Shown: positions 1 to 26,265 of the stretch, piece after piece
How positions within the stretch are numbered: the stretch's first letter is position 1
Layout of the letters: each line of letters opens with the position of its first letter
Source of the DNA: an uncultured Dehalococcoidaceae bacterium
Lineage (GTDB): Bacteria; Chloroflexota; Dehalococcoidia; Dehalococcoidales; RBG-16-60-22
NCBI GenBank assembly: GCA_964404475.1
Contig: CAYOKF010000002.1
Span: forward strand, 1 to 26,265
Direction: 5' to 3'
Length of the DNA stretch: 26,265 bases
The notes under the pieces: generated by a model
Databases searched by the model: none
What the model was told of the DNA's origin: nothing
Seen by the model: only the letters and a program-made list of their open reading frames with translations
Program-made: the position numbers and the translations under genes

Positions 1-1938
1 GAAAATAGGGTATTCGACCCTCCTGAGGAATTACATAAAAAAGCGAATATTAAAAGCTTAGATGAGTACCAGAAAATATACCGGAGGTCGATTGATGATC
101 CGGAGGGTTTCTGGGGTGATCTTGCTGAAGAGGATCTGGAGTGGTTCAAAAAGTGGGACAAGGTACTGGTTGAAGACTTTAAAGAAGCCAGACATGAATG
201 GTTTGTTGGTGGCAAGATCAATGTTTGCCACAACTGTTTGGACAGGCATCTCAGGACCTGGAGGAAGAATAAAGCGGCAATAATCTGGGAAGGGGATATT
301 GGTGATGTCAGGGTTCTGACTTATCAGCAGCTTTACCGTGAGGTATGCAAGTTTTCCAGGGTATTACGGAAAGCTGGTGTCAATAAAGGAGACCGTGTAT
401 CCATCTATCTACCGATGGTTCCTGAATTACCGATAGCAATGTTAGCCTGTGCCCGGATTGGTGCTGTTCACAGCGTTGTTTTCGGTGGTTTCAGCGCCGA
501 TGCCTTGAGAGACAGGGTGCTTGATTGCGGAGCCAAAGTGCTGGTCTGTTGTGATGGTTACTATCGTAGTGGTAAGGTCATCCGCAGTAAAGACAATGCT
601 GACCAGGCACTTGATGCATGTCCTGATGTAAAGAAGGTGTTTGTGGTGCAGAGGGCTGGAATCGGTGTCAATATGAAAGAAAAGCGTGACCGCTGGTGGC
701 ACGATGAGATGGCTGCTGAAGACGTCAAACCGTCATGTGATGTTGAAGTCATGGACTCGGAGGATCCTCTCTTCATTCTATATACCAGTGGTAGCACCGG
801 AAAGCCGAAGGGAGTGATGCATACTCAGGCCGGTTATTTGCTATACGTCATGCAGACACTGAAATGGATATTTGACGCCAAAGAGGAAGATACTTACTGG
901 TGCACGGCGGACATTGGCTGGGTAACCGGGCACAGTTATATTGTCTATGGTCCTCTGGCGCTGGGTATGACCAGCGTGGTTTTTGAAGGCGTGCCCACGT
1001 ATCCCCATGCGGACAGGTTCTGGGACATAGTGGAAAAGTATAATATCAATATTTTCTATACGGCTCCTACCGCGATACGGGCCATAATGCGTGAAGGGGA
1101 AGATTGGCCCAACAAGCATGACATGTCATCACTGCGTGTTTTAGGCACGGTGGGTGAGCCGATTAATCCTGAAGCCTGGATGTGGTACTATAACGTCATC
1201 GGCAAGGGCCGGTGCCCGATTGTTGATACCTGGTGGCAGACGGAGACGGGAGGGATACTTATCAGTACGCTCCCTGGAGCGATGCCTACCAAACCTGGCT
1301 CGGCCGGGATGCCCTTTGTTGGTATTGATCCGGCGGTATTGCGGGACGACGGCACACTGGCTGGCGTTGATGAGGGCGGTTATTTAGTGATAAAAAAGCC
1401 CTGGCCGGGCTTGATGCGGGGCGTATTTGGTGAGCCGGAACGCTTTAAAGAGACTTACTTTAATCGTTTCCCTGGTATGTATACCTCTGGAGATGGTGCC
1501 AGAGTAGATAAAGATGGCTACTACTGGTTGATGGGGCGCATTGATGATGTCATTAACGTCTCCGGGCACCGCATTGGAACAGCTGAGGTTGAGAGCGCTC
1601 TGGTATCCCACCCCAAAGTGGCCGAGGCTGCCGTGGTTGGCATGCCGCATGAGGTCAAGGGGCAGGGGATCTATGCTTATGTGACGCTGAAGATTGGAGA
1701 GCAGCCGTCTGATGAGCTCAAAAAAGAGCTGGTGACTCACGTGCGGAAAGAAATCGGCCCGATAGCCACCCCGGACAGGATTCAGTTCACCGATGCTTTG
1801 CCCAAGACCCGGAGCGGCAAGATCATGCGGCGGATACTGGTGAAAATTGCCAGTGGAGATACTAATCTGGGTGATATCAGTACTCTCGCTGACCCGTCAG
1901 TGGTGGATAGTCTGGTAGAGGACAGACAAAGCAACTGA
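1..1938 (+). CDS. acs: Acetyl-CoA synthetase, AMP-forming (5'-truncated by the window edge)
   Basis: Frame +1 is open from base 1 ([39 protein letters not shown]...), so the gene begins before the track's start at 238. Motifs: [35 protein letters not shown] and [11 protein letters not shown] with the catalytic Lys. Confidence 0.97.
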
Positions 1939-1974
1939 TATTTTGGAAGCAGGATATGGAGGATTAGATACTAT

Positions 1975-2535
1975 ATGGAGAAAGACAGAGTAGAATGGGG
2001 CAATCCTGGAGCCCTTGGTTTAGCTTGTTTCGGTTTTACCACGATACTACTGCAGATACATAATATAGGTTTGATTGATAGTGTATTACCTCTGGTTTAT
2101 GGCTTTTTCTGGGGAGGGGCGGCCCAAGTTCTGGCTGGCATTATCGATGGAAGGCGAGGGGATAGCTTTGGCATGACCGCTTTCATTTCCTTTGGTTTCT
2201 TCTGGATAGGTCTGAGTTTTGCTTTTCTTCTTCAGTGGTTGGGAGTGGTGGCGCTGGATAATACCGGTCTGGCCTGGCTATGTATTTGCTGGGGGGTGTT
2301 TACCGCTTATATGGCGCTGGCTACTTTTAAGATATCAGTAGCCCACGCTGTGATATTCATTACCTTGGTTGTATTATTTGCCCTGTTAGCCCTGCATTTT
2401 TACGGTGTGCTGCCGGCAGTTGTTGCCGGGGTTGAGGGAATAATCTGTGGCGGCGCTGCGGTATACACTTCAGCGGCGGTTATCCTAAAAGAGAAGTACT
2501 GCCGGTGGGTGATTCCCATTGGCCTGTTCGAATAA
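1975..2535 (+). CDS. satP: GPR1/FUN34/YaaH (SatP/AceTr) family acetate uptake channel
   Basis: 186 aa with about 6 hydrophobic segments. N-terminal NPGALGLACFG matches the family NPAPLGL motif. It lies directly downstream of acs, with GGAGG upstream of the start. Confidence 0.85.
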   Translation: MEKDRVEWGNPGALGLACFGFTTILLQIHNIGLIDSVLPLVYGFFWGGAAQVLAGIIDGRRGDSFGMTAFISFGFFWIGLSFAFLLQWLGVVALDNTGLAWLCICWGVFTAYMALATFKISVAHAVIFITLVVLFALLALHFYGVLPAVVAGVEGIICGGAAVYTSAAVILKEKYCRWVIPIGLFE

Positions 2536-2574
2536 GAAAAGAGCTTCCGATAAGCATGACTGGAGGTAGATGAG

Positions 2575-4089
2575 ATGACATCAAGAGGGCAGGATATCGT
2601 CTCGGTTATCAAGCAGCAGATTGAGCAGTTTGGCATGGCGGTGACCATGGTGGATGTGGGGACGGTGATAGAGGTTGGTGACGCTATTGCCCGGATTCAT
2701 GGCCTGACCGCGGCGAAGTATAATGAGTTGCTACAATTTCCTAATGAGATAATAGGTATCGCTCTCAATCTGGAGGAAGATAATGTGGCGGCGGTAATTC
2801 TTGGGGACTATACCCGGATTAAGGAAGGGGACGAAGTACGTTGCACGGGGCGGATTGCCGAGGTGCCGGTGGGGGAAGAGCTTATCGGGAGGGTTGTTGA
2901 CCCCTTGGGGCGTCCTCTTGATGGCAAGGGTGCTGTTAAATCTGAGCGTACCCGGCCTGTAGAAAGGGTGGCTCCCAACGTAGTATTGCGCAAGTCTGTA
3001 GATACACCGGTGCAGACCGGTATCAAGGCTATAGACAGCCTGATTCCTGTCGGCCGGGGGCAGAGGGAACTGATTATTGGTGACCGTTCGACGGGGAAGA
3101 CGGCTATCGCACTGGACACCATCATCAACCAGAAGGGCGGAGATTTAATCTGTATCTATGTCGCTGTTGGACAGAAAGCGTCACGTGTGGCCCGCGTGGT
3201 AGCCACTTTTGAGGAACACGGCGCTATGGAGCATACCATTGTGGTGGCGGCTAACGCGGCAGAATCCGTAGCCCTGCAATACCTGGCTCCTTATGCCGGC
3301 TGTGCCATGGGTGAGGAGTTTATGGAGCAGGGTAAGGATGTCCTGGTAATCTATGATGACCTTTCCAAACATGCCTGGGCTTACCGCCAGCTTTCATTGC
3401 TGCTGCGCCGTCCTCCCGGGCGGGAAGCCTATCCCGGTGATGTCTTTTACCTGCACAGCCGTTTGCTGGAACGGGCGGGAAAGTACGCAGATGAGTATGG
3501 TGGTGGTTCCCTGACCGCTTTACCGATTATCGAGACACAGGCGGGTGATATGTCCGCCTATATCCCGACCAATGTTATTTCCATTACCGATGGCCAGATG
3601 TATCTGGAAGCAGACCTGTTTAATGCCGGTATCAAGCCAGCTCTCAATGTCGGTTTATCTGTATCACGCGTCGGCAGTAAAGCGCAGACCGGGGCTATGA
3701 AGCAGGTTGCCGGTAAACTAAGGATGGAACTGGCACAGTATCGGGAACTGGCTGCCTTTGCCCAGTTTGGCACTTCTGAGCTGGATAAGGCTACCAGGAA
3801 CCAGCTTGAGCGTGGACAGCGTATTACTGAGATTCTGAAACAGGATCAGTTTGTGCCTATGCCTGTGGAGAAGCAGGTTATGATTTTATATGCGGCGATA
3901 AATGGCCATCTTGATGATGTTACGCTGGATAAGTTGAATAAATTTGAGACTGATTTCCATCAGTTCATGGAGACGCAACATCCGGAAATAGGTAAGCCCA
4001 TTGCCGAAACGAAGCAACTTGATGATGAGACGGAGGCGGCATTAAAGAAGGCTATTGAGGAATTCAAGGAGGGCTTTTCCCTGGAATAG
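2575..4089 (+). CDS. atpA: F1 ATPase/ATP synthase alpha subunit
   Basis: Motifs [17 protein letters not shown] (Walker A), [22 protein letters not shown] and [16 protein letters not shown] at 2562-2567. Confidence 0.98.
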
Positions 4090-4128
4090 CTGCCAGGGAA
4101 GGGTTAATTAAAGATATGAGGGAAAAAT

Positions 4129-6467
<2,339 letters not shown>

Positions 6468-6468
6468 G

Positions 6469-6894
6469 ATGGCACCGATAAGAGTTGATATAGTTACCGC
6501 TGAGCGCTCCGTCTATTCTGAAGATGTGGATATGGTTGTTGCCCCTGGTGTTGAAGGGCAGCTGGGTGTTTTGCCGAAGCATACCCCGTTAATGACCACT
6601 CTACAGCCCGGAGAATTGCGCCTCAAGAAGGGCGGCGAGGAAGTATCACTGTCGGTTACCGGTGGCTTTCTGGAGGTCAGACCTGACCGGGTGATAGTCC
6701 TGGCTGATGCGGCGGAAAGGGCTGAGGAAATTGACCTGGCTCGTGCCGAAGAGGCCAAGCAGCGGGCGGAGAAACGCCTGACCGAGAGACGTGCTGCCGG
6801 AACTGATGAAACCAGGGCTGAAGCAGCACTGCGCCGCGCTATAACTCGGCTGACTGTAGCGGAAAGGGTGAAGCGAAAAAGGCAGCGAAATTAA
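6469..6894 (+). CDS. atpC: F1 ATPase epsilon subunit
   Basis: Motifs [15 protein letters not shown] and VTGGFLEV...[13 protein letters not shown], plus a C-terminal helical hairpin. It follows atpD with a 1-nt gap. Confidence 0.96.
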
Positions 6895-6942
6895 AACTTA
6901 CACAAACAGCACTGCCTTTGACGAGGTTAACTATTTATCCGT

Positions 6943-6977
6943 CAAAAAAGAAACCCTTGCGATTTTTAGTGGCAGGG
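6943..6977 (-). terminator. Possible intrinsic terminator of the rpsP-khpA transcript
   Basis: Minus strand reads CCCTGC-11 nt-GCAAGGG followed by TTTCTTTTTT, just after the khpA stop. The stem is weak and bulged. Confidence 0.4.
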
Positions 6978-6985
6978 ATTAAGCT

Positions 6986-7213
6986 TTACACAATCTCTAG
7001 TCTGACTCTGGTAGCTGCTTTGGCTGCTTTCACTCTGAGCAAGGTGCGCATAGCCTGGGCTATTTGTCCTTGCTTGCCAATGATTCTGCCTTTGTCATCG
7101 TCGGCAACTTGTAGCTTCAGGGTTATGCCATCCTCATTATCTTCCTGCTCAATCTTCACTTCATCAGGCTCATTGACAATTGACTTGGCGATGTACTCTA
7201 CTAGGTCTTTCAT
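6986..7213 (-). CDS. khpA: KH-domain RNA-binding protein KhpA (UPF0109)
   Basis: 75 aa: MKDLVEYIAKSIV...DKGRIIGKQG with the GxxG loop. It overlaps the rpsP stop by 4 nt, and rpsP-khpA is a well-known synteny. Confidence 0.88.
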   Translation of the reverse strand: MKDLVEYIAKSIVNEPDEVKIEQEDNEDGITLKLQVADDDKGRIIGKQGQIAQAMRTLLRVKAAKAATRVRLEIV

Positions 7214-7479
7214 GACTTCTCCTTGGCTAACTTGAGCTTATCGGTGATACCTGCCTTGTTTAATAACCTGGCAGTAGTGTCAGTTGGTTGAGCACCCTGG
7301 CTTAGCCAATGTAATGCCCTGTCTTCTTTAATCACTATCGTCTCCGGGTCGGTTCTGGGATCAAAATGTCCGATAATATCGACGAAAGCACCATCGCGCG
7401 GTGACCGAATATCCGCAACGACTACTCGATAACTCGGCTTCTTTTTGGCGCCTACTCGGCGCAGCCTGATCTTTAGCAT
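7210..7479 (-). CDS. rpsP: 30S ribosomal protein S16
   Basis: Sequence MLKIRLRRVGAKKKPSYRVVVADIRSPRDG. I placed the start at ATG 7479 because the track's GTG at 7485 is part of the SD (AGGTG). Confidence 0.97.
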   Translation of the reverse strand: MLKIRLRRVGAKKKPSYRVVVADIRSPRDGAFVDIIGHFDPRTDPETIVIKEDRALHWLSQGAQPTDTTARLLNKAGITDKLKLAKEKS

Positions 7480-7512
7480 ATTCACCTAGCTTTCTAATAA
7501 GTTATTTCCATA

Positions 7513-7541
7513 ATTATGCATCATAAATGTTTAACTGTCAA
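7513..7541 (-). promoter_or_regulatory. Sigma70-type promoter for rpsP-khpA
   Basis: Minus strand TTGACA (7541-7536), N17, CATAAT (7518-7513). Confidence 0.6.
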
Positions 7542-7606
7542 TGGCAATATTAAAAATAGTCTGATTCAAAGCGTATGTTACTGGTTGGATGGTTACTTTT
7601 ATGTAT

Positions 7607-7636
7607 TTGCTTGGGGCGCGGCACAAAGAATATAAT
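7607..7636 (+). promoter_or_regulatory. Sigma70-type promoter for nfi, probably giving a leaderless mRNA
   Basis: TTGCTT (7607-7612), N18, TATAAT (7631-7636). The ATG is at 7643 and no SD precedes it. Confidence 0.5.
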
Positions 7637-7642
7637 TAATGC

Positions 7643-8347
7643 ATGAAGATATTGAACCTGCATAGCTGGCAGGTGGACATGGCTCAGGCGAAAGAAATAC
7701 AGACGAGCCTGTCCAGCCGGGTATCGCCGCGAAATGAATGTGTTACTCCCCGTTTGATTGCCGGGGTGGATATATCTGTGGAAAGAGCCCGGGGCATTGC
7801 TACCGGGGTTGCTGTAGTCTTGAGCTATCCCGATCTGAAGTTATTAGAGAAAAGTGTAGTTACCTGCCGGCTTGAGTTCCCCTATATCCCTGGGTTGCTA
7901 TCCTTTCGGGAAGCGCCGTTGATACTGGCCGCCTGTGAGAAGCTGAGCCTGAGTCCGGACCTTGTTTTGGTTGATGGACAGGGAGTTGCCCATCCCCGCC
8001 GTATGGGGCTTGCCTGTCACCTGGGCCTTTTTTTGGATAAACCGGCAATTGGTTGTGCCAAGTCCAGGCTATGTGGCCGTCATCAGGAACCGGGAAATGA
8101 AACGGGTAATTACGCCGAATTAAAGGATGACGGGGAGGTTATCGGAATTGCTCTCCGCACCAAGCCCAGGGTAAAGCCCGTTTATGTTTCCGTGGGACAC
8201 AAGGTTGATCTTCAAGCTGCCCGGCACTGGGTGCTGGCATGTTGCCGCGGTTATCGTTTGCCGGAGCCGACCCGGCTGGCGCACCTGGCGGCAGGTGGTA
8301 ACCTAGAGATACAAGAGTGCAAGGTAGTAACCGGCACCAGTCCTTAG
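7643..8347 (+). CDS. nfi: Endonuclease V (deoxyinosine 3' endonuclease)
   Basis: Motifs IAGVD, FPYIPGLLSFREAP, LVDGQGVAHPRRMGLACH, IGCAKSRL and RLPEPTRLAH. Confidence 0.95.
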   Translation: MKILNLHSWQVDMAQAKEIQTSLSSRVSPRNECVTPRLIAGVDISVERARGIATGVAVVLSYPDLKLLEKSVVTCRLEFPYIPGLLSFREAPLILAACEKLSLSPDLVLVDGQGVAHPRRMGLACHLGLFLDKPAIGCAKSRLCGRHQEPGNETGNYAELKDDGEVIGIALRTKPRVKPVYVSVGHKVDLQAARHWVLACCRGYRLPEPTRLAHLAAGGNLEIQECKVVTGTSP

Positions 8348-8379
8348 CAAGACTATTTTACCTGGAGGAATGATTACGG

Positions 8380-9478
8380 ATGCAGGAATTAAGAGATAAA
8401 TTAGCCGATTTGCAGTCCAGAGTAGCCGCAGCAATGGAGCATCTTTGACATAGATTCCTGTGAAAAGGAGCTCTCCCGTCTGGAAAAACAATCCGCCCAG
8501 CCCGAATTTTGGTCGGATCAGAATCATGCGCAGGATATCATGCGGCAGCTGGTAGAGACTGCTAAAATGGTCCAGGTCTGGCGGGAACTGGAAAAAAGAA
8601 TTACTGACATCGCCGAGTTGATACCCCTTTCGGAAAGTGACGATTCACTGCAAACAGAGCTGCAGACAGAGCTGGGTGAAGTAACTTCCCGTCTTGACGA
8701 ACTGGAATTCCGGATGTCTTTAGGCGGTGAGTATGATTCACGGAATGCTATTCTGGCGATTCATGCCGGCGCTGGTGGTACTGAATCTCAGGACTGGGCG
8801 GACATGTTGATGCGGATGTACCTGCGCTGGGCGGAGCGCCGTAACTACCGGACAGAAGTACTGGATGTTTCCCCGGGTGAGGAGGCTGGAGTAAAAAGCG
8901 TGGTCATTGCCATCAGCGGTGATTATGCTCACGGCTATTTAAAGTCGGAGCACGGAGTTCACCGTCTGGTACGTTTATCTCCTTTTGATTCTGACCATGC
9001 CCGGCACACGTCATTCGCTTTGGTGGAGGTTTTGCCTGAAGCTGAGGCTGATATTGACGTAAAGATAGAGCCTGAGGATTTGCAGGTTGATACGTTTCGG
9101 TCCAGTGGCCCGGGCGGACAGCATATGCAGAAGACAAGCAGCGCCGTAAGGCTGACTCACCTGCCCTCCGGGCTGGTAGTTACCTGCCAGAGTGAGCGTT
9201 CGCAATTTCAGAATAAGGAAATTGCTATGAAGATACTTCAATCGCGGCTATTAGATCTGGAGTTGACCAGGAGGGATGAGGAAAGAGCCAGGCTCAAGGG
9301 GGAAAGAATAGCTGCGGGGTGGGGTAATCAGATCAGGAGCTACGTGCTCCATCCCTATAAACTGGTCAAAGACCATCGTACTGATTATCAGACGAGTGAC
9401 ACCGATGCCGTGCTGGATGGTGACCTGGATGATTTTATCAATTCTTATCTAAGGTCGGTCATGGGGCAGGAGACATGA
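8380..9478 (+). CDS. prfB: Peptide chain release factor 2, about 365 aa, made by programmed +1 frameshift (join 8380..8445, 8447..9478)
   Basis: ATG 8380 (SD GGAGG 8364-8368) opens MQELRDKLADLQSRVAAAMEHL and ends in CTT-TGA-C at 8443-8449. The +1 frame continues DIDSCEKELSRLEKQSAQPEFWSDQ into the track ORF. The SPF recognition loop and the GGQ motif are both present. Confidence 0.96.
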
Positions 9479-10707
9479 TTAAAAAGGCAGCCTTGCTTGT
9501 CTTACTTATCCCGTTGCTGATATTTGCGTGGAACATAAGTCCGGTTCAAGCTGTTGATGGGCTGGTGGTGACCGGTAACTCGGCTGAGGTGGATTTTCCC
9601 GCCGGGATTATATTCCGCCTGTCGGCTCAGAGCGATGCCGAGATTAATGATATCCGCCTGCACTACATGGTGGTGAGGATGTCTCATGCTCAGGTCATCA
9701 GCGAAGTCCATGTTGATTTTGAGCCGGATACTGCAATTGAAACGGAATGGTTCTGGGATATGCGCAAGACGGGAGGGCTGCCTCCCGGCTCCGGAATGGA
9801 ATACTGGTGGACAGTAACCGATGCTCAGGGGAGCCGCGTTCAGACCGAGGTAGTAGAGGTCAGGGTGGAGGACAGGCGCCATGACTGGCAAAGTTTAACT
9901 ACGGGTAAAGTAACGCTCTACTGGTATGAAGGTGATGATTCTTTTGTCCGGGAACTGATGACCACTGCCCATCAGGTACTGCTTCGACTGGCGGCAGACA
10001 CCGGTGTGGTGCTGGAAAACGCGGTAAAAATATACATATATGCTAATCAGCAGGCTTTGCTGGAATCAATGATTTTTCCTCAGGAATGGACGGGAGGGGT
10101 TGCTTTTACCAGATATGGCATTATTGCGGTTAGTATCTCGCCGGGAAGAGCCGAATGGGGGAACAGGGTTATTGCTCACGAGTTAACACATCTGGTGATA
10201 CACCAGATGAACTTCAATCCCTATGGTGGACTGCCCACCTGGCTCGATGAGGGCCTGGCTATGTATGCTGAGGGGGAAGCAGAGCCGTCATTTGCTGACC
10301 TGCTGGTGGACAAAGCCAGAGAGGACGAGCTTATCTCGGTGCGCAGTCTGGCCAGCCCGTTTTCCGCTTATGCTGAAGAATCTATCCTGGCCTACGCGCA
10401 AAGCTATAGCCTGGTAAAATATTTAATAGATAATTACGGGCAGGAAAAGATGTATGAGCTGCTCTGTGAGTTTAAGGAGGGGAGCGGTTATGATGTGGCG
10501 CTACTTAAGGTTTATGGATTTGACATGGACGGTTTGAATGGTCTATGGCGGGATTACATTACTGCCAGTATTGAGGAAAGCCAGCCAGCATTGGAGGAGA
10601 AGCCGCATGTATGGGTGTTATTCGCACTTATTGTCGGGGCTTGTCTGTTAGTGCTTGTTATCATAGTATTATGGTATTATGGCCGTTTGGGGTTGTATCG
10701 CGGTTAG
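9475..10707 (+). CDS. Membrane-anchored zinc metallopeptidase, MA clan (Peptidase_MA_2-like)
   Basis: N-terminal signal peptide, HExxH (IAHELTHLV), downstream WLDEGLA glutamate motif and a C-terminal TM helix. It overlaps the prfB stop (ATGA). Confidence 0.8.
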   Translation: MIKKAALLVLLIPLLIFAWNISPVQAVDGLVVTGNSAEVDFPAGIIFRLSAQSDAEINDIRLHYMVVRMSHAQVISEVHVDFEPDTAIETEWFWDMRKTGGLPPGSGMEYWWTVTDAQGSRVQTEVVEVRVEDRRHDWQSLTTGKVTLYWYEGDDSFVRELMTTAHQVLLRLAADTGVVLENAVKIYIYANQQALLESMIFPQEWTGGVAFTRYGIIAVSISPGRAEWGNRVIAHELTHLVIHQMNFNPYGGLPTWLDEGLAMYAEGEAEPSFADLLVDKAREDELISVRSLASPFSAYAEESILAYAQSYSLVKYLIDNYGQEKMYELLCEFKEGSGYDVALLKVYGFDMDGLNGLWRDYITASIEESQPALEEKPHVWVLFALIVGACLLVLVIIVLWYYGRLGLYRG

Positions 10708-10898
10708 TGTTTCCCACTGATAATCAACTTTTGCTGATGTTCCTCGCTCTTTTTCCCGGCACTGGTATGAGGAGGCTCTTGTTCGTTAGAGGTAGCGCCG
10801 CACTGGATGCATTCAAAGTAAGTGCCGTAGCGGTCACTCTCCAGAGATAAGTCACCGCCGCAACGTTTGCAGGACTTGGTTCTCACGAGACAGAGCAT
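10704..10898 (-). CDS. Small Zn-ribbon-like protein (CxxC...CxxC), function unknown
   Basis: 64 aa containing CKRCGGDLSLESDRYGTYFECIQCG. Strong SD (AAAAGGAGAAAT) directly before the ATG. Confidence 0.7.
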   Translation of the reverse strand: MLCLVRTKSCKRCGGDLSLESDRYGTYFECIQCGATSNEQEPPHTSAGKKSEEHQQKLIISGKH

Positions 10899-11097
10899 AT
10901 TTCTCCTTTTGACGGGGAGGCGTTATATATAGTTTGTAGTGCAGCCCCGCTTTGTGATTTGATAATACGTCTTCCGTGCCGGTTGTTGTAGCTAGTTACC
11001 CCTCTCTTTTAGCGAAATATACTCTCAATTTGTTTAATGGTTATCACCTAATGATTCCCCTTGCTATCTGCTTGTTTCGGTGATAGACTTAACCATC

Positions 11098-11808
11098 ATG
11101 CGCGGACGTGATCAAAAGCGGTTTCACTCGATGACCATTCATGATTTGCCGCGTTCAGAGCGGCCTCGAGAAAGATTGCAAAGATTGGGAGCGCACGCGC
11201 TATCCGCACAGGAAATACTGGCGCTGATTCTGGGAAGGGGTATTTCCGGCGAGTCGGTAATGGTAACTGCCCAGAGGTTGCTGAGCCGCTTCGGCAGTCT
11301 CAACGGGATTGGTAGTGCTTCTTTAGAAGAGTTATCACAGGTGAAGGGTATTGGTCTGGCTAAGGCGGCCCAGATGAGGGCAGCTTTTGAATTGGCGAAT
11401 CGTGTTTGGAATTACTCCGAGAAAGGGGACAAGCCGTTGCTGAAGACCCCTGAGGATGTTATCGCTCTGGTAAATGCCCGGCTAAAGGGCAAGAAAAAGG
11501 AGCATTTTCTGGAATTGTTACTGGATACCAGGGGGCAGTTGATACGGGTTGCTGAAATTTCAGTGGGGAGTCTGGATAGCAGCATTGTCCACCCGCGTGA
11601 AGTGTTCCTGGAGGCAATATCGGCCAGTGCCGCCTCCGTTATCTTTGTGCACAACCACCCGGCAGGTGATACGGAAGCTTCTGAAGATGACATAAGGTTA
11701 ACGCAAAGGTTGACTGAAGCCGGGGAGATTATGGGCATCGATGTGCTGGACCACATCATCATCGGTGACGGGAATTACCTGAGCATGAAACGTGAAGGCT
11801 TGTTTTAA
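11098..11808 (+). CDS. radC: RadC / UPF0758 JAB-domain protein
   Basis: Motifs IHDLPRSERPRERL, an HhH motif (VKGIGLAKA), VHPREVF, HNHPAGD and DVLDHIII. The start is uncertain (11080, 11098 or 11131). Confidence 0.93.
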   Translation: MRGRDQKRFHSMTIHDLPRSERPRERLQRLGAHALSAQEILALILGRGISGESVMVTAQRLLSRFGSLNGIGSASLEELSQVKGIGLAKAAQMRAAFELANRVWNYSEKGDKPLLKTPEDVIALVNARLKGKKKEHFLELLLDTRGQLIRVAEISVGSLDSSIVHPREVFLEAISASAASVIFVHNHPAGDTEASEDDIRLTQRLTEAGEIMGIDVLDHIIIGDGNYLSMKREGLF

Positions 11809-11833
11809 GCAGCGCCGTCTTGAAATGGACTTG

Positions 11834-12757
11834 TTACGGGGGACATTTGGCACAGATAGACCTGAACAATGTGGTACTTAGATAGCGGTCTCCGCGGTCA
11901 GGTAAGATGACAACGATGGTGCCCTGTCTCATGTTCCTGCTAAAACGTAAAGCCGCAGCTACCGCAGCCCCGCTTGACATGCCAACGAAGACTCCTTCCC
12001 GTACCGCAAGTAGCCGCGCTGTTTCAAATGCTTCACCATCTTCAACGGTAATTTTTTCATCCAGTGCCCCCGCGTGGTAAATTGCCGGGACAATGCTTTC
12101 CTTCATGTTCTTGAGCCCCTGTATGGCATGACATATTACCGGCTCAACTCCTACGATTTTGATGCCCCGCTTTTTTTCTTTCAGATATTTACCCGTTCCA
12201 ATCAGGGTTCCGGTTGTCCCCATGCCAGCCACAAATATATCAATCTTTCCATCAGTCTGGGCGTAGATCTCCGGGCCGGTTGTTTCGTAGTGGGCAAGAA
12301 CGTTATTTTCATTATCGAACTGGTTAGGCATATAGTACCTGCCGGGCTCGTCGTTAAAGACCTGGCGGGCTTGTCTAATAGCGCCGTCAACGCCTTCTTT
12401 AGCGGGTGTAAGCACCACTTCCGCACCAAAGGCTTGAAGGGTTAGCTGTCTCTCCGTGCTGACGCATTCGGGCACAAACAGCTTCACGCGGTATCCTTTG
12501 GCGGCGCCTATCATGGCCAGGGCAATCCCCATGTTTCCCGATGTTGGTTCAACTATTGTTTTTTCCGGCGTAAGTTCCCCTGATTCCTCCGCTTTTTGAA
12601 TCATGTAGTAAGCGGGGCGGTCCTTGACGGAGCCACCGGGATTGTTGCCTTCAAGCTTCCCCAGGATTTTCACACCCGGGTTTCCGTTGAGGTTGGCCAG
12701 TTCCACAACAGGGGTATTTCCGATGACACTTAATAAGCTGCTTTTTTTATAGGTCAT
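11834..12757 (-). CDS. cysM: PLP-dependent cysteine synthase family protein (O-acetylserine sulfhydrylase)
   Basis: Motifs IGNTPVV, NPGGSVKDR (PLP lysine), EPTSGNMGIALA, GMGTTGT and GMSSGAA. The CysK versus CysM assignment is not certain. Confidence 0.88.
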   Translation of the reverse strand: MTYKKSSLLSVIGNTPVVELANLNGNPGVKILGKLEGNNPGGSVKDRPAYYMIQKAEESGELTPEKTIVEPTSGNMGIALAMIGAAKGYRVKLFVPECVSTERQLTLQAFGAEVVLTPAKEGVDGAIRQARQVFNDEPGRYYMPNQFDNENNVLAHYETTGPEIYAQTDGKIDIFVAGMGTTGTLIGTGKYLKEKKRGIKIVGVEPVICHAIQGLKNMKESIVPAIYHAGALDEKITVEDGEAFETARLLAVREGVFVGMSSGAAVAAALRFSRNMRQGTIVVILPDRGDRYLSTTLFRSICAKCPP

Positions 12758-12836
12758 TTGCTCCGCCTTAACTGCCGGCTACAGGAGACCGTTAATGAAT
12801 TAAAATGAACTGTTCTAGGGCCGTAGCCCAAGATAT

Positions 12837-12865
12837 AGTTTACGACACGTAGATAGCAGGGTCAA
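12837..12865 (-). promoter_or_regulatory. Sigma70-type promoter for the cysteine synthase gene
   Basis: Minus strand TTGACC (12865-12860), N17, TAAACT (12842-12837). This implies a leader of about 75 nt. Confidence 0.55.
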
Positions 12866-12954
12866 GCTGGCCCATTAATATATGGTTATGGAGAAAGCGG
12901 ATAGGTGTGTTATATTGTATGTGTAGTAGCTCTGGCTACAGTATGAACTGAATC

Positions 12955-14538
12955 ATGAAAAAAATAATTTACATACTTGTTTTTACTGCTTTATTGTGCG
13001 GCCTGCCGTTAGCTCTCTGCCATTGCGGGGGAGACTCGCCGGTTATCGACGGCAATACTCTTAATCTCTATGGGATTGATCCCATAACTCTTGACCCGGC
13101 TGTTTCCGGTGAGATGACATCCCATGAGTATATCCTCCAGTTGTTCGGGGGGTTGGTTATTCTTGATACTGATCTGAGACCGGCTCCGGATATCGCTGAG
13201 AAGTGGGAGATCAGTGATGACGGCAGGTTTTATACCTTTTATCTGCGGAAGGACGCCCGGTTTCATGATGGGCGGCCGGTTAAAGCTGAAGACTTTAAAT
13301 ACTCCTGGGAACGCGCCTGTGCTCCGGCTACTGGTTCACAGACTGCGGCCACTTATTTAGGTGATATCGTTGGCGTGAGTGATGTTTTAACCGGGAACGC
13401 TGGGGAAATCAGTGGCGTCAGGGTTATTGATGATTATGTCTTGCAGGTAACCGTTGACGAGCCAAAGGTTTATTTCCTGTCCAAGTTGACCTATCCCACT
13501 GCTTTTGTTATTGACAGAAACAGTGTGGCTTCCGGCAGGGAATGGTGGCATCAGCCTAACGGCACCGGCCCTTTCCGGCTACAGATGTGGGACGAAGGTA
13601 ATTTGCTGGTTCTGGAGAAGAATGAGCTCTATCACGGGGAGCAAGCCGGGGTTGACCGGATTAATTTCAAGCTGTGGGGCGGCATACCTATGAATATGTA
13701 TGAACTGGATGAGGTATATGTCACCGGTGTTTCGATTAATTATATTGATAAGGTCAGTGATGAAACCGGCGGTTTTTATCAGGAGTTGCAGGTGATGCCT
13801 GAGTTGAGTTTCCAGTATGTCGGCTTCGATGTTACCCAGCCGCCGTTTGATGATGTTAATATCCGCCGTGCTTTCACTCAGGCGATTGATAAGGAAAAGA
13901 TAGCTACCGTGCTGTTTCGCGGTATGGTGGAGACGGCGAATGGTATCCTGCCACCCGGTATACCCGGTTATAATGAGGGCTTATCCGGTTTTGACTATGA
14001 TGTTAACCAAGCTCGGGAGTTTATCAGTGCTTCTCGTTACGGCGACGTAGCCCGGCTGCCTCCGCTTACAATCACGACGGCGGGGATGGGAGGTCTGGTA
14101 TCAAAGGACCTGGAAGCTATCATTGAAGAATGGCGCAAGAACCTGGGTGTGGAAGTAACGGTAAGGCAGTTAGAAATGGAGCGTTTTCTTTACCATCTCA
14201 AAGAGGAAAAGGATAACATGTTTTATATGGGCTGGGTGGCTGACTATCCTCACCCGCAGGACTTTCTGGAGATACTGTTTCATACCGGTAGCGAGAGTAA
14301 TTACGGTGAATACAGTAATCCTGAAGTGGATGAGCTGCTGGACAGAGCGGCGGTGGAGATTGATAGTGAGCTTAGTTTACAGTTGTACCAGCAGGCGGAG
14401 CAGAAGCTGGTCAGTGACGTTGCCTGCCTGCCGCTATGGTTCGGGCAGAATTACATTCTGGTAAAACCTTATGTTAAGGGCTATAACCTGAACCCGATGG
14501 GTTATGCCATGCTGAACGAAGTCTCAATAGCGCCCTGA
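12955..14538 (+). CDS. ABC transporter substrate-binding protein, family 5 (OppA/DppA-like), with no permease or ATPase neighbours
   Basis: N-terminal signal/lipoprotein-like segment, TLDPA, PDIAEKWEISDDGRFYTFYLRKDARFHDG, GTGPF and RRAFTQAIDK. Confidence 0.92.
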   Translation: MKKIIYILVFTALLCGLPLALCHCGGDSPVIDGNTLNLYGIDPITLDPAVSGEMTSHEYILQLFGGLVILDTDLRPAPDIAEKWEISDDGRFYTFYLRKDARFHDGRPVKAEDFKYSWERACAPATGSQTAATYLGDIVGVSDVLTGNAGEISGVRVIDDYVLQVTVDEPKVYFLSKLTYPTAFVIDRNSVASGREWWHQPNGTGPFRLQMWDEGNLLVLEKNELYHGEQAGVDRINFKLWGGIPMNMYELDEVYVTGVSINYIDKVSDETGGFYQELQVMPELSFQYVGFDVTQPPFDDVNIRRAFTQAIDKEKIATVLFRGMVETANGILPPGIPGYNEGLSGFDYDVNQAREFISASRYGDVARLPPLTITTAGMGGLVSKDLEAIIEEWRKNLGVEVTVRQLEMERFLYHLKEEKDNMFYMGWVADYPHPQDFLEILFHTGSESNYGEYSNPEVDELLDRAAVEIDSELSLQLYQQAEQKLVSDVACLPLWFGQNYILVKPYVKGYNLNPMGYAMLNEVSIAP

Positions 14539-14709
14539 TTTCAGGAAGCAGCAGCAAAGATGTTTGATTGTATTGTTCTATTAAAAGCAACCAAGTTAGA
14601 AATAGAGCTAAAAGAAATCATTAATTAAAATATGGCGAGTATCCCCTTACGTCACGTATACAAAGGTGGTATAGTGTATAAAACTATATGCCACAAAGGG
14701 GAGTTAACC

Positions 14710-15198
14710 ATGCCTTCATATGGTGTGCTTTATATTGATGGTAGGGGTTTAGAAATAAAACTGAAGCCAAGAGGATTTTTTAGGAATGTATTTAAAAAGT
14801 GGGAACCTTACTTAACTGGAGACGTGCTAGATGTAAAATTAGTAGTTAAATCATCGAGCAATACAGCAATGAACTATAGCTATTCTTGGCAATTACAAGA
14901 TTTACTACCAGAAAAAAATTTCAGAGTAGTAACGCAAGGTTGTGGTTCATTTATGACCACGCCCAAAGGAACAACAGAAGTTAAATTAAGAACACATTTG
15001 ATACAATATGAAGCTGAATACCATTTGATAGCAACAGTGAAATCAGATGGGAACGAAGAAGGGATGAAAACACTTCTCAATTTTTACGCTATGGCTAGAG
15101 ACGTTTATCATACTAAGTGGCTTACGGGTTTAATGTCAGGTTTTGTTGGTGCAATCATAGGGCTTGCAGTCGGATTATTGATAAATTGGGTAAATTGA
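14710..15198 (+). CDS. Hypothetical protein with a C-terminal TM anchor and a beta-rich N-terminal part
   Basis: The SD AAAGGGGAG precedes ATG 14710 (MPSYGVLYIDGRG...), so I prefer this start to the track's 14632. It ends in a hydrophobic helix (GLMSGFVGAIIGLAVGLLINWVN). Confidence 0.7.
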   Translation: MPSYGVLYIDGRGLEIKLKPRGFFRNVFKKWEPYLTGDVLDVKLVVKSSSNTAMNYSYSWQLQDLLPEKNFRVVTQGCGSFMTTPKGTTEVKLRTHLIQYEAEYHLIATVKSDGNEEGMKTLLNFYAMARDVYHTKWLTGLMSGFVGAIIGLAVGLLINWVN

Positions 15199-15208
15199 TG
15201 GGGGACAT

Positions 15209-15355
15209 ATGGACAAACGACCATTAACTAAAAGGCGGTTTGAGAGCCTTCTTAAGAAGACTGCTCAACCATTGGAATCTGATTTAAAAGGGACTCAAAC
15301 AAAGAGGTCTCATCATTCCGGTGGTTGTAGCGGAAAACGTATAGTCAACTTCTAG
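15209..15355 (+). CDS. Putative 48-aa small basic protein (below the track cut-off)
   Basis: Sequence MDKRPLTKRRFESLLKKTAQPLESDLKGTQTKRSHHSGGCSGKRIVNF*. A purine-rich GGGGAC lies upstream, and the ORF starts 10 nt after the previous stop. Confidence 0.45.
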   Translation: MDKRPLTKRRFESLLKKTAQPLESDLKGTQTKRSHHSGGCSGKRIVNF

Positions 15356-15400
15356 CAAAAAGAAAACATGCGTTAGCAATTTGTTAGCAAAAACAGAAAT

Positions 15401-15440
15401 GCCCCCGAATTTGGAACAACCGTTCGGGGGCTTTTTCTTT
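15401..15440. terminator. Bidirectional intrinsic terminator
   Basis: Perfect 9-bp stem GCCCCCGAA (15401-15409) / TTCGGGGGC (15423-15431). A T-tract follows on + (TTTTTCTTT) and an A-rich tract precedes it, so it can also terminate the minus-strand serS-tRNA transcript. Confidence 0.8.
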
Positions 15441-15457
15441 GATTTTAGCTATAAAAA

Positions 15458-15547
15458 TGGCGGAGGGGGTGGGATTCGAACCCACGGTCAGCTTGCGCCG
15501 ACAGCGGTTTTCAAGACCGCCTCCTTAGACCACTCGGACACCCCTCC
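15458..15547 (-). tRNA. tRNA-Ser (anticodon UGA), class II with long variable arm, CCA encoded
   Basis: Minus strand GGAGGGGTGTCCGAGTGGTCTAAGGAGGCGGTCT-TGA-AAACCGCTGTCGGCGCAAGCTGACCGTGGGTTCGAATCCCACCCCCTCCGCCA, 90 nt. Confidence 0.97.
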
Positions 15548-15551
15548 TGGC

Positions 15552-16799
15552 TTATTTTATCACCTTTTCGCCCACCATCCCCTGTAACACCTCGGGAACT
15601 ACTATGCTGCCGTCAGCCTGCTGGTAGTTCTCCATGACAGCGATGAGCACACGGGGCAGAGCCAGCCCGGAACCATTGAGGGTGTGGACAAACCGGGGCC
15701 TGGCGTCAGGGGCGGGGCGGTAGCGGATATTGGCGCGCCGCGCCTGAAAATCACCGCAGTTGGAGCAGGAGCTTACCTCCAGCCACTCCTCGCAACCGGG
15801 AGCCCAGACCTCAATGTCATACGACTTGGTGGAGGCGAAGCCGAGGTCTCCAGTGCAGAGCTGGATAATCCTGTAGGGCAGTTCCAGCCTGCGGCAGACC
15901 TCTTCGGCGGCACTGACCATTTTCTCCAGCTCATCATTGGAGTTTTCCGGCTCGGTGAATTTATAGAGCTCAACCTTGTCAAACTGGTGACCCCGCTTGA
16001 TACCGCGGGTATCCTTCCCCGCTGACATCTTCTCACGTCGGAAGCAGGCGGTATAGGCGGCGTAATACAGGGGCAGTGTTCCCGGGGGAAGTAATTCATC
16101 ACGGTGGAGGTTGGTCACCGGCACCTCGGCTGTGGGCACGAACCAGAGGTCATCTTCTTCGTCATGGTAAAGATTATCGACGAACTTGGGCAGATTGCTG
16201 GAACCCACCATGCACTCCCGTTTTACCATGAATGGCGGATATATTTCTTGATAGCCGTGCTCTCTGGTGTGGAGGTCAAGCATAAACCAGATGAGGGCTC
16301 GCTGCAAACGAGCGCCGTTACTTTTGAGTACGTAAAACCGGCTGCCCGACAGCTTGACACCCCTGTCAAAATCAATAATGCCCAGCGACTCACCCAGTTG
16401 CCAGTGCGGGGCCGGTGCAAAGGCGAATTCTTTCGGCTCTCCCCAGTGGCGGATTACCACGTTGTCGCTTTCGTCTTTACCTACCGGTACGGAGGGTTGG
16501 GGTAGATTGGGCACCTGAAGGAGTAACTCTTCAAGCTTTTCATCCAGTTCTCTGACCTCCTCTTCCATCTCCCTTATGCTGTCACGCAGTTTGCGCCCCT
16601 CACTGGCGGCTGACTCGCCGGTTTGCCTGTCCCGCGAAGCCTCTTTGCGCGCATGCCTGAGTTCTTCCAGTTCCTGTATCTTCTGGCGGCGCTCAGAGTC
16701 AAGCTGTAATATCTCCTCAATCGTGGTAGTGTCCTGGCGCTTTTGCAGCGCCTCACGTACTGCTTCCGGGTTCTCGCGTATAAATTTAAGGTCAAGCAT
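15552..16799 (-). CDS. serS: Seryl-tRNA synthetase
   Basis: Motifs MLDLKFIREN, a coiled-coil arm, PTAEVP, FRREKMSAG...RGHQFDKVE, EVSSCSNCGDFQARR and TLNGSGLA. Confidence 0.98.
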   Translation of the reverse strand: MLDLKFIRENPEAVREALQKRQDTTTIEEILQLDSERRQKIQELEELRHARKEASRDRQTGESAASEGRKLRDSIREMEEEVRELDEKLEELLLQVPNLPQPSVPVGKDESDNVVIRHWGEPKEFAFAPAPHWQLGESLGIIDFDRGVKLSGSRFYVLKSNGARLQRALIWFMLDLHTREHGYQEIYPPFMVKRECMVGSSNLPKFVDNLYHDEEDDLWFVPTAEVPVTNLHRDELLPPGTLPLYYAAYTACFRREKMSAGKDTRGIKRGHQFDKVELYKFTEPENSNDELEKMVSAAEEVCRRLELPYRIIQLCTGDLGFASTKSYDIEVWAPGCEEWLEVSSCSNCGDFQARRANIRYRPAPDARPRFVHTLNGSGLALPRVLIAVMENYQQADGSIVVPEVLQGMVGEKVIK

Positions 16800-16816
16800 G
16801 AGTTACCTCATAAATG

Positions 16817-17260
16817 TTACCAGTATCTTTTCCCTTCGAGAAAGTTACCGGCCCCAGTTTTCTTGAGATTTCTTAAATTCTTAATATGAGCGTCACCGTG
16901 AGAAGGTTTTAAAAAGTCCAGATTGACGCAGGTCTCAAATTCATCGCATTGCCAGCAGCCCTCGATACCTTTCTTCTGGCAACATTTTCTCATTTTACAG
17001 AAAGGCGGTCCACCTCCGCCCCGACAAGTCCTTTTACAGCGGAACTTTACTAGTGCTCCCAGCACTTCATAGCATTGCGGGTACTTTTTGAATACCGCAA
17101 AGAAAGGGGCTTCTGACATTAGTTCCGCCGTACGGACGAACTTTGCCTGCCTTAATTCTTTACGAAGGTCTCTGGCTAAATCAGCAATCTTGCCCTTGTA
17201 GCCGAAACAGTCTCCACAGTAAAGACCGCAGTAGGCGATTAATTCTTTTTCTTCAGTCAT
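16817..17260 (-). CDS. DUF3795-like cysteine-rich protein
   Basis: Pattern AYCGLYCGDC...CKRTCRGGGG...CKMRKCC...CWQCDEFETC matches my recollection of the DUF3795 Cys pattern. It abuts the lysS stop (TAAATG). Confidence 0.75.
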   Translation of the reverse strand: MTEEKELIAYCGLYCGDCFGYKGKIADLARDLRKELRQAKFVRTAELMSEAPFFAVFKKYPQCYEVLGALVKFRCKRTCRGGGGPPFCKMRKCCQKKGIEGCWQCDEFETCVNLDFLKPSHGDAHIKNLRNLKKTGAGNFLEGKRYW

Positions 17261-18766
17261 TTACTTATCTTTTTCGGTTGATTCGCTTGTCTTTTCCCTG
17301 AGTTGGGGGAACAATACCACCTCACGGATTGATTGCTGGTTGGTCAGCAGCATTATCAGCCGGTCAACGCCTACTCCCAGCCCTCCTGTGGGGGGCATGC
17401 CGTATTCCAGCGATGTCAGGAAATCCTCGTCTATAGTCCAGACTTCCTCGTCATTATCACCACGTTCCTTGAGTTGTTCGGCAAAGCGTTCCCGCTGCTG
17501 TTTTGGGTCATTCAGCTCGGTAAAGGCATTGGCAATCTCCATGCCGCCGGCAAAAGCCTCGAAACGCTCCACGACACGTTCCTCACCAGGCTTGGTCTTG
17601 GCTAGTGGCGACATGGAAAGGGGGTAATCAAGCAGAAAAGCAGGCTGAACAAGGTTTGGTTTAACGAAGTCGTCAATGAGCTCATCGACCAGCTTTGCCC
17701 AGTTTTTGTTCGGGTCAACCTCCAGCTTCAGCCCTCGCATCTTTTCTCGCAGGCCGTCGGCGGTGGGATATTTTACGAAGTCAATACTGCTGAATTTCTG
17801 GACGGCTTCCCGCAAACTGAGGCGGGCCCAGGGTGGCTTGAGATTGATTTTGTGGTCACCATAGGTAATATCGGTTGTGCCCAGAACTTTCTGGCTGACC
17901 TCGGCGACCATCGTTTCCAGCATGGTCATCACATCATTGTAGTCGGCATAAGCTTCATAGCTTTCCAGCATGGTGAACTCGGGGTTGTGTATGGTGGAGA
18001 TTCCTTCATTACGGAAGGTACGCCCCAGCTCGTAGACCTTGTCCAGACCACCCACAATCAGGCGCTTTAAATGGAGCTCAAGGGCGATACGCAGGTAGAA
18101 ATCCTGGTCAAGGGTATGGTGGTGGGTGATAAAGGGTCGGGCTAAGGCGCCTCCGGCTGACGGTTGCAGTACCGGTGTTTCCACCTCAACAAAGTCACGC
18201 CGGTCAAGGAACTCCCTGATGGCGGTGATAACCCGACTGCGCACCTTGAAGATTTCTTTAACCTCGGCATTAGCGATGAGGTCAAGGTAGCGCTGCCGGT
18301 AACGCTTGTCCACATCGCTGAGTCCGTGCCACTTCTCCGGCAGGGGCCGAAGTGACTTGGTCAATATGGTAAAATCGGTGACCAGAACCGTTGGTTCACC
18401 ACTTTTGGTACGCAGTAAATTACCCCCGGCGCCGATAATATCACCGATATCCAGGTTCTGGAAGAGTTCCTGTTTCTTCTCGTGATACTGGTGAGTGTTC
18501 TGGAATAAAAGCTGTATCTTACCGCTGCCATCACGAAGGTCAGCAAAAGAGCTTTTGCCCATTCGCCTTATGGCCATAACCCGTCCGGCGACACTAACCT
18601 CATTTGCCTTGGTCAGTCCATCCTCCTCCTGCTTGAGCAGGTCAATCGCCTGTTCAGTGGTGTGGCTGCGGTGGTATCGGTGCGGGTAAGGCTCAATGCC
18701 CCGGTCACGAAGTCTCTCCAGCTTCTGCTGGCGCTGCTGTTCGATTTGGTTTAATCTGGATGTCAT
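17261..18766 (-). CDS. lysS: Lysyl-tRNA synthetase, class II
   Basis: Motifs VAGRVMAIRRMGK, EKWHGLSDVDKRYRQRYLDL, LRIALELHLKRL, FRNEGI and GMPPTGGLGVGVDRL. Confidence 0.98.
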   Translation of the reverse strand: MTSRLNQIEQQRQQKLERLRDRGIEPYPHRYHRSHTTEQAIDLLKQEEDGLTKANEVSVAGRVMAIRRMGKSSFADLRDGSGKIQLLFQNTHQYHEKKQELFQNLDIGDIIGAGGNLLRTKSGEPTVLVTDFTILTKSLRPLPEKWHGLSDVDKRYRQRYLDLIANAEVKEIFKVRSRVITAIREFLDRRDFVEVETPVLQPSAGGALARPFITHHHTLDQDFYLRIALELHLKRLIVGGLDKVYELGRTFRNEGISTIHNPEFTMLESYEAYADYNDVMTMLETMVAEVSQKVLGTTDITYGDHKINLKPPWARLSLREAVQKFSSIDFVKYPTADGLREKMRGLKLEVDPNKNWAKLVDELIDDFVKPNLVQPAFLLDYPLSMSPLAKTKPGEERVVERFEAFAGGMEIANAFTELNDPKQQRERFAEQLKERGDNDEEVWTIDEDFLTSLEYGMPPTGGLGVGVDRLIMLLTNQQSIREVVLFPQLREKTSESTEKDK

Positions 18767-18792
18767 TTCTGTCCTATAATATATTAAAATGA

Positions 18793-18813
18793 CTGAGAGT
18801 TCCAGACTCTCAG
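18793..18813 (-). terminator. Possible terminator after recO
   Basis: Perfect 8-bp stem CTGAGAGT/ACTCTCAG with a 5-nt loop, followed on the minus strand by TCATTTTAAT. Confidence 0.45.
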
Positions 18814-18848
18814 CCTCATCTGTATTACCATTATAGTTTATTCGGGAT

Positions 18849-19637
18849 TCATGGTAAAGGGTTGGGGGTTAGTTTGAGCCTTTGTTCTCGCAGGTTAGCC
18901 AGCCAGGTGACTGACTTAACATCCCGTTCCAGGAGGTATTTCAGGTACTCGCTCAAGACCTCCTCCAGCTGTCGGGACAATTCCGCATCTATCCTGAGCC
19001 GGCTTGCTGCCTGATAACCGCTGGTCTGAAAAAAACGCAGCACCTTCTGGGCATTAACGGAGAGGGGATAAGCAAGGGGCTGGCTCTGGCTGCAGTTCGG
19101 GCAGAGAGTGCCGCCGTTATGTGGGCTGAATGAATTGGTGATTGGTTCCAGAGGCTGGTGGCAGGATACGCATTCTCTAAGCTGTGGCCGGTAGCCGACC
19201 TTGTCCAGAAGGTGCAGCTCAAAGTAGCGCAGCGTCAGTTCCAGGTCACTGGTCTGGCATAGCTGTTCCATTGTCTCCAGTAGTAACTGGAAAAGGGGGT
19301 AGTTCTCAACCTGGTCAGCGGTAAACTGGTTGGTCAGCTCGGTGACGTAGAGGGCGCCAGCAGTTAACCACAGGTCGCTTTTCAGGGTGAGGAAGCTGTT
19401 TATGGTCTGGCTGCCGGTGATGGTATCCAGGTTTCTGCCCCGTGCCAGTGATACCAGACTGTAGGTGAGCAGCTCCAGGTGCCCCGCCATCTTGCTTCTG
19501 GGACGGCGCAGGCTCTTGGCAAAGCCCTGGATTTTACCCAGATGAGGGGTATAGAAGGTGAGGATACTATCCGCTTCGCCCAGTTTGGTCTTTTTAATGA
19601 TTATAGCTTCTGTCTGGTAATTTCTTTCCCTGGACAT
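18849..19637 (-). CDS. recO: DNA repair protein RecO
   Basis: Motifs YQTEAIIIKKTKLGEADSILTFYT...GKIQGFAKS and GYRPQLRECVSC...CPNC Zn finger. Confidence 0.95.
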   Translation of the reverse strand: MSRERNYQTEAIIIKKTKLGEADSILTFYTPHLGKIQGFAKSLRRPRSKMAGHLELLTYSLVSLARGRNLDTITGSQTINSFLTLKSDLWLTAGALYVTELTNQFTADQVENYPLFQLLLETMEQLCQTSDLELTLRYFELHLLDKVGYRPQLRECVSCHQPLEPITNSFSPHNGGTLCPNCSQSQPLAYPLSVNAQKVLRFFQTSGYQAASRLRIDAELSRQLEEVLSEYLKYLLERDVKSVTWLANLREQRLKLTPNPLP

Positions 19638-19776
19638 AATTGCTAAGAACCACCGTTTTTAACTCTTGCTGGGAAAAGGTTAGTGTGAATCAATTGTTAA
19701 ATCTGCCATCATCCTTGCTAGCTGGCGGCCGCCGTATTTTATGTGCCCGGATAGTCTTTTTATAGCAGGCGTATGT

Positions 19777-20388
19777 TTAGAATTCCTGCCTGCCCTGGAG
19801 GGCCCGGGTGAGGGTAACGTCGTCAGCGTATTCCAGTTCGGTGCCGAAGGGCAGTCCCCGCGCGAGACGGGTAACCCTGATACCCAGCGGCGCAATGAGC
19901 TGGTTTAAATACATGGCAGTCTGCTCCCCCTCAAGATTAGTGTTGGTGGCCAGGATAACCTCATCAACTACGTTATTCTGCAAGCGGCTTAGCAGTTCCT
20001 TGATTCTGATGTCCTCGGAGCCTACTCCTTCGGTTGGGGAGATGGCACCATGGAGCACGTGGTAGAGCCCTTTATAGATACCGGTATGCTCCAGGGCCAG
20101 AATGTCCTGTGGTTGTTCCACAATGCAGATAGTATTCTGTTCACGCCCGCTGTTGCGGCAGATAGGGCAGGGGTCAGATTCGGTAACGTTACAGCATACT
20201 GAGCAAAGGGTTATTCTCTCTTTCAGGGAGAGAATGGCGTCAGCCAGAAGTTTTTGCTGGTCTTCCGGAGCGCGCAACAGGTAGAAAGCGATTCTCTGAG
20301 CGCTCTTGGGGCCAATTCCGGGTAGCCTGTTAAGCTCCTGGACAAGGGTATTAATAGCTTCAGCAGCCGGTAGGGAACTCTGGCTCAA
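19777..20388 (-). CDS. recR: Recombination mediator RecR (TTG start)
   Basis: Motifs [17 protein letters not shown]...[27 protein letters not shown] and [18 protein letters not shown]. Confidence 0.97.
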
Positions 20389-20416
20389 TATTGCTTCTCC
20401 TTAACTTCGTTGGCTT

Positions 20417-20719
20417 TTATAACCCCGGGATTTTTAACCCGCCGGTCAACCCGCCAAGTTGCTCAGCGGCGGCTTCCTGGGATTTAACGGTGGCTTCGCT
20501 AACCGCAGTTAATACCAGGTCTTCAAGCATTTCCACGTCCTCAGGGTTGACTACCTCCGGCAATATCTTTATGGATTGTATTTTTTGTTGCCCGTTCATG
20601 GTTACCGTTACGGCGCCGCCACCGGAGCTGGCTTCTACGGTGAGATTCTCCAGCTCTTCCTGAGCTTTAGCCAGCTTTGCCTGGAGTTTCTGGGCTTGTT
20701 GCTGCATAAACCTGTTCAT
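20417..20719 (-). CDS. ebfC: YbaB/EbfC nucleoid-associated protein
   Basis: Motif SSGGGAVTVTMNG...DVEMLEDLVLTAV. Classic dnaX-ybaB-recR synteny. Confidence 0.93.
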   Translation of the reverse strand: MNRFMQQQAQKLQAKLAKAQEELENLTVEASSGGGAVTVTMNGQQKIQSIKILPEVVNPEDVEMLEDLVLTAVSEATVKSQEAAAEQLGGLTGGLKIPGL

Positions 20720-22440
20720 TTCTCCTCCGTACCGATGATTTGGGCACCCATCTTCAGAACTGCCTCAACCAAGTGATTATCCTCTTTTTCACATACACAG
20801 CGTACACGGCAGGAGCGCCCCAGAAAGTGGCTGATGATTTGTTCAGCCATCTTCTGATTTTCAATTTTCTCCATATTTTCTTTGTGCAACGGGAATTTAA
20901 AGGATAGTACCAGCGTGTCTGCCTCCATGGTTTTGGGTTTGGCACTCCTGAGCAGGGCAGCGGCCGGAGTCCGGCCCAGGCCATCCGGAGCATCTTTGAT
21001 GAATTGCCGCCAGTTGGTTACCAGCCGGGCGATTTCGTCCGTTGTCCCGGTTTTCTCAAGCTGCTTATCCGTGTCTCTGGTTTCTGGCTCTGGTTCAAGA
21101 GAATTAGCTGGCTCGGTTTCTGTTGCCTCCGATTGTACTGCTGGCTCTGGTTGAACAGGACTAGATGGCGCGATTTCATTTGCTTCCTGTTGTTTTATTA
21201 ACGCAGTTTCAGTTTTGTTTGGTTGTTTTACTGGCTCAACCGCTTGCTTAACAGGTTCGGGGTTGGCTGGCTGCTGTTTGGGAGTGGGTATGGTGGATGG
21301 GATGGTCTCCTTGTTATCTTCTTTAGTTTTGACTTGACTGACTGGTTCATTCTCCTTTTCCTCCGGAGGAAGCGTGCATTCCACCAGGGCTAATTCCAGG
21401 GGTAGCGTGGAATAGTTGTTAAAGCCATTATCCAGACTGCTGAAGAGCTTGACCGCTTTCAGCAATTGGGGTAATGATGCTCGGGTAGCCAGTTCTTTTA
21501 TTTCAACTGTGTCTTCAGTGGTCAGGTCAATGGCTTCATCAGAGCCAGTTTTAATTAGCATCAGCAACCTCAGATACTCAACCAGCTCCCGGTTGAACTG
21601 GCGCAGGTCCAGCCCGTCATTATTAACGCTGTTGATGGTGGTGATGCCGGCAGAAACCTCATTATCTATGATATTTCTCACCAGCTCTTTGGCGCGCCAG
21701 TCGCCAGTAATACCCAGCAAGTTTTGCGCTTGCTGGAGTCCAATATCAGTACCGTAATATGTGGTCAGCTGTTGCAGCAGGTTCTCCGCGTCCCGCAGGC
21801 TGCCGGTGGTTGCCCTGGCAATTAGCCGCAGTGCTTCCGGCTCGATTTGAATGCCCTCAGTACTACAGATATGGGTAAGTTTGTCAACTACATCTGCCTG
21901 GGCAATGCGCCGGAAGTCAAAGCGCTGGCAGCGCGACATTATGGTGGGCAGGACTTTGTGGGACTCGGTTGTTGCCAGGATAAAGATAACCTGTGGCGGC
22001 GGTTCCTCCAGCGTTTTAAGCAGCGCATTAGAAGCGCTGTTACTCAGCATGTGCACTTCATCGATGATATAAACCTTATAGCGAGCCTGATTGGGGGCGT
22101 AGTTGACCTTCTCACGAAGGCTGCGGATATCATCAACACCGGTATTGCTGGCAGCATCAATTTCAATGACATCAATAGCGCTGCCATCGGTTATTGCCTG
22201 GCAGATGGCGCATGTATTGCATGGCTCGCCTTTGCCGTCATTAGTCAGGCAATTTACTGCTTTGGACAGAATACGTCCGGTGCTTGTCTTGCCGGTGCCA
22301 CGGGGACCACAAAACAGGTAAGCATGAGAGACGCGCTGGCTACCTAAGGCATTGAGTAGAGTCTGTGTTACTTGCTGCTGACCCACTACCTCAGCCAGGG
22401 TTTGAGGGCGCCACTTCCGATATAAGACCTGGGCAGTCAT
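20716..22440 (-). CDS. dnaX: DNA polymerase III subunit gamma/tau
   Basis: Motifs LYRKWRPQ, GPRGTGKTS, EIDAASNTGVDDIR, IIDEVHMLS, LLKTLEEPP and SRCQRF, followed by a Pro/Glu-rich linker and a C-terminal domain. Confidence 0.97.
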   Translation of the reverse strand: MTAQVLYRKWRPQTLAEVVGQQQVTQTLLNALGSQRVSHAYLFCGPRGTGKTSTGRILSKAVNCLTNDGKGEPCNTCAICQAITDGSAIDVIEIDAASNTGVDDIRSLREKVNYAPNQARYKVYIIDEVHMLSNSASNALLKTLEEPPPQVIFILATTESHKVLPTIMSRCQRFDFRRIAQADVVDKLTHICSTEGIQIEPEALRLIARATTGSLRDAENLLQQLTTYYGTDIGLQQAQNLLGITGDWRAKELVRNIIDNEVSAGITTINSVNNDGLDLRQFNRELVEYLRLLMLIKTGSDEAIDLTTEDTVEIKELATRASLPQLLKAVKLFSSLDNGFNNYSTLPLELALVECTLPPEEKENEPVSQVKTKEDNKETIPSTIPTPKQQPANPEPVKQAVEPVKQPNKTETALIKQQEANEIAPSSPVQPEPAVQSEATETEPANSLEPEPETRDTDKQLEKTGTTDEIARLVTNWRQFIKDAPDGLGRTPAAALLRSAKPKTMEADTLVLSFKFPLHKENMEKIENQKMAEQIISHFLGRSCRVRCVCEKEDNHLVEAVLKMGAQIIGTEEK

Positions 22441-22665
22441 TTCTTGCTTGTTATATTATACATTATATTTCGCCTTTGCTAAAGATATACTGGCGTGATT
22501 GCCGCTATAAATGTGAAATACAGGAACACTGGCATTAAAACTTGCCATAATACGGAAACGGATATCTTCAGAGCGGGAATACCAACAATTACCTGCCAAA
22601 GACCAGCAAAACTATGCCTTTACGGTAGGCAGAAAGGCCACTTAAAAGTTAATTACTCTGGTTAA

Positions 22666-23841
22666 TTACAGTAATGAGGGTATATCTTTAGCTGCGTCTT
22701 CGATTGCTCTCAGCTTAACTTCGGTTTCTTCCTGCCTCTGTCTGAAACGGGGAATAAGACCGCTTGACTGGAGATAATAGTCCCTCACCTTTTCCACATC
22801 GCTCAGCTCAGAAAGAAGTACCGTGACGTCAAGTATGCCTTTTTCTCTGGGGTAATCGCCATTCCTGATGATAGCCTCCGGCGCCAGGTCCCGCATATAG
22901 TCGCCCAGTTCCTTAACCATGTCCATATTCATTTCCTTGCTTGGACCGGAGACAAGGTAAAGGGCTCTCCTTGAATCTACCGGGCTACACTTGAGTGAGA
23001 GTTCACTGATGGCTTCATCCATGGCCTGAATGCCTTTCTGAATTTCCTGGCTCTTCTTGCGGAAGTCACTTCCCCAGTCTCGGGGAAATCTGATTAACGG
23101 AACTGATGCTTTACCATAACCAATCACCGTCCAGCCGACCAGTGTCTGGATAATATCACCGGCATCAAGGAGCTTGGCACCGATATATTTGGACTTTTTC
23201 TCTTCACCGGCACAGAGCACGTTATAGAATGGTTCAACCATCATTGCGTTTATTTTAGTTAAATTGTTGGCCAGAGATGAATCCTTTCTGACATATCTCT
23301 GGTTATCAACCAGAAAAACAGCATCTGCAACACTGTAGGCAGATTTAAGGCAGGTGGCGACGTTATAGACTGTCCTTTCCTCGGTGGTTTCTTCATGTTC
23401 AAAGGGGAGGACAATAAGATTGTAGACTGGTTTATCAACATAACGTTCTTTTATGGTTTGTGTTATTACGCCAATGGAACCAGAGCCGGTACCGCCCGCC
23501 GAAGAAGCAATGAGCAGGAAGGCGTCTGTTTCGAAGAAACGCTTGGTAGTTCTTATGGCATCAATTACCTTATCCGCATCATCTTTGGCAATCTCTGCTC
23601 CCAACTCGTTGATCTTCCCCACACCATGCCCACCGGTTTTACGGCCACCAATCAGGATCCGGTTACGATAGCCTTTTTTGATACTGGTCAGTCCACTGAG
23701 ATCAGCAGCATCACTATTAACCGCAAAGGTACCGGTGATTATATCGATCCCGCGCCGGCTATGGGCTCTCGCGTTCATACGGGAAAACTCGTCAGCAATC
23801 CTGCCGCCACATTGCCCTAAACCTACAACCACTAATTTCAT
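22666..23841 (-). CDS. Tubulin/FtsZ superfamily GTPase, CetZ-like rather than canonical FtsZ
   Basis: T1 loop GLGQCGGRIA, GHGVG, signature SSAGGTGSG, PVYNLIVLP, VDN, T7-equivalent LDAGDIIQTL and GDYP. SD GAGGTG. Confidence 0.88.
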   Translation of the reverse strand: MKLVVVGLGQCGGRIADEFSRMNARAHSRRGIDIITGTFAVNSDAADLSGLTSIKKGYRNRILIGGRKTGGHGVGKINELGAEIAKDDADKVIDAIRTTKRFFETDAFLLIASSAGGTGSGSIGVITQTIKERYVDKPVYNLIVLPFEHEETTEERTVYNVATCLKSAYSVADAVFLVDNQRYVRKDSSLANNLTKINAMMVEPFYNVLCAGEEKKSKYIGAKLLDAGDIIQTLVGWTVIGYGKASVPLIRFPRDWGSDFRKKSQEIQKGIQAMDEAISELSLKCSPVDSRRALYLVSGPSKEMNMDMVKELGDYMRDLAPEAIIRNGDYPREKGILDVTVLLSELSDVEKVRDYYLQSSGLIPRFRQRQEETEVKLRAIEDAAKDIPSLL

Positions 23842-23868
23842 TTTTTCACCTCAGAAGTATTGAGTTAG

Positions 23869-24011
23869 GCTATTTTTACCACAGTTACATGAAAATGTCA
23901 ATTCTTATGTTGGGAATAATATAGTACAATAGTGCTACAAAAAAATATATTAGTAGATACCTATGGTTATTGAAAATCTGGGTGTCCTATAATAGAATGA
24001 GTAAAAATAGC
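23869..24011. promoter_or_regulatory. Divergent promoter region with an inverted 11-bp GTAAAAATAGC box
   Basis: Minus strand: TTGACA (23901-23896), N17, TAAAAA with an upstream TG. Plus strand: TTGAAA (23970-23975), N17, TAGAAT (23993-23998). The box lies at 23869-23879 (-) and 24001-24011 (+). Confidence 0.5.
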
Positions 24012-24027
24012 AAGGGTGGTTTGGTAA

Positions 24028-26265
24028 TTGTCTGCTGAATTACGCGAGGATGTGGAAGGTAATATCGGGGCTTTTGAGAAAGCCGTAGCCAGGGCCGAAG
24101 TGCTAAGCAAAGCTGCACGCGAGGCGGCTGAGGTTTCAACGAAGGCTGCTCAAGATGCAATAAGGCGGGCGGAGAAAATAAGCCGTGAGTCTAAAGAGGC
24201 AGCCGAGGCGTCAGCACGGGCTGCGCAGGAAACGATAGACAGGGCTGAGAAAATAGCCAGGGAGGCTCAGGAATCCGCCTTGGCCGCTATAAAAACTGCG
24301 CAAGAAGCGGTAAGCCGTGCCGAGGAGGCGGCCAAAGCTCCAAAAGATACAGCCAAAGCAACGACCGCAGCCTTTCAGGAAGCAATAAAACGTGCTGAAG
24401 AAATAAGCAAGGAAGCTATGGAAGCGGCTGAGATTTCTCTGCGAACTTCTCAAGAAGGATTAGCCAATGTTGAGGAGATAAGCCAGGGAGCTAAAGAGGC
24501 GGCGGAGACAGCTAGAAAGGCTTCACAGGACGCGGTAAGAAGGGCCGATGAAGCGGGCAAGGCAGCCAAGGAAGCTTCCGAGGTATCGGTACGGGCCTCA
24601 CGGGAAGCGACCAACCGTGCTGAAAAGGCTAGCCGGGAAGCTAAAGTATCCAGTGATGAAGCCACTAAAGCTGCCCAGGAAGCAGCTAGCCGGGCGGAAA
24701 GAACAAGTAAAACGGTCAGGGAGTCAGCGGAGGCAGCGGCAAGGGCTGTCCAGGAATCAAGTAACCGCGCTGAAGCAACGAGCAAACTGGCTAGAGAAGT
24801 TGCTGACGCTTCGTTGAAGGCTTCTCAGGGTATAATCGCGCGTACGGAGCAGATAAGTAAAGAGTCAAAAGAAGCTGCCGAGACGTCAAGAAGAGAAAAC
24901 CGGGAGGCATTAAGCAAGATTGCAGAAGTAGAGAGAGAGACCAGGGAATCAACCGAATCATTGCTTAGGATGTCACAGGAATCTGTAGAGACAGCGAAGG
25001 GAGTTTCCCAAGAGGCAATAAAACGGGCTGAAGAGGTTGGCCAGGAAGCCAGAGAGTCAGCGGAAACATCCGCCAGGCTTTTCCAGGAGGAACTCGCCAG
25101 AATAGAAGAAATTAACCGGGAGACCAGGGAAGCAATCGAGGCATCATTAAAGGAATCTCAGGAAGCATCCGAAAAGTCAATTGAAGCCTCACGTGAAGCG
25201 ATAGAGAAATCAGCTGAGGCCTCACGTGAAGCGATGGAGAAATCAGCTGAGGCCTCACGTGAAGCGATGGAGAAATCAGCTGAGGCCTCACGTGAAGCGA
25301 TAGAGAAATCAGCTGAGGCCTCACGTGAAGCAACTGAAGAGACAGCTAGAACCTCGCGGGAGGCTAGCGAAGAAGCAGTTAAAGCCTCTCAGGAAGCAAT
25401 AGCACGGGCTGAAGAGATCGGTAGAGAGGCCAGGGAAATGACAGAAGCATCTACCAAGGAATTCCGGGAAGCAATCACCAGAGCCGAGGAGATAAATCGT
25501 GAGGTCAGGGAAAATACCGGCACGTTAGCTGAAACGGTAAGGGAGGCGATTGAATCAGTAGCCAGGGAATCTCAGGAAGCAATCGCGAATATGGAGGAAA
25601 TGAGTAAATCTGCCAGGGACAAAGCTGAAGAATCGGTGGGCGTGGTTAAGGAGGCGACTGAGGCAGCAGCCAGTGCTGCCCGGGAGGCGGCGGAGGAGGC
25701 GAACAGGGAATTCCAGGAGGCAATAAAGCGGACTGAAGAGATTAGCAATGAAGCGAGGCAGATGGCTGAGTCAGCTACCAGAGAAGCTGAAGAGATGATA
25801 GCTTCATTAAAGTTAGCCGCTGAGGAATCGGCTGATTCGACAATAAAAGCGACCAGAGAAGCGGCTGAAGCGGCGACAAAAGTCGCTCAGGAAGCGGCGA
25901 GGATGTCAATCAAAGCCTTTGAGGAAACGATAAGCCGGGCGGAGGCGACGGGTAAAATAGCGCGAGAGGTAGCCGAAACGTCATTCAAGTCTTTTGAAGA
26001 TATGATTAAGAAGGCTGTCGTGAAGGGTGAAGCCCCCGTAAAAGGTGGTGGCGAGCCGCCGGAGGAATTGCCTGAAAAAGAGGTGGACAGAGAAGTTAAA
26101 ATTACCAAAAAGGCTGATAAACCTTCCGAAGCATCGATTAGAGTGTTTAAGGATGCGATAAAGCGTACCGGCAAGGCTGAGCCGAAGGAAAATCAGCCAC
26201 TGGCGGGAGCAAAGGGGGAAATTGATGCCCGTTTGGAATTCTTAGCCAAAATGTATGAGGAAAAG
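24028..26265 (+). CDS. Giant Ala/Glu/Arg/Ser-rich coiled-coil repeat protein, at least 746 aa, 3'-truncated and absent from the ORF track
   Basis: I translated frame +1 by hand. TTG at 24028 follows an in-frame TAA, and there is no stop up to 26265 (MSAELREDVEGNIGAFEKAVARAEVL...EIDARLEFLAKMYEEK). It is built of 25-aa and 11-aa modules, with no signal peptide or TM segment. Confidence 0.9.
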   Translation, partial: MSAELREDVEGNIGAFEKAVARAEVLSKAAREAAEVSTKAAQDAIRRAEKISRESKEAAEASARAAQETIDRAEKIAREAQESALAAIKTAQEAVSRAEEAAKAPKDTAKATTAAFQEAIKRAEEISKEAMEAAEISLRTSQEGLANVEEISQGAKEAAETARKASQDAVRRADEAGKAAKEASEVSVRASREATNRAEKASREAKVSSDEATKAAQEAASRAERTSKTVRESAEAAARAVQESSNRAEATSKLAREVADASLKASQGIIARTEQISKESKEAAETSRRENREALSKIAEVERETRESTESLLRMSQESVETAKGVSQEAIKRAEEVGQEARESAETSARLFQEELARIEEINRETREAIEASLKESQEASEKSIEASREAIEKSAEASREAMEKSAEASREAMEKSAEASREAIEKSAEASREATEETARTSREASEEAVKASQEAIARAEEIGREAREMTEASTKEFREAITRAEEINREVRENTGTLAETVREAIESVARESQEAIANMEEMSKSARDKAEESVGVVKEATEAAASAAREAAEEANREFQEAIKRTEEISNEARQMAESATREAEEMIASLKLAAEESADSTIKATREAAEAATKVAQEAARMSIKAFEETISRAEATGKIAREVAETSFKSFEDMIKKAVVKGEAPVKGGGEPPEELPEKEVDREVKITKKADKPSEASIRVFKDAIKRTGKAEPKENQPLAGAKGEIDARLEFLAKMYEEK
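24076..25995 (+). repeat. Degenerate modular repeat array: 19 x 75-bp (25-aa) and 15 x 33-bp (11-aa) units
   Basis: The motif (Q/R)EAI.RAEEI recurs every 75 nt at 24076, 24151, ... 24901, then at 25009, 25084, 25390, 25465, 25573, 25714 and 25921. The gaps between these are exact multiples of 33 nt. Confidence 0.85.
25183..25331 (+). repeat. Near-perfect 33-bp tandem repeat, about 4.5 copies (EASREA[I/M]EKSA)
   Basis: Unit GAGGCCTCACGTGAAGCGAT[A/G]GAGAAATCAGCT at 25183, 25216, 25249, 25282 and a partial copy at 25315. Confidence 0.95.

Follow-up and report, generated by a model that had tools for sequence, protein, structure and literature searches.

Two CetZ-like tubulins and two helical proteins form a conserved gene cluster, probably a cytoskeletal module, in Dehalococcoidia

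Haloferax encodes several CetZ paralogues per genome. The short hydrophobic tail of CetZ1, LESLF, is required for CetZ1 function. FtsZ carries a C-terminal peptide of the DIPxFL type. The long helical protein Scy has a repeat of 51 residues, and to our knowledge no crescentin, FilP or Scy gene lies beside a tubulin homologue. Archaeal cetZ neighbourhoods contain type IV pili, cofactor and sugar genes and no equivalent of the two helical proteins described here (PMC9856176). CetZ-like proteins of Dehalococcoidia were mentioned earlier in passing, and a phylogeny placed the Dehalococcoidia sequences in CetZ-like groups outside canonical CetZ (PMC9871819). The initial annotation knew of no description of a CetZ-like tubulin paired with a coiled-coil protein. 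None was found in the literature searched. A cluster in which two CetZ-like tubulin genes enclose the genes of two orphan helical proteins is apparently undescribed so far.

The tubulin gene and its promoters

The window (the whole stretch of DNA analysed, 26,265 nucleotides) is an entire contig with a GC content of about 50%. The tubulin gene tubA and the helical-repeat gene cc lie head to head across an AT-rich spacer, as first annotated (Table 1). The TTG start of cc (MSAELREDVEGNIG) aligned with the ATG starts of orthologues (MSSELQEDVDNNIG / MSPELKEDVEGNIG), and the spacer length was set on this basis. Orthologous spacers had a median length of approximately 227 bp and a GC content of 33%. 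The contig ends approximately 25 codons before the cc stop codon, so the window holds half of the module and the remainder lies outside. The closest locus (93% identity) was from an uncultured Dehalococcoidaceae MAG, placing the host in the Dehalococcoidia, as had been supposed. A putative terminator-like hairpin was located 3' of tubA, ahead of the dnaX promoter region.

Table 1. Coordinates of the features in and around tubA and cc
Feature	Position	Strand	Description
Putative terminator-like hairpin	22615..22631	minus	5-bp stem then T run; weak; consensus scan only
tubA	22666..23841	minus	CetZ-like tubulin/FtsZ-superfamily GTPase ORF, 391 aa
tubA/cc spacer	23842..24027	unstranded	186 bp, divergent promoters, AT-rich (30% GC)
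11-bp box copy 1	23869..23879	minus	plus-strand letters GCTATTTTTAC; GTAAAAATAGC when read on minus
tubA promoter	23872..23901	minus	-35 TTGACA (23901), 18 nt, AAAAAT (23872)
cc promoter	23970..23998	plus	-35 TTGAAA (23970), 17 nt, -10 TAGAAT (23998)
11-bp box copy 2	24001..24011	plus	GTAAAAATAGC
cc (helical-repeat protein) ORF	24028..26265	plus	start TTG 24028, 746 aa, partial, runs off window end
cc conserved N-terminal head	24031..24129	plus	aa 2-34, consensus MSPELxExxExNIxDFEKAVARAExLSRAAREAA
cc 25-residue repeats, twelve	24103..25002	plus	aa 26-325, register unbroken
cc tandem 11-residue repeats	25180..25347	plus	EKSAEASREAM, about aa 385-440
cc conserved C-terminal amphipathic motif	26206..26262	plus	IDARLEFLAKMYEEK

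The CetZ-like assignment of tubA was borne out by Pfam matches above threshold to Tubulin (7.9e-30) and CetZ_C (8.6e-16). The best solved relative was Haloferax CetZ1, 4B46 (E 3.5e-39), followed by 4B45 and 3ZID. We take all three to be CetZ structures; their PDB labels are FtsZ or tubulin/FtsZ. Identification of tubA as a canonical FtsZ was rejected, as it scored 50.8 bits against the NCBIfam FtsZ equivalog (cut-off 295) and the FtsZ_C domain was absent. The GTPase motifs GQCGGR, GHGVG, AGGTGSG and DNQ and the T7 loop LDAGDIIQT are intact. The protein ends in KDIPSLL, and its paralogue tubB ends in the same short hydrophobic peptide. Motifs and tail were conserved, the motifs at 90% or more, in 103 tubA and 96 tubB sequences. 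The two paralogues are 67% identical and both keep the catalytic T7 residues. Identity of tubA ranged from 69 to 93% over 80 species-level genomes, compared to 54 to 77% for DnaX at the tubA loci (full-length matches). Greater conservation than that of DnaX from the same loci is the pattern expected for a polymer-forming protein. Because all GTP-binding and T7 catalytic motifs are kept, tubA and tubB probably form GTP-dependent protofilaments, jointly or separately. By analogy with the FtsZ peptide and the CetZ1 tail, KDIPSLL may serve as a docking site for partner proteins. The predicted structure of tubA was too poor for use (pLDDT 48.5).

Both genes had been annotated with a sigma70-like promoter. 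Each promoter matched the sigma70 consensus at 10 of 12 positions, and both recurred across roughly 100 orthologous spacers. Taken alone, the scan for consensus sites is weak (7 sites compared to 3.3 expected in 1.9 kb). Across 104 spacers the tubA promoter consensus was ATTGACAtT-N-TaTGxTxAAAATA, and across 101 the cc promoter consensus was TTGAAAAAct-N-ctAtAaTA.AAT. The tubA -10 is extended (TGgTAAAAAT), with the RBS GAGGTG next, upstream of the ATG.

An 11-bp box had also been described at both genes. The repeat is real. Its copies are exact reverse complements of one another, and each gene therefore meets an identical box in identical orientation. Among 20,000 spacer shuffles, 169 gave a perfect non-overlapping inverted repeat of 11 bp. 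The box is not a conserved common operator, and the two copies are not equivalent. In the tubA promoter, copy 1 coincides with the -10 and discriminator region; it was found, at two or fewer mismatches, in 53 of 105 spacers. Copy 2 starts 3 nt past the cc -10, covering the likely transcription start, and was found at the same stringency in only 13 of 105. It was partly kept in one subclade, as GTGTAAAACAA.

The helical-repeat protein

The full size of cc was estimated at approximately 770 aa. It is rich in alanine (22%) and glutamate (20%), followed by S (10%), R (9%) and K (8%), and is acidic (pI 4.96, net charge -37), with a low-complexity sequence. Most orthologues were 590 to 910 aa, L080 (497 aa) and Dehalococcoides mccartyi (487 aa) having shorter ones, and orthologue identity was 35 to 54%. 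Invariant or near-invariant columns of the head were E17, V20, A21, A23, E24, L26, S27, A30, A33 and A34. The 25-residue unit reads I-S-K-E-A-K-E-A-A-E-x-S-x-K-A-S-Q-E-A-I-x-R-A-E-E, and self-identity was strongest at lags of 25, 11 and 50. In the C-terminal motif R735, L736, L739, M742 and Y743 were invariant among 30 orthologues, and the D. mccartyi protein, at only 25% identity, keeps the motif as RLEYLAKMY. An acidic tail of approximately 20 aa follows it in orthologues and lies beyond the window here.

The initial annotation described cc as a coiled-coil rod of approximately 95 nm. The analysis supported a long and acidic repeat protein that is cytoplasmic and helical over almost its whole length. 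The rod length is arithmetic only (663 helical residues × 0.1485 nm = 98 nm), and the predicted helix is broken. Breaks were predicted in the single-sequence model at approximately 102-105, 205-208, 325-330 and 534-538, and a disordered linker (666-700) precedes a predicted helix at 727-745. P105 is nearly invariant among orthologues. The predicted breaks and this proline suggest segments of approximately 100 residues that may fold back. The hydrophobic period was 3.57 to 3.62, not 3.5, and the apolar face is mainly alanine with few large hydrophobics.

Only sub-threshold Pfam matches were found for cc, to Phasin_2 (20 bits, cut-off 24.9) and ApoLp-III (19.6, cut-off 36.3). Matches in the PDB were compositional only and included a weak one to apolipophorin-III. 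Together with the 11-residue repeats and the alanine-dominated face, these matches would suit an amphipathic LEA/phasin/apolipophorin-type protectant against stress or for membranes. The cc protein, and perhaps small, would then be neighbours of the tubulins only, their adjacency being inherited.

Conservation of a four-gene cluster

In relatives the gene order, in window orientation, is dnaX (leftward), tubA (leftward), cc (rightward), small (rightward), tubB (leftward) and gap (leftward). This most frequent arrangement (X< T< C> s> T< G<) was complete at 49 loci. The small protein has approximately 170 aa. Its N-terminus is disordered, and in its helical region a tyrosine recurs every 11 residues. 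Searching forward from tubA, cc was divergently upstream at approximately 65 of 80 genome loci. In reverse, from cc in metagenomes, tubA was upstream at 39 of 49 loci and a second tubulin was downstream at 48 of 51. When loci were pooled and restricted to those with enough flanking DNA, tubA lay divergently upstream of cc in 98 of 110, and a convergent CetZ-like paralogue lay downstream in all 95. The small gene was present in 113 of 118 pooled loci. The refutation named at first, that relatives would lack the pairing or carry the two genes independently, was tested on the loci, and the pairing withstood it. The pair proposed at first as a two-gene module is thus real and conserved, but the unit is larger, with four genes including small and a second CetZ-like paralogue. 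The most invariant link is that between cc and the convergent tubulin, not the divergent pair of the window.

Exceptions were found. Nine tubA-type genome loci with upstream DNA (L010, L063-L065, L068-L070, L073, L077) had no adjacent cc. They retained the tail D[IV/L]P[ST]L[LV], and therefore the partner of the tail need not be cc. A short cc-like protein (P0136) was encoded on a 4.2-kb contig from which a tubulin gene was absent. The tubulins were in tandem at L072 and L153, adjoining the small and cc genes, and L142 had yet another order. At L158 and L159 cc, small and a tubulin were kept between unrelated genes, bounded by CN hydrolase or OAD-beta at one end and by rpsI/truA or an NTP transferase at the other.

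Because all loci belong to a single class of bacteria, plain inheritance could account for some of the synteny, as a stress or membrane protectant would have it. Such a role appears quite unlikely, however, as the link to a CetZ-like gene held at all 95 loci with enough DNA downstream of cc and outlasted internal rearrangement and three unrelated flanks. These include D. mccartyi. At such loci the dnaX and gap flanks disappear and the cc-tubulin link remains.

A DNA-handling system comparable to TubZ/TubR or PhuZ, in which tubulin-like filaments move or position DNA, would agree with dnaX, ybaB, recR and recO directly following tubA in the window and at most loci. It is very improbable. The dnaX adjacency was lost or interrupted at L046, L049, L054, L061, L158, L159 and in D. 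mccartyi, and cc and tubulin stayed together. The charge and pI of cc make it an unlikely DNA binder, and the cluster contains no TubR-like or other DNA-binding gene. A scan of one spacer revealed no centromere-like repeat. The genes, neither plasmid nor phage borne, are chromosomal and resemble housekeeping genes, and the tubA sequence is CetZ-like rather than TubZ-like.

In complete genomes of the cultured D. mccartyi a cc-like gene (25 to 28% identity, C-terminal motif shared) converges on a CetZ-like one (57% identity, ending IPSLL). The small gene is missing there, and RidA and an SMC_N-like gene lie next to the pair. A canonical FtsA/FtsZ pair is encoded separately (DET0342/0343). In strain BTF08 the tubulin-like btf_0551, FtsZ btf_0595 and the hypothetical btf_0548 were all abundant in disc-shaped pure-culture cells and were scarce or missing in the barrel-shaped cells of co-cultures; the authors linked the change in morphology to lower levels of division proteins (PMC8163811). 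The btf_0548 protein is encoded near btf_0551 and is a putative cc or small counterpart only. In strain 195 the hypothetical DET0586-0588, beside 'FtsZ' DET0589 and gap DET0590, co-vary (PMC4340931, PMC5102406, PMC3986231). Their transcripts tracked solvent stress, and they are likewise putative counterparts only. If they are orthologues, this link to solvent toxicity, with the weak phasin and apolipophorin-III similarity, would suit a role in stress or membrane protection as well.

The joint drop of tubulin-like protein and FtsZ would also fit a division accessory, in which CetZ-like tails dock FtsA/SepF and cc and small regulate ring assembly in the manner of Zap/EzrA. FtsA and FtsZ are available in D. 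mccartyi, and the KDIPSLL tail resembles the FtsZ peptide and is kept in both paralogues, even without an adjacent cc. This role is nevertheless unlikely. CetZ1, the closest characterised relative, governs shape and motility and not division, the cluster is without ftsA, sepF, division or cell-wall genes, and cc and small have no homology to ZapA-D, EzrA, SepF or ZipA.

The preferred reading, with a probability of roughly 60%, is that the two genes of the window represent half of a cluster conserved in Dehalococcoidia, in which cc and small are most likely dedicated filament-associated proteins of CetZ-like polymers. The four-gene cluster is probably a cytoskeletal module. In this module tubA and tubB would polymerise into GTP-dependent filaments, together or separately, and their tails would dock partner proteins. 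The cc and small proteins would act on the polymers as scaffold, bundler, spacer or membrane linker. The system would work beside canonical FtsZ/FtsA in reportedly wall-less, disc-shaped hosts. Gene context and, circumstantially, D. mccartyi proteomics (PMC8163811) point to a possible role in shaping the cell or organising its membranes.

Comparison with known systems

The archaeal CetZ proteins (Haloferax volcanii CetZ1/CetZ2, 4B46/4B45; Methanosaeta, 3ZID) share the two-domain fold family, Tubulin plus CetZ_C, with tubA. The CetZ1 alignment was full length (residues 1-374), with all GTPase loops present. The T7 residue E218 of CetZ1 has an acidic equivalent, D229, and the short hydrophobic tail is IPSLL in tubA. 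As in Haloferax, there is more than one paralogue. The host here is bacterial, however, and identity to CetZ1 is only approximately 32 to 33%. The long CetZ1-type M-loop is missing from tubA, which has a 5-residue insert (FEHEETTEERT region).

FtsZ belongs to the same superfamily, and the D-I-P-x-hydrophobic-L terminus of tubA and tubB recalls its docking peptide. With FtsA, SepF, ZipA, ZapA-D and EzrA the concept of a tubulin-like polymer plus small or long helical accessories is shared, but cc and small are homologous to no known FtsZ partner. Prosthecobacter BtubA/BtubB with BtubC likewise combines adjacent bacterial tubulin-superfamily paralogues, a clustered accessory gene and a possible heteropolymer. 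Btub proteins are true tubulins, matched weakly by tubA (E about 1e-5 to 1e-6), and BtubC is unrelated to the accessory proteins here; tubA and tubB are 67% identical, and both have catalytic T7 residues.

Compared by sequence and prediction, cc resembles crescentin, FilP and Scy in being long, cytoplasmic and almost wholly helical with non-heptad repeat units. It has no sequence homology to them, and its core is alanine-rich rather than leucine/isoleucine-rich. Like them, it has a conserved head and tail around variable-length repeats, in its case of 25 and 11 residues.

Gene order and linkage of the cluster

The CetZ-like gene tubA and the gene cc, which encodes a long helical-repeat protein, were found within a conserved group of four genes. 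The prevailing order over 160 pooled loci was dnaX <- tubA <- / -> cc -> small -> <- tubB <- gap, where small encodes a second helical protein and tubB is a second CetZ-like paralogue. This order was complete in 49 loci and most of the remaining loci were truncated versions of it. Among pooled loci with adequate flanks small came after cc in 113 of 118, a tubulin gene followed in 95 of 95, and tubA preceded cc in 98 of 110. In a forward test (tblastn with the window cc) an orthologue of 35 to 51% identity was located divergently 5' of the tubulin gene in approximately 65 of 80 genome loci. For the reverse test an alignment of 30 cc orthologues was used to retrieve 80 metagenome loci. Where 1.5 kb or more of upstream sequence was available (49 loci), a tubA-type gene was divergently 5' of cc in 39. 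Unexpectedly, a second CetZ-like gene was convergent with cc and followed by gap in 48 of the 51 loci with sufficient downstream DNA. The conserved ORF small (162 to 187 aa) sits between these two genes on the cc strand. The divergent pairing of a tubulin gene with a helical protein gene, proposed in the initial annotation, was confirmed as part of a larger four-gene cluster. The window makes up its entire contig of 26265 bases. The complete set was present in L081, the metagenomic locus closest to the window (tubA identity 93%), and almost certainly also occurs in the genome of the window, past the contig end.

Coordinates of features in the window and of the related pair in Dehalococcoides mccartyi
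Feature	Position	Strand	Description
Block of co-directional genes	238-6894	+	acetyl-CoA synthetase, YaaH/SatP-type acetate channel, atpA-atpG-atpD-atpC (part of F-type ATP synthase operon)
prfB	8380-9478	+	release factor 2, classical programmed +1 frameshift
tRNA-Ser	15458-15547	-	anticodon TGA, directly 3' of serS
serS	15552-16799	-	
tubA	22666-23841	-	ORF, 391 aa
Divergent spacer	23842-24027	.	30% GC vs ~50% in window
cc	24028-26265	+	ORF, 746 aa partial; TTG start to last base, frame still open
D. mccartyi pair (L166, JBDLLV010000001.1; L167, CP006730.1)	10001-12557		CetZ-like (379 aa) and convergent cc-like (441-487 aa)

The minus strand 3' of tubA encodes dnaX, ybaB, recR, recO, lysS, and serS. 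The tRNA-Ser gene was the sole RNA gene detected in the window. In prfB the short ORF MQELRDKLADLQSRVAAAMEHL stops at CTT TGA C (8443-8449) and the main PCRF/RF-1 frame resumes in +1.

Rearranged loci were also found. L072 and L153 contained a gap-tub-tub tandem with small and cc adjoining, and L142 had the four-gene region in yet another order. In L046, L049, L054, and L061 dnaX was displaced and the four cluster genes were still together. A link to dnaX was rejected, its adjacency being dispensable. In L158 and L159 a cc-small-tubulin trio lay in an unrelated setting, with a gene for CN hydrolase or oxaloacetate decarboxylase beta at one end and rpsI/truA or a nucleotidyl transferase gene at the other. 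A tubulin gene hidden 5' of cc in these two loci was rejected, the ORFs there being those of CN hydrolase and oxaloacetate decarboxylase beta. In nine genome loci cc was not adjacent to a tubA-type gene despite the presence of upstream DNA, and in one case a short cc-like protein had no tubulin gene on its 4.2-kb contig. Tubulins are retained without adjoining helical genes in some lineages, since one MAG (L064 and L070, CAYVOV01 contigs 9 and 8) encoded two tubA-like genes on separate contigs with no cc within 5-6 kb.

A HMMER search with cc returned P0132, which pointed to a locus in Dehalococcoides mccartyi. P0132 is a distant cc relative (25-28% identity) of equal architecture in which the C-terminal motif RLEYLAKMY is kept. 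In complete genomes of cultured D. mccartyi the P0132-type gene is convergent with a CetZ-like gene, the product of which has 57% identity to tubA and the C-terminus IPSLL. Neighboring genes encode RidA, an SMC_N-like protein, and rpsF-ssb-rpsR. In L166 and L167 small was absent between the two genes and the neighborhood was unrelated to that of the window. In some strains prophage genes were located a few kb from the pair.

The CetZ-like proteins

Pfam Tubulin (PF00091) matched residues 3-182 of tubA with 105 bits (cut-off 33) and CetZ_C (PF21011) matched residues 188-354 with 58.3 bits (cut-off 21.6). The best solved relative was 4B46 (E 3.5e-39, alignment spanning residues 1-374), followed by 4B45 (1.1e-24) and 3ZID (7.6e-14), while the top FtsZ and top tubulin entries of the PDB gave 5e-9 and approximately 5e-8, respectively. 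These three structures are presumably CetZ1, CetZ2, and a Methanosaeta CetZ (Duggin et al. 2015). The two Pfam matches above threshold and 4B46 as nearest solved relative bore out the original assignment to a CetZ-like tubulin. tubA is not a canonical FtsZ by the NCBIfam equivalog TIGR00065 (50.8 bits vs a cut-off of 295.2), and no match to the FtsZ_C domain was obtained in Pfam. As judged from its sequence, the right name for tubA is CetZ-like and not CetZ, because a published phylogeny assigns the Chloroflexota-Dehalococcoidia sequences to CetZ-like groups that lie outside canonical CetZ (PMC9871819) and the identity between tubA and CetZ1 is 32-33%.

tubA has a complete set of nucleotide-binding loops. 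As in the tubulin/FtsZ superfamily at large, with its T4 signature GGGTG[ST]G, the glycine-rich T4 loop AGGTGSG and the acidic T7 synergy loop LDAGDIIQT are intact, and both are at least 90% conserved in 103 tubA and 96 tubB sequences. Asp229 is the counterpart of the catalytic E218 of CetZ1. CetZ1 has a long M-loop whose tip is hydrophobic (LLSRL; 10.1101/2024.04.08.588506). This loop is absent from tubA, which has an alignment gap opposite CetZ1 EPRKNNGGLLSRL. An AlphaFold model of tubA, built on a shallow alignment with all members at least 80% identical, had a mean pLDDT of 48.5 and was set aside.

More than 6400 proteins were related to tubA. In the best 120, identity was 80% or higher, length was 390-392 aa, and the names, where given, were Chloroflexota or Dehalococcoidales. 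With one genome per species, a tubA-like relative was encoded on 154 stretches. The best 80 of these were from Dehalococcoidia MAGs, a few generic or odd entries aside, the closest (93%) being an uncultured Dehalococcoidaceae MAG. Across these best 80 loci identity ranged from 69 to 93% for tubA vs 54 to 77% for the adjoining DnaX (full-length DnaX matches). NCBI lists one protein (P0274) under Candidatus Bathyarchaeota archaeon. Its identity to the CetZ-like protein of D. mccartyi is 62%, and the archaeal label could reflect either misbinning or gene transfer between the domains.

Mean identity was 81% within tubA, 74% within tubB, and 67% between the two. Single-copy genes lying between gap and dnaX clustered with tubA. 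Both classes retain all GTPase motifs and are distinguished by five conserved columns only. The C-terminus KDIPSLL is common to both. The C-terminal docking peptide of FtsZ is similar to this ending. KDIPSLL was also likened to the LESLF tail of CetZ1, mutation of which abolishes CetZ1 function (10.1101/2024.04.08.588506).

The helical proteins and the divergent spacer

The cc protein has an acidic pI of 4.96, and A, E, S, R, and K make up most of its sequence. Residues 26-325 comprise twelve 25-residue repeats in unbroken register, and 11-residue repeats are present at approximately 385-440. The hydrophobic period is 3.57-3.62 (25/7 to 11/3), compared to 3.5 for heptads. Alanine predominates on a broad apolar face, to which each repeat contributes about three larger residues. 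This period and alanine-rich stripe would fit a coiled coil with weak supercoiling, a helical bundle, or an amphipathic helix lying on a surface. The AlphaFold model (single-sequence, mean pLDDT 62) has helices at 3-101, 106-204, 209-324, 331-533, and 539-665, then a disordered linker and a C-terminal helix at 727-745. In an alignment of 30 orthologues P105, at the first predicted helix break, was nearly invariant. The N-terminal head and a C-terminal motif (R735, L736, L739, M742, and Y743) are also conserved, and orthologues extend beyond the motif into an acidic tail. The initial annotation had described a coiled-coil rod of about 95 nm. A long helical repeat protein is indeed encoded; a length of 95-98 nm presupposes an unbroken, extended helix, and the model shows breaks.

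Phasin_2 (20 bits vs 24.9) and ApoLp-III (19.6 bits vs 36.3) were below the Pfam thresholds for cc. Foldseek with the cc model gave no homologue and weak matches only (TM-score at most 0.21 on the query), these being long helical bundles, F-BAR domains, a trypanosome receptor, and chemoreceptors. A word-indexed homologue search returned PAS histidine kinases only, on composition, and missed even known orthologues. Exhaustive HMMER against 1.84 billion representatives gave 86 matches, mostly fragments and none below 1e-30; the bias correction of HMMER masks this low-complexity family. The N-terminus of the small protein is disordered, and its helical region carries Ala-Tyr at 11-residue intervals. 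Profile searches with small found no Pfam relative and no credible PDB match.

The spacer between tubA and cc was set at 186 bp because cc begins at a TTG which aligns with the ATG starts of its orthologues. The promoters of tubA and cc both lie close to consensus and are conserved in approximately 100 orthologous spacers, in line with the sigma70-like promoters initially assigned to each gene. The same 11-bp box had also been reported at both genes. The two copies are perfect reverse complements (chance frequency 169 in 20000 shuffles). The tubA-side box is the extended -10 region and was conserved in 53 of 105 spacers, compared to 13 of 105 for the cc-side box. A role as shared operator was rejected, conservation of the box being confined to one side. 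A search of the window spacer for direct repeats gave none. Of 105 spacers, 31 have the motif GTAC[TCA]A[AT]AA exactly 37 nt 5' of the -35 hexamer of tubA (1.5% in shuffles), and a degenerate copy is present in the window at approximately 23920-23945. In one subclade the motif could serve as an activator or UP-type site or as a second promoter.

Function and comparison with known systems

The region is probably a conserved cytoskeletal gene cluster of CetZ-like type with two dedicated orphan helical proteins. The cytoskeletal module first suggested was retained in part, as a conserved CetZ-like cluster with a helical partner, and its two-gene unit was replaced by one of four genes. A TubZRC or PhuZ system was not indicated by the chromosomal housekeeping context, the acidic helical neighbors, and the spacer free of direct repeats. 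The mechanism of the cluster is inferred from gene context. Dehalococcoidia are reported to lack a peptidoglycan wall. The cluster may encode a wall-independent cytoskeleton, a tentative reading with a probability of about one in four. Two CetZ-like paralogues, possibly as a heteropolymer, would act with cc (~770 aa) as a scaffold of new 25-residue periodicity and with small (~170 aa) carrying a tyrosine stripe, and would set the disc shape or organize the membrane.

Published data from D. mccartyi provide proteomic and transcriptomic hints. In strain BTF08 the tubulin-like btf_0551, FtsZ btf_0595, and the nearby hypothetical btf_0548 were abundant in disc-shaped pure-culture cells and depleted in barrel-shaped co-culture cells (PMC8163811). 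In strain 195 gap is DET0590 and the gene annotated 'FtsZ' is DET0589. The adjoining hypothetical genes DET0586-0588 vary together and follow solvent stress (PMC4340931, PMC5102406, PMC3986231). By order alone these genes are compatible with a gap-tubB-small-cc layout. The cluster bears on the disc shape of Dehalococcoides without a wall and on the extra 'FtsZ' genes.

To our knowledge, almost no partners of CetZ proteins are known. In this bacterial class a CetZ-like protein belongs to the core gene set, with conservation above that of DnaX. Its gene occurs in duplicate and is tightly linked to those of two orphan helical proteins, which are therefore concrete candidate partners for a CetZ-type polymer. 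The four defined proteins are open to biochemistry, heterologous localization, and cryo-tomography. At the initial annotation no prior account of the tubulin-rod pair was known, and the four-gene cluster was not described in any paper in the literature searched. In published work CetZ proteins figure as factors for shape and motility that are specific to archaea (PMC9856176, PMC11621097), and CetZ-like sequences in Dehalococcoidia have been mentioned in an evolutionary survey (PMC9871819). If real, the proposed cytoskeleton would be the first CetZ-type shape system in bacteria to include dedicated filament-associated proteins. In comparison with the heptad-based rod domain expected of intermediate-filament-like coiled coils (crescentin, FilP, and Scy), cc is predicted to be helical through residues 3-665, and its 25- and 11-residue repeats go with a period of 3.57-3.62, which would suit a coiled coil as well as other helical arrangements. 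The cc protein extends the known helical periodicities by an unusual 25-residue (25/7) repeat.

Follow-up and report, generated by a model that had tools for sequence, protein, structure and literature searches.

A CetZ-like member of the tubulin superfamily in Dehalococcoidia that lack SEDS and MreB

Introduction

CetZ proteins are described as "archaea-specific" (PMC9856176, PMC11621097) and are treated as a third branch of the tubulin superfamily. The stretch of DNA analysed here (26,265 nucleotides, hereafter the window) comes from an uncultured Dehalococcoidaceae bacterium. On its minus strand, at 22666..23841, it carries a gene that a first-pass annotation attributed to a CetZ-like tubulin homologue, possibly acquired from archaea or an ancient paralogue. 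Is the product really a CetZ, how does it stand relative to the archaeal proteins, and what could it do in a bacterium that has its own FtsZ?

Assignment to the CetZ Family

The ORF encodes 391 residues plus a stop and begins at an ATG that GAGGTG precedes by 6 nt. Profile matches, nearest structures and predicted fold all indicate that its product is a CetZ-family, GTP-binding protein of the tubulin superfamily. The HMM scans that the first-pass annotation had suggested give 105 bits for Pfam Tubulin (PF00091, residues 3-182) and 58.3 bits for CetZ_C (PF21011, residues 188-354), against gathering cut-offs of 33 and 21.6, whereas the FtsZ equivalog model TIGR00065 gives only 50.8 bits against a cut-off of 295.2. 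In a sequence search of the PDB, the best match is CetZ1 over the full length (4B46, E 3.5e-39), with CetZ2 at 1.1e-24 (4B45), the Methanosaeta thermophila CetZ at 7.6e-14 (3ZID) and the best FtsZ at 5e-9. In the same way, the AF2 model (pLDDT 94.7) has CetZ1, CetZ2 and 3ZID at Foldseek ranks 1-4, with TM values of 0.92 and 0.94 for CetZ1 and CetZ2 versus about 0.84 for FtsZ. The CetZ-like assignment initially made is thus upheld by CetZ_C, by the PDB search and by the fold. Similarity to tubulins is confined to about residues 70-250 (AtubA 5e-8, BtubB 1.8e-6, gamma-tubulin about 2e-5), and Tubulin_2 (PF13809, TubZ/PhuZ) matches a short stretch only, with 13.5 bits versus a cut-off of 27.

Many source annotations name this family "cell division GTPase FtsZ", and the contamination estimate of the bin is 7.6%, which would fit an FtsZ paralogue that has diverged, or contamination of the bin by an archaeal contig. 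The probability of either is negligible, and both were ruled out: the contig also carries bacterial dnaX, recR and F1-ATPase-sized ORFs, orthologues occur in closed single-contig genomes of Dehalococcoidales, the FtsZ model fails, and a phylogenetic tree splits FtsZ from CetZ and the CetZ-like proteins with support of 100/100. Together with the TIGR00065 score, this split places the protein outside canonical bacterial FtsZ. Its identity with the FtsZ of its own genome is 26%.

Motifs and Conservation

As read from the translation, the nucleotide-binding elements (GQCGG, GGTGSG and VDNQ) and the T7 catalytic element are all intact. The T1 nucleotide-binding loop is GLGQCGG (residues 7-13, 23803..23823, minus strand, like all features of this gene), in place of the GGGGxN of FtsZ. 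It is followed by the GGHGVG..NELGAE segment (residues 70-83), the T4 tubulin signature AGGTGSG (residues 115-121, 23479..23499) and the T7 loop LDAGDIIQTL (residues 225-234, 23140..23169). In the HMMER alignment to Haloferax volcanii CetZ1 (4B46), GHGVGKINELGAE lies opposite GHGVGADNELGAE and DAGDIIQTL opposite DSSEIINTL, so that D226 and D229 face D215 and the catalytic E218 of CetZ1. This bears out the likeness to CetZ that had been noted for the GHGVG..NELGAE and DAGDIIQTL segments. The M-loop-equivalent segment VPLIRFPRDWGSDFRKK (residues 247-263, 23053..23103), hydrophobic and basic, aligns with the long M-loop of CetZ1; it is the sole internal dip in the confidence of the AF2 model (block mean 67), and its hydrophobic/aromatic pattern is kept within each paralogue (see below). 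DSSP on the model predicts a long C-terminal helix (residues 350-384, 22690..22794) carrying the tail KDIPSLL (residues 385-391, 22669..22689), a putative docking-type peptide. All the motifs listed by the first-pass annotation (GQCG, GHGVG..NELGAE, AGGTGSG, DAGDIIQTL and KDIPSLL) are therefore present.

These motifs are family signatures and not chance resemblances, as seen in 120 close homologues: GLGQCG is found in 111 of the 120, LDAGDII in 106 and the KDIPSLL end in 106. In alignment A1, G116 and G119 of T4 are invariant, and G117, T118, S120 and G121 nearly so. Non-synonymous differences of the gene amount to 0.11-0.16 while synonymous sites are saturated (0.75-0.81). Some variants separate the bacterial from the archaeal proteins. 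GQCG occurs in 25/39 Dehalococcoidia-type sequences, whereas archaeal CetZ-type sequences have GQAG in 25/43 and GQCG in 4/43, including 3ZID; the tubulin-like loop reported earlier is thus present, but it is not specific to tubulins. For T4, AGGTGSG is found in 22/39 Dehalococcoidia-type sequences versus GGGTGSG in 28/43 archaeal ones.

Phylogenetic Position and Origin

In the tree, the bacterial CetZ-like clade branches as sister to the archaeal CetZ sampled and is not nested among them: it lies outside the clade that unites CetZ1, CetZ2, 3ZID and proteins from archaeal MAGs (99/98). This tree was built without labelled Thermococcales CetZ, tubulins, TubZ, BtubA/B or archaeal FtsZ1/2, and several of its Dehalococcoidia-type rows were assigned by clade alone. 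Thermococcales CetZ set the boundary of the canonical archaeal CetZ clade (PMC9856176). The host is not an archaeon, as the contig and its relatives belong to Dehalococcoidia and bacterial dnaX and recR lie alongside the gene. As proposed earlier, the gene may have been acquired from archaea or may be an ancient paralogue.

The clade corresponds to the "Chloroflexota-Dehalococcoidia" CetZ-like groups of Santana-Molina et al. 2023 (PMC9871819), where the CetZ C-terminal HMM was found to match bacterial sequences from Chloroflexota. That study devotes one or two sentences to the bacterial groups, called "sparse paraphyletic groups", whereas here the AU test does not reject a monophyletic bacterial group (p-AU 0.745). 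It is silent on paralogue pairs, rod partners, the restriction to genomes lacking SEDS and MreB, and the tail motif.

The Locus and Its Second CetZ-Like Gene

The genome encodes two CetZ-like paralogues, which are 69% identical: A in the window and B on the adjoining contig C206. They flank a small acidic protein and an Ala/Glu-rich, predicted alpha-helical rod protein of 763 residues, whose gene (24028..26265, plus strand) codes for 746 aa within the window and continues past the contig end for 17 codons on C206. Over 25 nt, the beginning of C206 and the window end agree at 24 positions, and C206 reads ..KMYEEKQNKTEDNESEESLGEEE up to the stop. This overlap and the recurrence of the two-copy layout in relatives led us to reject the idea that paralogue B is a bin contaminant. 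The rod protein has a 25-residue repeat (offsets 25, 50, 75 and 11), and its hydrophobicity has a period of 3.6; family searches with it returned only sub-threshold matches to Phasin_2 and ApoLp-III.

The module, written gap > CetZ-like B < small protein < rod > CetZ-like A > dnaX, is found in six genomes of the same family, with variants elsewhere. A rod gene lies within 5 kb of a CetZ-like gene in only 27/80 named loci by a crude composition test, which refutes constant adjacency. Both paralogues keep the T7 acidic residue and some complete genomes (G107, G313) have a single CetZ-like copy, which weakens the idea of an obligate A/B heteropolymer comparable to alpha/beta-tubulin. Because such single-copy complete genomes exist, neither the rod protein nor an A/B heteropolymer can be obligatory.

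Candidate signals surround the gene. A sigma-70-like promoter, TTGACA-18-AAAAAT (23872..23901, minus strand), matches at 10/12 positions, and both its TTGACA and -10 regions are kept in six relatives. The divergent rod gene has a sigma-70-like promoter, TTGAAA-17-TAGAAT (23970..23998, plus strand), whose TTGAAAA and TATAAT-like boxes are kept in relatives. Between the CetZ-like gene and dnaX lies a terminator-like hairpin (22615..22631, minus strand), recognised by consensus match only. An inverted repeat of 11 bp between the divergent genes was tested as a shared operator and discarded, its left copy being the conserved -10 region of the tubulin gene and its right copy being unconserved in relatives.

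Division Genes, Distribution and Wall Loss

The CetZ-like gene is separate from the division pair ftsA-ftsZ. As had been noted from the window, it is not in a dcw cluster: its neighbours are dnaX and the rod gene, and the mraZ-rsmH-ftsA-ftsZ cluster of the genome lies on C108 (ftsA-ftsZ genes are on C108 and C219). The canonical ftsZ of C108 (415.4 bits with TIGR00065) has the T1 loop GLGGGGCN and the C-terminal peptide LDMPSFLRR, so the CetZ-like gene is not the sole FtsZ of its genome. A canonical ftsZ was found in 52/52 genomes of the class, with tails of the type ELD[VM]P[SA]F[LM]R, and ftsA-ftsZ is duplicated in many Dehalococcoidales. FtsA was found in 28/28 genomes carrying the CetZ-like family, and SepF in 0/46 genomes and in none of the carriers.

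The family is present in 39/41 relatives examined and, in a sample of 401 Chloroflexota genomes, in 28, all of class Dehalococcoidia. Neither SEDS (0/28) nor MreB (0/28) was detected in these carriers; they occur together in 5 non-carrier genomes of the class and in the 2 genomes from other classes. The CetZ-like clade is thus confined to Dehalococcoidia without the peptidoglycan polymerase SEDS and without MreB, a correlation with wall-less life that rests on few evolutionary events. As 13/18 non-carrier genomes of the class also have no SEDS, the protein is not required for such a life.

The KDIPSLL Tail

The tail is the most conserved feature of the family. The pattern D-[IV]-P-[ST]-L-[LI] is found in both paralogues and across the order, and a KDIPSLL-type tail is kept in most of the 80 named Dehalococcoidia loci. 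Its core, D-[IV]-P-S-[LF]-[LM], resembles the local FtsZ peptide (LDMPSFLRR), and KDIPSLL matches the core D/E-I/V-P-x-F/Y-L of the FtsZ peptide, but it directly follows a predicted helix, with no long linker. Archaeal CetZ, too, commonly end in a [DE]-[IL]-x-x-L-[LF] tail, and the hydrophobic tail LESLF of CetZ1 is needed, with the M-loop, for rod formation (bioRxiv 10.1101/2024.04.08.588506). For these two reasons, the tail is probably ancestral to the CetZ family rather than borrowed from FtsZ. The echo of the FtsZ C-terminal peptide pointed out in the first-pass annotation is thus real as a likeness, but it is not specific to FtsZ.

Proposed Function

By analogy with the archaeal proteins, we lean, if only somewhat, towards the view that CetZ-like filaments form a shape or envelope cytoskeleton of wall-less cells, in which KDIPSLL would dock a partner. 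The protein is predicted to form head-to-tail polymers on GTP, in which D229 of one subunit would complete the active site of the next. Under the membrane, such filaments could set or hold the shape and envelope of the cells, as CetZ1 does in Haloferax, and would replace the missing MreB/peptidoglycan system. FtsA would be the first candidate for docking at the end of the C-terminal helix, since these genomes have no other known receptor for tails of the FtsZ type; the geometry would differ from that of FtsZ because no long flexible linker precedes the tail in the AF2 model. One of the co-encoded rod proteins or the neighbouring subunit would come second. In Dehalococcoides mccartyi BTF08, an "FtsZ/Tubulin GTPase" (btf_0551, a putative orthologue) and a neighbouring hypothetical protein are abundant in disc-shaped pure cultures, and lower or unquantified in barrel-shaped co-culture cells (PMC8163811). 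A more far-reaching version, which we regard as doubtful, is that the paralogue pair and the helical rods constitute a self-contained membrane skeleton that took over shape control when peptidoglycan and MreB were lost, its FtsZ-type tail binding FtsA. Given the sister position of the clade to all the archaeal CetZ sampled, the family would in that case have crossed between the domains very early or even have originated in bacteria.

The D. mccartyi data fit a role in division equally well, since FtsZ fell together with the tubulin-like protein in the co-cultures, whose cells showed a ring-shaped septum (PMC8163811). CetZ-like proteins could join the FtsZ ring through a shared FtsA-binding tail and help constriction without septal wall synthesis, as suggested by the resemblance of the tail to the local FtsZ peptide and by the universal FtsA and absent SepF of the carriers; ftsA-ftsZ is moreover already duplicated in many Dehalococcoidales. 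The dual FtsZ1/FtsZ2 system of wall-less archaea offers a parallel. However, this role seems rather unlikely: none of the loci read shows a link to dcw genes, every genome keeps a canonical FtsZ, one member of the order (G305) has no CetZ-like gene and divides with just FtsZ and FtsA, and shape and motility, not division, are the functions of the nearest characterised relatives, CetZ1 and CetZ2 (PMC9856176).

The effect of CetZ1 on archaellum placement in Haloferax (PMC11621097) is the parallel for another role, that of a scaffold positioning surface machines (archaellum, pili, S-layer, IPT/TIG proteins) and not determining shape in general. Four archaellin-family genes are present in the genome, the orthologue in G014 is immediately followed by an archaellin gene (93.9 bits), and genes for secreted IPT/TIG proteins adjoin the gene in other families of the class. 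Nevertheless, archaellin genes were found in 9/32 carriers searched, with adjacency in a single genome, and nearly all members of the order have the CetZ-like gene, those with non-motile Dehalococcoides-type genomes among them, which makes this role improbable. Far less probable still is a TubZ-like filament acting in DNA segregation or linked to replication, to which the neighbouring dnaX-ybaB-recR could point. In the window, dnaX directly follows the gene, and a dnaX adjoins a CetZ-like gene in 24/80 named loci, but this linkage is lost in most of the class, Tubulin_2 remains below its cut-off, promoter-like and terminator-like sites of its own bracket the CetZ-like gene, and no TubR-like gene or centromere-like repeats were seen.

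Comparison with Known Systems

The closest known system is archaeal CetZ, with which the protein shares the Tubulin and CetZ_C domains, GHGVG..NELGAE, the T7 pattern D-x-x-[DE], hydrophobic M-loop residues and a short hydrophobic tail after a C-terminal helix. It differs from them by its bacterial host, its position in the tree, a tail containing Pro, and an M-loop shorter than that of CetZ1. Furthermore, the archaeal relative L062 has no rod-protein neighbour. With bacterial FtsZ it shares the superfamily fold, and the core of its tail resembles the local FtsZ peptide, but it has an extra C-terminal helix and neither the long disordered linker nor dcw linkage.

BtubA and BtubB of Prosthecobacter are true tubulins that form mini-microtubules. 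Like the paralogues described here, they are a non-FtsZ pair of the tubulin superfamily in a narrow bacterial lineage, with an adjacent gene for a helical-repeat partner (bklc), and transfer between domains has been proposed for both cases (PMC9871819). The differences are the partial PDB match to BtubB, the T7 acidic residue kept in both paralogues, and the existence of single-copy genomes.

A large and strongly conserved bacterial sister clade broadens the picture of CetZ as an archaeal branch and, having its own signature and partner genes, offers a second, independent system in which to study the function of CetZ filaments. It is relevant to the way in which wall-less bacteria hold a defined disc shape, and to cell-biology machines exchanged between domains with Chloroflexota as one party, for which the archaellum is an established case (PMC12488501). 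Since the family is present in cultivated Dehalococcoides and Dehalogenimonas, biochemistry and cryo-tomography are feasible.

A CetZ-type protein in Dehalococcoidia

The ORF at 22666..23841 (-) encodes a protein of 391 residues (CetZ-like A), whose ATG start has GAGGTG six bases 5' of it. The first-pass annotation had seen here a CetZ-like tubulin homolog that is not FtsZ, and all the motifs on which it relied were found: GLGQCGG (residues 7-13), GGHGVG..NELGAE (residues 70-83), AGGTGSG (residues 115-121), LDAGDIIQTL (residues 225-234) and KDIPSLL (last seven residues). They are not idiosyncratic to one protein: in the 120 nearest database proteins (80-93% identity), GLGQCG is found in 111, LDAGDII in 106 and a KDIPSLL end in 106.

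Pfam identifies two domains, first Tubulin/FtsZ GTPase (105 bits) and then CetZ C-terminal (58.3 bits against a cut-off of 21.6), and the score against the NCBIfam FtsZ equivalog (50.8 bits) is below the cut-off of 295.2. Among all PDB sequences, the top match is Haloferax volcanii CetZ1 (4B46, E 3.5e-39, residues 1-374); CetZ2 (4B45) gives E 1.1e-24, Methanosaeta CetZ (3ZID) E 7.6e-14, the best FtsZ 5e-9 and tubulins 1e-5 to 1e-8, these last being confined to part of the GTPase domain. In the same way, Foldseek places CetZ1 and CetZ2 on top (target TM 0.92 and 0.94, rmsd about 2 Å) for the AlphaFold2 model derived from a 41-sequence alignment (pLDDT 94.7, pTM 0.92), some fifty FtsZ structures ranking below them (TM about 0.84). 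Joined to the tree presented below, these data uphold the initial observation and support its interpretation; it is near certain that CetZ-like A is a bacterial CetZ-type protein.

In the model, a 35-residue helix (350-384) near the C-terminus leads directly to the seven-residue tail. D226 and D229 are aligned opposite D215 and E218 of CetZ1, E218 being the T7 residue mutated in GTPase mutants (bioRxiv 10.1101/2024.04.08.588506). CetZ-like A is thus fully equipped for a polymerisation-activated GTPase, and we infer the activity itself. Furthermore, the M-loop-equivalent segment (residues 247-263), hydrophobic and basic and kept within each paralogue, recalls the functionally essential M-loop of CetZ1.

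Phylogeny and origin

A maximum-likelihood tree was built from 86 sequences, including 50%-identity representatives from 1.8 billion cluster representatives (many of them carrying no taxon name), locus translations, CetZ1, CetZ2 and 3ZID from the PDB alignment and four Dehalococcoidia FtsZ. FtsZ is split from all other sequences at 100/100, and CetZ-like A does not belong to bacterial FtsZ. The 43 rows of an archaeal clade (support 99/98) include CetZ1, CetZ2, 3ZID and proteins with the labels Nitrososphaerales and Bathyarchaeia; the Dehalococcoidia-type sequences fall outside it. When all 39 of the latter are constrained to one clade, the likelihood is better than that of the unconstrained search, and the constraint is not rejected (p-AU 0.745). 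The simplest reading of this tree, which is without tubulins, TubZ or archaeal FtsZ and has its root on a long branch, is that bacterial and archaeal CetZ are reciprocal sister groups, the duplication that led to CetZ-like A and its paralogue CetZ-like B having occurred inside the bacterial group.

Archaeal acquisition or an ancient paralog had been proposed initially. The separateness from FtsZ stands, the 100/100 split being against a divergent FtsZ; on the sister-group reading, the gene would not have been gained recently from any of the archaeal lineages sampled. The G+C content over CetZ-like A (0.44-0.47 at 22001-24000) is below that of most of the window (about 0.50-0.53); since the gene is conserved order-wide, this is no sign of recent transfer. 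Signatures also differ: Dehalococcoidia-type sequences carry GQCG (25/39), AGGTGSG (22/39) and a Pro-containing tail, whereas archaeal CetZ mostly carry GQAG (25/43) and GGGTGSG (28/43).

Other CetZ were found in the class. For example, the 352-residue protein of L071:5495-6550 (genome G242) has a CetZ_C score of 123.6 bits, far above that of CetZ-like A, an archaeal-type N-terminus (GIGQAGGRVVDLLAYH) and neighbours that look bacterial, judged by N-terminal sequences rather than family searches; it may result from a separate, more recent archaeal transfer. A divergent CetZ-like type of 369-372 residues, with a GDCG or GRCG T1 and no tail resembling DIPSLL, was seen in further families of the class (L064:12966-14072, L065:4763-5878, L067:6714-7826), each time next to three ORFs that are candidate AMMECR1, Memo and radical-SAM genes by their sizes and N-termini.

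Distribution

Near-identical proteins are labelled Chloroflexota or Dehalococcoidales. The 80 best loci in genomes of named species bear the labels Dehalococcoidia, Dehalococcoidales or Dehalococcoidaceae, bar a few that are broader or probably wrong. L088 (JAUVYB010000005.1), where the orthologue is 71% identical, has the title 'Deltaproteobacteria bacterium', probably in error. Of 41 genomes from the same family and order, 39 encode CetZ_C, usually in two copies; all 18 high-quality genomes are among them. Among 401 evenly drawn Chloroflexota genomes, 28 carry it (the own genome, 15/16 others of the order and 12/29 others of the class); it was found in neither of two listed 'same phylum' genomes, nor in the 353 unlisted genomes without a match.

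SEDS polymerases (PF01098) were detected in 0/28 carriers and 5/18 class-level non-carriers, and MreB (TIGR00904) in exactly the same five plus both out-of-class genomes. The CetZ-like family is thus limited to lineages that lack the machinery of wall synthesis and MreB, and some such lineages do not carry it; few evolutionary events lie behind this pattern. FtsZ is found in 52/52 genomes, often in two copies, FtsA in all 28 carriers and SepF in none of the 46 genomes searched. G305 is the one genome sampled from the order in which no CetZ-like gene was found; ftsZ and ftsA give four matches each there, an expansion that may compensate for the missing gene.

The own bin (1.89 Mb, 347 contigs, of which the window is C2, 90.7% complete, 7.6% contaminated) does encode a separate canonical FtsZ (415 bits), in the mraZ-rsmH-ftsA-ftsZ cluster of contig C108, where FtsA is backed by Pfam (138 and 92 bits). 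C219 carries another rsmH-ftsA-ftsZ set, which is partial; the two ftsA-ftsZ pairs (C108 1714-4134; C219 1-1840), both after rsmH, encode FtsZ 80% and FtsA 85% identical. As the closed genome G033 likewise has two pairs (L073, L074), this duplication is probably a genuine feature of the order rather than bin contamination alone.

Genetic organization of the locus

The first 25 bases of contig C206 match the last 25 of the window at 24 positions, and C206 finishes the ORF running off the window end (..KMYEEKQNKTEDNESEESLGEEE, stop); it is the continuation of the window. It encodes CetZ-like B, 69% identical to CetZ-like A with the same KDIPSLL end. Six same-family genomes share the order gap > CetZ-like B < small acidic protein < Ala/Glu-rich protein > CetZ-like A > dnaX > ybaB > recR, of which C206 is the left half and the window the right half. 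In this block, CetZ-like B ends with ..IKDIPSLL, CetZ-like A with ..SKDIPSLL and the small acidic protein (about 175 residues) with ..EQAWQIYSKIAR; the Ala/Glu-rich protein has 650-820 residues. In the window, the latter (24028..26265 (+), rod protein) contains repeats of 25 residues, with peaks of identity at offsets of 25, 50, 75 and also 11, and its hydrophobic period is about 3.6; Pfam returned no family for it, only sub-threshold Phasin_2 and ApoLp-III matches. Its gene includes a near-perfect 33-nt tandem repeat (25182-25331, 4.5 copies, 97% matches) encoding 11-residue units SREAMEKSAEA.

Variants of the block occur in other families of the order and one other class family (f24, L069). 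When the 80 named loci were screened by composition, 27 had an Ala/Glu-rich ORF no more than 5 kb away, 15 another tubulin-like ORF and 24 dnaX, so this linkage is not universal. In families f23 and f24, the neighbours are secreted IPT/TIG-domain proteins (L066:7713-9512, L068:2696-4297) of 530-600 residues with hydrophobic, signal-peptide-like N-termini, which may be cell-surface or S-layer components.

CetZ-like A is preceded by a sigma-70-like promoter of its own (TTGACA-18-AAAAAT), which relatives conserve, and is separated from dnaX by a terminator-like hairpin. The divergent promoter region holds an 11-bp inverted repeat, GCTATTTTTAC / GTAAAAATAGC (23869-23879 and 24001-24011). A shared operator is unlikely, as the left copy is the conserved -10 region of CetZ-like A and the right copy is absent in six relatives.

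C-terminal tail and putative function

The most constant CetZ-like feature, in both paralogues and class-wide, is D-[IV]-P-[ST]-L-[LI] at the extreme C-terminus. Same-class FtsZ proteins carry the tail ELD[VM]P[SA]F[LM]R[RK], so that a core D-hydrophobic-P-S-hydrophobic-hydrophobic is common to both, and D-I-x-x-L-[LF] ends about a dozen archaeal CetZ-type representatives. Rod formation by CetZ1 requires its tail LESLF, which may contact the neighbouring subunit (bioRxiv 10.1101/2024.04.08.588506). Because of this requirement and of the similar archaeal tails, we read the CetZ-like tail as a putative ancestral docking peptide of the superfamily. FtsA, the only known receptor type for such tails present in these genomes, is a candidate receptor; the alternatives are the co-encoded rods or self-association. 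By analogy, we favour a role as a membrane-associated cytoskeleton for shape or envelope, the main rival being that of a division accessory.

Between CetZ-like A and four orthologues, non-synonymous differences are low (0.11-0.16 per site) and synonymous ones saturated (0.75-0.81), which indicates strong purifying selection. Proteomics of D. mccartyi BTF08 quantified an 'FtsZ/Tubulin GTPase' (btf_0551), distinct from FtsZ (btf_0595), and a nearby hypothetical protein; the two were abundant in pure cultures, where cells are disc-shaped, and lower or missing in co-cultures, where cells became barrel-shaped (PMC8163811). In G033, which is Dehalococcoides-sized, about 49 kb separate one CetZ-like gene from one ftsZ, a spacing consistent with these locus tags and with btf_0551 as a candidate CetZ-like orthologue. 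Reviews call the CetZ family archaea-specific (PMC9856176, PMC11621097). Santana-Molina et al. (PMC9871819) briefly mention CetZ-like Chloroflexota-Dehalococcoidia groups as 'sparse paraphyletic groups' and report hits of a CetZ C-terminal HMM to the bacterial Chloroflexota sequences. A literature search found no description of the paralogue pair, of its rod partners, of the tail or of the confinement to lineages without SEDS and MreB.

The own genome also has four archaellin-family (PF01917) genes, sites including C232:2408-2872 and C11:13592-15565. In the relative G014, the gene immediately downstream of the CetZ-like A orthologue is an archaellin gene (L023:10432-11010, 93.9 bits).

Follow-up and report, generated by a model that had tools for sequence, protein, structure and literature searches.

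A conserved helical rod protein encoded between two CetZ-like tubulin genes in Dehalococcoidales

The end of a contig from an uncultured Dehalococcoidaceae bacterium (assembly GCA_964404475.1, contig CAYOKF010000002.1) carries a long reading frame that raises the question of what a protein built almost wholly from helical repeats does beside a tubulin-superfamily gene. We analyzed the first 26,265 nucleotides of this contig (hereafter, the window), together with overlapping and orthologous loci. The frame encodes a real, conserved 763-residue α-helical rod protein of Dehalococcoidales. Because the conserved rod sits between two CetZ-like tubulin genes, it would most likely be part of an undescribed internal skeleton of these wall-less bacteria.

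Reading frame and repeat architecture

The rod gene is a genuine long frame, without a stop over 746 codons up to the end of the contig and of the window (Table 1), as the initial annotation had stated. A TAA stop (24025–24027) lies directly 5′ of it, and a Shine–Dalgarno-like motif, GGGTGG, precedes the TTG start; orthologs start at the equivalent position with ATG (MSAEIKEDVDNNIGAFEKAV...). The initial annotation had left the frame open-ended at 746 residues or more and had proposed extending the contig to find its end. A second metagenome contig, Ga0180432_10001188 (L085), overlaps the final 1010 nt of the window with 0 mismatches and adds 17 further codons (...MYEEKQNKTEDNESEESLGEEE) followed by a stop. 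Therefore, the frame, open within the window, is finished at 763 aa and contains no catalytic domain; such domains, which had been considered possible beyond the window, were looked for and none was found. The accompanying suggestion that gene-calling pipelines miss the gene was not established, as the JGI gene call on a sister contig does list the gene, truncated.

The encoded protein is strongly acidic (net charge −44; A 162, E 151, S 72, R 68, and K 61), and neither a signal peptide nor a membrane segment was found in it, indicating a cytoplasmic location. It has 8 Pro residues and no Cys, Trp, or His; a composition count reproduced both this absence and the single Pro of the rod span. Residues 17–656 parse, in the same register throughout, as 12×25, 1×11, 2×25, 7×11, 2×25, 1×11, 1×25, 2×11, 1×25, 4×11, and 1×25, giving 19 units of 25 and 15 of 11 residues, nearly all of which begin with Q/R-E-A-[IVL]. 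This exact parse over 640 residues, made by hand in the initial annotation, was reproduced and exceeds chance in shuffle controls: self-identity compared with 200 shuffles gave z = 15 at lag 25 and z = 14 at lag 11. A Fourier analysis, for which peaks near 3.57–3.67 residues had been expected, placed the hydrophobicity peak at 3.57–3.62 residues with a power of 369 (shuffle maximum, 110). Likewise, in all 66 of the 66 orthologs analyzed, self-identity peaked at lag 25 (or 50), and hydrophobicity had a period of 3.57–3.62. A dynamic-programming parse of the orthologs into 25/11 units gives rough unit counts only, because its coverage (0.99 for real and 0.94 for shuffled sequences) fails to separate the two.

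Roughly half of the repeat positions are never charged in the column profile, leaving a broad Ala/Ser/Ile face; large hydrophobic residues are concentrated at positions 4 and 10 of the unit, and the non-polar face is mostly Ala/Ser. At the level of sequence, a long, almost Pro-free amphipathic α-helical rod made of non-heptad units of 25 (7+7+11) and 11 residues is supported. The term coiled coil, used for it earlier, fits the periodicity, but it was derived from that periodicity and not observed. A continuous two-stranded coiled coil of 95 nm is unproven, and a folded-back helical bundle, or an amphipathic helix that binds a surface, would likewise agree with the broad Ala/Ser face. A single-sequence AlphaFold2 monomer of low confidence (pLDDT 62, pTM 0.35) comprised 5 helices, with breaks in the rod at residues 102–105, 205–208, 325–330, and 534–538, the first of which coincides with Pro105. 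A Foldseek search with this weak model returned PDB matches of TM 0.1–0.2 only and was uninformative.

Repetition at the DNA level, scanned over 24000–26265, is limited to one array of 33-bp units (Table 1). L085 breaks off inside this array, at window position 25256, and many other contigs stop within the orthologous rod gene. This indicates that the 33-bp repeats break metagenome assemblies in the gene, so that the family is present in databases mostly as unnamed fragments.

Table 1. Features of the rod locus (window coordinates)
Feature	Position	Strand	Basis
CetZ-like tubulin-superfamily GTPase (tubB), 391 aa, C-terminal KDIPSLL	22666..23841	-	Pfam and PDB sequence matches
AT-rich intergenic stretch separating the divergent rod and tubulin-like genes	23842..24027		Promoter-like hexamers
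Gene of the long helical rod protein	24028..26265	+	746 of 763 codons in the window; open frame, L085 overlap, orthologs
Acidic head, residues 1–16, followed by the conserved motif NIGAFEKAVARAE	24028..24075	+	Ortholog head consensus
Predicted amphipathic helical rod, 640 residues	24076..25995	+	Parse, lag statistics, Fourier peak, column profile
Codon of Pro105, the sole Pro of the rod	24340..24342	+	Conserved Pro at +89
Tandem array of 33-bp units (4.5 copies, 97% identity) that encodes REA[IM]EKSAEAS 11-mers	25182..25331	+	TRF
Pro/Gly/Lys/Glu-rich linker, residues 657–700	25996..26127	+	No secondary structure and pLDDT <50 in the model
Short helix EASIRVFKDAIKRT, residues 701–714	26128..26169	+	Helix in the model
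Conserved C-terminal amphipathic helix EIDARLEFLAKMYEEK, residues 731–746	26218..26265	+	Ortholog motif

Conserved ends and family searches

Constraint on the rod is strongest at both ends, namely in an N-terminal segment of ~130 residues with fixed spacing and in the C-terminal helix and tail, and the middle differs in length between species. The head consensus (MSPELxEDVEGNIxDFEKAVARAEALSRAAREAA) has a column conservation of 80–99% among 64 orthologs. Counted from the head anchor, Pro lies at exactly +89 in 62 of 65 orthologs and Gly at +128 (residue 144) in 58 of 65, and matches to the rod in the representative library concentrate on residues 1–100. At the other end, the motif K[IM]EARLE[SF]LA[RK]MYExK occurs in 65 of 65 orthologs, with K-I-E-A-R-L-E-x-L-A-x-M-Y as its near-invariant core, and is followed by an acidic tail of 12–24 aa (median net charge −4); in the present protein, an acidic 17-residue tail (QNKTEDNESEESLGEEE) follows the helix outside the window. 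The same C-terminal motif is found in a Dehalococcoides sp. relative (P0132). Between rod and end helix, the orthologs have a Pro-rich linker region of variable length and a semi-conserved short-helix motif, [AV]F.EAI.[KR]. The short head, Pro/Gly linker, and amphipathic end that had been described as flanking the rod thus hold up, the linker being of Pro/Gly/Lys/Glu and the end helix conserved.

Searches placed the rod in no named family. No Pfam, NCBIfam, or PHROG family scored above threshold; the whole ORF had 5 matches, all histidine kinases, in a set of 5.8 billion proteins; and a sequence search with the tail alone (116 aa) had no match. Against 1.84 billion representatives, phmmer yielded 86 weak matches, mostly short head or tail fragments and none of a named family, and a PDB sequence search returned designed helical bundles only. 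Membership in a known family such as tape-measure or SMC-like proteins, which had been put forward as a finding that would overturn the initial reading, was looked for in particular and not found. An SMC/Rad50-like protein was rejected because neither end of the rod has an ATPase domain, and a phage tape-measure protein because PHROG gave no match and the genomic neighbors are chromosomal housekeeping genes. A sensor histidine kinase was rejected as well, since there was no HisKA or HATPase match, the ORF runs only 17 codons beyond the window, and EFLAKMYEEK lacks His.

The CetZ-like tubulin cassette

The neighboring gene, tubB, scores above the gathering thresholds of Pfam Tubulin (7.9e-30, 105 bits) and CetZ_C (8.6e-16, 58.3 bits; cut-off 21.6), whereas its TIGR ftsZ score (50.8 bits) is far under the 295-bit cut-off. 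Its best PDB sequence matches were CetZ1 4b46 (3.5e-39), CetZ2 4b45, and 3zid. Judged by these matches, the neighbor GTPase is CetZ-like and not a division FtsZ; D. mccartyi has a separate FtsZ–FtsA pair, DET0343/0342 (PMC5102406). CetZ is usually described as archaea-specific (PMC9856176), and the CetZ-like group of Dehalococcoidia is mentioned in the literature in passing as a "sparse paraphyletic" group. The C-terminus KDIPSLL is near-invariant in 145 tubulin copies. An AlphaFold2 model of the CetZ-like protein was unusable (pLDDT 46; built from a shallow alignment in which no row fell below 80% identity).

Tubulin matches in species-representative genomes numbered at least 524; of these, we examined 82 loci from distinct genomes. 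A rod ortholog (517–911 aa) adjoins the 391-aa CetZ-like gene in 73 of the 77 informative Dehalococcoidales loci, and the rod gene is absent from the remaining 4. The full cassette, tubA / small coiled-coil protein / long rod / tubB, was present in 62 loci; 3 had a three-gene variant, and 8 had the rod beside tubB where the contig ended. The rod gene of the window is divergent from tubB, an orientation kept in all cassettes, and the small gene and tubA are present on the overlapping L085, giving the full cassette in the window's own strain. The intergenic region contains promoter-like TTGAAA-17-TAGAAT (23970–23998, plus strand) and TTGACA-18-AAAAAT (23901–23872, minus strand), which are consensus matches only. 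The family defined here is delimited by the divergent cassette, the head/Pro/Gly spacing, the periodicity, and the C-terminal motif; the window rod has all four, its head pattern (NIxxFEKAVARAE, Pro +89, Gly +128 in the family) being represented by NIGAFEKAVARAE, Pro105, and Gly144. The placement between two CetZ-like genes had gone unnoticed in the initial annotation.

Within the cassette family, the small coiled-coil protein has ~170 aa and the rod ~730 aa, and tubA and tubB are paralogs, 69% identical to each other. In every locus, single-tubulin lineages included, tubB is transcribed towards dnaX-ybaB-recR-recO. Two loci without the rod and small genes (L015 and L079) have GAPDH immediately followed by a single tubulin gene and then DnaX, and in two others (L061 and L072) GAPDH directly precedes a single tubulin gene. 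These gene orders indicate joint presence or joint absence of the second tubulin and the rod and small genes. Identity across genomes is ~80% for the tubulins and ~42% for the rod. Together with ends that are conserved and a middle that varies, this is what would be expected if the rod were a spacer with functional termini. No description of the tubA/small/rod/tubB cassette was found in the literature searched. In the cassette, a pair of bacterial CetZ-like proteins is accompanied by two coiled-coil proteins dedicated to it, while CetZ is generally called archaea-specific.

Possible roles of the rod

Gene adjacency is the sole link of the rod to the tubulins, and the best reading of this synteny is that the rod would partner bacterial CetZ-like filaments structurally, as a scaffold, tether, or cross-linker. 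The initial annotation had proposed a filament, scaffold, or molecular ruler: a structural role fits the placement between the two CetZ-like genes, but a ruler is doubtful because ortholog length ranges from 517 to 911 aa. In a more specific form, to which we lean, the rod would be the long subunit of a Dehalococcoidales-specific four-gene cytoskeletal module consisting of two paralogous CetZ-like GTPases, the ~170-aa coiled-coil protein, and the rod. Rod helices would self-associate via the Ala/Ser/Ile face into an elongated oligomer, whose conserved ends would dock on CetZ-like filaments, for example at KDIPSLL, and/or on the small coiled-coil partner. In this way, the rod could tether filaments, space them, or bundle them, and these filaments would give the peptidoglycan-less cells their disc-like shape. 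For the rod, repeat architecture, full length, conservation, and gene order were established here, and we infer oligomerization, binding partners, and a role in cell shape.

Cells of Dehalococcoidales lack peptidoglycan and are flattened cocci or irregular discs (PMC10284905). Two candidate counterparts in D. mccartyi BTF08, the tubulin/GTPase btf_0551 and a hypothetical protein encoded nearby, btf_0548, are abundant in pure cultures, whose cells are disc-shaped, and are found at lower levels or not at all in co-cultures, whose cells are barrel-shaped (PMC8163811). The four-gene module bears on disc-shape upkeep in wall-less bacteria, and it also offers a testable system for how accessory rods organize prokaryotic tubulin-like filaments.

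Like the rod, BtubC of BtubA/B, TubY and TubR of TubZ, and ZapA, ZapB, EzrA, and SepF of FtsZ go with tubulin-superfamily proteins, and the pairing seen here resembles btubA-btubB-btubC. KDIPSLL, an FtsZ-like C-terminal peptide of the neighbor tubulins, is the kind of handle that such partners bind. However, the rod shows no homology to these partners and is much longer. More tentatively, a two-GTPase cytoskeleton, presumably of the archaeal (CetZ) type, might set the flat disc shape with a ~95-nm coiled-coil "MAP-like" spacer or cross-linker and a small adaptor. If true, it would be a bacterial counterpart of the eukaryotic logic of tubulin plus associated protein, and the rod would be the first known partner protein of any CetZ-type filament; we know of no binding partner of CetZ-type tubulins. 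Archaeal CetZ1 and CetZ2 (Haloferax) are closest in sequence to the neighbor GTPase and share CetZ_C with it. No description of a dedicated rod partner was found in the literature searched; Santana-Molina et al. 2023 (PMC9871819) noted uncharacterized coiled-coil genes in the neighborhood of archaeal tubulin-like genes.

The head-rod-tail layout could also belong to an autonomous intermediate-filament-like protein (crescentin, FilP, or Scy) that self-polymerizes into a stress-bearing lattice, the tubulin genes being merely co-regulated or unrelated; we regard this as unlikely. The rod shares several traits with the crescentin/FilP/Scy/DivIVA class: a long α-helical rod of heptad-derived periodicity between short non-helical ends, strong mixed heptad/hendecad periodicity with a weakly twisted seam, and no cofactor or enzymatic domain. 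Scy and FilP have unusual coiled-coil repeats resembling the 25 (7+7+11)/11 pattern, although their unit is 51 residues and that of the rod is 25. Nevertheless, the rod has no detectable sequence relation to this class and no match to a Pfam intermediate-filament or other filament family, and its core is very acidic and Ala/Ser-rich. A net charge of −44 and an Ala/Ser seam are weak drivers of spontaneous polymerization, and the tight linkage to a dedicated tubulin pair, along with the joint absence of the genes, argues for functional coupling.

Even less probable, in our view, is a surface-active amphipathic helix of the phasin, apolipophorin-III, LEA, or perilipin type, lying flat on a membrane, lipid, or polymer or serving as a stress protectant. 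The rod resembles Phasin_2, apolipophorin-III, and LEA proteins in its 11-residue periodicity, Ala/Glu/Lys-rich composition, and broad apolar face, which covers about half of the helix, and it has Pfam scores for Phasin_2 (PF09361; 20.0 bits) and ApoLp-III (PF07464; 19.6 bits), but both are under the curated cut-offs (24.9 and 36.3). In D. mccartyi, the DET0586–0588 operon beside an extra "FtsZ", DET0589, tracks solvent toxicity (PMC4340931, PMC5102406) and is a candidate counterpart. The apolar face should be only weakly lipophilic because it is mostly Ala/Ser, and the high negative charge disfavors binding to anionic membranes. Moreover, the rod is 3–7 times longer than these proteins, and such a role would leave its conserved termini, fixed Pro, and tubulin synteny unexplained.

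Because the cassette adjoins dnaX-ybaB-recR, the tubulin system itself may have a DNA-related role. Positioning of DNA by tubulins has precedents in the TubZ and PhuZ systems, and the constant direction of tubB towards dnaX-ybaB-recR-recO would suit a rod that acts as an adaptor of a DNA-partition or replication-associated system, in the manner of their accessory proteins. We consider such an adaptor very unlikely: the strongly acidic rod has no DNA-binding domain, the tubulins are CetZ-like and not TubZ-like, and no centromere-like repeat array lies nearby, the sole tandem repeat in 24000–26265 being intragenic.

Finally, we give practically no credence to the idea that the rod forms the N-terminus of a larger enzyme or of a known machine (histidine kinase, SMC/Rad50-like protein, or tape measure) or a non-coding low-complexity artifact, given that, although the window stops short of the stop codon and the sole full-length database matches are REC-PAS-coiled coil-HisKA-HATPase kinases with the 25-mer unit, the former idea is already refuted by the stop on the identical overlap, the similar ends of orthologs, the lack of ATPase, HisKA, and PHROG matches, and the housekeeping context, and the latter is excluded by conservation of the rod in more than 65 genomes.

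The five kinases (P0001–P0005, from sediment metagenomes; E 2e-9 to 2.5e-6) are 30–40% identical over 18–52% of the rod and share its SQEAIxxAEE unit core, with a top lag of 25 and a period of 3.585–3.59. In the kinases, however, the repeat is a PAS-to-HisKA linker of 360–397 aa, whereas in the rod it makes up the whole protein, with a head and tail of its own; the kinase genes lie in a pilus/secretion-like cluster, the rod gene in the tubulin cassette. The PAS-to-HisKA position in sensor kinases is that of a parallel two-helix coiled coil. The rod bears on the construction of long helical spacers from 25-residue (7+7+11) repeats, and in the sensor kinases the same unit forms a linker of ~50 nm.

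The periodic rod and the end of its gene

We examined the open reading frame of the long helical rod protein, which translates into 746 stop-free codons. The start codon is TTG, preceded by GGGTGG and with a TAA stop directly upstream, and ATG occupies the homologous position in rod orthologues. Residue usage is extreme: Ala (162) and Glu (151) dominate, followed by Ser (72), Arg (68) and Lys (61), and there are only 8 Pro and no Cys, Trp or His. The parse of residues 17–656 into 25-residue (7+7+11) and 11-residue units proposed in the initial annotation was reproduced exactly, and nearly all units begin with Q/R-E-A-[I/V/L]. Self-identity stood out at lags of 25 (z = 15) and 11 (z = 14) residues against shuffled sequences, and the expected hydrophobicity period was recovered (peak at 3.57–3.62 residues; power 369, maximum 110 in 200 shuffles). 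The two shuffle controls thus place the periodicity beyond chance. The sole recent DNA-level repeat is an array of 33 bp × 4.5 copies (97% identical), outside which repetition was seen at the protein level only.

To find the end of the gene, metagenome contigs were searched for exact matches to the final 48 nt of the window. Contig Ga0180432_10001188 (L085) matched, overlapping window positions 25256–26265 over 1010 nt with 0 mismatches. Its rod frame continues for 17 further codons (...MYEEK-QNKTEDNESEESLGEEE-stop), so that the rod protein is 763 aa long (net charge −44), and complete orthologues share this ending. Catalytic domains beyond the window, which the initial annotation had raised as a contrary possibility, were absent from these remaining codons. 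L085 itself ends within the 33-bp array, at window position 25256, and L001 and eight genome-bin contigs also end inside the rod gene; breaks at or near 33-bp tandem repeats were found in L085, L001, L024, L030, L040, L045, L049, L055 and L067. These repeats evidently break metagenome assemblies within the gene, and protein-database searches therefore give mainly unnamed fragments of the family.

Coordinates of features in the window and on related contigs
Feature	Sequence	Coordinates	Strand	Description
Rod gene	Window	24028–26265	+	
33-bp array	Window	25182–25331		
tubB	Window	22666–23841	−	391-aa tubulin/FtsZ GTPase with CetZ C-terminal domain; divergent from rod gene
tubA	L085	3929–5104		391-aa paralogue of tubB, far side of rod gene
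Small coiled-coil gene	L085	5262–5822	−	186 aa
Small coiled-coil gene	L002	6879–7442	−	
Histidine kinase P0003	L086	5263–7815		
RF2 gene	Window	8381–9478	+	
Frameshift site	Window	8443–8449		CTT TGA C
188-aa ORF	Window	14632–15198	+	Downstream of family-5 solute-binding protein gene
tRNA-Ser	Window	15458–15547	−	Anticodon TGA
Seryl-tRNA synthetase gene	Window	15552–16799	−	Directly upstream of tRNA-Ser
Shedu-type SduA_C gene	L004	14036–15157	+	Anti-phage defence; between recR and recO

Structure and relatives of the rod

In the column profile, charged residues are almost entirely missing from unit positions 3, 4, 7, 10, 11, 14, 17, 18, 21 and 25 and are infrequent at 20, 22 and 24; large hydrophobic residues fall mainly at positions 4 and 10, with Ala or Ser elsewhere. 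The core spacing of 3-4-3-4-3-4-4 agrees with the heptad-derived 25-mer suggested earlier, a heptad pattern with a single stutter in every 25 residues. A low-confidence AlphaFold2 single-sequence model (pLDDT 62, pTM 0.35) placed helices at 3–101, 106–204, 209–324, 331–533 and 539–665, disorder at 666–700, and helices at 701–714 and 727–745; its Foldseek matches were non-specific long helical proteins. If fully extended, the predicted rod would measure 95 nm, as had been calculated correctly.

A simple two-stranded coiled coil has a narrower a/d seam than this apolar stripe; the helices may therefore form a higher-order oligomer, associate laterally, fold back into a bundle or bind a surface. 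An autonomous intermediate-filament-like polymer is an unlikely reading of a protein encoded between two tubulin genes, and an amphipathic surface-coating or stress protein is less likely still; Phasin_2 and ApoLp-III matches were below threshold. The rod belongs to no family in Pfam, NCBIfam or PHROG, and a comparison with PDB sequences returned designed helical bundles only.

The sole significant full-length matches were REC-PAS-HisKA-HATPase kinases from sediment metagenomes (P0001–P0005), in which the same 25-residue unit (period 3.585–3.59) makes up the 360–397-residue PAS-to-HisKA linker. This linker may, if extended, form a signalling helix of ~50 nm. At this position sensor kinases normally have a parallel dimeric coiled coil, which indirectly supports the ability of the unit to form one. 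P0003 lies within a type IV pilus/type II secretion-like cluster.

Among 66 complete or near-complete orthologues, all had a top self-similarity lag of 25 (or 50) and a hydrophobic period of 3.57–3.62. Lengths ranged from 517 to 911 aa (median 727; 65 in the length census), and a rough unit count suggests ~19–20 25-mers and 6–24 11-mers in most species. Identity across genomes was ~42% for the rod and ~80% for tubB, with rod conservation concentrated at the ends. The head consensus is MSPELxEDVEGNIxDFEKAVARAEALSRAAREAA; counted from the head anchor, 62 of 65 orthologues have one Pro at exactly +89 and 58 of 65 a Gly at +128, the next Pro occurring only in the variable Pro-rich linker. K[IM]EARLE[SF]LA[RK]MYExK was present in all 65, followed by 12–24 mostly acidic residues. 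A Dehalococcoides sp. bin yielded a relative with this C-terminal motif that is shorter and more divergent.

A conserved tubulin cassette

Both Pfam domains of tubB exceed gathering thresholds, and its score is far under the cut-off for true FtsZ. The closest solved structures are Haloferax CetZ1 (4b46, 3.5e-39), CetZ2 and Methanosaeta CetZ, and thousands of close relatives are labelled "tubulin/FtsZ family protein" in Chloroflexota/Dehalococcoidales. The paralogues tubA and tubB share 69% identity and a near-invariant C-terminus, KDIPSLL. FtsZ binds partners through a conserved C-terminal peptide, which KDIPSLL appears to resemble.

Long contigs with 93% and 87% identical tubulins share the order GAPDH, tubA, small coiled-coil gene, rod, tubB, DnaX-YbaB-RecR-RecO, in which the small and rod genes lie on the strand opposite to the others; in L085, from the window's own strain, the small gene and tubA are likewise followed by GAPDH. 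The small partner (~160–190 aa) is conserved, with a helical C-terminal part carrying AYKAYMEAERQVARAYRENE and AWQIYSKM and an acidic, probably disordered N-terminus; no Pfam family scored above threshold.

One genome per GTDB species was surveyed, giving at least 524 tubulin matches; the best 80, all from Dehalococcoidales/-ia bins, and two metagenome contigs were examined. Of these 82 loci, 62 carried the four-gene cassette, 3 (L080, L082, L083) a three-gene form without the small gene, and 8 a rod adjoining tubB on a contig ending in the rod gene; 5 were uninformative. The remaining 4 had a lone tubulin and no rod in the covered upstream sequence: a single tubulin gene directly follows GAPDH, with DnaX next in L015 and L079, and likewise follows GAPDH in L061 and L072. 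Rod, small protein and second tubulin are missing from all four, so that the three are present or absent as a set. From this pattern in single-tubulin Dehalococcoidales lineages, the cassette's origin could be dated.

From this conserved context, the best-supported reading is that the rod serves a prokaryotic tubulin-superfamily system as an accessory or structural coiled-coil protein, a partner of bacterial CetZ-like filaments that acts as scaffold, spacer, tether or cross-linker. Contacts would be made by the conserved ends of the rod, and the variable helical middle would add length. Dehalococcoidales have lost peptidoglycan and form irregular discs or flattened cocci (PMC10284905), a setting in which a cytoskeletal role is plausible. 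An FtsZ-FtsA pair is encoded separately in D. mccartyi, alongside extra "FtsZ" genes (PMC5102406). Levels of a tubulin/GTPase and of a hypothetical protein encoded nearby fall in strain BTF08 as discs become barrels (PMC8163811); we regard them, as a lead only, as candidate orthologues of cassette proteins. It seems improbable that the rod is the adaptor in a tubulin system related to DNA. A kinase, SMC or tape-measure fragment, or an artefact, was refuted.

CetZ is widely termed archaea-specific (PMC9856176); CetZ-like sequences in Chloroflexota-Dehalococcoidia receive a passing mention in one phylogenetic survey, which also reports that some archaeal tubulin-like genes have coiled-coil genes nearby (PMC9871819). 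The literature searched contains no description of the four-gene cassette or rod family.

Other genes of the window

The window is a segment of bacterial chromosome encoding an AMP-forming acyl-CoA (acetyl-CoA-type) synthetase, F1 ATPase alpha, gamma, beta and epsilon, endonuclease V, RF2, RadC, SerRS, LysRS, RecO, RecR, YbaB and DnaX. The Shedu-type gene of one related genome is absent from the recR-recO position here, and the 188-aa ORF had no match in Pfam or NCBIfam. A programmed +1 frameshift of the classical type is present in the RF2 gene: starting at ATG 8381, the reading frame reaches CTT TGA C, and the PCRF/RF-1 domains resume in the +1 frame.
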